Shown piece after piece: positions 1-64,000 of a stretch of DNA of 64,000 nt (position 1 is the stretch's first letter; each line of letters starts with the position of its first letter). The translations under genes and the position numbers were made by a program. Below the pieces are notes generated by a model. It did no database searches. It was given only the letters and a program-made list of their open reading frames with translations, and had not been told where the DNA came from. This stretch comes from Myxococcota bacterium (lineage in GTDB: Bacteria > Myxococcota_A > SURF-8): positions 2,304,001 to 2,368,000 of the forward strand of contig CAXXQS010000001.1 of NCBI GenBank assembly GCA_963674735.2, given 5' to 3'.

Positions 1-113
1 TCAGCGGCACGACTCCAAAAAACGACGCGGAAATCGTCGTCCATGGTTACCGTGGGGTCATCCAGATTATCCAAAATGTACAGAAAGCTTTCCAGATTAT
101 TATCGGTTGACAT
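1..113 (-). CDS. PAS-domain protein, 5' part only (runs off window edge)
   Basis: Not in ORF track. Manual translation from ATG at 113: MSTDNNLESFLYILDNLDDPTVTMDDDFRVVFWSRAAE, a typical PAS N-terminus (ILDNL.D.....D...R...W..AAE). Confidence 0.7.
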   Translation of the reverse strand, partial: MSTDNNLESFLYILDNLDDPTVTMDDDFRVVFWSRAA

Positions 114-419
114 TTTGGCGAAAACTCCACATCTACAGCAGAAAAATCAGCATGACAAGCCTGTAAAAAACCGCGAGGAAGTGAACGATGGCAAACCCGA
201 AAATCGAGGTTCCCGTCATTCATTCGGCCGACCGGGAGGCCCATCCCGATCCCGACCACTAAATCTTACTTTAGCGTATGATCGGCAGATAGGCAACACA
301 AAACAACATCTGCCTATTTGCCCTTTTGCCGAGACCTTTCAGAGAGACCAAAATCGTTGCCCTCGGCCTCCTTCGACAGGCTCTCGGCACAGCGAAATCT
401 ATAGACCGTCATCCGCTTC

Positions 420-448
420 TTGACAGGTTCCCGGCTTGTCGGTAAGGT
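420..448 (+). promoter_or_regulatory. Putative sigma70 promoter of argS
   Basis: TTGACA-17 nt-TAAGGT upstream of the GGAG RBS and ATG 489. Confidence 0.45.
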
Positions 449-488
449 GGCGCGGTTACCGAACCCGAACGGCTAGCGGAGGAGTTTT

Positions 489-2192
489 ATGCAGCGCATC
501 CGTGAGATGATCGTCGACCAACTGGCCTCGCGCGTGTCCTTCCCCAAGACGCGCTTTCTGTCCCTTTTCAAACAGCCCGACAACGCCGAACGCGGAGACC
601 TGGCGCTGCCCTGCTTCCCCTTCGCCAAAGAACTCAAAATGAAGCCCGACGCCATCGCGGCCGAATTCGCGGAGCAATTCCAAGACCATGCGTGGTTTAC
701 GAAAGTCGAAGCGGCCGGACCGTTCCTCAATTTCACGTATTCCGGGACAGCCCTGGCCAAAGAGGTGTTACCCGCCGTGTTTGCCGCCCCGGACCGCTAT
801 GGCAACAGCGGCAGCGGCGACGGCCAGACGGTGGTGCTCGACTTCTCGTCACCCAACATCGCCAAGCCTATCGCCTTCCATCATATTCGGTCCACCGTCA
901 TCGGCAACGCCCTGGCCAACCTGCACGAGGCCTGCGGTTATCGCACGGTCCGGATCAACTACCTCGGCGATTGGGGCACCCAATTCGGCAAACTCATCGT
1001 CGCCTACCGTCGCTGGGGCAGTGAGGAAGAACTCAAAACGAAGGAAATCCGGCACCTGCTGGATATTTACGTGCGCTTTCACCAAGAGGTGGAAACCGAG
1101 CCCACCCTCGAAGAGGAGGCCCGCGCCTGGTTCAAACGCATGGAAGACGGCGACGACGAAGCCCTGGCCCTCTGGCGTTTGTTCTACGATATCAGCATGC
1201 GCGAGTTCGAACGTATTTACAGTCTCCTGGGCGTGCGCTTCGATCACTTCGAAGGGGAATCGTTTTACCGCAAGCGCCTCGACGAAACCATCGAGCAAGT
1301 CACCCAACGCGCGGGAACCGCGATCTCGCAGGGCGCTTTGGTGGTCGATCTGGAAGAAGACAAGCTGCCCCCGTGCCTGCTGCGCAAAGCCGACGGCGCC
1401 ACCCTTTACGCCACCCGCGACATCGCCGCCGCCATGGATCGCTTCGAACGCTTCGGCTTCGAGCGCTCGCTTTACGTGGTGGCCAATCAGCAGGCGACCT
1501 ATTTCAAACAACTCATCCGCGTGCTGTCCAAAATGGAGTTCGACTGGGCCGCGCGTATCACCCACATCAATTTCGGCATGCTGCAACTGGCCGACCAGAC
1601 CATGAGTACGCGCAAAGGACAGGTGATCTTCCTTGAGGACGTGCTCAAAAAATCCATCGAGCTTTCGCAAAAAGCCATCGACGAAAAGAACCCCGATCTC
1701 GCCAACAAGGAAGAGGTCGCCCGCCAGGTGGGCGTGGGGGCCATCATCTTCGGCGACCTGGTCAACCGCCGCACCAACGACATCACCTTCGAATGGGATC
1801 GCATTCTGAATTTCCAGGGCGAGACCGGCGTCTACGTGCAATACACCCATGCCCGCTGCCGCTCCATGTTGCGCAAGGCGGGCGTCCCCGAACCCGGCGC
1901 TTTGGCCGTCGAACGACTGGCCGCCCCGGAGGAGAAAGACGTGCTCAAAGTGATCGGCCAATTCCCCGACCGCGTGCAGCGCGCCTGCGACGACTTCGAT
2001 CCTTCCCTGGTGGCGCGCCACCTGATCGAGCTTTGCCGCAGCTTCAACAAACTCTACAATGTTCCCGGCTACCGCTTCCTCGATGACGACACCGCCCTGC
2101 GCGCGACACGCCTGCTGCTGGCCCAGGCCGTCGCCGACGTTCTCAAGCGTGGGCTGGACCTGCTTGGAGTGGCCACACCGGAGGAAATGTAA
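489..2192 (+). CDS. argS: Arginine--tRNA ligase
   Basis: DFSSPNIAKP, INYLGDWGTQFG, YATRDIAAA, MSTRKG and YVQYTHAR motifs; C-terminal PEEM. Confidence 0.97.
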   Translation: MQRIREMIVDQLASRVSFPKTRFLSLFKQPDNAERGDLALPCFPFAKELKMKPDAIAAEFAEQFQDHAWFTKVEAAGPFLNFTYSGTALAKEVLPAVFAAPDRYGNSGSGDGQTVVLDFSSPNIAKPIAFHHIRSTVIGNALANLHEACGYRTVRINYLGDWGTQFGKLIVAYRRWGSEEELKTKEIRHLLDIYVRFHQEVETEPTLEEEARAWFKRMEDGDDEALALWRLFYDISMREFERIYSLLGVRFDHFEGESFYRKRLDETIEQVTQRAGTAISQGALVVDLEEDKLPPCLLRKADGATLYATRDIAAAMDRFERFGFERSLYVVANQQATYFKQLIRVLSKMEFDWAARITHINFGMLQLADQTMSTRKGQVIFLEDVLKKSIELSQKAIDEKNPDLANKEEVARQVGVGAIIFGDLVNRRTNDITFEWDRILNFQGETGVYVQYTHARCRSMLRKAGVPEPGALAVERLAAPEEKDVLKVIGQFPDRVQRACDDFDPSLVARHLIELCRSFNKLYNVPGYRFLDDDTALRATRLLLAQAVADVLKRGLDLLGVATPEEM

Positions 2193-3988
2193 TGACCCCG
2201 GTTCGCCGGACAGACATGCACTCCAGTCGGTTGCAAGCCACAGGCCTCGGCTGGCTGGCCTTGCTGATGCTCACCCTGGCATGGGTTGCCATGCCTTGCC
2301 CCGCCGCCGCCCAAAACCCGGTTGCGGCGAAGCCCGAAACCGTCTCGGACGCCATCGACTCACCCGGAGCAACCCCAGCCAAACTGGCCCCGAAAGAAAC
2401 CGCGCCAGCCGATGAAGCCGCGCCCGAAAAGGAAACACCCGAATCCGATCCGGACGAGACGCAAGCACAACCGACCACCGCCCCCGCTCGTCTGGTCAGC
2501 CCTGCTGCGCGCCTGGCGATCGTCCCCACCACCCCCGACGGCGACGAGGAGCAGTCCTATTTCGAAGGCGGCGAGGAACTCGATGATCGTGATTTGGCCG
2601 CGCGCATCTCCCAAACTCTGGGGCGTCCGGGCCTCGACGGCCTGCGCATCGGCCTGCACGTTCAGGATATCGACAACGGCGAGGTGTGGATCGACCACCA
2701 CGGCGACACCCCCCTCAACCCCGCCAGCAACATGAAGCTCATCACCACCGCCACCGCCTTGTCCGCTTTGGGCCCCGATTTCCGCTTCAAAACGGAATTC
2801 CGCGCCGCCGCCCCCCTCGATACAAACGGGGTGTTGCACGGCGATCTTTCCATCGTCGGCTTCGGCAATCCCTGGATGGTGGTGGAGGAACTGTACCGGC
2901 TGGCCGCCGAACTGCATGCCATCGGCCTGCGACGCATCGAAGGCGATATTCTGATCGACGACCGCTATTTCGACGCCGTCCGCGAAGGTCCGGGCTGGGA
3001 GCAGGACGACACCGACAACGCCTACCAGGCCCCCATGGGCGCGCTGTCGGCCAACTTCAACTCCATCGCCGTCTACATTCTACCCGGCGAAGAAGGGCAA
3101 CCCGCCCGCGTCAGCCTGCTTCCGCTGTCGCGCTACGCCCCCATCGAAAACAGCGCCGTCACCGAAAACGGTCGGCGCACGCGCCTGATCGTGCACAGCG
3201 TCAAAACGGATACCGGAAACAAGATCACGGTGGAAGGACACATTCATCCAAAGGCCAGCCGCCGTGTCTTCTTCCTTAAAGCCGATAATCCTCCCCTGTA
3301 TGCGGGTTGGGCCATCCACGACGCGCTGAAGCAACTCGGCATCACGTGTACGGGCTACGTCAAGTCGCGCCCGGCCAGCAGCGACGCGAAACCGTTTTTC
3401 ACCTTTCGTTCCCCGCGCCTGCCTTTCATCATCGGCAAAATCAACAAACATTCCAACAACCACATGGCCGAGCAGCTCATCAAAACCATGGGTGCGGAGA
3501 TTCACGGCGTCCCCGGCAGCTGGGAAAAAGGAATCGATGTGGTGCAGACATTCTTGCAAACCACCATCGGTGTTAGCCCCGATGCGTATGTGATGCGCAA
3601 TGGCTCGGGGCTGGGCGACGTCAACCAGATTCCCCCGGCGCTGTTCACCCGCCTGCTCGCCCACATGGCCAACGATCCGGAACTCGGTCCCGACTTTATT
3701 TCCGCCCAAGCGGTGGCGGGTCGCGACGGCACCCTGCGCAAGCGTTTCCAGGATACGGACGTGGCCAACCGCCTGCGCGGCAAAACCGGCTCGCTGGAGC
3801 AGGTTATGGCGCTATCCGGTTATTTGTACACACGCGACGGCCGCCGTCTGGCCGTTTCGATTCTCTTTAACGATTGTCTCGGCAAAAACCGCCTCGAACT
3901 CAAGCAGGTTCAAGATGAAATCATCCTGCTATTGGCGAACCACCGAGTCCGCCCCACGGGCGACAACGCCGTTGCCGAAAAGGAGTGA
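2192..3988 (+). CDS. dacB: D-Ala-D-Ala carboxypeptidase/endopeptidase (PBP4, peptidase S13)
   Basis: Signal peptide; PASNMK (SxxK), HSNN (SxN) and GKTG motifs; start overlaps the argS stop (TAATG). Confidence 0.93.
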   Translation: MTPVRRTDMHSSRLQATGLGWLALLMLTLAWVAMPCPAAAQNPVAAKPETVSDAIDSPGATPAKLAPKETAPADEAAPEKETPESDPDETQAQPTTAPARLVSPAARLAIVPTTPDGDEEQSYFEGGEELDDRDLAARISQTLGRPGLDGLRIGLHVQDIDNGEVWIDHHGDTPLNPASNMKLITTATALSALGPDFRFKTEFRAAAPLDTNGVLHGDLSIVGFGNPWMVVEELYRLAAELHAIGLRRIEGDILIDDRYFDAVREGPGWEQDDTDNAYQAPMGALSANFNSIAVYILPGEEGQPARVSLLPLSRYAPIENSAVTENGRRTRLIVHSVKTDTGNKITVEGHIHPKASRRVFFLKADNPPLYAGWAIHDALKQLGITCTGYVKSRPASSDAKPFFTFRSPRLPFIIGKINKHSNNHMAEQLIKTMGAEIHGVPGSWEKGIDVVQTFLQTTIGVSPDAYVMRNGSGLGDVNQIPPALFTRLLAHMANDPELGPDFISAQAVAGRDGTLRKRFQDTDVANRLRGKTGSLEQVMALSGYLYTRDGRRLAVSILFNDCLGKNRLELKQVQDEIILLLANHRVRPTGDNAVAEKE

Positions 3989-3991
3989 ACC

Positions 3992-4732
3992 ATGTCCCGC
4001 CGGATATCCCACCTCTGCCTGATCGCCCTGCTTCTGTTGGTTGCCTGCCAGATCGGCTGTGCCGACGGTTGCAGCGAATCGGATTCGAAACGGCAAAAAG
4101 AAACGGCCCAGGTGAAAGCCGCTCCCCAAACCCGGAAACTACAGGCCGCACCCAACGGGAAAAAGAAGCAACTCAAAGGCACGATGCCCAAGATGGTGGC
4201 TCCGAACAAGCCGTTGTCTCTCAATAGCCCCAATGTCAAATTGCGGCAGAAAAAGATGAACGTCACACCGCTGACCAAGCCGCTTGTGGCGTCCTTTCTC
4301 CCCAAGCCTTCCACCAATTGGACCCCCAGCCCCTTCGAAGGTTACGAGTCCACCGGCCTCGACGACCCGAAGCGGACGGTTGTCAGCCAGACCTTCACGA
4401 ACGGCAAAGCCCAGTTGGGCATCACACTGAGCGACACCCGGCTGGAAGTTCCGTTCCTGATCGGTACACGGAAAAAACTCGCCAAGCTCAAACGAACCGA
4501 AGGCATCGTGTACAACGAATTTAAGATCGGCAAGAACACCGTGCACGAGTTTTACAATCCGACCACCCGCGAATCCCACACGCTTTTCTGGGTGCGCAGC
4601 CGTCTGCTGATCGAAGTCGAAGGAAAAAACGTAGCCGATGCCGCAAAAGCGCGCAAGCTCATCGAGAGTATGAAATTAAAGGACATCAATCGCGTCCTCA
4701 ACGACCGCAACAGCAAGAAGGGTGGAAAGTGA
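3992..4732 (+). CDS. Hypothetical exported/lipoprotein, Lys-rich
   Basis: AAGGAG RBS; hydrophobic leader with Cys; operon spacing. Confidence 0.7.
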   Translation: MSRRISHLCLIALLLLVACQIGCADGCSESDSKRQKETAQVKAAPQTRKLQAAPNGKKKQLKGTMPKMVAPNKPLSLNSPNVKLRQKKMNVTPLTKPLVASFLPKPSTNWTPSPFEGYESTGLDDPKRTVVSQTFTNGKAQLGITLSDTRLEVPFLIGTRKKLAKLKRTEGIVYNEFKIGKNTVHEFYNPTTRESHTLFWVRSRLLIEVEGKNVADAAKARKLIESMKLKDINRVLNDRNSKKGGK

Positions 4733-4946
4733 GAGAGGAGCGAATCCGATTCCCGCGCAGTAAAAAACCGGTGGTCGCGGACCGCATCGATCGCTTAGGC
4801 TCCGACCCGACATTTTTCCTTGCTTTTCGAAAAGCTTCTTCGCATACTCCTTCCTCGGTGCACACGACCGACGGGATATTCTTCCCCACGTTGAATCCGC
4901 CCAATGATAATCTACTCGATCTGTCCTGAATATGGAGGTGTGTCCG

Positions 4947-6143
4947 ATGCAATCCCGTGAGTTGATCGAACTGGAAAACCGCTATGTGGCCCCCAACTAC
5001 AAGCCGCTGGATGTCGTCATTGAGCGCGGCCAAGGTGTATGGGTCTACGACGCCGACGGCAAGAAGTACATGGACTTCCTGGCCGCCTATTCCGCCCTGA
5101 ACCAGGGTTACGTCAATGAGCGCGTTCTCAACGCGATGATCGAACAAGCCAAAAAGTGCACGCTGACCTCACGTGCCTTCCGCAACGACCAATTACCCTA
5201 CTTCGCCAAAGAACTGTGCGAGTTGACCGGCTACGAGATGATGCTGCCCATGAATTCCGGGGCCGAAGCGGTGGAAACCGCCCTCAAGCTGGCGCGGCTG
5301 TGGGGTGAAAAAGTCAAAGGCGTCCCGAAAAACAAAACCGAAATCATCGCCTGTAACAACAACTTCCACGGACGCACCATCTCGATCGTCTCTTTCTCCT
5401 CCGACGAGGAGTATCGTGAAGGTTTCGGTCCCTTCACCCCCGGTTTCTCGATTATCCCTTACGGCGACATCGAAGCGCTCAAGGCCGCCATCACCCCCAA
5501 CACGGCCGCATTCATCGTCGAGCCGATTCAGGGCGAAGCGGGAATTCTCATTCCTCCTGCGGGCTACCTGAAGCAGGTGCGCGAACTGTGCGACGCCCAA
5601 AACGTGCTGTTTATCGCCGACGAGATCCAGAGCGGACTGGGACGCACCGGCAAAGTCTTCGCCTGCGACTGGGAGGGCGTGCGCCCCGACATGATCACAC
5701 TGGGCAAAGCGCTTTCGGCCGGTTTTTATCCCGTTTCGGCGGTGGTCAGTTCCAAAGCCATCCTGAGCCTGTTCTTCCCCGGCCAACACGGCTCCACCTT
5801 CGGCGGCAACCCGCTGGCCTGTGCCGTGGCGCGCGAAGCCATCCGCGTCCTTAAAGACGAAAAGCTTATCGAGCGTGCGGAAGAGTTGGGAACCTATCTC
5901 AAAGAGCGCCTGGAAGCCCTCAACAGCCCGAAAGTCAAAGAAATTCGCGGTCGCGGCCTGTGGTTCGGCATCGAGCTGAAGCCGGAAGCCGGTGGCGCGC
6001 GCCAATACTGCGAACAGCTGATGGACAAAGGCCTGCTCTGCAAAGAAACCCACGTCGATACGATCCGTCTGGCTCCGCCCCTGACCATCACCAAAGAAGA
6101 AATCGACTGGGCGCTGGAACGTCTGTTCGAGGTTCTCGCCTGA
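4947..6143 (+). CDS. rocD: Ornithine aminotransferase (class III PLP)
   Basis: YSALNQG, TLTSRAF, MNSGAEAVETA, EPIQGEAG, DEIQSGLGRTG, LGKALS, HGSTFGGNPLA, LLCKETH; GGAGGTG RBS before ATG 4947. Confidence 0.93.
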   Translation: MQSRELIELENRYVAPNYKPLDVVIERGQGVWVYDADGKKYMDFLAAYSALNQGYVNERVLNAMIEQAKKCTLTSRAFRNDQLPYFAKELCELTGYEMMLPMNSGAEAVETALKLARLWGEKVKGVPKNKTEIIACNNNFHGRTISIVSFSSDEEYREGFGPFTPGFSIIPYGDIEALKAAITPNTAAFIVEPIQGEAGILIPPAGYLKQVRELCDAQNVLFIADEIQSGLGRTGKVFACDWEGVRPDMITLGKALSAGFYPVSAVVSSKAILSLFFPGQHGSTFGGNPLACAVAREAIRVLKDEKLIERAEELGTYLKERLEALNSPKVKEIRGRGLWFGIELKPEAGGARQYCEQLMDKGLLCKETHVDTIRLAPPLTITKEEIDWALERLFEVLA

Positions 6144-6167
6144 GGGCAAACACACGACAATTCGTCC

Positions 6168-6193
6168 CGCCCGGCTTCGGCCGGGCTTTTTTC
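6168..6193 (+). terminator. Rho-independent terminator
   Basis: GCCCGGC-TTCG-GCCGGGC followed by a T run. Confidence 0.85.
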
Positions 6194-6301
6194 ATCCGCG
6201 TACTTGACAAAACCCGAGCCAAGTCGTATGCAATATGCAGGATTTTCAAGCTCTTAGACTACTTGTACGCTCTATAATTCCCATCGGATTAGGAGGTAAC
6301 T

Positions 6302-6658
6302 ATGGCGAAAATCGGCGTGCTGACCTGTGACAAGATCCGCGACATCCATTGCCAAGGCTGCATGAAGTGCCACAAAGCCGTCAGTGAGAAGGTCGGAACC
6401 TTCGCCACTCATGACGACGACATCGAAGTCGTTTTCTGGGCGGGCTGCGGCGGCTGCCCCGGCCTGTTCATGCCTAAAATGACCTTGTTGAACGAAATCG
6501 CCGAACACATGGGTCGCAATTACGACGTGGTGCACATCGGCACCTGCATCGTCAAGGCCGTCAAAACAGCTGCCTGCCCGATCAATCTCGACGACATGAA
6601 AACCAAAATCGAGGGAAAATGGGGCAAGAAAGTCATCGTCGGCACCCACCCCTGGTAA
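6302..6658 (+). CDS. CGGC-domain protein (putative metal/Fe-S binding)
   Basis: CQGCMKC, GCGGCPG, HIGTC, ACP and C-terminal GTH; AGGAGG RBS. Confidence 0.88.
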   Translation: MAKIGVLTCDKIRDIHCQGCMKCHKAVSEKVGTFATHDDDIEVVFWAGCGGCPGLFMPKMTLLNEIAEHMGRNYDVVHIGTCIVKAVKTAACPINLDDMKTKIEGKWGKKVIVGTHPW

Positions 6659-6728
6659 TAAAACGTCAACTCGCCGGATGGTCATCGCCTCCGGCGGGTC
6701 GCTCTTTTCTTCGAAAACCACCCCTTAC

Positions 6729-6904
6729 GCAAGAGCAGGGCTCCCGTCCTGCTCTTGTTGGTTGTCTTGAAATCGCGCTGACGGGCGAATCCCCCGAAGA
6801 TATCAGGAAAGACAAATGAATGGAGCATGACAGAGGCATGCTCCAACCCAAAATCCATGCTGGAGCGCCTCCCCATGCTGGAGCGCGTCTCAGACGGGCT
6901 CCAG
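6729..6904. repeat. Composite REP-like palindromic repeat cluster (modules X, Y, Z)
   Basis: X=CAAGAGCAGGGCTCCCGTCCTGCTCTTG, Y=TGGAGCATGACAGAGGCATGCTCCAAC, Z=CTGGAGCGCGTCTCAGACGGGCTCCAG. Near-identical reverse-complement copies lie at 33627-33808. Confidence 0.85.
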
Positions 6905-6998
6905 ATTGAAACACCCGCCGGCTCCGCGACTTTTCCCTTGCCTCCCGGGCTCATTCCAGTAAGATAGGCGGACTTCACGAAAGAATCGGGAGGCGGTC

Positions 6999-7712
6999 AT
7001 GAATCACGACGTTCTGTACAAACCTTCCTACGCCTTGTTGCGCGTCAACCTGGCGGCTGGAGAACAGGTGGTGGCCGAAGCGGGCGCGCTGGTGGCCATG
7101 TCGCCGAATATACAGGTCAAAACCCTGCTCAATCCGAACCCGGCGGCGAACTCCGGCTTTTTCGGACGCCTGTTCGGCTTTTTCGCCGCTCTGCTGAAAG
7201 CGCTGCTGCGGAAGGTCTTCGGCGGTGAAAGCTTCTTCGTCAACCGCTTCGAGCCCGCCGGGGGCGAAGGCGAAGTTTTGCTGGCGCCCGCCGTAACCGG
7301 CGACATCATCCATCAACGAATCGAGGGCCGTAACCTCATCGTCCAAGCCAGCAGCTACCTGGCTTCCAGCGGCGACGTACAAGTCAAAATGAAGTTCGGC
7401 GGATTGAAGGGCCTGTTCTCCGGCGAAGGCGTTTTCCTGCTGGAAATCGGCGGCACGGGAGATGTGTGGCTGAACGCCTACGGCGGCATCGAAGAAATCC
7501 GCATCGACGGGTCCTATGTCGTCGATACCGGCCATATCGTCGCTTTCGAATCAAGCCTCGATTACCGCATCAAGGGGGTGGGTGGACTGAAATCGACCCT
7601 GATCTCCGGCGAAGGCCTGGTGATGGAATTCAACGGAACGGGCACATTGTGGATTCAAACGCGCAATTTGCCGGGCTTCGTCAACTGGGTGGCGTCCCTG
7701 CTGCCCCGTTAA
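6999..7712 (+). CDS. TIGR00266/AIM24-family protein (paralog 1)
   Basis: AEAGALVAMS, GGESFFVN, FSGEGVF, YVVDTGHIVAF, SGEGLV, LWIQTR. Confidence 0.9.
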   Translation: MNHDVLYKPSYALLRVNLAAGEQVVAEAGALVAMSPNIQVKTLLNPNPAANSGFFGRLFGFFAALLKALLRKVFGGESFFVNRFEPAGGEGEVLLAPAVTGDIIHQRIEGRNLIVQASSYLASSGDVQVKMKFGGLKGLFSGEGVFLLEIGGTGDVWLNAYGGIEEIRIDGSYVVDTGHIVAFESSLDYRIKGVGGLKSTLISGEGLVMEFNGTGTLWIQTRNLPGFVNWVASLLPR

Positions 7713-7749
7713 ACGACGCACTACACGGTCGGACACGAAAGGAAACACC

Positions 7750-8412
7750 ATGCAGATCTCCATCGAACATCGTCCCGCATACGCGCTGGCGATCTGTCGG
7801 CTCGATACGGATGAACAGATGAAAGCCGAGAGCGGCGCCATGCTCAGCATGTCGTCGAACGTCGGCATCCAGTCTTCCTCGGGCGGCGTGATGAAAGGGC
7901 TCAAGCGCGCGCTTCTGGGCGGCGAATCGTTTTTCCAAAACACCTTCACCGCCGAACACGCTCCCGGAGAAGTGACCTTCGCCCCCACCCTGCCCGGCGA
8001 TATCGTGCATTTGCCACTGAACGGCGAGGTGGTGGTACAGGGCACGAGCTACCTGGCGTCGTCGCCGGGCATCGATGTCAACACCCGTTTCAAAGGCTTC
8101 AAAGGACTGTTTTCCGGCGAAGGCGTCTTCATGCTGAAAGTCGCCGGAAAAGGCGACCTGCTGCTCAGCGCCTTCGGGGCTATTCACGAAGTCGAGGTGG
8201 ACGGCGAATACGTGGTGGACACCGGCCATATCGTCGCCTTCGAATCGAGCCTCGATTTCAAGATCGCCCGTGTCGGCGGCTGGGCGGCCACCTTCTTCTC
8301 CGGCGAAGGGCTGGTCTGCCGTTACCAGGGCAAGGGAAAGCTGTGGCTGCAAACGCGCCACCCCCACGAATTCGGTTCCTTGATCGGTCCGAAGCTTCCA
8401 CCACGCGAATAA
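7750..8412 (+). CDS. TIGR00266/AIM24-family protein (paralog 2)
   Basis: Same motif set (AESGAMLSMS, GGESFFQN, VVDTGHIVAF). Confidence 0.9.
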   Translation: MQISIEHRPAYALAICRLDTDEQMKAESGAMLSMSSNVGIQSSSGGVMKGLKRALLGGESFFQNTFTAEHAPGEVTFAPTLPGDIVHLPLNGEVVVQGTSYLASSPGIDVNTRFKGFKGLFSGEGVFMLKVAGKGDLLLSAFGAIHEVEVDGEYVVDTGHIVAFESSLDFKIARVGGWAATFFSGEGLVCRYQGKGKLWLQTRHPHEFGSLIGPKLPPRE

Positions 8413-8422
8413 GGAGGGCGGC

Positions 8423-9097
8423 ATGGAACATCAAATTATCGGCAAACCGGATTTTTCTCTGGTTAAAGTTCGTCTCGCCCCCCAAGAGAAGGTGTTGGCC
8501 GAAGCGGGCGCCATGGTGACCATGAGCGGCGGCGTCAGCATCGAAACCAAAGCCAAAGGCGGCGTGCTGGCCGGACTCAAACGCAAACTCGGCGGCGAGT
8601 CGTTTTTCGTCAACACCTTCAGCGCCGATGCCACCGGCGGCGAGGTGCTGTTGGCCCCGGCCACACCGGGCGACCTGCAACATGTCGTTCTGAAAGGTGG
8701 ACCCTTTTACCTGCAATCCCGAGCCTTTGTGGCTTCCGACCCTCGGATCGTCACCGATTTCAAATGGGGCGGCGCGAAGTCTTTCTTCGGCGGCGAAGGC
8801 CTTTTTATGCTACAATGCAGCGGTGAAGGCGACCTGTGGTTCGGATCCTACGGAGCCATCCATCCCGTCGACGTGGAAGGCAGCTATGTCGTCGACACCG
8901 GTGCCATCGTCGCCTTCGAATCATCGTTGACATTTGGCGTTAAATCGGTGGGCGGTTTGAAATCACTGATGTTTTCAGGTGAGGGATTGGTTTGCGAATT
9001 CAAAGGAAACGGCCGGCTGTGGTTGCAAACACGCTTACCGGCCTCGTTCGCGAGCTGGATCCACCCGTTCCGTCCCAAAAAGCAATCCAAAAACTGA
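8423..9097 (+). CDS. TIGR00266/AIM24-family protein (paralog 3)
   Basis: Same motif set (AEAGAMVTMS, GGESFFVN, VVDTGAIVAF). Confidence 0.9.
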   Translation: MEHQIIGKPDFSLVKVRLAPQEKVLAEAGAMVTMSGGVSIETKAKGGVLAGLKRKLGGESFFVNTFSADATGGEVLLAPATPGDLQHVVLKGGPFYLQSRAFVASDPRIVTDFKWGGAKSFFGGEGLFMLQCSGEGDLWFGSYGAIHPVDVEGSYVVDTGAIVAFESSLTFGVKSVGGLKSLMFSGEGLVCEFKGNGRLWLQTRLPASFASWIHPFRPKKQSKN

Positions 9098-9179
9098 TAT
9101 CGCCTGCGTCGACCCAACCCCGACCCGCCGCCGACGCCTCTCAGCGCTTCACCAATGGCGGCGGTATTGATGGAAACGC

Positions 9180-11537
9180 ATGACCGCACGAACCTTCATA
9201 TGGCTGCTGCGCCCCAGTATCCTGAAGCTCAGTATGCTGATCGCACTGCTGTTCGCCATGGTCGCCTACCTGCAGGAATCGGACGACTACCATTTCGGTT
9301 TCCTCGAAATCATGGATTTGAAAATCCTCGACCACAAGTTCATCTCCCGTCAATTGCGGGAGAAACCGGATGAGGTGGTCATCGCCGCCATCGATGAAAA
9401 AGCCCTCGATGCTTATGGCCGCTGGCCCTGGAAACGCGACCTGATCGCGCAACTGGTAGACCGTCTATCCCAAGCCGGAGCCTCCGTCATCGCCTTCGAT
9501 CTCGTACTGGCCGATGAAACGGTCGATGAAACGGCCCAGGTGCTCCGGCGCATCGAACGACGCGTTAAAAAGATGAAAGCCGGGGACTCGAAAAGCGCCT
9601 TGTCCTTGAAGCTGAAAACCCTCTCCCTATTGCGCGAACAGGCCGACCGGCACGACGCCGACCGCCGCCTGGCTCACTCCCTGGCCGGACCCACGCCGAC
9701 CGTCCTCGGTTTTTTCATTTTCACAGATCTGGATGAACTGCAGGATCTGGAACGCGATCGTTTGATCGATGATCTCGACCGCCTGATTCCGTCGAAGATC
9801 GCCGTAATCGCCCCGCTGGACCCCGAACACGAAAACGAATACCTGATCAACCTGCCCCAGGCTCCTGCGCTGCTTGCGCCCCTGCCCGTTTTCACCGACG
9901 CAACCGACCATTACGGACACATCGAATTCGATCAGGATCTCGACGGCGTCGGTCGCCGCGCCGTCCTGCTGTACGAAGTCGCCGAAGATCCGGCCGTCAA
10001 TGTCTATCCGGATTTGATGGACGAAAAGCTGATCTTCCCCAGCCTGGCGCTCAAAACCGCCGCCCTGCATGTGAAACGCGAAATCGTGGTCCATACTTAC
10101 GACAAGGGAATTCTTGCCATCGGGCTCGGGCGCGGCGAAGATGCCCACCTGATTCAAACCGATCGTTTCGGCCGGATGTTGATCAACTTTTATGGTCCCG
10201 CGAAAACTTTCGATACCTACAGCATCAAAGACATACTCGATAACGCAACCCCCGCCGACGCGTTCAAGGATCGCATCGTCCTGGTGGGGGCAACCGCCAA
10301 AGCCTTGCAGGATATGCGCCTAACCCCTTTTCAGCACGACTTCCCCGGCGTCGAGGTGCATGCCAACGTCATCGCCAATATCCTCAAAAGCGATTACATC
10401 ACCGACCCCGACACCCTGCTGCACATCGAAATCCTGTTGATTCTCTTCTTCGGATTCCTCTTCGGCACGGTGGTGCGCCATCTGACGGCCTTATGGGGTT
10501 TCCTGTTTTTGATCATCGTATTCAGCGTTTATACCGTCATCGACAGCACCTTGCTGTTCTCAAACGGAATCTGGGTACGCTCCGCGTTGCCGCTGGCTGA
10601 AGCCTTCGTGATCTTCCTGGTGTGTTATATCTACCGCTACATGATCGAGGAACGTGACAAGCGCCGCACCCGCAGCGCCTTCAAGCAGTACCTCAATCCG
10701 TCGGTGGTGGACACCATGATGTCCGACTTCGACCAACTCAAGCTGGGTGGCGAAAAACGGACTATTACCGTGCTGTTTTCCGATATTCGCGGTTTCACTT
10801 CGTTTAGCGAAAAGCTGTCTCCCGACCGGCTCGGCGATATTCTCACAGAGTATCTGAACCCCATGACCCGGATCGTCTTCGACCATCGCGGGGTGCTCGA
10901 CAAATACATGGGCGATGCAATCATGGCTTTCTGGGGCGCTCCCACCCGCGAGCCCAACCACGCCATCCTGGCCTGCGAGGCGGCTCTCGTCATGTTGACA
11001 CAGCTCGAAGCGCTGAACCATGACTGGGCCAAGCAAGGAATCCCGCGCCTCGAAATCGGCATCGGCATCAATACCGGCCCGATGTGGGTGGGCAACATGG
11101 GCAGTCAGGTGCGCTTCGACTACACCGTCATCGGCGACGCCGTCAACCTCGGCTCCCGCCTGGAAGGCACCAACAAGCAGTACGGCACCCGTATCATCAT
11201 CTCCGAATTCACCCGACGCGCCATCGGCGGGAGCTTCCTCTGCCGCGAACTGGACGCCATCCGCGTCAAGGGTAAGGCCCAGCCGGTCACCATTTACGAG
11301 CTGATGGTCAAGGGAACGGGATCCGATAGCCAGCGCCAACAGGTGAAGGAATTCGAGGCGGGACTGGCCCTTTACCGCAAGCGTCGCTGGAACGAGGCTA
11401 TGGAAACCTTCGTTCAGGTGTCGAACCGGTATCCCGACGACCAGGCCGCGCGGGTGTTCATGGCCCGCTGCGAGCAATTCAGCCTGAACCCGCCCCCCGA
11501 AAACTGGGACGGCGTCTTCGAAATGGAAACCAAATAA
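9180..11537 (+). CDS. CHASE2-domain class III adenylate cyclase
   Basis: CHASE2 motifs (IDEKAL..YGRWPWKR, PGVEVHA); 3 TM; FSDIRGFT, DKYMGDAIM, YTVIGDAVNLGSRLEG, RVKGK; C-terminal WDGVF. Confidence 0.93.
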   Translation: MTARTFIWLLRPSILKLSMLIALLFAMVAYLQESDDYHFGFLEIMDLKILDHKFISRQLREKPDEVVIAAIDEKALDAYGRWPWKRDLIAQLVDRLSQAGASVIAFDLVLADETVDETAQVLRRIERRVKKMKAGDSKSALSLKLKTLSLLREQADRHDADRRLAHSLAGPTPTVLGFFIFTDLDELQDLERDRLIDDLDRLIPSKIAVIAPLDPEHENEYLINLPQAPALLAPLPVFTDATDHYGHIEFDQDLDGVGRRAVLLYEVAEDPAVNVYPDLMDEKLIFPSLALKTAALHVKREIVVHTYDKGILAIGLGRGEDAHLIQTDRFGRMLINFYGPAKTFDTYSIKDILDNATPADAFKDRIVLVGATAKALQDMRLTPFQHDFPGVEVHANVIANILKSDYITDPDTLLHIEILLILFFGFLFGTVVRHLTALWGFLFLIIVFSVYTVIDSTLLFSNGIWVRSALPLAEAFVIFLVCYIYRYMIEERDKRRTRSAFKQYLNPSVVDTMMSDFDQLKLGGEKRTITVLFSDIRGFTSFSEKLSPDRLGDILTEYLNPMTRIVFDHRGVLDKYMGDAIMAFWGAPTREPNHAILACEAALVMLTQLEALNHDWAKQGIPRLEIGIGINTGPMWVGNMGSQVRFDYTVIGDAVNLGSRLEGTNKQYGTRIIISEFTRRAIGGSFLCRELDAIRVKGKAQPVTIYELMVKGTGSDSQRQQVKEFEAGLALYRKRRWNEAMETFVQVSNRYPDDQAARVFMARCEQFSLNPPPENWDGVFEMETK

Positions 11538-11567
11538 GTTTACCCGCTCAACACACAGGACAAAACC

Positions 11568-12893
11568 TTGACGACGTATCGCGAAACGGTGGATTGGCTG
11601 TACGGACTGCAAACTCGCGGCATGAAATTCGGCCTCGACAACATGCGGACTCTCTGTCGCTTGATGGGCGACCCGCAAAATCGCTTTAAAAGCGTTCATC
11701 TGGCCGGAACCAACGGCAAAGGCTCCTGCGCCGCCTTCATCACCAAAATGGCCGAATCCGCCGGTCTGCGCTGCGGATTGACGGTATCGCCCCACCTCGT
11801 AGACCTCACTGAACGCATCCGCATCAACGATACGCCCATCGCCCGCGAGCGCCTGATCGAGCTGACGACCCGCATCCGCGACGCCGTGGAGCGTCACAAC
11901 GCCGATCACGCGGACGCGCCGCTTTCGCCCACCTATTTCGAATTCACCATGCTGCTGGCTTTCTGCCACTTCGCCGAGGAAAACGTCGACCTGGCGGTGG
12001 TGGAAGCGGGACTGGGCGGCCGACTCGATTCGACCAACGTCCTGAAACCGATTCTCACCCTCATCACGTCGATCGGTATGGAACACACCCAATACCTGGG
12101 CGACACCCTGGGTGCCATCGCGCGCGAAAAAGCGGGCATCATCAAGCCCGATACTCCGCTATTGACCGCCGTCCACGACGAAGAGGCCTTGGAGGCCATC
12201 GAGGCCGTCGCCGAGGAAAAACTCGCGCCCCTGTTGCTGTTCGGCTGCGATTTCACCGCCTATCTCGGCAAAGGCCGCCTGAGCTATTTCGACGCGCACC
12301 ACCGCCTCGACGACATGCCGATCGGCCTGAAGGGCGCCCATCAACGCGCGAACGCCGGAATGGCCATCGCCGCGGCCTACCAACTTCAACGCCTCGGTTT
12401 TCCCATCGATGACGACGCCATCAGGCGTGGAATCGCCGAAACCCGCTGGCCGGGTCGCCTGGAATTGTTCGCTCACCGCCCGCCCTGGCTGGTGGACTGC
12501 GCCCACAACCCCGCCGCCGTCGAAACCCTGGCGGTCTATCTGATGGCGGAACATCCGCAGGCGCGTATCCTGGCGGTCTTCGCCGCGATGAAAGACAAGA
12601 ACTACGCCGCCATGCTGGCGCGACTGGCTCCACAAGTCGACACGTGGATCTTCACCCGACCCGCCATCGACCGAGCCGAGAATCCCGAAGCATTACAGCG
12701 GGTTTGTCATATCCAAGAACGAATCCACCTGCGCCCCGCGGTGGCCGACGCGCTGAAACTGGCCGAAGAAATGGAAAACGATTTCGACCTGGTGCTGGTA
12801 GCCGGTTCGATTTTTCTGGTGGGCGAAGCCTATCCATGGATCGCCACTCATACCGGAAAAACTGGCGTGGCGGGGAACCCTGTGATAGGCTAA
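11568..12893 (+). CDS. folC: Folylpolyglutamate/dihydrofolate synthase
   Basis: HLAGTNGKGS, SPHL, EAGLGGRLDSTN, EKAGIIK, WPGRLE, DCAHNP. Confidence 0.95.
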   Translation: MTTYRETVDWLYGLQTRGMKFGLDNMRTLCRLMGDPQNRFKSVHLAGTNGKGSCAAFITKMAESAGLRCGLTVSPHLVDLTERIRINDTPIARERLIELTTRIRDAVERHNADHADAPLSPTYFEFTMLLAFCHFAEENVDLAVVEAGLGGRLDSTNVLKPILTLITSIGMEHTQYLGDTLGAIAREKAGIIKPDTPLLTAVHDEEALEAIEAVAEEKLAPLLLFGCDFTAYLGKGRLSYFDAHHRLDDMPIGLKGAHQRANAGMAIAAAYQLQRLGFPIDDDAIRRGIAETRWPGRLELFAHRPPWLVDCAHNPAAVETLAVYLMAEHPQARILAVFAAMKDKNYAAMLARLAPQVDTWIFTRPAIDRAENPEALQRVCHIQERIHLRPAVADALKLAEEMENDFDLVLVAGSIFLVGEAYPWIATHTGKTGVAGNPVIG

Positions 12894-12925
12894 CGGAATC
12901 TATTCACTGGATTTTCGAGGCGTCC

Positions 12926-14377
12926 GTGCGGTTACTTCTACTTCCATATCTATTGATTGCCCTGCTGATCTCCATCTCTTCATTATGGGCTGCCGATCCC
13001 GAATTGCCGCAGATTTCGGCCCTTACGGCCATCCAGGACGGCCCGCGTATTCAGGTTCGCATTCTGGCCAGCCAGCGACCGGTTTTTTCCAGCTACCAGC
13101 TATCCGACCCTGAACGACTGGTCATCGATTTTCCCCAGATGCAACTAGCTCCGCAAGTGGGACCGCCTCCCCTGCGTTCCGTCCTGATCGACCGTCTATC
13201 GCTTGAAGCCCCCACGGATTTCGATAACTTGGTACGCTTGGTGATCTGGCTGCGCGCCCCCGCCGACTACCGTATGGAGCAGCAGAACGGCTCCCTGGTT
13301 ATCATCCTGGAACCGCTTCCCGGTTCGCCGCTGCTGGCGCTGAATGCCCCCCAAACATCGCAGAAAACCGGACAATCCGAAACACCGACCACGGTGGCAG
13401 CCACCTTGCAAGCGGAACGGGAAGACGCCGAGCGAAAACGCCTGGAAGCAGAACGCCGTCAACGCGAAATCGCCGAGCAGAAACGCCTGGAAGCAGAACG
13501 CCGTCAACGCGAAATCGCCGAGCAGAAACGCCTGGAAGCAGAACGTCGTCAGCGCGAAATCGCCGAACAGAAACGCCTGGAAGCAGAACGCCGTCAGCGC
13601 GAAATCGCCGAACAGAAACGCCTGGAAGCAGAACGTCGCCAGCGCGAAATCGCCGAGCAGAAACGCCTGGAAGCAGAACGTCGCCAGCGCGAAATCGCCG
13701 AGCAGAAACGCCTGGAAGAGGAACGTCGCCAGCGCGAAATCGCCGAGCAGAAACGCCTGGAAGAGGAACGTCGCCAGCGCGAAATCGCCGAACAGAAACG
13801 CCTGGAGGAAGAACGTCGTCTGCGCGAAATCGCCCAGCAAAAACGCTTGGAAGAAGAGCGCCGTCAACGTGAGGAAGCCAAGAAAAAAAGGCTGGAAGAG
13901 GAGCGCCAAAAACGCGAAAACGCCCAGCGCGAACGCATGCAGGCGGAAGTCGAACGGGCCAAGAAAGCCGAACGAAATCGGCAGAATGAGTTGGCCAAGC
14001 GCAAGAACCTCAAAGTTACCAAGTTGCACCCCGCCAGCGGACCGGCCACCCTGCGCTTCGTCGGTTTTCATCCGCAAAACGGCGGCGCGCGCGTCAGTGT
14101 CACATTCAACCGTACCGCGAATATGACCACCCAATGGGTGGACACGCATACCGCCCGTTTCATCTTCGCTCCAGCTCGCGTGGTCAACCGCATGAACCTG
14201 CTTCCCCTGCAAACGGCGGCATTCAACACGCCGGTCGAATCGGTGCAACCCGACTGGAATCCGCTGGATCAGACGGTCAGCCTGACCGTGCACCTCTCTT
14301 CCCAGGCGCAATTCAGCGTACAACGCCATGATTTTCGTATCGATATTCTCTTCGAACCCGTGAGTGGACAGCCCTGA
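12926..14377 (+). CDS. AMIN-domain secreted protein with long charged helical repeat
   Basis: Signal peptide from GTG 12926; AMIN motif (YQLSDPERLVIDF, VRLVIWL); central 15-aa repeat; probable second AMIN-like C-terminal domain. Confidence 0.75.
   Translation: MRLLLLPYLLIALLISISSLWAADPELPQISALTAIQDGPRIQVRILASQRPVFSSYQLSDPERLVIDFPQMQLAPQVGPPPLRSVLIDRLSLEAPTDFDNLVRLVIWLRAPADYRMEQQNGSLVIILEPLPGSPLLALNAPQTSQKTGQSETPTTVAATLQAEREDAERKRLEAERRQREIAEQKRLEAERRQREIAEQKRLEAERRQREIAEQKRLEAERRQREIAEQKRLEAERRQREIAEQKRLEAERRQREIAEQKRLEEERRQREIAEQKRLEEERRQREIAEQKRLEEERRLREIAQQKRLEEERRQREEAKKKRLEEERQKRENAQRERMQAEVERAKKAERNRQNELAKRKNLKVTKLHPASGPATLRFVGFHPQNGGARVSVTFNRTANMTTQWVDTHTARFIFAPARVVNRMNLLPLQTAAFNTPVESVQPDWNPLDQTVSLTVHLSSQAQFSVQRHDFRIDILFEPVSGQP
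13436..13930 (+). repeat. Coding tandem repeat, 45-nt unit x about 11 (KRLE[A/E]ERRQREIAEQ)
   Basis: AAACGCCTGGAA recurs every 45 nt from 13436; last units degenerate. Confidence 0.95.
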
Positions 14378-14458
14378 ACACGCTAAAAGGACTTGCCAAA
14401 ATCGTGCCTCGCCGTTAGATTAGGGCGATTTGCACTGTTCAATAGAACCGAGGTTGGG

Positions 14459-17317
14459 ATGTTAAAAAAGATTTCAGAAGCCATTTTCGGCACTCAGCAC
14501 GAGCGCGAGATCAAGCGCTTGCAGCCGTATGTCGATCAGATCAACGGTCTGGAAGACGGCATCAAAGCCAAGTCGGACGACGAACTGCGTGCGCGCATCG
14601 GTGAATTTCGCCAACAGGTCGAAAACGCGGTCAAAGGCTACAGCGACCATGCCGATCGCCGCAAACGCGAAGAAGATATCCTCGCAACCCTGTTGCCGGA
14701 AACCTTCGCCATCGTGCGCGAAGCCGGTATCCGCAGCCTGGGTATGCGCCACTACGACGTCCAGCTCATCGGCGGCATGGTCCTTCACGGCGGCCGCATC
14801 TCCGAGATGCGCACCGGTGAAGGTAAAACCCTGGTCGCCACCCTGCCCTTGGTACTCAACGCCCTTACCGGGCGCGGCGTGCATTTGGTCACGGTCAACG
14901 ATTACCTGGCCCGACGCGACTCGGAATGGATGGGACGCATCTACAAATACCTGGGATTTTCGGTGGGGCTGGTGGTGCACGGGATCAACACCCGCAAACG
15001 CCGCGAGTCTTACGCCAGCGACATCCTGTACGGAACCAACAACGAGTTCGGGTTCGACTACCTGCGCGACAACATGAAGTTCCGCCTCTCCGATTACGTC
15101 CAACGCGACCTGCATTATGCCATCGTGGATGAGGTCGATTCCATCCTGATCGACGAAGCCCGTACCCCGTTGATCATCTCCGGCCAGGCCGAAGACTCGA
15201 CCGAGAAATACAATCAGGTCAATGCCGTCATCAAAAACCTGGTCAAGCTCGGTTTGACGGAAGGCCGAAAACGCGCCGCCAAGGCCGATGTTTCCATCGA
15301 AGAAGTCGTGGAAAAAGAAGGCGGCCTGCGGGCCATCGCCTCGCAGCTCAAAGGCCGCAAGAAGAAAGACCTCGCGGGCGACTACTATTTCTTCACCATC
15401 GACGAGAAGGGCCGCAACATCATCTTGTCGGATGAGGGCGTGGCCTGGGTGGAAGAGCATTTCAACGTGGAGAACCTCTACGAACCGCAGAATATCGAAC
15501 TGCTGCACCACGTCAATCAGGGTTTACGCGCCCACCTGCTGTACCGCGTCGAGCAGGAATACATCGTCAAGGACGATAAGGTGGTCATCGTCGACGAATT
15601 CACCGGCCGCCTTATGCCCGGCCGCCGCTGGTCCGACGGGTTGCATCAGGCCGTGGAAGCCAAAGAAGGCGTCCAGATCCAGAACGAAAACCAGACACTG
15701 GCCTCCATCACCTTCCAGAACTTCTTCCGCATGTACGACAAGCTGGCCGGTATGACCGGTACGGCGGAAACCGAGGCCAACGAATTCAAGCAGATCTACG
15801 GGCTCAACGTCGCGGTGATTCCCACCGACAAACCCATGATCCGCCAAGATCACACCGATATGGTGTACCGCACGGTCAAAGAAAAATACACATCCGTGGT
15901 GGAAGAGATTGCCGAAGTCAGCAAACGAGGACAGCCGGTGCTGGTGGGCACGATCAGCATCGAGAATTCGGAAAAACTCTCACGCATGCTCAAGCGCCGG
16001 GGCGTCAAGCACAACGTACTCAACGCCAAGTTCCATGAAAAAGAAGCGGAAATCGTCGCCCAAGCCGGCCGCAAAGGCGCGGTCACGATCGCAACCAACA
16101 TGGCGGGTCGCGGTACCGATATCGTCTTGGGCGGCAACCCCGAATTCATGGCCTGGCAACAAGTCGGCACCGATGCCGAGCTGGATGAATTCCAGGCGGC
16201 TCTCGATGAGTACACCAAGAAATGCAAGGCGGAAAAGGAATTCGTGCTCGAAGCGGGCGGCCTGCACATTCTCGGTACCGAACGCCACGAATCGCGCCGC
16301 ATCGACAACCAGTTGCGTGGCCGTTCGGGACGCCAGGGCGATCCCGGAAGTTCACGTTTTTACCTGTCGCTCGAAGATGATCTGATGCGCATCTTCGGTG
16401 GCGAGCGGATCATGGCCATCATGAACCGCTTGGGGATCGAAGAGGGACAGGTTATTCAGCACGGCATGATCACCCGCGCCATCGAGAAATCGCAGATGCG
16501 TGTGGAAGCGCACAACTTCGATATCCGCAAAAACCTGCTCGATTACGATACCGTGATGAACGAGCAACGGACCGTTACCTACCGCACGCGCCGCGAAATT
16601 CTCGAAGGCACGGAACAAGAAGAACGCGCGCTCACCGCCATCGAAGACGTGGTGATCTCCATCGTCGGCGAAACCTGCCAGGGAACGGCCGAAAAATGGG
16701 AGATCGACCGCCTGCTCGATAGTATCAAACATTACTTCAATATGGATTACGACCTGGAGTTCGATCCCAAAAGCGCCCCGCCGCTGGAGAAGCTTCAGGA
16801 AAACATCTACTTCGCCGCCGAAAAAGAATATCGGGAAAAGGTGAAGAATATCGCCGCCCTGTTCAACGACGACGGCGACAACTGGCGGCGCATGGAACGC
16901 GAGCTGCATCTCCAGATTCTCGACAAACACTGGCGCGAGCACCTGTTGCAAATGGATCACCTGAAAGAAGGCATCAGCCTGCGCGGCTATGGTTCGCGCG
17001 ATCCCAAGCAGGAATACAAAAAAGAAGGCTTTGCCATGTTCGAGGATTTGCTTGACCGCATTTCCTTCGAATTCATCCAATACGTCTTCCGTATCCAGAT
17101 CCAGGCCGAAGAAGAACTGACGCGCCTGCGCGAAAAGCAGGAAGCCGAACAAGAACGCCGTCGCATGACCTACGAACGCGGCGAGTCTCGTAAAAAGCCG
17201 GAAACCGTCCAACGCACCGTGCAGAAGATCGGTCGCAACGACCCCTGCCCCTGCGGGTCGGGTAAGAAATTCAAAAAATGCCATTGGGGCCAGGCCGGCT
17301 TCGAACGGTTTATGTAA
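14459..17317 (+). CDS. secA: Preprotein translocase ATPase SecA
   Basis: [55 protein letters not shown]; SEC-C motif [18 protein letters not shown]. Confidence 0.98.
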
Positions 17318-17327
17318 GGAGCGATCC

Positions 17328-18101
17328 ATGGATCAGCCCACCCTTCCCCCTCTCTCGTATTTTTACCGCTACCTGTGGGAAGATCCCGAGCTTATGGTGG
17401 TGGTCGGCGACGCCGGGGAACTGTTTCGCGGAATGGATATCTATAACCGCCATTTCGGCATCGCTCCGGTTGACGACGCCGACGCCCGTGATTTCAAACG
17501 CCTGCTGACGGCGGCGGGGCTGGCGGCGGTTTCCTTGAGCGATCGCGAAAGCTGGGGCTGGAATCTCAGCCTGCCCGACCGACAGATGGGGTTTTTCGTG
17601 GCAGCCGAACCGGAAGGCATGTTATGCGGTTGTCTCCATCCCACCACGCGTAAGCAACAACTCGGTTTCGTCCAGCGCCAGAAAGCCGGTGAGGACCTGA
17701 CCCAGAGTCACTTCACCCCGCAGGGCTCCGACGTCGTTCACGCCGTCGAACGCTATTTCGTCGAATGCGAACAGGTGCAGGTGCGCGTCGCCGCCAATGA
17801 ACAAGGCCTAGGTGCATTGGTGCGCGCCATGCCGGGCGGTCGGCTGGACGAATTGGCCTCTCTTTCCGATGACGAACTGATCGAACGCTGCCGCAAACTG
17901 GCCAAAGACGGCGAAATGAAGGGAATGGGCGAGGTTTTGTTGTTTTACGAATGCCGTTGCGACGACGAGATGATCCTCAGCATGATCACGAACCTGCCCG
18001 CCGACCAGCGCGAAGAACTGTGGCGCGGTCAAGATGCGTTGCACATCGAATGCCCCCGCTGCGGACGCGGCTATACCATGAAAAAGCAGGGATTGAATTA
18101 G
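17328..18101 (+). CDS. Hsp33 (HslO)-family chaperone, divergent
   Basis: C-terminal CxC...CxxC (YECRC, IECPRCG); 'AVERYFVECEQV' resembles the Hsp33 YF.QSEQ motif. Confidence 0.7.
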   Translation: MDQPTLPPLSYFYRYLWEDPELMVVVGDAGELFRGMDIYNRHFGIAPVDDADARDFKRLLTAAGLAAVSLSDRESWGWNLSLPDRQMGFFVAAEPEGMLCGCLHPTTRKQQLGFVQRQKAGEDLTQSHFTPQGSDVVHAVERYFVECEQVQVRVAANEQGLGALVRAMPGGRLDELASLSDDELIERCRKLAKDGEMKGMGEVLLFYECRCDDEMILSMITNLPADQREELWRGQDALHIECPRCGRGYTMKKQGLN

Positions 18102-18108
18102 GAAGCGG

Positions 18109-18225
18109 TCAGCGTTTCTTGCGAGGTTTGCTCGGCTCTCCTTCCCCGCGCAGACTGATAAGCACCACGCCGGTGAGAGAGAAGAAAAACGCAATTGCCG
18201 CCAATAGCTGGATCCACGTGGACAT
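18109..18225 (-). CDS. Small single-TM protein (38 aa), not in ORF track
   Basis: AAGGAG RBS (18235-18240); MSTWIQLLAAIAFFFSLTGVVLISLRGEGEPSKPRKKR*, a hydrophobic helix plus basic tail. Confidence 0.6.
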   Translation of the reverse strand: MSTWIQLLAAIAFFFSLTGVVLISLRGEGEPSKPRKKR

Positions 18226-18310
18226 GATAGGCCACTCCTTTCCCCTCTTGTCTAGCGCGTTGGATGAAGCAGGTCAAGTTATTAACCCAACCCGCGGTTT
18301 CCTTGTATAC

Positions 18311-18398
18311 TGCTCTCCCGAGTGATTCCACGAAACGAAATCATATAGAAGGCTCCCTCGATACGCCGTTTGTCAAACGGCAACACGGAGATGAACGT
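18311..18398. repeat. Palindromic doublet repeat, family B
   Basis: CCCGAGT-hairpin-ATATAGAAGG / CCCTCGATACG-hairpin-ACACGGAGATGAACG. Relatives at 20209-20256, 31507-31546 and 46580-46665. Confidence 0.7.
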
Positions 18399-18502
18399 TT
18401 TCTGTAGCTTTCATTGGGAGAGCTTGCTTTTAGAACATAGCGGATGACAACTTATCCGAGCTACTCCTTTACAGCTCCAGCGAATAATTTCACACGGGAC
18501 AA

Positions 18503-18532
18503 TTGACTTTCGCCGCTAATCGTTTTAATAAT
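18503..18532 (+). promoter_or_regulatory. Putative sigma70 promoter for the tmRNA-like RNA
   Basis: TTGACT at 18503 and an AT-rich TAATAAT 17 nt later, ending about 25 nt upstream of the predicted mature 5' end. Confidence 0.5.
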
Positions 18533-18556
18533 AACATGATTACGGTTCTATGGCAT

Positions 18557-18677
18557 GGGGGCGACAGGGCTTCGACGGGGTGCAGCTATCGCCTGGATAT
18601 AGATACATTCTTCAGATAGCTAGCCTGACGTTGCGCCGCACAAGCGGTGTTAGGTTCGATTCCCCCCGCCTCCACCA
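18557..18677 (+). ncRNA. Miniature tmRNA-like RNA (tRNA-like domain only, 121 nt)
   Basis: 5' GGGGGCGACAGGGCTTCGACGGGG and 3' GGTTCGATTCCCCCCGCCTCCACCA match tmRNA termini. GGGGGCG/CGCCTCC acceptor stem with G3.U, A discriminator and CCA. T-stem is atypical. Confidence 0.75.
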
Positions 18678-18781
18678 TTTTATGTTTATGATTTCAACAA
18701 CTTATGACTCTCACCTAGAAGCAGTGCCCAAATAGTGCCTAACTAAATTTGATGTTATCCTGCATGGAGGTCACTTTAATA

Positions 18782-19444
18782 ATGACATCTAAAAGCAATA
18801 TTTGGGTCGCTTCAATAGTTTGTTTTGTTATTACTTTGGCGATATATATTTCTTTGAATGGCTATCTAAATACAAAATACCCTAATGATAAATGGGCTAC
18901 GGCCATTCTTGAAATAGTGTCTTCGCTTGGTGTATATACCATAATTTTTCATCTGTACTTGTTTATCTACGAGAAGTACCTATTTGTAATGATTGATAAA
19001 AGATTTGACATGACAGGCGAGTGGTTTCAGGTATTTATCATTAAGAACCCCGCAGATGGGGTGGCATCAATTCGTCACGGTTATTGTTCGATTAAAGCTT
19101 CACCTAATGGAATAAATCTTTCGGCAGAGAATTATAGACCTGATGACACCTTTAGTTCAAACTGGCAGTCGGAAGTCACTACCATTATTAACAATCAACT
19201 ATATGTAATGTTTGTGTCACAGGGCAACAGGCCCACAAACCCAATAACAAGAGGAACAATGGTTTTTAATATTCATGGGTGTCCTCCAAATCGGCTAATT
19301 GGTACTTTTAATGATTCAACACCTGCAACCCATTCGGGAGAAATCCGTATATTTCGTGAGTATGATGAATATTGTCAATACTTAAATAGTTTTCAGGTCG
19401 ATGGGGTTCCAGATATACCTAGCAGGCTAGATCAAGGCGAATGA
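18782..19444 (+). CDS. 2TM + beta-strand-rich protein (S-2TMbeta/Cap15-like)
   Basis: GGAGG RBS; two N-terminal TM helices, then FDMTGEW and alternating beta strands ending LIGTFND...SGEIRIFR; AT-rich. Confidence 0.6.
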   Translation: MTSKSNIWVASIVCFVITLAIYISLNGYLNTKYPNDKWATAILEIVSSLGVYTIIFHLYLFIYEKYLFVMIDKRFDMTGEWFQVFIIKNPADGVASIRHGYCSIKASPNGINLSAENYRPDDTFSSNWQSEVTTIINNQLYVMFVSQGNRPTNPITRGTMVFNIHGCPPNRLIGTFNDSTPATHSGEIRIFREYDEYCQYLNSFQVDGVPDIPSRLDQGE

Positions 19445-19445
19445 T

Positions 19446-20027
19446 ATGTATTTTTTTGAATATGCAAAGAGTTTTCTCTACAGGATGCTATTGAAAAGAA
19501 AGCATACCTTTATAAATCCTACCGCAATAATACTTAATGTAAAAAAAATAGATATCGGTTCCAACGTGATAGTGGGCAGACATGCTTTTATTAGGGGAGG
19601 TCAAGATCCGTCAAGCCATCTTAAAATTGGTGATAATGTAGTAATTAGAATGAATACGTACTTAAGTTCCAGGCATGGGGATCTATCCATCGGTAAAAAC
19701 ACCTATTTTGCTCACTCCTGTTGGCTTGGAGGGCAAGGAACCACAACCATCGGAATGAACTGCTTGTTTGGTCCTAATGTTGTGTCAATCTCTTCCAACC
19801 ATGATTATAATAATATTTCAACTCCCTATCACAAAGGGGATGAACTTCCAGGTGTAATCACAATTGGGGATAATGTATGGATTGGAGCAAATGCAGTAAT
19901 ATTACCCAATGTAAAAATAGGAAATGGAGCAGTTATCGGTGCCGGATCTGTAGTAACCAGTGATGTACCAGCGAGAACTCTTTTTGTTGGTAACCCAGCT
20001 ATATTCCAGAAAAATCTACGTTCCTAA
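19446..20027 (+). CDS. Hexapeptide-repeat (left-handed beta-helix) O-acyltransferase
   Basis: IGSNVIVG, IGDNVVI, SSNH, ITIGDNVWIGANAVILPNVKIGNGAVIGAGSVVTSDVP...GNPA. Confidence 0.92.
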   Translation: MYFFEYAKSFLYRMLLKRKHTFINPTAIILNVKKIDIGSNVIVGRHAFIRGGQDPSSHLKIGDNVVIRMNTYLSSRHGDLSIGKNTYFAHSCWLGGQGTTTIGMNCLFGPNVVSISSNHDYNNISTPYHKGDELPGVITIGDNVWIGANAVILPNVKIGNGAVIGAGSVVTSDVPARTLFVGNPAIFQKNLRS

Positions 20028-20098
20028 TTGCAGTTTAATAGTCCTTGAGAGACCCGTTTTTTCAATGGGTAAAGGCTGTTAACTATATTATACGAAAT

Positions 20099-20179
20099 TC
20101 ACCCATCCAACCCCTTGACCGCATCCCGTTTGACCTCCGGGGCCAAGTGCATGTACCGCATTGTAGCCGGGTAGCGACG
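20099..20179 (-). pseudogene. Tyrosine integrase C-terminal remnant
   Basis: Manual translation RRYPATMRYMHLAPEVKRDAVKGLDG*, matching the catalytic-Tyr tail T.RY.HL.P.....AV..L; cut upstream by the repeat at 20180. Confidence 0.7.
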
Positions 20180-20256
20180 TGGAGCCCGTCGGAGACGCGC
20201 TCCAACACGATTTCATGAAATGAAATCGCATCGAAGGCTGCCTCGATACGCCGTTT
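20180..20256. repeat. REP-like module Z plus partial family B repeat
   Basis: TGGAGCCCGTCGGAGACGCGCTCCAAC is identical to 33760-33786; 20209-20256 matches 18324-18371 at 41/48 by manual alignment. Confidence 0.85.
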
Positions 20257-20341
20257 AACCGGATTCCCATTTGACAGACAGCCCCCAGGCGCTAAGATAG
20301 GGCCCGATTCCGATGTGGATTTCCGGAGGAAGAAAGCGATC

Positions 20342-21121
20342 ATGTCCAAACCGATCTATCGTCACTGCAGCCTGCGCTTCTTCGACCGCGATTGGGAGCA
20401 TCACCGCGCCGCCCAAGCCCCCCTGGAACTCGTCCTGCACGGCGATGAGTTGGATGCCTGGCGCACTAACGGCGCGCTGGAGGCCATTCGCCGTCTCAAA
20501 GCGGATTACAACCCGCCGCTGTCGCTGCACGGTCCGGTTTTCGGCTTCGATCCGGCCTCCCATGATAAAGGTCTGGCCGCCCTCACCGAGAAACGCGCCC
20601 TGCTGGCTCTGGAAGCCGCCGAGGAAATGCAGGCCGAGGTAATCGTTTTCCATTCCAGTTTCAATTACCTCGCCTACGGTTTCGAACGCGACTACTGGCG
20701 CGAAACCAGCAGCGCCTTCTATCTGCGCCTGCTGGAACAGCTCCCGCCCGAACGCCGGATCGTCGTCGAGAACATCCACGAAGTCGAACCGACCCCCCTG
20801 GCGTCTCTGGTACATGGGATCGACGATGCGCGCCTGGGCCACTGCTTCGATGTGGGTCATTTCAATATGTTCTGCAAAACCGTCGACATGGCCGACTGGC
20901 TGGCCGCCTTCGCCGGTCGCTTGGGCCACATCCATCTGCACGACAATCAGGGACGTGAAGACCTGCACCACCCGCCGGGGACGGGCACGATCGATTATAC
21001 GCCCCTGCTAAAAGTTCTCAAGACCGCCCCCGAACCTTGGTCGGTGACGGTGGAATGCAAGAATACCGCCGACAACGATCAGGCGGTAGCCTGGACGACA
21101 GAATACCTGCCCCTAGGCTAA
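20342..21121 (+). CDS. Sugar phosphate isomerase/epimerase (AP endonuclease 2 TIM barrel)
   Basis: SLHGP, IVVEN, CFDVGH, HIHLHDNQGREDLH, GTIDY, TVE. Confidence 0.88.
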   Translation: MSKPIYRHCSLRFFDRDWEHHRAAQAPLELVLHGDELDAWRTNGALEAIRRLKADYNPPLSLHGPVFGFDPASHDKGLAALTEKRALLALEAAEEMQAEVIVFHSSFNYLAYGFERDYWRETSSAFYLRLLEQLPPERRIVVENIHEVEPTPLASLVHGIDDARLGHCFDVGHFNMFCKTVDMADWLAAFAGRLGHIHLHDNQGREDLHHPPGTGTIDYTPLLKVLKTAPEPWSVTVECKNTADNDQAVAWTTEYLPLG

Positions 21122-21285
21122 GTCCGCCAGCCCCGCCAATCGCACCGGACAAACCCGCAGTGACACCCACAACTGACAAGCAGAGTTGACACTGCCTGCC
21201 TCAACAACGGCCTGGTTCTACGTTCGACAAGAATATTTACTAGTGATATCAAGGGATACTCGTCTTTACAGATATTCATCTAAAA

Positions 21286-21302
21286 TTGGCACGAACCCTG
21301 CT
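21286..21302 (+). promoter_or_regulatory. Sigma54 -24/-12 promoter
   Basis: TTGGCACGAACCCTGCT: GG-N10-GC with consensus TGGCACG; three TGACA repeats about 100-130 nt upstream. Confidence 0.75.
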
Positions 21303-21411
21303 TTGAACTAAGAGCATGTTGACGAGACAACAAATGAGTCAGGATGTATTGACAATGAAAACCGAACACCCTACAAACAAATTATATGTGAGTTGTGAAA
21401 GGAGGTCTGTG

Positions 21412-23532
21412 ATGACCCGTTCGATGTATTGGCTGTGTCTGCTGGCCATCCCCCTGATGCTGTTTGGCTGCTGGGAAGTCAGTCTGGGCGACAGCGATCC
21501 CGATAACACGGATCAAGATCCGAAATTGGAGAAATTCGACACCAGCGGCTGCAAAGGCTATGAGGAAGACGCCCCGGCGGCAAAGCTCAACGACTCCGAT
21601 TCGGCCTTGCCCAACCCCGAGGGCAACCCCATCCAGGCCATTGCGCATGATACGTCCATCACCATCATCCATCACAATGCGTACTACCAGTGCGGCGCGG
21701 AAATGAGCTTCAAGCTGACCGCCGATGGCCGGGATCTGAAGCTGAATGAGATCGATAACGCGAGCATGGTTACCGATTGCATGTGCTACATGGATCTGCA
21801 GACCGACATCACCGGTCTCGTCCCCCAAACCACCTATCACGTGGAAGTGTGGGATGAATTCGGCGACATCCTGTTCGGCGAAGTGGACGTCACCGTCGGC
21901 GAGTGCGACGACACATGCGTCTTCGACCGCGATTGCCGGGATCTCGATTTACCGCATCCCGAATGCGGAGGCGACTGGGCCTGCATGGAAGGCAGCTGCG
22001 AATGGATCTGCGACAGCGACCCCATCGCTTGTTCCAGCGACTACGACTGCCCCGCCGACTACGAGTGTGTGTGGTACGATCAGGCCCAGCCGAGCACACC
22101 CGACGAAAACGGTGCGGATATGCCGGCGATGATGTGCGAAGTGGATTCGGATTGCCCGGAAGGCCAGCAATGCGCCCTGGTCGACTGCGCCGAGGGCTAC
22201 GACTGTGAACCCTACGGCGTCTGCATGGGAGACGATCCCTGGTACGGCGAAGGCATATGCGAACCGCGACAAGTCGAGTGTTACACCGATGAGGACTGCT
22301 ACGAATACGATTGGATGCCCGGTCCTTGCCTGGGCGGCACTTACGTAGCCTGTGAAAACAACCAATGCGTCTTCGATTGCTTCGATGAGGAATGCCGCAG
22401 CGATTACGATTGCCCGAACGGCTCCCACTGCGAGTTCTACGACGTTTATCCCGATGAACCGGGCTACCCCGAAGGTGGCGGCGAAACCGGCATTCCACTC
22501 GAATGCGCTTCGGACGCCGATTGCCCCGAAGGTCTGTGGTGCGAATTGATGGACTGCGGTCCCAACGAAGACTGCTATCCCTACGGCATGTGCGTGGGCG
22601 GCGATCCGTGGCCGACCGAAGGCGTGTGTGTGCCCGACAGCCAACCGGAGTGCTGGGAGGATGCGGATTGCCCCAGCGGCTATCATTGTGAATACAGCGA
22701 TATACCCGTGCCGGGCGACGATGGAACCACGGATCCCACCGCGGATGAAGCTCCCGATATGCCACCGCCCTACGGCATCTGCGTCGCCGATGACCCGTCC
22801 TTCATCTGCTGGGATCTGGGAGGCGAATGCTTCCCGCTGACCGCCGACGGCGCCATGTGTCCGCCGGGATGGCAACTGGCCGATATGCTCTATGGCGTGG
22901 AACCGCTATGCGGAGTCGGCGGTGCATGCTGCATGCCGATCGAAATGGAATGCGACAGCAACGCCGATTGCGCCTATGGCGAAGTGTGTGTAAACGGGTT
23001 GTGCCAGGGTTCCTGCAACTGCGACGATGTCTACGAACCGGTTTGCGGCTACGACGGTCGAACCTACCCCAACGCCTGCGAAGCCGCCTGCGACGGCGTT
23101 CGAATCCTGCACCACGGCGCGTGCGCTGAAGGCTGCGTCTGCCCGGAATACTTCGCCCCCGTCTGCGGCACGAATGGCAAGACCTACGACAACGAATGCT
23201 TCGCCGAATGCGATAATGTGGCGATTCTTCACCAAGGTTTCTGCGACGATCCGCAGTACGAATGCAGCAGTGATCTCGATTGCCCGAATGGCTTCATCTG
23301 CGACCCCTGCCCGCCCTATCCGGGCTGCCCCGAATGCGACGCCTGCGGTCCGGCCGTCTGTGTCCCGGGAAATGATCCCAGCTGCGAGGATTTCGGCGGC
23401 TTCTGCATCGGCCTTTACCCCGGTTCTCAATGCCCCGACGGCTACACGGTGCCGCAGGTGACGGTGGTCCTGTGCGGCGACGGCGGCATGTGCTGCGCCC
23501 CGATCACGGAGGATGGCGAACTTCCCGATTAA
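21412..23532 (+). CDS. Cys-rich acidic lipoprotein with two Kazal-type domains
   Basis: AAGGAGG RBS; lipobox LFGC; C..D.DCP.G..C repeats; PVCGYDGRTYPNAC and PVCGTNGKTYDNEC. Confidence 0.85.
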   Translation: MTRSMYWLCLLAIPLMLFGCWEVSLGDSDPDNTDQDPKLEKFDTSGCKGYEEDAPAAKLNDSDSALPNPEGNPIQAIAHDTSITIIHHNAYYQCGAEMSFKLTADGRDLKLNEIDNASMVTDCMCYMDLQTDITGLVPQTTYHVEVWDEFGDILFGEVDVTVGECDDTCVFDRDCRDLDLPHPECGGDWACMEGSCEWICDSDPIACSSDYDCPADYECVWYDQAQPSTPDENGADMPAMMCEVDSDCPEGQQCALVDCAEGYDCEPYGVCMGDDPWYGEGICEPRQVECYTDEDCYEYDWMPGPCLGGTYVACENNQCVFDCFDEECRSDYDCPNGSHCEFYDVYPDEPGYPEGGGETGIPLECASDADCPEGLWCELMDCGPNEDCYPYGMCVGGDPWPTEGVCVPDSQPECWEDADCPSGYHCEYSDIPVPGDDGTTDPTADEAPDMPPPYGICVADDPSFICWDLGGECFPLTADGAMCPPGWQLADMLYGVEPLCGVGGACCMPIEMECDSNADCAYGEVCVNGLCQGSCNCDDVYEPVCGYDGRTYPNACEAACDGVRILHHGACAEGCVCPEYFAPVCGTNGKTYDNECFAECDNVAILHQGFCDDPQYECSSDLDCPNGFICDPCPPYPGCPECDACGPAVCVPGNDPSCEDFGGFCIGLYPGSQCPDGYTVPQVTVVLCGDGGMCCAPITEDGELPD

Positions 23533-23573
23533 GGTTGGTAACACGTAACCCCTAAACCTCTTCCTCTTCTCTT

Positions 23574-23605
23574 AACACCCCGCCCTTTGGCGGGGTGTTT
23601 TGTTT
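23574..23605 (+). terminator. Rho-independent terminator
   Basis: AACACCCCGCC-CTTT-GGCGGGGTGTT plus T-rich tail. Confidence 0.85.
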
Positions 23606-23823
23606 GCAGCTAAAACCCAAGACCGGAAGTATTCCTATATGATTTTTCTCATTTAATGAAAGAGAGAATCTGTTAAGTTGAAGAGGTGGCGGATACACCT
23701 CCTCGATTGACAACACGCCACGGTAAGATAAACACCTTGATCGGCAACACTACCATGCAGCGCCCCGCCATTCGGTGGGGCGTTCGTGTGTCATCTAGCT
23801 ATCTCAAAATAATGAAAAGAATT

Positions 23824-26142
23824 TCAGTAAAGGCACATCGTGTTGTAGCAGATCTGAATTCTCGCTTCGGGAGGCGGCAACACCGATTGGTCGAAAATGA
23901 TGGAGTTCGACACCGCGTCGTATTGCCAATCCATGACCATGGTGCCGTTGACAAAAACCGACATCGTGTTCGGATCGGCCAGTCGCGACAGGAAATACTG
24001 GCTTCTCGATGCGAAGAGGTAGCTGATGAAGTTATCGAAAAACGCATCGTAACTCGATTCACAGATCGAATAGAAGTGAACCTCGTTTCGCTGGTTACAG
24101 GCATCCGCCACACCGATCAATCGAGACGCTGCCGATGCGGACGTGCCGCCACTCCCGCCTTCGCAGCCGTTTGGAAGATCGCCCGCCAGCGCGTAGACCT
24201 CCAGCATATGGAGATTATGCATCCCCTTGATACTGCGAAAGAAATCGATGTAGAAGTCACTGGTTGCCATCGATTGGTCGTCTTCGTCCGACACGAACAC
24301 GATCATCAATTTGGCATCGTCACGCAAAAATCCCGTATTTGAACCGCTGAGAAGCGGCTCGCTGAGGGCCCGATAGGCGGCATCCAGCGGCGCTTCCTGC
24401 TCACCTTCGCAGGTCGCCCCCAAATCATCGATGCGATTGTTAAAGGCTTGAATCAGCTGTTCGTCGGTCAACGCGTCGGGACCATCGGTGGCCAGAACCG
24501 CCGGTGTCCCAAGAAGATGTCCGCTATGTGCGGGATTTTCCACGTCACAGGAGGTCACGCCGATATGGAAATCGCCGTCGTCTTCGGTCAGATTCTCGAT
24601 GAAATCCGCGAACGCCTCCACCAGCCGCTCGCGTTCCTCCGTCATCGATCCCGAACAATCCACCACAAACAGCACATCCGCCATCGGCTCGGACAAGGTG
24701 CGATATTCGTCGCAAACCGAAAATCTTTCAACACCTTTCGCCTTTACCGTGGCGGAGTATTGCCCCTGTCCGTCGCCTAAACCGATCACGACTTGCCCCC
24801 AGTGCTCTCCAAGCGTCGACGGACAATGGCGCAATGAAAACGAGAAGTGATCGGGATTGTCGCCGCCGATATCGACAGGCAAAGAAGGCAAATCAGACAG
24901 CTCGAATTGTTGGGACTCGGTTCCCGTAACCTCGATCGATTGTACCGTCACCGGTAAATTGCCGGTGTTGTAGAAGGATATCTGTTTGGGGCGAGTGCAA
25001 CATTGCACCGTCACATCGACGAAATCGAGGTTCGATGGCAGAAGCTCAATCCCATAACCGCCCCCTGAACCATAAAGCCCCACAATCGCCGAACCATCGA
25101 TTGAAAACGGAATATCGTCCGTCTGCCAACTCGACAACTGGGCGTTGGATGCGATATGCAAGGCAGCGGCGTAGGCCACCCCCTCGTCGCTCGGAGAGAA
25201 CGTTACATCGAGGATCAGCTGCTCATTGCGTTCCAGGGTATAGTCGCCCATCGTACCGGGAGCGGACGTAAATACGCTGCCTGTCTGAAGTGGAAGAACG
25301 TAAAACAGGCCGGCATCCATGATTTCCAGGTTCAAAGGATCATCCCCGCAATTGGAAATGAGAATTTCACGGCTTTCCGCAGTTCCGGCCTTGATGGTAC
25401 CGAAGTTGAGACCCGGCCCCGGCTGCACACCCATGACTCCCATCAAACCATCCTGCGGCTCAACACCCAGGCAAGGCGGAAGATGCTCGCGCGTACGCAA
25501 AACAAGGTCCATCCGGCTTTCGCGCTGATAGGCGTCTCCATCGTTCCACGCAATATCGATGCGACCCACCAGATTCTGATTCAATCCGTGTACGCCTTCG
25601 ATTGCACCTCCGCTCACCGAAACGGAGACGGATTCATTTTCACCTAACTTCAACGGAAGCTGATCGATCGGAGCGTTTGCCCATTTAAAGGCTCCGTCGG
25701 CATCATTGGAAAGCGTAATCGAAGTGATGAATAAATCGGCCCCCCCCTGATTCTTTAAGACAAACGACTTCGTTTCCACAACATCCAGCGGCAGGGATCC
25801 GAAACTCAAAACCGCAGGGTCCAGCAGCAGAGACGGCAGGCACTTGTCGCACTCATCTGAATCGCCGTCGGGCAACGTATCGCCGTCGGGCAACGTATCG
25901 CCATCGGGCAACAAGGTATCGCCATCGGGCAACAAGGTATCGCCATCGGTTTCATCGCCATCGGGAGCGTCGCCATCGGAAGCATCGCCGTCGGGAGCGT
26001 CGCCGTCGGGTTCGTCGCCGTCGGGTTCGTCGCCGTCGGGTTCGTCGCCGTCAGCGAAGCCACTTTCGATCATCGACGTGCAGGATAGCCCCATGCATGC
26101 CAACACAAGCAGGACAGTCAGAATGATCGATCCATTTCTCAT
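23824..26142 (-). CDS. Lipoprotein with DGD repeats, Ig-like (ASH/choice-of-anchor D-like) domains and VWA domain
   Basis: Lipobox GLSC; PDGD repeats; LSFG...LKNQGGADL.I repeats; MIDAS motif DVLFVVDCSGSM and FVSDEDDQS. Confidence 0.85.
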   Translation of the reverse strand: MRNGSIILTVLLVLACMGLSCTSMIESGFADGDEPDGDEPDGDEPDGDAPDGDASDGDAPDGDETDGDTLLPDGDTLLPDGDTLPDGDTLPDGDSDECDKCLPSLLLDPAVLSFGSLPLDVVETKSFVLKNQGGADLFITSITLSNDADGAFKWANAPIDQLPLKLGENESVSVSVSGGAIEGVHGLNQNLVGRIDIAWNDGDAYQRESRMDLVLRTREHLPPCLGVEPQDGLMGVMGVQPGPGLNFGTIKAGTAESREILISNCGDDPLNLEIMDAGLFYVLPLQTGSVFTSAPGTMGDYTLERNEQLILDVTFSPSDEGVAYAAALHIASNAQLSSWQTDDIPFSIDGSAIVGLYGSGGGYGIELLPSNLDFVDVTVQCCTRPKQISFYNTGNLPVTVQSIEVTGTESQQFELSDLPSLPVDIGGDNPDHFSFSLRHCPSTLGEHWGQVVIGLGDGQGQYSATVKAKGVERFSVCDEYRTLSEPMADVLFVVDCSGSMTEERERLVEAFADFIENLTEDDGDFHIGVTSCDVENPAHSGHLLGTPAVLATDGPDALTDEQLIQAFNNRIDDLGATCEGEQEAPLDAAYRALSEPLLSGSNTGFLRDDAKLMIVFVSDEDDQSMATSDFYIDFFRSIKGMHNLHMLEVYALAGDLPNGCEGGSGGTSASAASRLIGVADACNQRNEVHFYSICESSYDAFFDNFISYLFASRSQYFLSRLADPNTMSVFVNGTMVMDWQYDAVSNSIIFDQSVLPPPEARIQICYNTMCLY

Positions 26143-26309
26143 TACTCATTCTCCCATGGATTCGAACTGCGCCATCTGCGACAATCCCTTGAACCACACA
26201 TGTTAAATTCAGAATAAGGATAAGTTGCCTGAAATCACGTTTTCTTGCAAGTATTTTAGGAGAGTCTCGGAGTAAATTAAAGCCATTTCCGTTGGAAAAC
26301 GATACCAGC

Positions 26310-28595
26310 TTACTTTTTCTGCGGAGGCTCGGATTCGCCGTCCAGAGCTTCGCGCAAGGTGCGGGTGAGGCTTTTCAAACTAATCGGTTTGGCCACCCAC
26401 GAGATCGCACCTTCATCGATCAATTTCTTCATATGCTTACGTTGATTCGCCCCTGAAAACAGGATCGCTTTAACTTGTGGATTCAACGACTTAAGCAACT
26501 GAAACACCTTCGCGCCATCCATTTGCGGCATCCCGTAATCGATCATGACCAAGTTGATATCGTTTTGGAACATGGTATACAGCTTGAGTCCTTCTTCTCC
26601 GCCGGAAGCAACCAGCACCCGGTAGCCGAAGCGTGAAAGGCTGGTGAGCATCAGGTTTCGAATCACTTCCTCATCATCGATAATCAACACGGTCTCGGTT
26701 CCATGAACGGGGCCGCCGGGAACTTCCTCGATTCCCTCTGGCTCCGGCTCTTTTTCCACCTTCTCAGGCAAATAGACGGCCACCGTCGATCCGGCCTCCG
26801 GGTCCGACAGCACGAGCACCCGACCGCCCATTGTTCGAACGATGGCCTGCACCACCGAAAGTTTGAGATCGACCGGCTCGCCGTCGTGATGACCGCTGAA
26901 GTAGGGATTCAGTAGGAACTTCAGGCTCTCGGGATCGATCCCCCGACCGGTATCGGAGAGAAAAACGACCGCATAGCGCCCGGGTTCCAGTCCCTCAACA
27001 TGCAGATCGCTGCCTTCTTCCACCACGACGCGATCGGTTCTCAACGTCACCTGGCCATCGGTCATAGACTCATTGGCGTTAAGCCCCAGATTGACGATCA
27101 GCTGCTGCACCTGGGCCGGATCTCCCTGCACCATGATCTTTTTCGACGACACCCGCTGAACGAGCTGGATTTCCTTCTTGAAAGAATGACGCAGCAGTTT
27201 ACCGGCATAACGCGCAATGGTGCTGATATCGAACGGCTCGTTGAGCTTGGGTTTACGACGCGAAAACTGCAGCAATTGCTGAGTCAAGTCGGCCGCCCGC
27301 GAACAGGTTTCCTCAATCACATCGGCGTATTGAATCACCTGCTCGTTATCTTCTTCAACGGCGGCAATCAGGTTGGCGTAGCCCATGATGCCGGAGAGCA
27401 GGTTATTGAAATCGTGCGCGATTCCGCCTGCCAGGTTGCCGACGGCTTCCATGCGCTGCGCATTCATAAGATCTTCCTGAATGCGCTTTTGCTCGGTCAC
27501 GTCCATGGCCAGTTCCACGGTCAGATCCTGAAGCTGGTGAGCGCCTTCGATCTGTAAGTGGCTGAATGTATACTGACGATTGCGCCACTCCGCTTCAACC
27601 GGCCACGAGGCATCGGATTCGAGCAACTGTTTTTCGATATCCACCAAAGGTTGGTTGAGCGGGTCTTTCTCGGTCGCTTCTTTTACCGTGTGTCCGACCA
27701 ACTGGCCGAAAGCCTCTTTTGCTACAGCATTCTGATACGTTATCCGGCCGCTTTTCATCTTCACCGTAATGCCGATCGGCAGGCGATTCAGGATATGACT
27801 GTTGAAATTCTGGAGAAACGCGATTTCCTCTTCGCGATCCCGGATATGGCTGACATCCTGGATAACCAATGCGAGATTCGGTCCATCATGCAACTGGATT
27901 TCGGTCTGACGAATGGCAACATACAGCAGGCGACCGGTGCGGGTGATATGTGCCTCATGGCCGACATCGCTGGCTCGCCCGATCAGTTCTTCCGTTCTAT
28001 GCGTATCTCGTGGAGCCATTTCCGCCGGCACACGCAGATCGTCTAAATGCATTTCTCGGAATTCCTCGGAGGAATAACCGTAAGTATCACGCGCTTTCTT
28101 GTTTTCCTGACGAATCAACCCGGTTGCGGGGTCCACAATCAGAATCATGTCGTTTGATATCTTGAACAAAGCACGCAGAATCCATTCCCGTTCTCGATGG
28201 CGCTGAATCCTGAGCGTGGATGACATGGCACATTGCGAGATATGGGGAAGCACAATCTCCATATGTTCATCATCGGGAATATTTCCCAAAGCTCCGATAT
28301 CCAACAAGGTCTTCATCTGCGGGCTGGTTGTTTTCTCTGCAACCGCGATAAAAGGGACCCGCGAAGAGATCGCGGTCCAGGCGGCGAGGTTCTCTTCGAA
28401 AGACCGCTCGGCCAAGTGGAAATTGACTAGCACCACATCCGGCATCCGGGCTGCAATCTGTTTATGACCGGTGAGCATACTCTTCGCCCACCATGATTTC
28501 GACTGGGGAAAAGCCTGTTCGAGGATTTTGCGCATACGCCGCACCCGCGCGGAATTATCATCGATAATCAGAATATGTTGGATCGGATCGGACAT
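26310..28595 (-). CDS. Hybrid sensor kinase (REC-PAS-HisKA-HATPase-REC)
   Basis: GGIAHDFNNLL H-box; NLGLNA N-box; SDTGRGI G1; C-terminal REC (IIDDE, MIDYGMP, KP). Confidence 0.9.
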   Translation of the reverse strand: MSDPIQHILIIDDNSARVRRMRKILEQAFPQSKSWWAKSMLTGHKQIAARMPDVVLVNFHLAERSFEENLAAWTAISSRVPFIAVAEKTTSPQMKTLLDIGALGNIPDDEHMEIVLPHISQCAMSSTLRIQRHREREWILRALFKISNDMILIVDPATGLIRQENKKARDTYGYSSEEFREMHLDDLRVPAEMAPRDTHRTEELIGRASDVGHEAHITRTGRLLYVAIRQTEIQLHDGPNLALVIQDVSHIRDREEEIAFLQNFNSHILNRLPIGITVKMKSGRITYQNAVAKEAFGQLVGHTVKEATEKDPLNQPLVDIEKQLLESDASWPVEAEWRNRQYTFSHLQIEGAHQLQDLTVELAMDVTEQKRIQEDLMNAQRMEAVGNLAGGIAHDFNNLLSGIMGYANLIAAVEEDNEQVIQYADVIEETCSRAADLTQQLLQFSRRKPKLNEPFDISTIARYAGKLLRHSFKKEIQLVQRVSSKKIMVQGDPAQVQQLIVNLGLNANESMTDGQVTLRTDRVVVEEGSDLHVEGLEPGRYAVVFLSDTGRGIDPESLKFLLNPYFSGHHDGEPVDLKLSVVQAIVRTMGGRVLVLSDPEAGSTVAVYLPEKVEKEPEPEGIEEVPGGPVHGTETVLIIDDEEVIRNLMLTSLSRFGYRVLVASGGEEGLKLYTMFQNDINLVMIDYGMPQMDGAKVFQLLKSLNPQVKAILFSGANQRKHMKKLIDEGAISWVAKPISLKSLTRTLREALDGESEPPQKK

Positions 28596-28820
28596 GTTAC
28601 TTCATTAAACCCCGAAAGTTTTAAACTTCGAAGCGCAAGTGTACAAAATGCAGTCACAGTGAGCAAGCATTTTCACGTCACTCGCTTTTCCCCTTTTAGT
28701 TGACCACGCCCGACAGTCCAAGTAAGCTTAGATGAGTATTCAACCCGGATGGAGGGAAACGGGACGAAACGCCCCTAAACAGCAAATGGCGATTCGTCCA
28801 GCTTAAAAGGAGTTTCGATC

Positions 28821-31445
28821 ATGTCGCGCATCCTACGTTCGTTTGCGTCTGTTCTCATCATCGCGATGATCCTGTGGGGGTTACCGGCCTGCGGCGGCTC
28901 GGATGACACTCCGGATGGCGATGCGGGTCCGTCCGACGGCGATACCCCTGATGGTGATGATCCTGACGGTGACGACCCCGACGGTGATGATCCCGATGGT
29001 GACCCAGATGACGACACGGACGGCGACACCGACGGCGACACCGACGACGATACGGATGGCGACACCGACGGCGATACCGACGGCGATACCGACGGCGACA
29101 CCGACGGCGATGCCGACGGCGATACGGACGGCGATACGGACGGCGATACGGACGGCGATACGGACGGCGATACGGATGGCGATACCGATGGCGACACGGA
29201 CGGCGATACCGACGGTGACACGGACGGCGATACCGACGGTGACACCGACGGTGACACCGAGGATGATACACCGGTTGTCTGCACGCCCGATTACGTGCTG
29301 GAAAGCGGCGACCTGCCCTACAGCGCCAATCACTCCAATAACGGAAACAGCAATCGGATAGAAGGATCCTGTCTGGCCGAAACCTACCCCGGCGCAGATG
29401 TCATCTACGAAATCGACGTGAACGACGATCAGGCCCTGCAAGTCGTCGTCGACCCTCAGACGGCGCTCGATCTGGCGGTTTACATCGTGGACAGCTGCGG
29501 CCAGGCGGTTTGCCTGGAAGGGGCTGACAGCCAGACGGGCGGCGGTACGGAAACCTTGCGTTTCCGCCCCTTCGTCGACGGGACCTATTACGTGGTGGTC
29601 GACAGCCGCTCGGCCGTCGAAACCAGCCCTTACAGTATCGCGATCAGTTGGACGGATATCGGCAATGCCGCCCCCGGCGCGGTGTGCGTCTTCGATGCCG
29701 ATTGCAGCCCACAACTGGGCGCGGGACGCTGTATCGGCGAAGGCATCGGCGGTTTCCGTTTCTGTACCTCCACCTGCACCACCGGGGCGAATTGCACGGC
29801 TTTCGTCGACGGCTGCTGCCTCGACGAGGCACGTCTGGGAGAAAAAGCCTGCCATGTCTCGGCTTTTTGCGGCGGCGGCACCAGCAGTCCCGGCGGTATC
29901 TGCGCCACCCCGCTCATGCCCAACCAACGGAGCTGCGACGCCACTCAAGGCGCGGATGCCTGCTTGACCAACACCACCTCGCCTTACTGCACCAAGGTAT
30001 GCACGACCGAGGGTGACTGCGGCGATTTCAACAACGGCTGCTGCATCGCTGCACGAGACAGCGAGAGCATCTGCTTAAACGGCTCCGATTGTCCTCACGA
30101 CTGCGAAGAGGATGAAACGATCCTGCGCTATCAGCTTCCCAAAACCTATGCCAACAACCTGCGCGGTTACTCCAACAACGTCAACCCCTTCGGGTGTTTG
30201 CCGGGCGGTCTGCCGGGTGGCGATTACCTGTACAAACTCGGGCTGTTGGAGGGCGAGACCGTCCAGCTGAACCTCACCGGCAACAGCGGCTGGGATGCCG
30301 CTATTCTCGTGATGAGTGACGACGGCTGCGGCTGGACCGACACGGCTCAGGTCTGCTTGGCCACCGCCAACCAGGGCAACATCGGACAAGGCGAGCAACT
30401 CAGCTTCACCGCTCCGCTCGACGGCAACTATTTCATCGTGGTGGACAGCCCTTCCGAAGACCTGGAAGGCTCTTATTCACTTAACGTCCAGATCGCGCCC
30501 GAGGAAGAAACGGACGGCGATATGGACGACGAACTCGAACTGGTGGAGGATGACGCGGAAGACATGGAGAGCGACGACGACGCGGAAACGCTCGTCTGCA
30601 CGATCGACCATGTTTTGACACGCGGCGAACTCCCCGGAACCTTTAGCGATTCAACCCTGGGAGCCGGAAACGACGTCTTCGTGCATACCTGTCTGTCTCA
30701 AACTCCGGGCCAGGACGTGGTGTATAGTCTGCCGCTTCTGGCCGGGGATGAATTCTGGGCGGAACTCAATGCAACCGGCTGGGATCCGGCCCTGCTGCTT
30801 TACAGCGACTTCGCCGAGTCCTGCATCACGGGCGACTGCGTGGAGGCCTCCAACACCATCACCGGGCTGCCGGAAGTGATCGAAACCACCATCGCCGCCA
30901 ACGGCACCTACTACCTGATCGTGGACGCCGAACTGAGTGGGCAAGCCGGGGAGTTCACCCTCGATATCTCGGTCAGCGGGGCCATCGACGGCGACGTGGA
31001 CGGCGACGCGGATCAGTCCACCGCCTGCACGGCCGATTTCGACATCGGAACCCTAAGTGCCCTGCCCTATACCCGCGCCGGCAACACCACCAACGAAGGC
31101 AACGACCTCGACCTCGGCCAGAACCAAACCGAGTGCCCCAGTTGGTCCTACCAGGCCAACGATCAAATCTACGCCATCGAACTGACAACCGGTGACGCGA
31201 TTCAAGTCAGCTTAAGCGGCGTGGGCAGCGGTTACGATCCGGCGCTGGTTATCACCGATACCTGCGACCTGGAGGTGGATTGCGTGGGCGGCGTGGATGA
31301 CGGCGGGATGGGCGATAGCGAAAGCCTTACCTATACCGCCACGCAAAGCGGCACCGTCTTCATCGTCGTCGACTCGGCCGTCTCGGCGGGTTCGTCCAGT
31401 TCACAGGGGGCTTACACGCTGTCGGTGGTGGAAGTGACGCGCTAG
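28821..31445 (+). CDS. DGD-repeat lipoprotein with Cys-rich and PPC-like beta-sandwich repeats
   Basis: Lipobox LPAC; long DGDT tract; four repeats of G.D..Y...D.A......C...E.......GTYY.VVD. Confidence 0.85.
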   Translation: MSRILRSFASVLIIAMILWGLPACGGSDDTPDGDAGPSDGDTPDGDDPDGDDPDGDDPDGDPDDDTDGDTDGDTDDDTDGDTDGDTDGDTDGDTDGDADGDTDGDTDGDTDGDTDGDTDGDTDGDTDGDTDGDTDGDTDGDTDGDTEDDTPVVCTPDYVLESGDLPYSANHSNNGNSNRIEGSCLAETYPGADVIYEIDVNDDQALQVVVDPQTALDLAVYIVDSCGQAVCLEGADSQTGGGTETLRFRPFVDGTYYVVVDSRSAVETSPYSIAISWTDIGNAAPGAVCVFDADCSPQLGAGRCIGEGIGGFRFCTSTCTTGANCTAFVDGCCLDEARLGEKACHVSAFCGGGTSSPGGICATPLMPNQRSCDATQGADACLTNTTSPYCTKVCTTEGDCGDFNNGCCIAARDSESICLNGSDCPHDCEEDETILRYQLPKTYANNLRGYSNNVNPFGCLPGGLPGGDYLYKLGLLEGETVQLNLTGNSGWDAAILVMSDDGCGWTDTAQVCLATANQGNIGQGEQLSFTAPLDGNYFIVVDSPSEDLEGSYSLNVQIAPEEETDGDMDDELELVEDDAEDMESDDDAETLVCTIDHVLTRGELPGTFSDSTLGAGNDVFVHTCLSQTPGQDVVYSLPLLAGDEFWAELNATGWDPALLLYSDFAESCITGDCVEASNTITGLPEVIETTIAANGTYYLIVDAELSGQAGEFTLDISVSGAIDGDVDGDADQSTACTADFDIGTLSALPYTRAGNTTNEGNDLDLGQNQTECPSWSYQANDQIYAIELTTGDAIQVSLSGVGSGYDPALVITDTCDLEVDCVGGVDDGGMGDSESLTYTATQSGTVFIVVDSAVSAGSSSSQGAYTLSVVEVTR
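28912..29262 (+). repeat. Coding 12/15-nt tandem repeat (GACGGCGATACN; DGDT/DGDDP)
   Basis: Directly visible tandem array. Confidence 0.95.
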
Positions 31446-31460
31446 GTTTGAAGGAAAGAT

Positions 31461-31586
31461 GGGCAACAAGTTGCCCCTCCTACGGCTGGCTGCCTGTGAC
31501 AAATTCCGTTCGTCCCGAGTCGCGCAAGGCGCGTATCGAGGGAGCCCTGACCATACCGCAGGAGCGCGTCTCCCGACGGACTCCTG
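31461..31586. repeat. Cluster of three palindromic repeats (GTAG-type REP, family B half, module Z variant)
   Basis: GGGCAACAAGTTGCCCCTCCTAC; CGTTCGTCCCGAGT...GTATCGAGGGAGCC; GCAGGAGCGCGTCTCCCGACGGACTCCTG. Confidence 0.75.
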
Positions 31587-31858
31587 TTACTCAGCAATGA
31601 ACGATATATGCTTATTCTATGGGTCTGACTATTCTGGGGTGGGTGGGTCTGGCGGAGATTCTTCCCAGCCATCGGGAACCCATTTTCCTTCAGCATCTTT
31701 TTGATATTTCCTGAATCCGGGTTCATGCACCAATGATTTTTACAGGTGTACGCTTTATTAACATCTTTCCACAATTGGCAATGGGGAAATAGTTTGGAAT
31801 TTTTATAGTCTTGATGGATAATAATAGGAATAAACAGCACTTGGTTGGGGCAGTATCG

Positions 31859-32671
31859 ATGAAATCATTCATACGCTTATTAGTTCACGAGCGCGTAGTC
31901 TTCACTTTAATCCTTTTAAATTCTATTACCCTGTTTCTTAATGCTTTTGATTCCATCCAGGGTCGATTTTACAATGAATTATTCACAATCGATTACATCA
32001 TTACCATTTACTTTGTTTTGGAAATCTCACTCAAACTGTTCTTTGAGAAATGGCAAGTCTTTTGGTCCAAGGGCTGGAATATTTTTGACTTCATCATCGT
32101 GACCCTTTCCAGTCCCATCCTGTTTGCCCCACTCATTGGGAGCGACGAGTTTTCCTTCCTAATCATCTTTAGACTTCTCCGCATTCTCCGTTATTTTCGA
32201 TTGTTGCGTTTTATTCCAGACCGCCAGCACATTGCCATTGGCATCATCCGATCACTCAAAGCTTCAATTGGCGTATTCCTGATCGTCCTTCTGTATAATT
32301 TCATCCTGTCTCTTAGCGCAGTTTACCTCTTTCGCGATGTGGCCCCTGGTTATTTTGATAATCCATTCATGGCCATATATGCCGTATTCCGTGTATTCAC
32401 GGTTGAAGGCTGGTATGAAATCCCCGAGCTAATCGCCGCTAACAGCTCTGACGGATTTGCAGCATTTGCTAGGCTTTATTTTGTATTCACTGTTTTCAGT
32501 GGTGGAATTCTGGGATTCTCGTTGGCAAATGCTGTTTTTGTAGATCAGATGACAAGCGACAACGTTGACAAGTCCGAAAAGAAAATTGATGATTTACAAA
32601 ATTGCGTCGAAGATCTAAAACACCATCTCCTAAGGATCGAAAACCTCATTCAAAGACATTCAGATAAGTGA
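31859..32671 (+). CDS. 6TM voltage-gated cation channel (BacNav/CavMr-like ion transporter)
   Basis: WNIFDFIIV; S4 FRLLRILRYFRLLR; pore FRVFTVEGWYEIP; C-terminal coiled coil; AT-rich. Confidence 0.9.
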   Translation: MKSFIRLLVHERVVFTLILLNSITLFLNAFDSIQGRFYNELFTIDYIITIYFVLEISLKLFFEKWQVFWSKGWNIFDFIIVTLSSPILFAPLIGSDEFSFLIIFRLLRILRYFRLLRFIPDRQHIAIGIIRSLKASIGVFLIVLLYNFILSLSAVYLFRDVAPGYFDNPFMAIYAVFRVFTVEGWYEIPELIAANSSDGFAAFARLYFVFTVFSGGILGFSLANAVFVDQMTSDNVDKSEKKIDDLQNCVEDLKHHLLRIENLIQRHSDK

Positions 32672-32706
32672 AATAGCAAATATTCCCATAAACAGAGGAG
32701 GACAAA

Positions 32707-33585
32707 ATGAATAAAAAAGTCAAAGATAGGATTAAGAAAGGCTTATCGAAATTCAAACCTATTTTACAGTCTGCAGTTGATCGTGATATTAGCGAAGCTG
32801 ACACAGTACACATCATCCATGATATGTTGAATGAGATTATGGGCTGGGATAAGTACGCAGAAATCACTACGGAATATAAAATCCGCAACACATATTGCGA
32901 TTTGGCAATTAAATTCGATGGAAAGCTTAAGTACCTTATCGAGGCAAAAGCCATAGGCTCTGACTTGAAGGAAAATCACTTACGTCAAGCTGTATCTTAT
33001 GCTGCAACTGAGGGTACGGATTGGGTGGTTTTGACCAACGGGCGAGTTTGGCAGGTACATCAGGTAATCCTCGATAAAAAGGTTCTAAACAAGCAAATTC
33101 TGTCATTTGACCTGCTGAACCTGACCATTCAGGCGCAAGATTTGTACGACATGCTGTTTACGCTTTGCAAAGAAGCGGTGAAAAAGGAAGCGATCGAAAG
33201 CTATGCCGCCCGGCAATCTGTGCTAAACAGGCATATTCTGGCTGCCCTAATGTTGAGTAAGCCTATGGTTGATTCGCTACGAAGAGAAATCAGGAGGCTT
33301 AATAAAGATGTGAAGGCGTCCCCTGAGGAAATTATCGAAATCTTGAAAGCAGATGTAATCAAGAGAGAATTACTAGAAGGTGAGCGTGCGGTAAAAGCGA
33401 AGTCCAAAATCAAACGGGCCGTAAACAAGCGTTTGAGAGAAGTTAAAACTAAAAAGGAAGCATCAGAGAACACAGCCGACACTTCAACCGACAAGTTGGA
33501 TGACACAGCTGAAACAGCATCTCTTCCGAGAGGACTGTCAACATCGCCACAACCAATTGAAAAAGAGAAGCCTTGGGAAGTTTGA
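32707..33585 (+). CDS. Type I restriction HsdR N-terminal-domain (PD-(D/E)xK) protein
   Basis: SEADT, EY..., CDLAIK...LIEAK, QAVSYA, WVVLTNGRVW; no helicase domain. Confidence 0.85.
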   Translation: MNKKVKDRIKKGLSKFKPILQSAVDRDISEADTVHIIHDMLNEIMGWDKYAEITTEYKIRNTYCDLAIKFDGKLKYLIEAKAIGSDLKENHLRQAVSYAATEGTDWVVLTNGRVWQVHQVILDKKVLNKQILSFDLLNLTIQAQDLYDMLFTLCKEAVKKEAIESYAARQSVLNRHILAALMLSKPMVDSLRREIRRLNKDVKASPEEIIEILKADVIKRELLEGERAVKAKSKIKRAVNKRLREVKTKKEASENTADTSTDKLDDTAETASLPRGLSTSPQPIEKEKPWEV

Positions 33586-33626
33586 CAAGGAATTGGAGGA
33601 ACTGCCTCCATAGCAATTTACTTCAC

Positions 33627-33808
33627 GTTGGAGCATGCCTCTGTCATGCTCCATTCGTTTGTCTTATGGCGATGTAACAAGTCGGAATTTTGTCGAAACC
33701 CCGAACTCAAGACAATCATCAAGAGCAGGACGGGAGCCCTGCTCTAGCAAAAACGACGCTGGAGCCCGTCGGAGACGCGCTCCAACATGTGAACGCGCTC
33801 CAACATGG
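33627..33808. repeat. Composite REP-like repeat cluster (second copy, reverse orientation)
   Basis: Reverse complements of modules Y (33627-33665), X (33707-33748) and Z (33759-33808) of 6729-6904. Confidence 0.85.
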
Positions 33809-33872
33809 GGATGACAAGATAGAACGGAATCGACACGCAGGCCAGATCAATCACTTCATCCTGAATTCTCAG

Positions 33873-35753
33873 TCACTCGGCCTTCATTCGTCGCCGTCCT
33901 CGGCGGGTAAGTTCGATCAGCACCAGCGACACGGCGGCGGGGGTGACGCCCGAAATACGCCCCGCCTGTCCGATGGTGCGCGGGGTAAAGGTTTCGAGCT
34001 TCTCGCGCACCTCGCGGCTTAAGCCGCCGACGCCCGCGTAGTCGAAATCCTCGGGAATCACGAGGTCTTCCATCTTGCGCTGCCGTGCGGCCATCTCCTC
34101 CTGGCGGCGGATGTAGCCCTCGTATTTCAACGCCACCTCGATCTGCGCGCGCACACTGGGAACAAGTTCGCCAAATCCGGGATCGAGTTCGGGCAGGTCT
34201 TCCGGCAGCAACTCGGGACGCTTGACCAGCCGCTCCAGGGTGCTCGGCTCGCTCAGTTCGCTCGATCCGCGCCGAACCAACAGGGCATTCAGCGCCTCCG
34301 ACGGCATCACCACCGTGTGGCGCGCGCGCCGGATTTCGTCCGCGATGGACGCCATTTCCGCTCGTAGCCCCTCCACCTCTTCATCCGATACCAAACCGAC
34401 CTCGTGCCCGATTTCCGTCAACCGGTAATGCGCGTTGTCTTCGCGCAGCAGCAGACGATGTTCGGCCCGACTGGTAAACATACGGTAAGGCTCCTCGGTG
34501 CCGAGCGTCACCAGGTCGTCGATCAACACACCGATATAAGCCTGGTCACGACGCAAGACCACCGGCGGCTTGTCTTGGAAAGTCCGCGCAAGGTTGATCC
34601 CGGCCATCAGGCCCTGGGCAGCGGCTTCCTCATAACCGGAGGTGCCGTTGACCTGACCGGCGAAGTACAGCCCCGCCACCCCTTTGCTTTCCAGGGTGGG
34701 CTTGAGTTGAGTGGGTGGAATGAAGTCGTATTCGACCGCGTAACCCGGCTGCAGAATGACGGCGTCCTCCAGCCCCGGGATGGTCTTCAACATACCGCGC
34801 TGAATATCGAGCGGCAGGCTGGTGGAGAGTCCGTTGGGATAGATGCGTTGGCGGTCCAGTCCTTCGGGTTCGAGAAACAACTGATGGCGGATCTTTTCGG
34901 GAAACCGCACCACCTTGTCTTCCACCGACGGACAGTAGCGCGGCCCCACCCCTTCGATCACGCCGGTGAACAGCGGAGAGCGGTCGAGCCCCGAACGGAT
35001 GACATCATGGGTTTTTTCGTTGGTGGCGGTAATAAAGCAGGAGACCTGGGGCAGCTTGAAGCCGTCGGAACGTCGCGAAAAGGGAATCTGCAGCTTGTCC
35101 GAACGCTGTTCCTCGGTTTTGGACCAGTCGATAGTGTCCTTGTCCAGCCGCGCCGTGGTGCCGGTTTTCAACCGCGCAAGCCGAAAGCCCAAACGCCGCA
35201 GTCCATCCGACAAGCCCAAAGCGGGCGGATCGTCCACCCGACCGCCGGGAATGCGCTCCAACCCGATGTACATGCAACCGTCGAGGAAGGTGCCCGCCGT
35301 GATAATCACGCCACGGGCGGCCAGACGGCGTCCATCGGCCAGAAGCGCCGCCCGGATACGCCCGCCACTCACTTCCAGATCGACCACCATACCGTCGATC
35401 ACGCTCAGGTTGGCTTGCGTCGTCACCGCCGCCGTCATACGTAGCACGTAGCGGTCCATGTCCGACTGCACGCGGCTGGCGCGCACGGCGGGGCCTTTGC
35501 GGGTATTGAGACGGCGGAACTGGATGGCGGTGTCGTCGGCCGCCCAGGCCATTTCTCCGCCCAGGGCATCGATTTCACACACAAGTTGGCCCTTGGCCAA
35601 CCCGCCGATGGCCGGGTTGCACGACATCTCGCAGATGCGCGCCGGGTCGCTGGTCACCAGCGCCGTGGCATAGCCCAAACGCGCCAACGCCAAAGCCGCT
35701 TCGGCCCCGGCATGACCCGCCCCCACCACGACTGCATCGAACCCTTCACTCAT
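33873..35753 (-). CDS. mnmG: tRNA uridine-5-carboxymethylaminomethyl synthesis enzyme MnmG (GidA)
   Basis: [62 protein letters not shown]. Confidence 0.98.
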
Positions 35754-35913
35754 GCTTTTCTTCCTGCTATCGAACCGGCCAAGAACCTAGCACCGCCCGT
35801 GCCGCTTGGCAAGGTGGAAGCGCAAAGAAAAACCAAAAATTGCCAAGAGCGACAAGACAAGCTAAACTCGTTTTTTTTCGTTTCTCACGCAACTGACCGG
35901 GCGGGAGGTAGTT

Positions 35914-38253
35914 TTGCTCGATCGATTCGCACACCTGATTATCCGTTTCCGCTGGTGGGTGATGTTCGTCTATGTCGCGGTTTCGGTCTTCCTGCTTTAC
36001 CACGCCTCCGGCATCGGCTTTTCCTACACCTTCAAGCAATTTTTCCCGGAAAACAACGCCATCGTCGATATTTACGAACAGATGGCGAGCGATTTCGGCG
36101 AAGACGATACCGCCCTGTTGATCGCCTTCGAAGGGGAACGCGTCTTTACCCCGGAAGTACTTAAAGCTTACGCCGACTACCACGAAAAGCTGGCTCATCT
36201 GGACGGAATCGTGGAGGTGGATTCCATCATCAACGCCCTGCGGCCCACCCTGGAAGACGATACCCTTTCGATCACCGAATTGTTCGACCCGGTGCCGGAC
36301 GATCCGAGTATCATCGCCGAACGCAAACGCTATCTGGTCGACAGCGAGTTGTATCGCGGTTCGACCATCTCCAACGACGGAAACGCCATCCTGCTGGTGG
36401 CTCGCATCGATCCGGCCCGCAACAACGGGCAGGACCGCAAACCCGTCCTCGACGCCGTCGAGGCGCTCAACCGTGAACTGGCCGCCGGCACCGGCCAATT
36501 CGTCAAGCTGGGGGGCGTTCCCTTCTCGCGCACCGGTTACACCGAGCTCATGACCATGGAAACCGCCAAAATGACCGGCGGCGCGGGCTTGGTGATTCTC
36601 ATCATCCTGATCCTCACTTTCCGGCATTGGGCCGGGGTTTTGTTTTCGCTGGTGATCGTCATCCTGGCCACCCTGGCCCCCATCGGGACCATGGCCTTGC
36701 TCGACATCAAAATCAGCCTGATGAGCACCGTCCTACCGGTTATCGTCATGATCACCGGCGTGGCCAATTCCATTCATTTCCACACCCGTTACTACGAAGA
36801 ACTTAAACGTGGACGCGACCGCACCACGGCGATCGTCGAAACCACCCGCCATCTGGCGGTGGCGCTGTTCATCACCTCCGTCACCACCAGCATCGGTTTC
36901 AGTATCCTGGCTACCACCGACATCAAAATTCTCGGTGATTTCGGATTGTTCACGGGCTTGGGAGTGGTCGCCTCCTATCTCATCACCATCACGTTTTTGC
37001 CCGCCGTACTGGCGATTATTCCGCCGCCGCCACGACACTTGCTGGAACGCTTTTTCTCCGGCGGCTCCAAGCGGTTTCTCGAATTCGTCGAACACGCCAC
37101 CACCCGCCATCGGGTCGTCAGTGTGGGAATCTGCCTGATTATCGGGCTGACGTCCGCCTATTATGCGACGACCATGGAGCGTAAACAGAAGATCCAGGAC
37201 GACCTGGACGACGACCACCCCATCATCGAAACCCTGCACTATTTCGAGAACAAGCTGGGCGGCGTGCTCCCGATGGACGTCCTGATCGATACGGGCACCC
37301 AAAACGGCGTGAAAGAGCCGGAGGCGATGCATTTCGCCGAAGCCGTAAAGAATCGGCTTGAAGGCTTCGAGGAAATTAAAAAAGTCTATTCCCCTTCCAC
37401 CTTCATCCAAGAAATCGCCATCACCCTCAACCCGGACGATCCGGCCGCCGCGCAGGTACCCGACAGCCGGGCGGCCATCGCGCAGTATCTGCTTTTGTAT
37501 GACATGAATGTGGACAATCCCCTGGACGACCTGATCACCCCCCGTTCCGATCGCATGCGTGTCTCCTCTCGCATCGATGACGTCTACTCGCCGCGCGCCC
37601 GCGAGGTTTTCACCGAAATCGAAACCTGGCTGAATGACCACACCCCGGCAGGCATCAAGAGCCATCTGACGGGCCTGAGTCCGGTGGCGCACGTCATCAA
37701 CACTTACGTGGTCAACGAAATCTTTTTCACCTTTCTCTGGGCCCTGGGCATCATCACACTGCTTTTAATCGTTCAGTTCCGTTCCTGGCGCTTGGGGCTT
37801 CTCTCGCTCATCCCCAACTTCTTCCCGCTGGCCACGATCCTGGGCATGATCGGCGCCTTGGATATCAATCTGAAGCCCAGTTCCGCCATTACTTTTTCAA
37901 TCGCGCTGGGTATCGCCGTGGACGATACCGTCCACTACATCACGCGCTTTATTCAGGAGTATCAGCAGCACCACGATCCCGAACGCGCGGCCCGCCGTGC
38001 CATTTACGGCACCGGAAAAGCCATGGTTTTCACCACCATCGTGCTGGTCAGCGGCTTCCTGGTGCCTGTTCTAATGAGCCAGGTGCGTGCCAATCACGAA
38101 TTCGGGATTTTGTCTGTTGGCGCGATCAGCATGGCGCTTCTGGCCGATTTATTCGTGCTACCCGTCATATTGCCGTTGCTTTTCCGCTCCTCGGCCTCCG
38201 CAAAATCTCCCATCCTCCCCTTGGCTGACAAAGAAAATACTGAACAAATTTAA
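35914..38253 (+). CDS. MMPL/RND-family transporter
   Basis: Two-repeat multi-TM layout; TSVTTSIGF, LIPNFFP, IALGIAVDDTVH. Confidence 0.88.
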   Translation: MLDRFAHLIIRFRWWVMFVYVAVSVFLLYHASGIGFSYTFKQFFPENNAIVDIYEQMASDFGEDDTALLIAFEGERVFTPEVLKAYADYHEKLAHLDGIVEVDSIINALRPTLEDDTLSITELFDPVPDDPSIIAERKRYLVDSELYRGSTISNDGNAILLVARIDPARNNGQDRKPVLDAVEALNRELAAGTGQFVKLGGVPFSRTGYTELMTMETAKMTGGAGLVILIILILTFRHWAGVLFSLVIVILATLAPIGTMALLDIKISLMSTVLPVIVMITGVANSIHFHTRYYEELKRGRDRTTAIVETTRHLAVALFITSVTTSIGFSILATTDIKILGDFGLFTGLGVVASYLITITFLPAVLAIIPPPPRHLLERFFSGGSKRFLEFVEHATTRHRVVSVGICLIIGLTSAYYATTMERKQKIQDDLDDDHPIIETLHYFENKLGGVLPMDVLIDTGTQNGVKEPEAMHFAEAVKNRLEGFEEIKKVYSPSTFIQEIAITLNPDDPAAAQVPDSRAAIAQYLLLYDMNVDNPLDDLITPRSDRMRVSSRIDDVYSPRAREVFTEIETWLNDHTPAGIKSHLTGLSPVAHVINTYVVNEIFFTFLWALGIITLLLIVQFRSWRLGLLSLIPNFFPLATILGMIGALDINLKPSSAITFSIALGIAVDDTVHYITRFIQEYQQHHDPERAARRAIYGTGKAMVFTTIVLVSGFLVPVLMSQVRANHEFGILSVGAISMALLADLFVLPVILPLLFRSSASAKSPILPLADKENTEQI

Positions 38254-38425
38254 ACGGATAGAAATCTTTCAAGGAGATTGAGGCATCACGCATCACGCAT
38301 TGCGCCATGCCTCTCGTTTTTTCGCTTGCCACGACTAACGCGTTGTGTCATATTTTGAATGGCTCAACGGGCGTCGCCCGGTTCATGTGATTTGTACAAC
38401 ACAACCGCCCCTTTCAGGAGGCCAC

Positions 38426-39277
38426 ATGCTGCAGTTGGATCATGATCTGGCCCTTCTTAATGAAGTCAATATTTCCAATGTCTGGTTGTTAAGCGATAGC
38501 GACGGACACCGCTTCCTCATCGACAGCGGCGACCATCGCGAACGTCCTTTTTTGCGGCTGGCGCTCAAACGGGCCGGATTGACGTCCCCCGGAGATTTGA
38601 CGGCGATTCTCCTGACACATTGTCATCGCGATCACGCTGGTAACGCCGCCTGGCTGCGGCGCAAATTCCAATGCCCGGTCATCTGCCACCGCGCGGATAG
38701 CGCTTTTCTAAGCGGCCGAACCGCTCAACCTCGGTTATCCGCACGTCCTCTGGCGCTGCATTACAAGATCGCCTGCGCCTTGCAGGACTGGCATCCCGCC
38801 CTGTGCCCGGTGGACGATACGTTCAGCGACGGCCTGTGGCGTTGGGGATTTCAGGTTTTCCATACTCCGGGACACACCGATGGCTCGGTGATGTTATTCC
38901 ACGAACCCAGCGCAACCTTGTTTTCGGGAGATGCGGTGCTCAACGGCCCAGCCCCCTTCCGTCTATGGGAAGCCTTGCGGCTGGCCATGACCGAGTTCTC
39001 CCCGGAAGTGGAACGCTGTCATCGCTCGACAGCCGCTTGGATTCCTTTGCTACCGGAGATTTCGCGTTTGTGCGCCGGACATGGTCCCATCGTTCGCGAG
39101 GATGTGAACGCCAAACTGCGTGCCATGCTTTACGTCGAAAGCCCGAAAGATCCCACGATTGCATCGCGTTTGGTGGAAGCCGCACAGCATGCACTATGGC
39201 GTTTGCGCTACCGATTCCCCCGCCCGAAGCGTCTGCGAGCCTTCATGCAGAAAGCCACGGAACTGGGTCCCACTTGA
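38426..39277 (+). CDS. MBL-fold metallo-hydrolase
   Basis: LIDSG, THCHRDHAG, TPGHTDGS, FSGD, AGHG; GGAGG RBS. Confidence 0.9.
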   Translation: MLQLDHDLALLNEVNISNVWLLSDSDGHRFLIDSGDHRERPFLRLALKRAGLTSPGDLTAILLTHCHRDHAGNAAWLRRKFQCPVICHRADSAFLSGRTAQPRLSARPLALHYKIACALQDWHPALCPVDDTFSDGLWRWGFQVFHTPGHTDGSVMLFHEPSATLFSGDAVLNGPAPFRLWEALRLAMTEFSPEVERCHRSTAAWIPLLPEISRLCAGHGPIVREDVNAKLRAMLYVESPKDPTIASRLVEAAQHALWRLRYRFPRPKRLRAFMQKATELGPT

Positions 39278-39362
39278 TCCACTTCTCGGCAACACAAAAG
39301 TTACAAAGATCCGAGAGATCCACAAAGCGTTTGAGGCGAAACCCGTCTGGGGGAAAGAAGCA

Positions 39363-40049
39363 CTAAGGCGCAATCGCTCGATCGACGTAGTCTTCAATCA
39401 ATCGCTGTTCAGGATGATTGCGATCGAATTCGACTCCAACCAACCAGTTGTTGTTCTTTAGCTCGGCACGTCTTACGATGCTGGAAAGTCGGGTAATGCT
39501 AACACCGTTGGGAAGTGCAAACGAAAGGACGACTTCCTCGCCGACCTTTACCTCGCCAAGCAACTTGAGCAACGCTCCGGTCGCACTGATGTTCATGGTG
39601 AATTCGGAGTCACTGACGGCACCTTCACGTAAAACCGAGACCACCAACGGAAGTCGCGGACTACGCCGCAAACTGACCTCTTCGAGCGTCAGCGGATAAT
39701 CGAGAACCGTCAGATTGAGCGGCGGTCCGACGTTGAGCTTGACCTTCGATTGAAAGCCAAGTACTTTACCATTGCAAAAATAGCGTACATGCACCGGAAT
39801 ATCCGGATCGACCACCAGTGTTTCCGAATTCTTTTTCGGTGTCTCCACGATGAAATACTGACGACGCCCACAACCGACAAACGAGCTGCATGCCTGCTCA
39901 TGATCATCGTTCCAGACGAAGTCGAGATACACATCGTCACCGATGTGGGTGGGAATCATGGCATCTTGTTCAAGTTTGGATACCTTCCGATACGATCGTT
40001 GTTTATCCAAAAACAACTCAGCCGGACTTAAACGAGAAACGGTTTCCAT
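39363..40049 (-). CDS. Flagellar-brake-type PilZ (c-di-GMP-binding) protein
   Basis: RRSPR (RxxxR) and NISATG motifs; N-terminal YcgR-like region. Confidence 0.82.
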   Translation of the reverse strand: METVSRLSPAELFLDKQRSYRKVSKLEQDAMIPTHIGDDVYLDFVWNDDHEQACSSFVGCGRRQYFIVETPKKNSETLVVDPDIPVHVRYFCNGKVLGFQSKVKLNVGPPLNLTVLDYPLTLEEVSLRRSPRLPLVVSVLREGAVSDSEFTMNISATGALLKLLGEVKVGEEVVLSFALPNGVSITRLSSIVRRAELKNNNWLVGVEFDRNHPEQRLIEDYVDRAIAP

Positions 40050-40426
40050 ACTACTTCTCCCCAAATTGGAATCCGCCGTTGAGAGGCTTTCCTTGATTAT
40101 TATAAGTGTATTTTCACATTTCAGCACATGGCTGTCAACAAAAACTAAATACTTATAATAGTTATTAACTTACAATAAAAGTTTGCCCGTAATGACAACT
40201 GTCGTTTCCGTAAAAAGATAGGAAGGATATCACCCCTGAATGCGGGAATATTTAGGCCGCCTACTCCTATCCAAAAGCCAGAGACCCACAACTTGAAAAA
40301 GACGAATACCTGACAGCCGCTTTTCGCAATCTTATCACCCGGCGCGGCCCATCCTCACACGGATACGGTGGGAAAAGGAACGTCGATAAAAATTAAGATC
40401 CTTATTTCAACGAAAAGGAGTCCGCG

Positions 40427-40870
40427 ATGTCGACCAAAGAAACATTGTCATTCCTGACCGAAACCCTTAAAAAATGGCAGAATATCGAAAAGGCCAGCAT
40501 CAAAATGGCCGAAAGCAAGAAGGAGCGCACTAAAAATCCCTTGATCCGCACGGTTCTTGACATCCTTGAAAGAGATTCCCGCTACCATTTCGAGTTGCAG
40601 CAGATGCTGATCGACAGCTTGACCAAGCAACCCCTCGAAATGAACGTGGATGACATCGGTCTGATTACCGAAATCATCGACAAGCACCACAAGATCGAAA
40701 AGGATGTCATCGCCATCGGACAAAACGCCCGCGACGTCCTGGGCCCCAAGGGCGGCTTTGTGCTACAGAAATTCATCCTGAACTATCTGATCACCGACGA
40801 AGCGAAGCACGACACGCTGCTGGAAGGCCTGTCGCAGGTCAAGAAAGGTATGTATCCTTACGGCAGCTAA
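40427..40870 (+). CDS. Ferritin-like four-helix-bundle protein
   Basis: E...DSRYH / E...DEAKH pattern; AAGGAG RBS. Confidence 0.7.
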   Translation: MSTKETLSFLTETLKKWQNIEKASIKMAESKKERTKNPLIRTVLDILERDSRYHFELQQMLIDSLTKQPLEMNVDDIGLITEIIDKHHKIEKDVIAIGQNARDVLGPKGGFVLQKFILNYLITDEAKHDTLLEGLSQVKKGMYPYGS

Positions 40871-41018
40871 GGTGAATCGGGAAAGTCGGGACAGCCAAAC
40901 AGCCGGAACATCATCGGTTCCCGACTCGATTTCTATTACAGGCGACTGGTTCCGTTCATCGGGAGATGCCTGAGAAGCTTATGTTGTCTTCGATAAACAT
41001 GAAATTTGGGGAGGAAGG

Positions 41019-43223
41019 TCAAGAGAATCCCAGCCAGCGGCCGCCTTGGTAAACCAGCAGGGAAACCAGATAAGCGGCGCCGGTCATGTAGGCCAGCATG
41101 AAGAATGTCCAGGCCCAACTCTTCGTTTCACGCAGCACGACAGCCAAGGTGCTCATGCACTGCATGGCGATCATGAAGAAAATCAGCAAACTCATACCCA
41201 CGAGAGGCGTCCACAGCGGCGTTCCATCCGGACGACGGTCCTTCAGCATGGCTCGACGCAGGCTGTGCGACTCTTCGCTTTGAGCCTCACCGAGCCCATA
41301 CACAACTCCCATCGTCCCCACAAATACCTCACGGGCCGCGAACGCGCCGATCAGGCCGATACCGATCTTCCAATCGAAGCCAAGCGGGGCAATCAAGGGT
41401 TCGATCAACGCACCCAGACGACCGGCATAACTGTGCTTCAGTTGTTCGGATTGGGCCATCTCCGATACGGGTTCCACCACGACGGCCGATTCATCGCGAA
41501 TAGTCGACGCGCCTGCGGATTCGTCATCGAGACGCGGAAAACTCAACAACACCCATAAGATAACGGTCATCACCAAGATGATGGTACCCGCCGTCGACAT
41601 AAACACCTTCGTGCGCTCCCAAAGCACCATCGCCACACTTTTGATATCCGGCAGCCGGTAGGGAGGCAGTTCCAACAACAGGTTTTGAGCCTGTCCGCGA
41701 AACAGCGTGCGGCCCATCACCGCGGCGGCGAGAAAGGCAAACAGCGTACTTAAAACGTAGATGCCAAGCAACATCAAGGTTCCCACGCTCAGCGGTCCCA
41801 CTTTCTGGTCGGCCGGAAACAGCATGGCAATGACAAGCGTGTAAACCGGCAGCCGCGCCGAGCAACTCATCAACGGAATCACCATCATAGTGAGCATGCG
41901 ATCCCGCCGATTCTGGATGGTGCGCGCCGCCATTATCGCCGGTACCGCACAGGCAAAGCCACTCAACATGGGGACGAAGGCCTGCCCGTGCAAACCGATT
42001 TTACGCATCAGCCGGTCGATCAGAAAAGCCGCACGAGCCAGATAGCCGGAACCTTCCAATAGCCCGATAAACAGAAACAAAAACAGGATTTGCGGCAGGA
42101 AAACCAGAACACCGCCGACCCCGGCAATGATACCGTCCGTGATCAAATCACGCAAAATCCCCGGAGCCATAACGGCTTGAACGCCGACCGATAGCATACC
42201 GAACAGCTCTTCAATCCAACCGATGAAGGGATCGGACCATGAAAACAGCGCCTGGAAGATGGTGCCCATGATGGCCAGAAACACCATCAAACCCCAGACG
42301 GGATGGGTGAGCACGGTATCGATCCGATCGGTCATATTGATGCGTTCCTGATCGGGACGCACGATGAAGCGATGCGCCTGGGCATCGATGAATGCATAGC
42401 GTTCGAGTGTGGACTCCGCATCCAGATCGCGGTTCGCCTGCTTGATACGCTCCTGGCTTTCCAGCGTCATTTTCTTGAGTTGGGGACGCACCACCAACTT
42501 GCTGTGCTCTCCCAGACTCATCAACATCCAGAGCGCGAAGGCACGCCGTCCATTTTTCGACAGAGGAAAGCGCACCTGCTGCTCGATAGCCTCGTCAAAC
42601 TCGGCGAGATCGTGCTCCAAGGCTGCATTCGGCTTCCAAAACCAGTCGGGAGGTCGATAGCCATCACGCGAGGCCAAAAGCTCATCCAACGCGATTTTAA
42701 GCTCGGGAATACCCTTGCGGCTACGCCCCACCAACCCGATGAAGCGGATACCGAATAGACGCTCCAACTCGTCCAAACGCACCTGAATGCCCTCTTTCGA
42801 GGCCACATCCATCATGTTGACCACCGCGACCACCGGGATATCGAATTCGAGCACCTGCATCAGGAAGTACAGACTGCGCTCCAACGCGGTGGCATCCAAA
42901 ACGACAATAGCCGCAGCCGGCGGCGTAATCCCCTTGCGGCCCAGAAGCTCGTTGATGGCCACTTCTTCATCTTTGGAGCGAGTCGTCAGGCTATAGGTAC
43001 CGGGAACATCCACCAGTTCGACACGACCGCTGCGCGGCAATTTCAGAACCCCGGTACGGCGATCGACTGTAATGCCGGGATAATTGCCGATCTTGGCATT
43101 CGAACCCGTTAAGGCATTGAAAACAGTCGTTTTCCCGGCATTGGGATTACCGGTTACCGCGACGCTGATGCGTTTGGGTAAAGCTCCGGCTTGCTCGGAT
43201 CTGGCATCGGGACAGGAAGTCAA
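41019..43223 (-). CDS. feoB: Ferrous iron transporter B
   Basis: GNPNAGKTT, GNYPGITV, DVPGTYSL, NMMD, CSARLPVY, LELPPY, FAAREVFV. Confidence 0.97.
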   Translation of the reverse strand: MTSCPDARSEQAGALPKRISVAVTGNPNAGKTTVFNALTGSNAKIGNYPGITVDRRTGVLKLPRSGRVELVDVPGTYSLTTRSKDEEVAINELLGRKGITPPAAAIVVLDATALERSLYFLMQVLEFDIPVVAVVNMMDVASKEGIQVRLDELERLFGIRFIGLVGRSRKGIPELKIALDELLASRDGYRPPDWFWKPNAALEHDLAEFDEAIEQQVRFPLSKNGRRAFALWMLMSLGEHSKLVVRPQLKKMTLESQERIKQANRDLDAESTLERYAFIDAQAHRFIVRPDQERINMTDRIDTVLTHPVWGLMVFLAIMGTIFQALFSWSDPFIGWIEELFGMLSVGVQAVMAPGILRDLITDGIIAGVGGVLVFLPQILFLFLFIGLLEGSGYLARAAFLIDRLMRKIGLHGQAFVPMLSGFACAVPAIMAARTIQNRRDRMLTMMVIPLMSCSARLPVYTLVIAMLFPADQKVGPLSVGTLMLLGIYVLSTLFAFLAAAVMGRTLFRGQAQNLLLELPPYRLPDIKSVAMVLWERTKVFMSTAGTIILVMTVILWVLLSFPRLDDESAGASTIRDESAVVVEPVSEMAQSEQLKHSYAGRLGALIEPLIAPLGFDWKIGIGLIGAFAAREVFVGTMGVVYGLGEAQSEESHSLRRAMLKDRRPDGTPLWTPLVGMSLLIFFMIAMQCMSTLAVVLRETKSWAWTFFMLAYMTGAAYLVSLLVYQGGRWLGFS

Positions 43224-43229
43224 GTGAGT

Positions 43230-43454
43230 TTAAGCGGCTTGGCAGTTGATGAGGGCGGCGTCTTTCTTTCTTAGCGACAGGCGATAACCGCGCACGCGCA
43301 ATTCAATCGGATCGCCCAGAGGAGCGGTACGCAGGACCGACACGCAGGTACCCGGCGTCAGACCCAGTTCCATAAGGCGGCGACGCATCAGGTGAGTCGG
43401 ATCGATATCGATCAGACAGGCCGTCATTCCAGGTTTGAACTTATCGAGTGTCAT
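43230..43454 (-). CDS. feoA: Ferrous iron transport protein A
   Basis: RRLMELGLTPG, APLGDPIELRVRGYRLSLR. Confidence 0.95.
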   Translation of the reverse strand: MTLDKFKPGMTACLIDIDPTHLMRRRLMELGLTPGTCVSVLRTAPLGDPIELRVRGYRLSLRKKDAALINCQAA

Positions 43455-43531
43455 GGCCGAATCAACCTCATCATGTTGCCGGTTCGGGCTGCCTAGTCGA
43501 GCTAAGCAACCTTTTCAGCGTTAGACAAGTC

Positions 43532-43585
43532 TAATTATCGTTATTTTCAAGCGCTTTGCAAGGAAATAATACCGTTATTTTCATT
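43532..43585 (-). promoter_or_regulatory. Two putative Fur-like operators upstream of feoAB
   Basis: Minus strand TGAAAATAACGGTATTA and TGAAAATAACGATAATTA, a direct repeat with about 35 nt period. Confidence 0.55.
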
Positions 43586-43627
43586 TTTTTAGTGAATGCC
43601 GGAATTGAACTCAACAAGCTGAATTTG

Positions 43628-44311
43628 TTAAATTTTTCCAAGATGTTTGGCGGCCTCACGGAAACTGAGCGGCGACAGGTCGGCCCGATTGTCGACGAGA
43701 AAACGGCGCACGGCTTCCGGATCGGTCCGGGCATACTGCCGCAAAGCCCAACCGATGGCCTTACGAATGAAGAACTCCTTATCATGCAGATTGGCGCGGC
43801 AATAGCCGAACAAGCGCTCGCGATCCGTCGCCTGTTTCAAGCACAACTGGCTGATGATGGCGCTACGCCTCAACCAAAGGTCATTTTCGCGACTCCAAGC
43901 ATCCACCGTCGGCCAGACCTCTTCGGGATAAGCCAGTAAAAGATCCCCGATCAGGTGAGCGGCGATCTCGTCCACAAAATCCCACCAAGCCCCTTCAACA
44001 ATCATGCGCCGGTACAAGTTCAGGGAGGCCGGAGTTATGTACCGCTTGAAGCGGCGGGCATAATCGACAGCCACATATTTTTCTTCGCGCTGCGGTAACG
44101 ACCACAACCCTTCGACAGACCGGATGTATTCGCGTTGCGAGGTCGGTTTGAAAAGTCTCGCCGCCTCCCGCACCAAGGCCCGGCGTTCCTTCGCCGCTAC
44201 CCCGTAAAACGGCATGTCGGTTTTCATATAGGCTTGCATGCTTGCGGCTTTGGCGGGATCTCGAAGACGTGTCAACTCGCCCTGAACATACGTCAGCAAA
44301 TCACTCGACAT
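43628..44311 (-). CDS. DNA alkylation repair protein (AlkD family)
   Basis: YMK...F.GV, REEKY, WWDFVD, WLRRSA, EFFIRKAIGWALR, REAAKH. Confidence 0.92.
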   Translation of the reverse strand: MSSDLLTYVQGELTRLRDPAKAASMQAYMKTDMPFYGVAAKERRALVREAARLFKPTSQREYIRSVEGLWSLPQREEKYVAVDYARRFKRYITPASLNLYRRMIVEGAWWDFVDEIAAHLIGDLLLAYPEEVWPTVDAWSRENDLWLRRSAIISQLCLKQATDRERLFGYCRANLHDKEFFIRKAIGWALRQYARTDPEAVRRFLVDNRADLSPLSFREAAKHLGKI

Positions 44312-44355
44312 TCCAAATCCTCCCACCGATTCAGAAATCTATCGAAGCGGTTATA

Positions 44356-45615
44356 TCACAACGCGGGAGTCGATCCAAGCCCGGAGGTAAGAATGCAGGT
44401 TTGGGCAGGCTTATCCAAGCGGTCGTCCAACAACGAGAACAAAATCTGCTGATGCATTTGGCGTACCCATGGCGCCAAGGCTGTTCCGACGGCATGCTGG
44501 CCGCGCTCGTTCCAATGAAAGTCCCGATTGAAATGGACAGGCAAGCCGCGTTGCTCCAGTTCAGCCAAAGGGGGTTCTAAATCCAAAGTCTCGATTCCGG
44601 CCTCACGGGCGGCTTGCAGCAGGAAACGGGACGGCTGACGCCAGTCCAGGTCGTGACGATCCAAGGTCGCGGCGATTTGTGCTTGCAGCGCAGGCAATAG
44701 CTGCTCGGCGGTGCTGCCGACGGCGTAAAGCATCGGCACACAGCGGGCATCCAGATAATGCTTCATGTTGGTCAGAATCGTACGCTCAAGCTCCATCTGA
44801 GCCTGCATTTTCTCCCTGTTTTCAGGCAGATAAATTTCGGAAAACAGATGATGCGAAGCCGATCCCTGCCACTCCTTCTCGATATCCGTCACCAAATGGA
44901 ACAACATGCGAAAGAGATAGGAGCGCTGGTAAATGCCCGTCCATTCCGCCGCATAGCGCATGAACATACGCTCTGTGAAATCACCGTCCACACGGGGAAC
45001 CGGCAGGCCGCGAATGGATAATTGCCCGGTCGGCTCCACTTCGAAACGCGGACGCGGATAGAGTTCGATTCTAGGATTATCGGCCACGTTGTCGTAAAGA
45101 TCGTTTCCGGGATAGGCCATGACGATCACCGCATCGGGCTGCACCCGACTCACGTCGCGTTGCAGTTGCAGCCACTGTTGGCCTCGCCCGTATCCACTTA
45201 CGCCGAAATTGACCACCGAATAACCGTCGCCAAGCTGACGTTCCAACACGGCACTGAAGGTCTGGTCGTTGTTAACACCAAAACCCCAGGCAAACGAATC
45301 TCCCAGAACCGCAATTCGGAATTCGTTCAACGGCTTTTGGGCCGCAAGCACAGGCGTTCGATACCCATCCGGATTATGCACAACCACGGTATCGAATTCT
45401 TCTCCGCGTGTAAAAGGCCCTTTGACATCCGGCTGACCACGCCAACCCAGCTCGGCATCGTATTCGAAAAATGAAAACTGGTTACCCTCGTACAAAAAGC
45501 GATTGGTATAGGCAAGACGGGCCAAACCCTCGACCGCAAGCAGAACAAGCAGGACGAGCACACCATTCAATAAAACAATTCGCCATTTTTTCGGTATCTT
45601 GCGCAGCATAACCAT
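44356..45615 (-). CDS. SGNH/GDSL hydrolase-family membrane-anchored protein
   Basis: LGDSFAWG, NFGVSGYG, GND, DFHWNERG. Confidence 0.88.
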   Translation of the reverse strand: MVMLRKIPKKWRIVLLNGVLVLLVLLAVEGLARLAYTNRFLYEGNQFSFFEYDAELGWRGQPDVKGPFTRGEEFDTVVVHNPDGYRTPVLAAQKPLNEFRIAVLGDSFAWGFGVNNDQTFSAVLERQLGDGYSVVNFGVSGYGRGQQWLQLQRDVSRVQPDAVIVMAYPGNDLYDNVADNPRIELYPRPRFEVEPTGQLSIRGLPVPRVDGDFTERMFMRYAAEWTGIYQRSYLFRMLFHLVTDIEKEWQGSASHHLFSEIYLPENREKMQAQMELERTILTNMKHYLDARCVPMLYAVGSTAEQLLPALQAQIAATLDRHDLDWRQPSRFLLQAAREAGIETLDLEPPLAELEQRGLPVHFNRDFHWNERGQHAVGTALAPWVRQMHQQILFSLLDDRLDKPAQTCILTSGLGSTPAL

Positions 45616-45760
45616 TTCCTCGAAATTCGGTTCGTTGAAGAGGTTCAGTTAGTGGAGAGTCGCTATTTTCATTCTATTCCTATATGTTTACCGTACTTTT
45701 GCCGCCTCGCCGCTTCGCCTTGTCGAAAAGCTTCGAGACCGCTATACTGCCTGCAAATCA

Positions 45761-46531
45761 ATGAAAGGATCGCGCATGCCTGTCACCCTCGCTTTCCGTG
45801 AACGCAATTCCGGGGCCGCCGGTTCGGTTTTCGTGTACCTGCATGGAGCCGCCAGCGACAAAACCTTCTGGCTGAGCCTCTCGCGGCTTGTGGCCGAGCG
45901 TTTCCCCAATCATCCCGGCATCCTGCTTGATCTACCCGGACACGGCGAAAGTCCCGGAAAAGCCCTGAACAGCATCGCGGCATACGCCGAAGCGGTGGAA
46001 GATTTCCTGAATGATAATGACCTGAAGAAGGTATTTCTGGTGGGCCACTCCATGGGTGGGGCCATCGCCCAGACGGTCGCGGCCCGGAATCCCGACAAAG
46101 CCCAGGGGCTGGTGCTCGTGTCGACCGGAGCACGTCTGGGCGTCAACCCGATGATTTTACAACTATTTGGGAACGACCTGCCGACGGCGGTCAGCCTATT
46201 GCGTCAAACCGCCTTCGGGCCATCCGCACCGGAAGCCATCGCGGCTGAGGTGGAAAAGCGTATGCTGACCATCGATCCGCAGAATGCGGTACGCGATTTC
46301 TCGGCCTGCGACGCCTTCGATGGTCGCGCACAACTGGCGGCCATCCGGTGCCCGGCGCTGGTGGCGGTGGGGGAACACGATCAACTCACCCCAACCAAGC
46401 TCAACCGCCGCCTGGCCGAGAGCTTGAACGCCGACTATCGGGAGATTCCGGAAGCCGGTCACATGTTGCCGCTGGAAGCCCCGGAAATACTTGCGGAGGC
46501 CATCGCCGACTTTGTGACGGATCGAAGCTGA
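45761..46531 (+). CDS. Alpha/beta hydrolase
   Basis: LHGA, DLPGHG, GHSMGG, GEHD, AGHM. Confidence 0.92.
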   Translation: MKGSRMPVTLAFRERNSGAAGSVFVYLHGAASDKTFWLSLSRLVAERFPNHPGILLDLPGHGESPGKALNSIAAYAEAVEDFLNDNDLKKVFLVGHSMGGAIAQTVAARNPDKAQGLVLVSTGARLGVNPMILQLFGNDLPTAVSLLRQTAFGPSAPEAIAAEVEKRMLTIDPQNAVRDFSACDAFDGRAQLAAIRCPALVAVGEHDQLTPTKLNRRLAESLNADYREIPEAGHMLPLEAPEILAEAIADFVTDRS

Positions 46532-46579
46532 TACACGGCAATCGTAACAGGGCAAATATTTCCAGGATGAAACCACATT

Positions 46580-46665
46580 CGCTAATCCCGAGTAGGATAC
46601 GTAAGTAGCCGTATCAAGAGACCTTTCGAACCAATTTCGCTTCGCGAAATCACTCAAGGTGAGCG
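46580..46665. repeat. Family B palindromic doublet between convergent genes
   Basis: CGCTAATCCCGAGTAG-hairpin-GTATCAAGAG / CCTTTCGA-ATTTCGCTTCGCGAAAT-CACTCAAGGTGAGCG. Confidence 0.65.
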
Positions 46666-46711
46666 GTGAGGAAAAGCTAAGATATTGTTGCCGAGTTAAG
46701 AATACGCGGCG

Positions 46712-47815
46712 TCAACGCCAGCTATTTTCGTTGTCTTCCTCTTCCTGCACGCAACCCTGGTCGGGATCGTAAGGCAGGGAGTAATTGGATAGTTCGGTCC
46801 AGCAGTCGCCATTCAAGAAGGTGAACGCCCCCGTTTCACGATCCACTTCCACCAGAACATAGGCGTCGTCGTCGTAGCGGGTGGAGCCGATCACCTCATG
46901 CGGCGGTCCATAACTGTCGCCGAAATCGATCCAGGTGTGCATGTGACCCGCAAAAACGGTTTTGATCGTGTCCTGGTAGGTATCCAACAGGCGGAAGATG
47001 TCGAGATCCTCGAATTCGTCATACTTGAGGTAGGAAAGCGGATAATGCACGAAGATAAAGCTTGGCAGTCCTTCCTCAAGTAGAGCCTCCAGCCATTCCA
47101 GTTGTTCGCGCCCGAAACTGCCCAAACCGGATTCGAACTCGGGGCTTTCGGGGTTTTTGGTTTCACCCAGGAAATTGTTGAGGTGAATGAAGCGCCAACC
47201 CTGATAATCAACGTAATAATAGGGGTCGATCCCGACAACATCTTTGTACAACTGGTTCGTCCACTCGCGTGAAAACACGTTCAAGCGGTAATCGTGGTTG
47301 CCGAAACCCGGATACACCGGCATATCGAAGCGGTCGATCAGTTCTTTGGCAATGTGGAAGCGCGTGTCGGTGTGGGTTTCATAGAAGGAGGGATCGTCGC
47401 TTGGAAAATTATGCGCGAAATCACCGGCGATCATGACCAGCTTGATATCGAGGGGCGATGCGTTCATGTAATCGCCCACCGCCACCAAGCGGTCATTGGC
47501 CTTGAAGATGGTCTCGGTATCCAGGGCGTTACCCTCGGGCCCTTCGTAGTAATCGTCGATGATGTGCGTATCGGCGATGACGGCGAAAACGAACTTGGCC
47601 GGGATTTCCTCGTCTTCCGCATCCCCATCGACCCCATCCGGATCCGCATCGCCGTCCGGATCGGGCTCATCCCCATCACCGGCGGTTTCGACGACATCCT
47701 GGTCTCCGTTTTGTATCGTCTGATCCGTCTCGTCGCCGCAACCACTCAGAACCGACAGCAAAACCAAAACCAGCAGCCCGACCCCATAGCGGTTCCCGTT
47801 CAATTTTCGCATCAT
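46712..47815 (-). CDS. Calcineurin-like metallophosphoesterase lipoprotein with DGD linker
   Basis: Lipobox LSGC; DTH, GD, GNHD, H and GHMH motifs. Confidence 0.9.
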   Translation of the reverse strand: MMRKLNGNRYGVGLLVLVLLSVLSGCGDETDQTIQNGDQDVVETAGDGDEPDPDGDADPDGVDGDAEDEEIPAKFVFAVIADTHIIDDYYEGPEGNALDTETIFKANDRLVAVGDYMNASPLDIKLVMIAGDFAHNFPSDDPSFYETHTDTRFHIAKELIDRFDMPVYPGFGNHDYRLNVFSREWTNQLYKDVVGIDPYYYVDYQGWRFIHLNNFLGETKNPESPEFESGLGSFGREQLEWLEALLEEGLPSFIFVHYPLSYLKYDEFEDLDIFRLLDTYQDTIKTVFAGHMHTWIDFGDSYGPPHEVIGSTRYDDDAYVLVEVDRETGAFTFLNGDCWTELSNYSLPYDPDQGCVQEEEDNENSWR

Positions 47816-47995
47816 TGTGACTCCCTGCGTGTAATCGCTAACGGTGCTAGACCGATTCGCCAAGCATACGGCTCTCGCGAGTATGAAACTGTAGCATACC
47901 TTGAGTGACAGGCAATGTTTGAATTCCGTTCAGAACAAACTCATCTTAGGCAAGTTGCGAAGGCCGGTCAAGCGGCTTCGGAAATTCGGAACCCC

Positions 47996-48030
47996 CAAAA
48001 AGCGGAAGGGGAATCCCCCTTCACATCCGA
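47996..48030 (-). terminator. Rho-independent terminator of the HlyD/ABC operon
   Basis: Minus strand GAAGGGG-GATT-CCCCTTC followed by CGCTTTTT. Confidence 0.65.
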
Positions 48031-48047
48031 TTGGGATAAAACCAAAG

Positions 48048-49211
48048 TCAACGGTGGACGACCGCGCGCCGCTGCATCCAGCGAACGAGGAGCACGGCCA
48101 GCACCAGGTAGGCAAGGAACTGGATCCCCAACCACTGGAAATACGGGGTCAGGTAGGCCAAGTCCCCGCTCTTCATCGTTAAAATGCGAAAAGCCTGCAA
48201 CGCCGGTGTGACCGGGAACAGCGCCGCCAAGACCTGAATATAACGCGGCATCTGTTCGAGCGGCCAAGCATAGCCCGAAATCATGAACAGCGGAGTGGAG
48301 GCGAACATCAGAAGCTGGAAGGCCTCATAGCGGTCTTTCATGAACACCGCCACGGCGATGGACAACGGAGCCATAGCTAAGAGGAAACAGGCGAACAACA
48401 GCATGACCGCAGCCGAATCGTACACCGGCCAGCCGAATAACGGCATCACGGCGTAGGTGATCAAGGCCGTCCCCAGCAGGTAAAAGGCGAAATGCGCCAG
48501 AATACGCCCCTCGATGACGGTAAAGGGAAAACGCGGATGCAGCCGTAAGCCCTCGCGTTCGCGGCGCAATCCAATCGAAAACGCGAGGGAGATCAGGATG
48601 ATCTGCTGCATCACGATCATGAAAATACCGACGACGAGGAATTCGCCGTAACTCAAGCTGGGGTGAAACAAGAAGCGCTCGGCCAGATCGATCGGATAGA
48701 CGCGGGACTCGGCCGCCTCGGTCCCCATCCCCTTGGACAGCAGAAAATCACGGCCAATGCGCGCGTTGAACGCCTGAGTCACGTTCGAAACCCCCGTATA
48801 ACTGACACTGTAAGTCAGCACGTTGGAGCTATTGATCCATAGCTTGACCGGGGCTTGCTTGCGCTGTTTGATCCGCGACGAAAAGTCTGCAGGAATGAAC
48901 ACCAAGGCCTCGGCCTCCTGACGCTTGATGCGTTCCCAGCCCTCATCCAACGAAGCCAGCCGTTCCACCACCCGAATTTCCTGGGTGGCGTCGAGAGCCA
49001 GGGAAAAGCCGCGCGACAACGCACTGTTATCGTGATCGATGAGAATGGCGGGACGTTCCACCACCTGTTTTTGATGGTAAAGGGAGGAAATCACCACCGG
49101 ATAGAACAGAGGCAATACTAAAAGCAGTAGCAGCACCGTCCGCTGCTCGACAAACACCCAGCGATACTCGTCGCAGAGGGTGCGCCATAAAAGCAACCAG
49201 CGTTCTTTCAT
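48048..49211 (-). CDS. ABC-2 type permease (YbhR/YbhS-like)
   Basis: IDHDNSALSR, IPADFS, MISGYAWPLEQMP. Confidence 0.88.
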   Translation of the reverse strand: MKERWLLLWRTLCDEYRWVFVEQRTVLLLLLVLPLFYPVVISSLYHQKQVVERPAILIDHDNSALSRGFSLALDATQEIRVVERLASLDEGWERIKRQEAEALVFIPADFSSRIKQRKQAPVKLWINSSNVLTYSVSYTGVSNVTQAFNARIGRDFLLSKGMGTEAAESRVYPIDLAERFLFHPSLSYGEFLVVGIFMIVMQQIILISLAFSIGLRREREGLRLHPRFPFTVIEGRILAHFAFYLLGTALITYAVMPLFGWPVYDSAAVMLLFACFLLAMAPLSIAVAVFMKDRYEAFQLLMFASTPLFMISGYAWPLEQMPRYIQVLAALFPVTPALQAFRILTMKSGDLAYLTPYFQWLGIQFLAYLVLAVLLVRWMQRRAVVHR

Positions 49212-50344
49212 GCCGCCGCCTCCTTTCGACGCCGCCAGGCTCCCCGAACGAACACCGCGCCGAGGGTGAGCCCGATAAAACCGATCGCCTGCCAAGCGTA
49301 GCCCTGCAGCAAACCCACGGTTTCGCCGAGGGTCACCGGGTAATGCAAAAACATCTGGAAGCTTTTAGCAAATGGCGTAAAGGGAATAACGGTAGCGACG
49401 GCGGCGATCCAGCGCGGGAACATGTCCGTCGGCCAGGTAATGCCCGAGAACATCAGCGACAACATGCCCAGCAAGATGGCGGCCTGCAGCGCCGACAGCC
49501 GGTTGGGTATCAGCGCCATGGCCGTCGCCACCAGCAGAATGTCCAAGGCGAGAAAGATCGCCAGGTGCAACGTCACCACCCCGATGGACGCCATGGGAAT
49601 GATGGACACATAGCGCATCAGTCCATAGAAAAAGATCCAGCCCAAAAACAACCCGACCAGCCACACGCCGATCGCCTGTCCGAAACGCCGACCGAAAGCC
49701 GCACGACCCTCCCCGACCAAATAGGGCGACGCAGCCAGGATAAGGACGTATACGTGCAGAAAGAACATCAACAACCCCGGAATCAGGTAAATCACGTAGT
49801 TTCGTGCCGGGTTGAAGGTGAAATTGGCATCGATCACGATAGGCGCTACCACGGCGGAAACACGCTCCTTGCGCTCGCCTAGCTTGCGTACCAATGTGAG
49901 TTGAGCGCCGCCGCCGATGGTGGCGACAATCGTGCGGATGGCCTTGTAGGCGTTGCGGCCCACCAGAATGTTACTCATGTCGATGGCGGCCAGCACGCTG
50001 GCGCGACGGCCCTTTTTGAGGTCGGACGATAAATTGGAAGGAATCACCACCACTGCGGCCAGTTCTCCGCGAATGAGTTTATCCTGCGCGTCCTCCACCG
50101 AATTCGGGGCGGGCGTCACCAAGCGCAGCTCGCGAGCGGTGGACAAATGAGTAAGGATGATGCGGCTGATGCTGGAGTTGTCGAAATCCAGCACGGCCAC
50201 CGGGGCATCCTTGACGACCAGATCCCGGTAGACGTCCATGCAGATCCACGAAGCCCCCAGAAGCAGGAACAACAGGATCACATAGCGGCGTTCGGCGAAA
50301 GACCGGCGTAGCTGGTCGCCGAAGCCGTTCCACATTTCGCGCAT
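49208..50344 (-). CDS. ABC-2 type permease (YbhR/YbhS-like)
   Basis: VAVLDFDNSSISR, FNPARNY, FSGITWPTDMFP. Confidence 0.88.
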   Translation of the reverse strand: MREMWNGFGDQLRRSFAERRYVILLFLLLGASWICMDVYRDLVVKDAPVAVLDFDNSSISRIILTHLSTARELRLVTPAPNSVEDAQDKLIRGELAAVVVIPSNLSSDLKKGRRASVLAAIDMSNILVGRNAYKAIRTIVATIGGGAQLTLVRKLGERKERVSAVVAPIVIDANFTFNPARNYVIYLIPGLLMFFLHVYVLILAASPYLVGEGRAAFGRRFGQAIGVWLVGLFLGWIFFYGLMRYVSIIPMASIGVVTLHLAIFLALDILLVATAMALIPNRLSALQAAILLGMLSLMFSGITWPTDMFPRWIAAVATVIPFTPFAKSFQMFLHYPVTLGETVGLLQGYAWQAIGFIGLTLGAVFVRGAWRRRKEAAA

Positions 50345-50347
50345 GGA

Positions 50348-51316
50348 TCAGCGCCCCCACGTCCAGCGAACCGTCATGCCCGGCCGAAGTTTTTCGACGG
50401 CTGCGGTAGGCCTGGCTTTGATTTCGAAGCTTTTCAAATCGAAGCTGTTTTTATCGTTGGTGGCGCGCCAGGTAGCGAAATCGCCCATGGCGGCAATGTT
50501 GAAGATGGTCAGTTCCACATCGCGTCGCAGCGCCGGAATATGGACGTTGATCGTGTCGCCTTTGCTGATATCCGCCAGCCAGTCTTCCCGCACCGCAAAC
50601 ACCACCCACAGATCCTGCATGTCCACCAAGGTAAGAATCGGGTAGCCGGTGGCGGCCAGTTCGCCTTCGTGCAGCACGATCTTGGACACCTCGCCCGCAA
50701 TAGGGGCGTATTGCGTCGTTTCTTTCTGGTAGCTCTGCACCTCGTCCAGGGTGCTTTCCCCCTGTTTGACCAAGGCCTCCAACGCCTCGATTTCTTCCTT
50801 GCGTGCGCCTTTCATCACGAGATCGTACTTCGCCTCGGCCATGGCCATCTGGTCTTTGGAGACATTGTACTTGAACTCCACCTCGTCGAACTTGGCCTGC
50901 GGGAAAGCGCCGCTATCGCGCAGCTTCAGCATCCGTTCATAGGTTTTCCGGGTGATTTCAACCTGGTGCCGCGCCGCCTCAAGCTGCTTGCGCACGGCCT
51001 CTTTTTCCTCTTTACGCGCGCCCTTGCGGGCCATGGAAAGCTTGGAGCGCACCGCGTCGATGGAGGCCTGCACCTGATCCATCTTCGCCAGGATCTCCTC
51101 GCTTTCAATCGTCACCAGCTTCTGGCCCTTCTTCACCTTGTCGCCTTCCTTCACCAGTAGCTTGGACAGCCGACCCGGTATTTTGGAGGCCACATCGACC
51201 TCTACCGCATCCACCAGCCCTGTCACCACCTGTTCGTTCGTGTCTGTGGCGCTCATGCAGGCGCCGAGCAAAAAGACACACAGAATCCCGCAGAATGCGA
51301 TGTTCCGATACGACAT
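50348..51316 (-). CDS. HlyD-family membrane fusion protein
   Basis: VASKIPGRL..LLVKEGDKVKKGQ, APIAGEV, GDFATWRAT, LRPGMTV. Confidence 0.92.
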   Translation of the reverse strand: MSYRNIAFCGILCVFLLGACMSATDTNEQVVTGLVDAVEVDVASKIPGRLSKLLVKEGDKVKKGQKLVTIESEEILAKMDQVQASIDAVRSKLSMARKGARKEEKEAVRKQLEAARHQVEITRKTYERMLKLRDSGAFPQAKFDEVEFKYNVSKDQMAMAEAKYDLVMKGARKEEIEALEALVKQGESTLDEVQSYQKETTQYAPIAGEVSKIVLHEGELAATGYPILTLVDMQDLWVVFAVREDWLADISKGDTINVHIPALRRDVELTIFNIAAMGDFATWRATNDKNSFDLKSFEIKARPTAAVEKLRPGMTVRWTWGR

Positions 51317-51906
51317 ACCACTCCCCTTGTTTTGATGACGGTTGGTTCGTGCGCTCGATCGAGAAGCCGGTGGCTCGCTAAGCCCGGCGTCAGTCTCCTT
51401 GGCCGGAAGACGTCTTGGGAAAACGGTCTTGGGGGAACCCATCATCCGTTTGCTCCATGCCCATCAATGACAGGCCGACCGAAAACGAAGGTATTGTATG
51501 AAGGATTTTGAAAGAAAGTCAATGGAAAGCTTGGTGAAAGCGCATTCTTTGGACATGTCGATCCGAATACCCACCGGGCCACTCATCACCACTGGAAATT
51601 GATAACTAATTCTTATTGCAGCTGGACATATGTCACCAACTAAGCGATCACAAACTTTATTAAATGTGTCGCAACCGAAAGCTGCACATCTGCATCTTAC
51701 TGTAATTACTAGACCTATCTCAAACATTTCAACTTATAGGAATTTCTTATATGAGACTTATTTATTAGATGTTTTATTGACACAGCTATGCCAGAATGAT
51801 ACGGATTTTCTAAGTTAACGTTTTTCGAAAGACAATCGGTTCGATTGGGATCTTTAAAAAATCGGGTGCATACAACGTTTTCATTTTTTTCACGGGAAGC
51901 TCGCTC

Positions 51907-53634
51907 ATGCCGGAAGAAATCAAAACGCCGATATCGGCCGAGGCCGATATCGCCAAGGCTTTCGAACCATCGGCCACCTCTGTCCGACAAATGCGTAGCC
52001 GCCTACTGCTTCGCCTGCTGTTGGTATCGTTAACCCCCCTGCTTCTTTTGTTCGTCTATTTCCACTTTCAATTCCGCAGCACTTTGGAAGAACGCAGCCA
52101 ACGCCAGGTACGCACCATCGCCATCAATCACGGCACCTATGTCGATCGGCTGATCGAAACCAAAGCCTCGGCTCTGCGTAGTCTGGCCGAATCAGACCTG
52201 TGCACCTTCCCGCCGTCTAAAGACGATATCCAACGCTTATACAAAATCCTTACGAGCCTGGATAACATCGTTCTGGATGTGGGCGTATTCGACGACGAAG
52301 GTCGGCATCTCTACTACGCCGGACCTTTCCAGTTCCTAGAAGGGCGCAATTACGGAAACGAGCCCTGGTTCAAGGCGCTATCCAGCTCGGAAAACCCGCT
52401 CTACATCAGCGACGCCTACCTGGGTTATCGTCACGAAGCCCATTTCATCATCGCCGTGCGTACGGAAGTGGAGGGTCGCCGCTGGTACGTCCGTATGACC
52501 ATCAACCCCACCCGGTTCGGCGATCTGGTCGAGGACGTTCAGCAACTGGTCGGAGCCGATGCTTATCTCATCAACCGTGAAAACGTGTTTCAAAGTATCG
52601 CGCCGGAACTCGGCAAACCCCTCTCCCTGGCCCCCACCGACATGCACCCCGACTCTGAAGCGGACCGACCGCCGTCGATGATTGCCGAAAAAGGCGGTTA
52701 CCTGTTGGCCTTCTACCCCATGGAGTCGGTCGCTTGGACATTGGTGGTGCGTCAACCGCTGAAACTGGCCTACGCCCCGGCCGCCCAAGCCATGTGGGTT
52801 TCCCTGGCCATCCTCGGCTTCGGCATCGTCTTTATCGTCTTCGCCTCCCTGCTGGCCAGCACGACGTTAGTCCGTCATTACGTACGCTCGGAACGAAACC
52901 GCAAGGCCTTGATCGATCAGTTGGTGCAGGCCGGCAAAATGAGCACCATGGGTGAAATGGCCGCCGGAGTGGCCCACGAAATCAACAACCCGCTGGCCAT
53001 TATTCAATCCGAATGCGGCCTGATGGAAGACTACCTCGACCCGGCCTTCGGCGATCGCTTCGACCGGGACGAATTCAAGCGCCGCCTGCGTTCCATCATC
53101 GACGAATCCAATCGCTGCCGCAGCATCATTCACAAACTGCTCGGCTTCGCCCGGCGGACCGCTTCCACGATCCGGGATTGCGATCTCAACCAGTTGGTTG
53201 CCACCACCGTCGAATTGGTGCGCAAAGAGTTGAGCCTCGAAAACATCGAAATCGTTCTGGATCTAAGTCCCGAGCTGGAACCGATCCAAACGGATGGCGA
53301 GAAAATCAAGCAGGTTTTGCTGAACTTGATCCGCAATGCAGCCGATGCCATCGGCAAAGACGGACGCATCACTATCCTGACCACCCGCAGCGCCACCGAA
53401 ATTTCGTTCATCGTCAGCGATACGGGAAGCGGCATTTCCGAAGAAAATCTAAAGAACATCTTTTTACCCTTTTTCACCACCAAAGAAGTGGGAAAGGGAA
53501 CGGGTCTCGGCCTGTCGATCAGCCATGGCATCGTCACCTCGCTCGGAGGCCGCATCGGCGTCACCAGTCAATTGGGAGTTGGAACGTCATTCGAGATTGC
53601 ACTGCACACGCGAAACGGACAAAGGAAGGGCTAA
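51907..53634 (+). CDS. Membrane sensor histidine kinase (Cache domain)
   Basis: 2 TM; AGVAHEINNPL, NLIRNA, SDTGSGI, PFFTTK, GTGLGL. Confidence 0.95.
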   Translation: MPEEIKTPISAEADIAKAFEPSATSVRQMRSRLLLRLLLVSLTPLLLLFVYFHFQFRSTLEERSQRQVRTIAINHGTYVDRLIETKASALRSLAESDLCTFPPSKDDIQRLYKILTSLDNIVLDVGVFDDEGRHLYYAGPFQFLEGRNYGNEPWFKALSSSENPLYISDAYLGYRHEAHFIIAVRTEVEGRRWYVRMTINPTRFGDLVEDVQQLVGADAYLINRENVFQSIAPELGKPLSLAPTDMHPDSEADRPPSMIAEKGGYLLAFYPMESVAWTLVVRQPLKLAYAPAAQAMWVSLAILGFGIVFIVFASLLASTTLVRHYVRSERNRKALIDQLVQAGKMSTMGEMAAGVAHEINNPLAIIQSECGLMEDYLDPAFGDRFDRDEFKRRLRSIIDESNRCRSIIHKLLGFARRTASTIRDCDLNQLVATTVELVRKELSLENIEIVLDLSPELEPIQTDGEKIKQVLLNLIRNAADAIGKDGRITILTTRSATEISFIVSDTGSGISEENLKNIFLPFFTTKEVGKGTGLGLSISHGIVTSLGGRIGVTSQLGVGTSFEIALHTRNGQRKG

Positions 53635-55665
53635 ATGGCTGGCAAACAGATCGACATTTTACTGATCGATGACGAGGTCAAGTTTACCGAGAACATGGAG
53701 CGGCGGCTTGAACTACGCGGATACACGGTACATCTCGTCAATCGCGGCGAAGAGGCCATCCGCCAGGTACGCCTATACGACTACGACGTCATTCTACTTG
53801 ATTTGAAAATGCCCGGCATGAGCGGCCAAGACACCCTCAAGGAAATCAAGAAGCTCAGCCCCACTTCCATGGTGATCATCCTCACCGGGCATGGCTCGTA
53901 TGAAACCGCCACCACCACCGGTAAACTGGACGCCTTTGCGTATCTCGAAAAGACCATTCCTTTCGACGACTTGCTGGGCGAAATCGATACGGCCAAGCGC
54001 CAACGTATCGACGTCAAGATTCGTGAAGACGAGCTACCCGATGCCAAACCGAGCGTCAAACAACGTTTGATGGGGGTCACCAACTACCGACCACTGTTCA
54101 TCGTCATCGGGTTGTTGCTTTTCTTCACCATTATCCTGATCCCGACACCCGACTCACTGATCAACCTGGTGGGAGCATCCAAAACCGGCCAGCTCGGCGA
54201 AACCGTGGCGGGATATGCCGGATACCGCTCCATGACCGAAGGACAGACCATCGCCCACTACTACGCCAGTTACGTCAAATTCGTGAAAGGGCCCGATATC
54301 GATTATCCGGCCGAGATGGGGGCGTTCAAAGCCAAGGTCATGATCGCCCTGCTGGTCATCGCCGCCTTTTTCTGGGGCACCGGGGCGATTCCCATCGGCT
54401 TCACCGCCATTTTGGTGGCGGTCGTGATGTACGGTTTCCAGATCATGAAGCCCGACATGGTGGCCACCTCGTTCATCAAGGATTCGGTGCTCTTCATCTT
54501 CGGTGTTCTAGCCATGTCGATCGGAATCGCCAAAACCGGCCTCGATCGCCGGATCGGCGTTCTGTTGCTGGGTTTATCCTCCAACATGCGGCGCTTCCTG
54601 TTCATCTTCTGCCCGCTCTTCGCCGTCACGGCTTCCTTCATTTCCGAACACGCTTTGGTAGCGTTTATCGCTCCGATCATGGTCGTGGTCTACGCCGCTT
54701 CCATCCGTGCCGCCGGCATCAAGGAAGACCGCGCGCTGGGCATCTGTTTGCTACTGATCGTGACCCTGGTGGGCAACATCGGTGGGCCGGGATCGCCCAG
54801 CGCGGGCGGGCGCAACGCCATCATGTTGGGGATACTCAAAGATTACGCCTCCGCACCCACCTACGGTGAATGGGTGATGTACGGCCTGCCTTTCGTCCCC
54901 GTCATGGCCGTGGTGATCGGCCTGTATTTCTATTTCGTTCTGGTGCGCCAGATTAAAGTGAAAGATGTCAATGTCGCCAAAATCGTCAAACAGGAATCCA
55001 AGCGTCTGGGTCCGATGGTGGGCAAAGAATACCTCATGGCCGGAATTTTGGGAGTGGTGATTCTGGGCTGGGTGCTGGTTTCGGATGTGTTCGGCATGGC
55101 CGGTCCGGTGTTGTTCGGCTTGGTATTGATGGGAATATTCCGCATTGTCCGCTGGCAGGACATCAGCCACATCAACTGGGATGTGGTCGCGCTTTATGCC
55201 TCGGCCACAGCAATGGGCAAGGGCTTGGCCATCACCGGTGCTGCCCTCTACATAGCCAACGGTTTCATCGCGGCCCTGCCCGATTTCTTCACCAGCGGTA
55301 CCGGTCTAGCCGTCGCGGTGAGCCTGTTCACCAGCATCGTCACCAACTTCATGAGCGACGGTGCGGCGGTGTCGGCCATCGGTCCCATCACCACACCCAT
55401 GGCGATTCTGGCCGATACCCACCCTTGGATGATCGGCTTCGCCACCGCCTTCGCCTCGTCGTTCGCTCACATTCTCGTAATCGGCACCCCGAACAACGCC
55501 ATCGTTTACGCGGTGGCCGTGGATCCTGACACCGGCAAGCGGCTGATCACACTCGGCGATATGGCCAAGCATGGGTTTTTCATCTGGATACTATCCCTGC
55601 TGGTGCTATGGATCTGGCTGTTTGGAATTTACTGGCAATGGATCGGCTTCCCGGCCATCAACTAA
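53635..55665 (+). CDS. Receiver domain fused to SLC13/DASS-family permease
   Basis: N-terminal REC (LIDDE, LLDLKMP, LTGHG, EK); then TGLDRRI, FISEH, GGPGSPSAGGRNA, TNFMSDGA, IGTPNNAI. Confidence 0.9.
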   Translation: MAGKQIDILLIDDEVKFTENMERRLELRGYTVHLVNRGEEAIRQVRLYDYDVILLDLKMPGMSGQDTLKEIKKLSPTSMVIILTGHGSYETATTTGKLDAFAYLEKTIPFDDLLGEIDTAKRQRIDVKIREDELPDAKPSVKQRLMGVTNYRPLFIVIGLLLFFTIILIPTPDSLINLVGASKTGQLGETVAGYAGYRSMTEGQTIAHYYASYVKFVKGPDIDYPAEMGAFKAKVMIALLVIAAFFWGTGAIPIGFTAILVAVVMYGFQIMKPDMVATSFIKDSVLFIFGVLAMSIGIAKTGLDRRIGVLLLGLSSNMRRFLFIFCPLFAVTASFISEHALVAFIAPIMVVVYAASIRAAGIKEDRALGICLLLIVTLVGNIGGPGSPSAGGRNAIMLGILKDYASAPTYGEWVMYGLPFVPVMAVVIGLYFYFVLVRQIKVKDVNVAKIVKQESKRLGPMVGKEYLMAGILGVVILGWVLVSDVFGMAGPVLFGLVLMGIFRIVRWQDISHINWDVVALYASATAMGKGLAITGAALYIANGFIAALPDFFTSGTGLAVAVSLFTSIVTNFMSDGAAVSAIGPITTPMAILADTHPWMIGFATAFASSFAHILVIGTPNNAIVYAVAVDPDTGKRLITLGDMAKHGFFIWILSLLVLWIWLFGIYWQWIGFPAIN

Positions 55666-55709
55666 GACCGTTAACCGAAAGCTATTGAGACAAAACGGAG
55701 GAATTCACC

Positions 55710-56192
55710 ATGAGCGAAAAAATCCAAGTCCTGTTCGTGGACGATGAGGAGAAATTCCTCGAAAACATGGCCACCCGCCTGCGTTTGCGCGATCTGGAAG
55801 TCGATACCTTCAACAACGGCCAGGAGGCGCTGGACGCATCGCAGTCCAAGCGCTACGACGTCGCCCTGCTCGACCTGAAGATGCCGGGGATGGATGGCGA
55901 AGAACTGCTGCTGAAGTTGAAAGAACGCGATCCGTCTTTGGAAGTCATCATCCTCACCGGTCACGGTTCGATCAAATCGGCGGCAACCCTGACCAAAGAA
56001 GGCGCTTATGAGTATCTGCTGAAACCTTGCGATCTCGATGATGTGATTGGCGCGCTCTCCAACGCCTTCGCCAAGCGAGTCAAAGCCAGAAACGAGCAAA
56101 AGACGGCGCGCGTCAACACGTTGATGGAAGAGGCCGTCAATCTCAGCCCCATCGAATTGTTGCGCAAGCTGGAAGAACTGGATCGCGAGTAG
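55710..56192 (+). CDS. Response regulator (REC plus short tail)
   Basis: FVDDE, LLDLKMPGMDG, LTGHG, LKPCD. Confidence 0.93.
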   Translation: MSEKIQVLFVDDEEKFLENMATRLRLRDLEVDTFNNGQEALDASQSKRYDVALLDLKMPGMDGEELLLKLKERDPSLEVIILTGHGSIKSAATLTKEGAYEYLLKPCDLDDVIGALSNAFAKRVKARNEQKTARVNTLMEEAVNLSPIELLRKLEELDRE

Positions 56193-56208
56193 ATTCAGGC
56201 GATTGCGA

Positions 56209-56239
56209 TCGACCCGGTACGCCAGCGGCACCGGGTCGA
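56209..56239. terminator. Hairpin between convergent genes
   Basis: TCGACCCGGT...ACCGGGTCGA. Confidence 0.55.
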
Positions 56240-56247
56240 CACGCCTC

Positions 56248-56967
56248 TCAGGCGAGAAGCGTTAAAGACTCGATGAGAGGCGGATCTTCCTTCTCGATGA
56301 TCTCGATCACATGCTTGTTCATGCGCCGTTTCATCTCGGCAAAGATGGGGCGGTTTTTGGCGAACGACTGGGCGAAAGTCAGGCTTTCGGATAACAGGCT
56401 GGCTTCGTCGGGGAAGGCTTTAACCACAATGTGATCCGCTTCCGCCTCGGCACCGCCGACCCGTTTGCCCATGAGCGCCATTTCGGCGAATTTATACTCC
56501 GGCAACGCGCGGCGCACGACCGCCTGCATACCCGGCATGAAGGGGATGTTGATATCCACTTCGGGGAAACAGAAAAAGCCCCGGTCGGCGCGCATGAAGC
56601 GGAAATCGCAGGCGCAGGACATGATGCTGCCGTCGCCGAAGGCGTGGCCGTTGATCACGGCAACCACCGGCATCGGCAAGGTCATGATCCGCACGAACAT
56701 CTTGTTTAGTCCGTTCATGAAACCGCGCACTTCATCGTGACGCGCCGCATCGCCGATGGCGGCCATCATCCAGTTCAGATCGATACCCAACGACCAGTAT
56801 TTGGGATCGGACGACGTCAGCACGATACCCTGCATCGACGGATCGGCCTCGATTTCGTCGAAGGCGGTCAACAGGGCGTCTATAAACTCGGGATTATGGC
56901 GATTTTCACCGTTATCCATCACGATACGTGCAACGTTCTGCTCTTTTTCCCAATATAGAATACTCAT
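56248..56967 (-). CDS. Enoyl-CoA hydratase/isomerase family protein
   Basis: WSLGIDL, VAVINGHAFG, ACDFRFMRADRGFFCFPEVDI. Confidence 0.92.
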   Translation of the reverse strand: MSILYWEKEQNVARIVMDNGENRHNPEFIDALLTAFDEIEADPSMQGIVLTSSDPKYWSLGIDLNWMMAAIGDAARHDEVRGFMNGLNKMFVRIMTLPMPVVAVINGHAFGDGSIMSCACDFRFMRADRGFFCFPEVDINIPFMPGMQAVVRRALPEYKFAEMALMGKRVGGAEAEADHIVVKAFPDEASLLSESLTFAQSFAKNRPIFAEMKRRMNKHVIEIIEKEDPPLIESLTLLA

Positions 56968-57060
56968 AGCCGATCCTTTCCGCAGCAGGTCATGGGTCCT
57001 ATTCAAGCGGCGACAGTTTAACAAAGCCGCGTCATTTTCCCAAGCATTTGCTAGATAGAG

Positions 57061-57098
57061 AAAGAAAAAACGGCCCCCGGCGGAACCGGAGACCGTCG
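57061..57098 (-). terminator. Rho-independent terminator
   Basis: Minus strand ACGGTCTCCGG-TTCCG-CCGGGGGCCGT plus TTTTTCTTT. Confidence 0.7.
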
Positions 57099-57120
57099 AT
57101 AACGACGTATATTTCGGGTT

Positions 57121-58938
57121 TTAGCGCCCCAACTTCATAAAGCGCGCATGTCGCCAGGCCTGCCAGGAAGCCGGACGCATGGGATTGAAGGGCGGCGGAT
57201 TGGTCCAGGTCGGTAAATGCCGAATCATGCTGACCGGCGGCTCGGCTTTGAAAACCGCACGGGACTGTGCGGGCTGGTCGGGTCCGCTTGCCTGCGTGGG
57301 CCAGCCGGAATAGTCCATCGACGTATTGGCGACCAACAACGCACCGCCCTGCACGTTGAAGGGGGCCGTCTCGTCGATATTGCCCGATCCATCGATCCCC
57401 AGGTAGCGAATATCGGCGCCTTGCGTTCCAGGATAGTCCACGCTGGTGGCCGTCAACTTGAAAAGCGCACCCGCAAAGGGTTCTAAATTCAGGCTGGTCG
57501 TTCCGGTCGAAACGGTCGGTCCACTGGCCACCGTAGCGGATGCCAACCCGTTGAAACTGTAGAGACCGCTGTCCGCCTGCGTCCAGAAAGCCGCCAGCAT
57601 ACGCTGGTAAGCGGTGGGCAGATCCATGCCGATTTCGGTCTGCAAGAAGGTGTTCACCTCCTCCGGGCTACCATCCGATAACGTGAAGATATCGGCATAA
57701 GCGGCGACATCGCCGGTCATTTGACCGGCCACATAGGCCCAGAACAGATAGGCCACCGCATAATTGGCATATTCGGCATAGCGCCAATGCGCCAGCGACA
57801 AACCATCACCGATCAGACCATCCGGATCCCATTGGAAGAACTGCACCGCGGTCGTGTTCTCCCCGTAAACGGCATTGATGGCGCTTTCGGCCAGACCTTC
57901 GTCGTGATACTCCCAATATTCCTCGGTAAAGCCGTGATAGCCGTGGTAGAGCAGGTGCTGGAACTCATGGGCGATGATATGCGGAAAAGATTGCGGGTCC
58001 GTAACCACGTTGAGATGGATCATGTCCATTTCGTTCGAATGAAGCCCCCACCAGGACATGGTTGTGGCATTGGAATACTGGTTGATCGACGAAAAGTAGC
58101 CGCCGTAGTAGTTCTGACCATCCAACGCCAAAAGCAGGATTTTGTCGTTTTCGTCGAAATCGGGGGCATCGGCCAACAGATCGGTCAAAGTCGGATAGAT
58201 ATCGTCATCGAAAGTATCGAGCAGGCTCTGAGCGTCATTGATCGCGTAACCGTCCTGGACGTAAATCACGCAGTGCTGACCCACCGCACGCCGATAGGCC
58301 GTGATTTCCTCGTCTTCGTAACTCTGGCTGGAAAAATCGGTCACCCAGAAGTTGCGTTCATCCGCCGACCAAAACACCTCGCTGGGACCGATATCATCGC
58401 CATCCGCGATGGACAAGGTGTATTCCACCCCGAGTTTCTGCCGGGCGCTGGTGAGGGTAGCCGTCGACGTATCGGCCTCATACACGACACTCGCGACGGA
58501 CAATGCACCCAACAGCGAATCGAGACCATACGATGCCCGTCGTTCGGCGCGCTCGCTTCCGGGATCGCGATCGAACCGCACCACGACCGTCCGCTCGTCC
58601 GGCGCCTCGATGGTAAGGATTTTCACATCTTCCCACGCGGAGGCCGGCTCGTCGCCATCGGGCATATCACCGTCGGACTCATCCCCATCGGGATCGTCGC
58701 CGTCGGGGTCATCGCCGTCGGGATCGTCACCATCGGGATCGTCGCCGTCGGGAAGTAACAGTTCGAAATCACTATCGCTATCGCCATCCGGAAGCAGGCG
58801 GTCCCCATCGGTCGCATCCGGGTCATCGCCATCCTCGGGATCACGGTTGTCGTTGACCGTATCGCCGACACAGGCACTCAGAAAAAGAATCAAACCAGCA
58901 AGAATCAGCAGTGAAAATCGGGGAAACCAGCGTGTCAT
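57121..58938 (-). CDS. DGD-repeat lipoprotein with zinc metallopeptidase domain (M30-like)
   Basis: Lipobox LSAC; PDGDD repeats; GGYFS, IAHEFQHL, DEGLAE. Confidence 0.85.
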   Translation of the reverse strand: MTRWFPRFSLLILAGLILFLSACVGDTVNDNRDPEDGDDPDATDGDRLLPDGDSDSDFELLLPDGDDPDGDDPDGDDPDGDDPDGDESDGDMPDGDEPASAWEDVKILTIEAPDERTVVVRFDRDPGSERAERRASYGLDSLLGALSVASVVYEADTSTATLTSARQKLGVEYTLSIADGDDIGPSEVFWSADERNFWVTDFSSQSYEDEEITAYRRAVGQHCVIYVQDGYAINDAQSLLDTFDDDIYPTLTDLLADAPDFDENDKILLLALDGQNYYGGYFSSINQYSNATTMSWWGLHSNEMDMIHLNVVTDPQSFPHIIAHEFQHLLYHGYHGFTEEYWEYHDEGLAESAINAVYGENTTAVQFFQWDPDGLIGDGLSLAHWRYAEYANYAVAYLFWAYVAGQMTGDVAAYADIFTLSDGSPEEVNTFLQTEIGMDLPTAYQRMLAAFWTQADSGLYSFNGLASATVASGPTVSTGTTSLNLEPFAGALFKLTATSVDYPGTQGADIRYLGIDGSGNIDETAPFNVQGGALLVANTSMDYSGWPTQASGPDQPAQSRAVFKAEPPVSMIRHLPTWTNPPPFNPMRPASWQAWRHARFMKLGR

Positions 58939-59107
58939 ATCAAACTCCTTCAAACATTACAGTTCACCTACCATAATGGAATCGACCCGAATGTCAATCG
59001 CTTGATGAACCGACACAATTTAGCGCTCAGTGCACAGAGCACCTATCGAAAACTTGCACCGACCTCTTTGAGAGGGTAAAATACGCTATTCTCGATCGAT
59101 GCATTGA

Positions 59108-59512
59108 ATGAAACCGGGAAATGAAATGAGCGAGACGACCGAAAGCCCTGACACAGCCAACAGACCGGAAGAACTTGAAAATTCAGCTACATTCGGGCCA
59201 CCTCTCCCCGAATCGCCGCCGCCGCTACCGATGGCGAAATACTGGCACGCACTCCCCATCCTGTCGGGAGTCCTGCTCCTGATCTATGCTTTCCGTCATC
59301 CCAACTGCTGGCAATGGGTATCGGAATCGGGCGTCCAATGCCTGTATCTGCACCTCCTGCTGGTGGCCTTTTTCTGCTCGATGATCTACTTCGGCGACGT
59401 CCTCTTCAAATTCCGCTACAACACCCCGGCCGAGCGGCGCAACGCCGGGCATTTTGCCGGAACCGCCCTGCTGGCCCTCTGGGATCTCGTCATCCTATCC
59501 GAGATCGTTTAA
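59108..59512 (+). CDS. Hypothetical membrane protein (3 TM)
   Basis: Hydrophobic segments; TTGCAC-17-TAAAAT promoter at 59054-59082. Confidence 0.65.
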   Translation: MKPGNEMSETTESPDTANRPEELENSATFGPPLPESPPPLPMAKYWHALPILSGVLLLIYAFRHPNCWQWVSESGVQCLYLHLLLVAFFCSMIYFGDVLFKFRYNTPAERRNAGHFAGTALLALWDLVILSEIV

Positions 59513-59533
59513 CCTATCTATTCGTTATTACAA

Positions 59534-60469
59534 TTATTTTACAGAAGACCGGGCTCGTTCTCCCTGGCGGGTGCCGCGCTCTTGAAAACCGTTTTCCACT
59601 CCGGCGATAATCTGATTTTTCAAATCCCACCATTGCGGAGCCACCAACAAAGCACGCGGCGAGTCGGCCACCAGACGCTGCACTTTGATGCGCCAGGGCA
59701 GAAGTTCCAGGCAGTCGAGCAAAACCGGCAGGTAATCATCGAACGTCTCGAAAATCGGCACTTCTCCCTGGTAAAAAGGCAATTCCAGGGCGGAACCGCG
59801 ATAAACCTGCAAGTGATGAATTTTAATGGAGTCCAGGGGCAAGTCCGCCAAACGGCGGAAGGTTTCGCGCATCATCTCGGGCGTTTCGCCGGGTAGCCCT
59901 AAAATAACGTGGACGGCCACCGGGATGCCACGTTGGTGCGTCATCTCCACGGCCTTCACGAAATCGGCGTAGGTATGCCCCCGGTTGATGCGTTTGAGGG
60001 TGGTATCGTGAACGGATTGCAAGCCGTATTCGATGAAAACCGGTTTACGCCAGCTTCGCCCGGCCAGAACGTCCATCAGCGGCTCCGAGACGAAGTCGGG
60101 ACGGGTGGAAATCACCACCCCCTTCACCCGTGGATGGCGAAAAGCCTCGTCATAACGCGCAATCAACCATTCATGTTCACCGGCTGTGTTGGTCTCGTTC
60201 TGGAAATAGGCGAGGAACAAGTCCGTGTGGTAACGCGGTCCCAACGCCAGCACTCCGGCGTCGATCTGATTGGTGATCGACCCCAAAGATCGTACGCGCT
60301 CGGACATAATGACTCCCGGGCGGCAGAACAGACAGCCCGGCGGGTTGGCATGTCGGTGCGGACACGGCAGCCCCAGATCCAACGAGATCTTGGCCACACG
60401 ACCGCCGAAACGCAAACGCAAATAGGCGTTGTAGGAATTAAAATGGGTGGGAGCGGGTGTACTCGGCAT
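59534..60469 (-). CDS. TIGR01212 (YhcC-like) radical SAM protein
   Basis: CPHR.....GCLFC, AYFQ..TNT, STRPD, EYGLQS, INRGH, HVILGLPGE, IKIHHL. Confidence 0.93.
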   Translation of the reverse strand: MPSTPAPTHFNSYNAYLRLRFGGRVAKISLDLGLPCPHRHANPPGCLFCRPGVIMSERVRSLGSITNQIDAGVLALGPRYHTDLFLAYFQNETNTAGEHEWLIARYDEAFRHPRVKGVVISTRPDFVSEPLMDVLAGRSWRKPVFIEYGLQSVHDTTLKRINRGHTYADFVKAVEMTHQRGIPVAVHVILGLPGETPEMMRETFRRLADLPLDSIKIHHLQVYRGSALELPFYQGEVPIFETFDDYLPVLLDCLELLPWRIKVQRLVADSPRALLVAPQWWDLKNQIIAGVENGFQERGTRQGERARSSVK

Positions 60470-60983
60470 AATCGATCCGTATCAATAGAATCGGGGATAA
60501 GCCCAACAAAACCAAGACGTACCATTTGCCTTCGTGCTGAACCAGCCGATTGATGTGCACGCGATACCCCTCATCGGCCGAAACCGCCGTGCCTTCGATA
60601 TACGGAAGCGTCATATCGGGCAAGGTTCCGACCATGGTTCCTTCATCTTCCACGTCGAAACCGGCAAACAGCGCCGCCGAATCCTGCAACATGGTATACA
60701 TGCCGTTCTGGGCATCCTGCTTGAGTTTCTGGCAGACACCGATGGTGCCTTCCTGCCCCAGCAGCGATTCCGGGAAATAAGCCAGGATGTTTTCCTGACC
60801 GAAGTACAAGGGGCTGGCGCAGGTAAAATCGCCAGCTTTCATTTCCTCAAACAGCAATTCGGCCGTTCCTTCCGGGGTGGTCTGATCGGGCGTTTCCGCC
60901 TCTTCATCCTCACCGTCGGAACCACAGGCCAACAACAACATCGCCGCCATCACCAGCGTCATCCAGCGCATCCAATACAGCAT
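60438..60983 (-). CDS. Hypothetical lipoprotein
   Basis: Lipobox LLAC followed by acidic linker; 32-nt overlap with the next gene. Confidence 0.7.
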   Translation of the reverse strand: MLYWMRWMTLVMAAMLLLACGSDGEDEEAETPDQTTPEGTAELLFEEMKAGDFTCASPLYFGQENILAYFPESLLGQEGTIGVCQKLKQDAQNGMYTMLQDSAALFAGFDVEDEGTMVGTLPDMTLPYIEGTAVSADEGYRVHINRLVQHEGKWYVLVLLGLSPILLIRIDYAEYTRSHPF

Positions 60984-61072
60984 TGAAGCCTTCCGCGTTT
61001 TTTAGATTGACAAGTTCGCTCAGCTTTCTAGACTAACAGACGCAGCACGCATTTCCAAAGGGAGGACCATCC

Positions 61073-61471
61073 ATGCCGCATCGCCACATCATCCTCGTCG
61101 CCGCTCTGGCATTCGCCATTCTCACGGTAACGGGCTGTCTGGGCCGAGATCAGAATTTGAAGAAGCTCGACGACTCCATCCGATCGTACCACACCGCCAT
61201 GCAGTACAAGCAGCTCGACAGGGCTTCGAAAATGATGGATGCCAAACTGGTCGCCACATTCTACGAAACCATGGAACCCGAACTGCAGGTGAAAAGCATC
61301 ACCGATTTTCAAATTCGCAAAGTGACCGCCGACGAAGAAACGGAAGAAGCCGAAGTGGTCATCATCCGCGAAACCTACGACACGTCCAGCTACGAAGTTC
61401 GCCGCGAAGTCGCAACCCAACACTGGGAAAAGGGTGAAAAAGACTGGCGCTTGATGGGTGGCGATTTTTAA
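61073..61471 (+). CDS. Hypothetical lipoprotein
   Basis: GGAGG RBS; lipobox VTGC. Confidence 0.75.
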   Translation: MPHRHIILVAALAFAILTVTGCLGRDQNLKKLDDSIRSYHTAMQYKQLDRASKMMDAKLVATFYETMEPELQVKSITDFQIRKVTADEETEEAEVVIIRETYDTSSYEVRREVATQHWEKGEKDWRLMGGDF

Positions 61472-61504
61472 TCGTTCACACCGCCCGCCGCCACCTTCCG
61501 CGAC

Positions 61505-61924
61505 TTAGAACGGAATATCGTCGTCTTTGTCGTTCATACCGCCGCCGAAATCCTCTTCGGGGGGAGGCGGCTCGTTGCTCGAACGCTGACCGCCACCGCG
61601 TGCACCGCCGATGAACTGCACATCGCGCGCCACGATTTCGGTGGTATAGCGGTCCTGGCCGTTGCGATCCTGCCATTTGCGCGTTTGCAGGCGTCCTTCG
61701 AGGAAAACCTCGCGGCCCTTCGACAGATACTCCGCGCTGACCTCGCCTTTACGCCCCCAAACCACGATACGGTGCCATTCGGTGCGTTCCTGGCGATCAT
61801 CACCGGTACCCCAGCTTTCGCTGGTGGCCATGTTAAACGTGCATACCGCTTGTCCGCTTTGGGTATACCGCAACTCGGGGTCCGCTCCCAGACGTCCGAG
61901 CAAAATAACCTTGTTAACACTCAT
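61505..61924 (-). CDS. ssb: Single-stranded DNA-binding protein
   Basis: [35 protein letters not shown]; C-terminal DDDIPF. Confidence 0.97.
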
Positions 61925-62096
61925 TGACCCAATCCTCCAACTGGTAAGATGGGGCATCATACCATCTAGCCGGGGCATGTCAAGAGATGGAATTTCACCG
62001 ATTACAGACAATAATAACGGTTTTGTGATTGGGATTCCGCGATCTTTTCGCTATAATGAATGGTTGTTGAATACGAGTCTTACAACCGAGGGACGC

Positions 62097-63038
62097 ATGG
62101 GAATTGAAAAACTTTTCAAACGACGGCTCCAGTTTTTCACCGGCAAAGGCGGTGTGGGCAAATCCACCGTGGTGGCCGCACTGGGAATCAAGGCCGTACA
62201 GATGGGTAAACGTGTCCTGATCGTGGAAATCGATACCGCCTCGGCCATGAAGCGTATTTTCCAAGCCCCCTTCGTCGGCTTCGTGCCCCTGGAAGTGCTC
62301 GACAACCTGGTGGTGATCAACATCAACCCCGAAGAAGCTCTGCAGGAATACCTCGAAGAGCACGTGCGCATCCGCCGCATCGCTCATCTCATCGCCAATA
62401 ACGGCGTTCTGCGTTACTTTTTCAAAACGGCCCCGGCCGTCAACGAACTGGTTACCATCAACAAACTTCAAAGTCTCGTCAACGAACGCGACACGGCCGG
62501 AACCGCGCCGCTGTACGACCTGATCCTGGTCGATCTGCCCGCCACTGGCCACGCATTGAGTTTTCTCAAATTGACGCGCAACCTGGAGCATTTAGTGGGC
62601 AAAGGTCCGCTGTTTAAAATCTTGCTGCGCTATGACCGTCTGTTCAACGACCCGGCCCACACCGCGCTCAACCTGATCACACTGCCCGAAGATATGCCGG
62701 TGACGGAGACCATCGAGTTATACGACACCATCCGCCGAGAACTGGAAATTCCCTTCGGTGCGCTGTTCGTCAATGCCGTACCCGATGAGTTGTTCGATCC
62801 GGCCGACATCCTTCTGTTCGAACGCCTCGAAGAAGCGGCGGAACATATGCCGGAGTTCGCCGCCGCCTTCGAAACGGGACGCGCCGCCATCCAGCGCCAG
62901 AAACGCAGCCATAAACATATCGAGCGGCTGGCCAGGCGTGTGGGGCTCGATCTGGTTCGCTTGCCCAAGCTGGTACTTGAACGGCTGGATCTGGAAGCCC
63001 TGCAACAATTGGCGCGCGCCATACCCGGCCCGGCCTGA
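62097..63038 (+). CDS. ArsA/Get3-family P-loop ATPase (1)
   Basis: TGKGGVGKST, VDLPATGH, LPEDMPVTET. Confidence 0.9.
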   Translation: MGIEKLFKRRLQFFTGKGGVGKSTVVAALGIKAVQMGKRVLIVEIDTASAMKRIFQAPFVGFVPLEVLDNLVVININPEEALQEYLEEHVRIRRIAHLIANNGVLRYFFKTAPAVNELVTINKLQSLVNERDTAGTAPLYDLILVDLPATGHALSFLKLTRNLEHLVGKGPLFKILLRYDRLFNDPAHTALNLITLPEDMPVTETIELYDTIRRELEIPFGALFVNAVPDELFDPADILLFERLEEAAEHMPEFAAAFETGRAAIQRQKRSHKHIERLARRVGLDLVRLPKLVLERLDLEALQQLARAIPGPA

Positions 63039-63055
63039 AACGAAATCAAGATAAG

Positions 63056-64000
63056 ATGGGAGATACTGTGAGTCTGAACGACTTGATCCTGAATAAACGA
63101 TTGATCGTCTGCTGCGGTTCCGGCGGAGTCGGTAAAACGACCACGGCAGCGGCCATCGCGCTCAAAGCCGCCGTTTCCGGTCGTAAAACACTGGTCATTA
63201 CCATCGACCCGGCCCGCCGCTTGGCGCAATCTTTGGGACTCGAAGCGCTCAGCAATACCGAAACCGCCGTCGCTCCCGAACGATTCGAGAAGGCGGGACT
63301 CGCCGTTTCGGGTCAGCTTTTCGCCGCCATGCTCGACACCAAAGCGAGTTTCGATGCCCTGATCGAGCGCATCACCTCCAGCCCCGAGCAGGCAAAGCGT
63401 ATCCTCGAAAACCCCATTTACCGTCAGCTTTCCAATGCCATCGCCGGTTCGCAGGAATACGTGGCTATGGAACGGCTCAACGAAATGATGAACGAGCGCG
63501 ATTTCGATCTGGTCGTTCTCGATACCCCGCCCACCAAAAACGCCCTTGATTTCCTCAACGCCCCCAACCGGCTGGCGGCCTTTCTGGATGACGGCATCGT
63601 GAAATGGTTCCAGAAATCGAGTAAATCCGGCATGGGTTCGCTGCTTTTCCAAAAAGGCGGCGAGGTGGTGTTCAAACTGCTCGGCTTGTTAGTCGGCGAC
63701 GGCTTCGTGCGCGACCTGGCCGAGTTCTTCCAGGCGTTCAGCGGGCTCTACAGCGGATTTCGTGAACGCGCCGAACGGGTCAACCTCCTGCTGCGCGATC
63801 CCTCCACCGTCTTCCTGCTGGTCACCTCGGTCGAGCAGAACGCCCTGGCGGAAGCTTTGTACTTTCACGACCGTCTGATCGAAGCGGGCATCCCTCTGGA
63901 AGCGGTGGTCGTCAACCGCGCCTACGAGCCCACGGGCGAAACCGACATTGACCCGGTAGCGCTTTCCGATTACCTGGCCGGCGATACCGTCCGCGCCGCC
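63056..64000 (+). CDS. ArsA/Get3-family P-loop ATPase (2), truncated by window end
   Basis: Manual translation: CCGSGGVGKTT, TIDPARRLAQSLG, MLDTK, GSQEYVAME, VLDTPP...ALDFL.AP. Confidence 0.9.
   Translation, partial: MGDTVSLNDLILNKRLIVCCGSGGVGKTTTAAAIALKAAVSGRKTLVITIDPARRLAQSLGLEALSNTETAVAPERFEKAGLAVSGQLFAAMLDTKASFDALIERITSSPEQAKRILENPIYRQLSNAIAGSQEYVAMERLNEMMNERDFDLVVLDTPPTKNALDFLNAPNRLAAFLDDGIVKWFQKSSKSGMGSLLFQKGGEVVFKLLGLLVGDGFVRDLAEFFQAFSGLYSGFRERAERVNLLLRDPSTVFLLVTSVEQNALAEALYFHDRLIEAGIPLEAVVVNRAYEPTGETDIDPVALSDYLAGDTVRAA

Follow-up and report, generated by a model that had tools for sequence, protein, structure and literature searches.

A tag-less mini-ssrA in a Myxococcota genome is probably a decaying ssrA paralog at the border of an island relic

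Introduction

Is a 121-nt sequence that begins and ends like a tmRNA gene, and that has no tag reading frame in between, a small RNA in its own right or the remains of a complete ssrA gene? The question is raised by positions 18557–18677 (+) of a 64,000-nt stretch of a Myxococcota genome, referred to as the window, which corresponds to G000:C1:2304001-2368000. Reduced tmRNAs, including forms consisting of the tRNA-like domain only, have been described in mycobacteriophage DS6A and in jakobid mitochondria (PMC4131195; PMC3590771). Phage DS6A is said to encode little beyond the tRNA-like domain, and a molecule of this kind is reported to inhibit tmRNA (PMC4131195). tmRNA pseudogenes and ssrA fragments made by genomic islands are treated in the island literature as known by-products of island traffic (PMC4131195; PMC4383910).

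The original prediction for this locus favored a selected RNA and proposed four roles for it, among them a decoy for SmpB or AlaRS and a landing pad for integrases. Here we compare the locus, which we call the mini-ssrA, with the full-length ssrA of the same genome, with a second reduced copy and with the islands that target ssrA, and we weigh the readings that these comparisons allow.

Sequence and predicted fold of the mini-ssrA

The mini-ssrA opens with GGGGGCGACAGGGCTTCGACGGGG and closes with GGTTCGATTCCCCCCGCCTCCACCA. As originally described, its tmRNA termini stand in normal order, and both the sequence and the pair probabilities confirm the acceptor stem. Positions 1–7 pair with 111–117 (G-C, G-C, G.U, G-C, G-C, C-G, G-C) at predicted probabilities of 0.98–1.0, and ACCA follows; the G3.U pair, the discriminator A and the encoded 3′ CCA are all in place. 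In the mini-ssrA the alanine identity elements reside in the acceptor stem alone; a minihelix can be charged by AlaRS. The two internal hairpins that had been reported are likewise present. AGCTATC (18584–18590) is complementary to GATAGCT (18615–18621) and pairs with it in the MFE fold, and the hairpin GCGCCGC-ACAA-GCGGTGT lies 3′ of this stem.

The T arm, a 5-bp stem closing the 7-nt TTCGATT loop, is not formed in the mini-ssrA. Two of the five T-stem pairs are possible (both G-C), the others being A.C, U.C and U.C; the predicted probability of the stem is 0.0, and in the MFE fold the T loop pairs with a 5′ TCGA. The T arm and P2 belong to the tRNA-like domain, with which SmpB and EF-Tu make contact, and the parts of it that these two proteins use are missing here.

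Detection by standard tools had been put forward as a check. Infernal aligns 18557–18677 end to end to the tmRNA model RF00023 with 30.1 bits (E 2.3e-10, 601 bases searched), a score below the RF00023 gathering score of 47, hence the absence of the mini-ssrA from a scan at gathering level, and ARAGORN made no call anywhere in the window. The RF00023 score alone cannot settle tmRNA identity, since the tRNA-Ala genes of the same genome score similarly to the mini-ssrA. The 12 RF00023 hits in this genome comprise the full ssrA, the mini-ssrA, nine tRNAs and one displaced tRNA-Ala fragment. This fragment, C2:180015-180099 (85 nt, 23.2 bits, no tRNA call), was considered as a third mini copy and rejected, its last 51 nt being identical to the 3′ part of the tRNA-Ala(CGC) gene at C2:136902-136977. 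As a separate observation, the fragment marks an island of ~43 kb in that tRNA gene.

Derivation from the genome's own ssrA by two deletions

A full-length ssrA lies at C1:607260-607611 (−), 1.7 Mb from the mini-ssrA (352 nt, 203.4 bits with RF00023, tag AENNYALAA). BLAST of the mini locus against the full locus returns three blocks (E 1e-9 to 1e-27): 61 bp upstream together with the first 27 nt (88 nt, 84% identity), the interior (50 nt, 86%), and the last 25 nt together with 65 bp downstream (90 nt, 89%). Because the similarity to the genome's own ssrA includes the flanks, the mini-ssrA is more than a chance resemblance to a tmRNA gene.

Within the gene, positions 1–27 of the mini-ssrA match 1–27 of the full ssrA at 25 of 27 positions, 28–44 match 147–163 (13/17), 56–96 match 174–214 (36/41), and 97–121 are identical to 328–352 throughout (25/25). 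The resulting three segments are listed in Table 1. Missing are full positions 28–146 and 215–327, or 232 of the 352 nt. According to the Rfam structure of the full gene, these comprise most of the P2 5′ strand, PK1, the tag ORF (90–122) with its hairpin, the first half of PK2, the 3′ part of PK3, PK4, the P2 3′ strand (full ~285–325 in the Rfam alignment, inside the second deletion) and the T-stem 5′ strand. The description of the locus as a tag-less ssrA derivative is thereby borne out, the tag ORF falling inside the first deletion. With the T-stem 5′ strand and the P2 3′ strand both deleted, a complete tRNA-like domain cannot form.

The same alignment of the full gene accounts for the internal hairpins, which are PK2 stem 2 and the PK3 hairpin of the parent gene, retained between the two deletions. 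Neatly closed hairpins had been taken as the sign of a selected RNA rather than a deletion, an argument that loses its footing here, and more generally hairpins in an ssrA remnant can be inherited pieces of pseudoknots instead of signs of selection. One mini-specific change, T to A, adds a pair to the AGCTATC/GATAGCT stem. The PK2/PK3 part resembles the ssrA of this genome and not the ssrA of three related genera, so the mini-ssrA came from the same or a close lineage. The words at the edges of the deletions are alike (GGGGTGC/GGGTTGC and AGGT/GGGT), and from this likeness the deletions may have occurred between short repeats.

The termini of the mini-ssrA are well kept, with two differences from the full ssrA in 52 nt, compared with 84–89% identity in the blocks that hold the promoter and the arm. 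A binomial estimate for the first 27 nt gives P of about 0.17. This conservation could reflect selection in the mini-ssrA or recent recombination at the att core.

Table 1. Features of the mini-ssrA locus, in window coordinates.
Feature	Position	Strand	Description
Element A copy	18317–18405	+	Dispersed repeat of ~90–100 nt; left limit of similarity between the mini and sister loci
Spacer	18406–18495	+	Common only to the sister locus, no other match in the genome; terminator-like hairpin at 18406–18424
Promoter-like site	18503–18532	+	Sigma-70-type TTGACT-18-AATAAT, 10/12; homologous to the full-ssrA promoter
Segment 1	18557–18583	+	5′ acceptor strand, D-loop analogue, start of P2 5′ strand; full ssrA 1–27
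Segment 2	18584–18652	+	PK2 remnant (stem 2) and PK3 hairpin; full ssrA ~147–214
Segment 3	18653–18677	+	Two T-stem bases, T loop, T-stem 3′ strand, acceptor 3′ strand, ACCA; full ssrA 328–352
Arm (P′-type)	18678–18742	+	Direct repeat AGTGCC-N5-AGTGCC; in the 90-nt block 89% identical to the sequence downstream of the full ssrA
Cargo ORF	18749–19444	+	231 aa; hydrophobic N-terminus by eye
Cargo ORF	19446–20027	+	193-aa hexapeptide-repeat transferase; PF00132, E 2.3e-21
Integrase remnant	20102–20170	−	Last ~22 codons and stop of a tyrosine integrase gene
REP-like repeat	20180–20209	+	30-nt palindromic dispersed repeat, about 30 copies in the genome
Element A partial copy	20209–20256	+	Direct orientation to 18324–18371, 85% over 48 nt

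A second, more decayed copy

A sister copy of the mini-ssrA is found at C1:380180-380404 (−), and both deletion junctions are common to the two, the reduced form having outlived at least one duplication. The sister has A3-U in place of G3.U, a C6.A mismatch and the T loop CAAGATC, its att core is degenerate, and an extra 34-nt gap has cost it both the PK2 stem's 3′ strand and the 5′ strand of the PK3 hairpin. The sole homolog of the mini-ssrA, residing in the same genome, has thus not conserved the internal hairpins that the proposal of a selected RNA had emphasized.

The two copies are identical at 68 of 89 positions in element A, 80 of 90 in the spacer, 58 of 61 in the promoter region (−61 to −1), 38 of 44 in the 5′ part of the RNA, 21 of 27 in its 3′ part and 44 of 65 in the arm. 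By these segment identities the RNA is no better kept than the non-coding spacer, and the promoter is the best kept of all. The longest perfect run covers 53 columns and lies over the promoter, compared with an overall identity of 86%; when the 40 differences were redistributed 100,000 times at random among the 284 columns, such a run had P of about 0.005, in a test that was chosen post hoc.

With the full ssrA as outgroup, the promoter and first 27 nt show 12 changes common to both minis, two specific to the mini-ssrA and five specific to the sister. Counted by lineage, on three sequences only, the sister has five changes in the promoter and 5′ block and 6 of 27 at the 3′ end, and the mini-ssrA has 2 of 52 at its termini.

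The mini-ssrA borders an island relic

Each mini copy stands on the left border of a short islet made up of an attP-type arm, cargo that varies, and the final ~22 codons of a tyrosine integrase gene (Table 1). In the window, the GC content of the cargo region is 33–40%, against 55–63% in the flanks. Segment 3 of the mini-ssrA is the att core that is repeated at island ends. The adjoining arm is missing downstream of ssrA in three related genera and is present beside a detached ssrA 3′ fragment in a further genome (G002, 82-nt match), a distribution that identifies it as island DNA and not as native flank.

At the other end of the islet, the integrase remnant is translated as ATMRYMHLAPEVKRDAVKGLDG followed by the stop, compared with TTMRYMHLSPEVKRDAVAGLDEI and stop at the end of the intact integrase; in tblastn it matches aa 332–352 at 85.7% identity (E 8.7e-5). 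The stub is truncated at the 30-nt dispersed repeat, and the junction is the same in the sister locus.

The intact form of this layout is the locus after the real ssrA. There, the gene is followed by a 65-bp arm, a co-oriented 541-aa gene (DUF4062 and HAD) and a convergent tyrosine integrase, Int1 (C1:604484-605548), which matches PF00589. Farther along the same contig, a displaced ssrA 3′ fragment (C1:575498-575522, the core with two mismatches) is followed by ~65 bp and then by Int2 (574393-575433), 50.6% identical to Int1, from which it follows that the real ssrA carries islands in tandem. Another core-like word, with four mismatches and without CCA, occurs at C1:519962-519986, within the stretch C1:519962-607611 in which the tandem arrangement was noted.

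An additional island relic, C1:2025201-2025412, contains an ssrA 3′ core (2025201-2025225, three mismatches), a second type of arm with GTGCGGC repeats and a 40-aa C-terminal integrase stub (62.5% identical), and has no 5′ part of ssrA. The relic to which the mini-ssrA belongs is unusual in that the promoter and both ends of the target gene have been kept.

Proposed origin

Four things are established: the paralogy with ssrA, the two deletions, the setting in an island and the decayed state of the sister. On these grounds we put the probability at about 70% that the mini-ssrA is a decaying ssrA paralog, or pseudogene, that forms the left border of an immobilized relic of an ssrA-targeting island. 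Speaking against this reading are the well-kept termini, the survival of the reduced form and its promoter through at least one duplication, and the pair added to the AGCTATC/GATAGCT stem. The ancestral unit would have comprised the ssrA promoter, ssrA, the island arm, cargo and the integrase, an arrangement still intact at the real ssrA. This unit would have reached a second chromosomal site, and the route could have been an aberrant excision that took the host gene along, an island with its own copy of the target gene, or a rearrangement. The redundant ssrA then lost two internal blocks, apparently between short similar words, and of the integrase only the final ~22 codons survived. In this reduced state the unit was presumably copied once more and its cargo exchanged, either by integration at the mini att core with deletion between the integrase ends or by a double crossover. 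If so, two deletions in a redundant ssrA that came with an island are enough to produce what looks convincingly like a mini-tmRNA.

If transcribed, the mini RNA would have an acceptor stem of the AlaRS type and would be without T arm, P2, resume codon and tag. Such an RNA would therefore support no trans-translation and would present no complete SmpB/EF-Tu-binding domain, and the locus probably has no function as an RNA. What does appear to have been maintained is the promoter, together with the intact cargo genes that follow.

Promoter conservation and probable read-through into the cargo

A rival reading differs on the present use of the locus only. Selection may keep the strong ssrA-type promoter, in which case the mini-ssrA would be a 5′ leader that drives the cargo after the loss of the integrase, and RNase P might cleave this leader off at the acceptor stem. 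The origin would be that of the decaying paralog in an island relic. We regard this reading as unlikely overall, but it draws on several features. A promoter-like site is present, as the original prediction had tentatively proposed, and in a consensus scan it scores 10/12 in all three ssrA copies; the perfect run described above lies over it. No terminator-like site was found by consensus scan between the RNA and the cargo in any of the three copies. The cargo ORFs are open, lie on the same strand as the RNA and start about 70–105 nt past its end. On the other side, the run-length test is post hoc, consensus scans are weak evidence, whether of a promoter or of a missing terminator, and the cargo genes may own separate promoters.

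The cargo itself differs between the two islets. For the 231-aa ORF, an ATG at 18782 after GGAGG is by eye the likelier start, and the protein matched no Pfam family and no PADLOC family. The cargo of the sister islet is instead a 294-aa AbiJ_NTD4 protein (L028:477-1361(-) in C1:378785-381904; PADLOC PDC-S32, E 5.9e-103), a candidate defence protein, which also counts in favor of the leader reading. That one frame of arm and integrase stub encloses different genes points to a small cargo slot whose contents can be exchanged.

Under the favored reading as a decaying paralog, too, the promoter is conserved, the cargo is open and no terminator-like site stands between them, so that read-through into the cargo is the likeliest present use, and what survives of the mini-ssrA is most likely a transcribed leader reading into the cargo genes. 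The ssrA-type promoter may still drive them; if it does, the locus would illustrate clearly how an island can borrow the strong promoter of a housekeeping RNA. A more elaborate version, in which the ssrA promoter and a stripped tRNA-like leader (acceptor stem with G3.U and CCA) form a domesticated, portable module for expression and processing that drives candidate defence or other cargo in both islets now that the integrase is lost, and in which the released 121-nt RNA, if alanylated, might also hinder AlaRS or SmpB, strikes us as rather improbable.

The att core as a possible integration site

Of the four roles originally proposed, a landing pad for integrases appears to be the only one that fits the context, in which island sequences adjoin an att core matching exactly over 25 bp. 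Under this explanation the core would serve as a secondary attB, an extra site for ssrA-specific integrases, and the cargo differences between the islets would stem from integration followed by deletion. The mini core is identical to the 3′ end of the real ssrA at 25 of 25 positions, near-identical cores are found at two other island borders, and the genome encodes two intact ssrA-type integrases. Identity between the mini and sister loci is 86–95% left of the core, falls to the 44/65 of the arm, is nil in the cargo and returns to 90% at the integrase remnant, a pattern that fits replacement on the right side of the core. A double homologous crossover between the conserved flanks would give the same pattern. 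Furthermore, no resident island shows an attR beyond the mini-ssrA, no att core copy other than that of the mini-ssrA is found in the window, and the sister core is degenerate. That integrases can use a site does not imply that the site is kept for integration, and we consider a role of this kind quite doubtful. By either route, the two loci are a small case of cargo exchange within a fixed frame: with att core and arm at one end and the integrase stub at the opposite end in both, the enclosed cargo differs.

Homolog searches and the case for a functional RNA

Compared with decay in an island relic, a tag-less, tmRNA-like small RNA that acts as an SmpB or AlaRS decoy, or in non-tagging rescue, is very improbable. 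It would be consistent with the intact acceptor stem with its G3.U, A73 and CCA, with the promoter-like site and with the stability of the fold (z = -2.95), and a precedent exists in the tRNA-like domain of phage DS6A, a molecule of that kind being described as an inhibitor of tmRNA (PMC4131195). Against it, the T arm and P2 cannot form in the mini-ssrA, the hairpins are inherited and not newly evolved, and the sister is without G3.U, an intact T loop and the hairpins. Only one smpB gene is encoded in the genome; it is located on C2, away from all ssrA copies and unlinked to them.

Homologs were also lacking in the related genomes and in the contig, phage and plasmid collections searched. A match spanning both mini termini was found in none of 40 related genomes. 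Outside the genome itself, matches were confined to the conserved 3′ end, the arm (the 82-nt match in G002) or one 38-nt 5′ piece. In five genomes of the family, RF00023 identified a full-length ssrA in three and otherwise gave only hits of 76 or 86 nt; the one short hit that was checked is a tRNA-Tyr. A search for the junction pattern returned 45 loci in genome_contigs, where about 35 chance hits are expected, and 70 in metagenome_contigs, and none of these is tmRNA-like beyond the pattern itself. When the 281-nt mini locus was compared by BLAST with all 115 pattern loci, the best match was to locus L047, with 38 nt at 84%. The phage and plasmid collections contained no match to the mini-ssrA.

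The surroundings of the three copies were also compared with relatives. An Hsp33-like gene, which together with a TIM-barrel gene flanks the islet, occurs in two of five family genomes, and the TIM-barrel gene was not seen within the loci retrieved. Three relatives yielded no counterpart of the gene that precedes the full ssrA, and tblastx of five flanks of the three copies against the ssrA loci of relatives gave no hits.

The least probable explanation, an assembly artefact in which the genome's only ssrA collapsed, can be set aside with near certainty: contigs from public runs do break at 18516–18522, where the mini loci share sequence, but a complete 352-nt ssrA stands 1.7 Mb away, the mini-ssrA differs from it at many positions, and two runs of one sample cross the whole mini-ssrA and reproduce it exactly. 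The contig from run X2 (7409 nt) spans 18516–20700 and that from run X1 (168 nt) spans 18516–18683, both with zero differences. These two runs represent one sample, possibly the source sample of the genome, and X1, X2 and X3 are contigs of one study. A joint in X3, which connects 18388 to 20180 with 31 other letters between them, was considered as an empty site and set aside: the joint has a flank of no more than 28 nt, and element A is found together with the 30-nt repeat at other loci as well.

Comparison with known ssrA derivatives

The decaying paralog has its closest counterparts among the ssrA pseudogenes and fragments made by islands (Hudson, Lau & Williams 2014, PMC4131195; Islander, PMC4383910). 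As in the cases described there, duplicated ssrA sequence adjoins both island DNA and an integrase, the att core is supplied by the ssrA 3′ end, standard tmRNA detectors fail, and tandem islands with displaced 3′ fragments occur in the same genome. The likeness is not complete. The displaced fragments covered in PMC4131195 are 3′ pieces only, and the pseudogenes there miss one end of the gene, whereas the mini-ssrA keeps both ends and the promoter. Unlike those fragments, it is without its interior, lies far from the real ssrA and is present in two copies with the same deletions.

With the reduced tmRNAs of DS6A and jakobids, compared here by their published descriptions only, the mini-ssrA has in common the lack of a tag frame and of the pseudoknot ring, and the presence of both termini and of alanine identity elements. 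Those forms are described as keeping the tRNA-like domain; in the mini-ssrA, by contrast, the T stem is reduced to two of five pairs and P2 is destroyed. In comparison with a standard tmRNA, represented by RF00023 and by the full ssrA of this genome, the mini-ssrA has a homologous promoter, the first 27 and last 25 nt of the gene and some of PK2 and PK3, but misses 232 of 352 nt including the tag ORF, and scores 30.1 against 203.4 bits.

Dispersed repeats and neighboring ORFs

The islet is bounded by a full and a partial copy of element A (Table 1). Whole-genome BLAST located 13 further copies, partial or whole, on C1, C2 and C3, and 14 copies were aligned. Within the window, Rfam families all stayed below their gathering scores; a MITE, a REP/BIME-like repeat and an RNA are candidates for the nature of element A. 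Element A contains three short palindromes (ATTTCGCGAAGCGAAAT, ATCGAAGGCTCCCTCGAT and CCGTTT..AAACGG) and often adjoins the 30-nt palindromic repeat GGAGCCCGTCGGAGACGCGCTCC.

Two further reading frames near the islet were noted. Between the Hsp33-like gene and the islet, a ~44-aa ORF with a hydrophobic core, too short for the length limit of the ORF list, was recognized by eye at 18104–18238 (−). On the other side, 21316–23532 (+) encodes a 738-aa, very cysteine-rich and acidic ORF with repeated C-x-x-D-C-P motifs, and near its end two stretches resemble Kazal-type inhibitors by eye (PVCG..G.TY.N.C.A.C).
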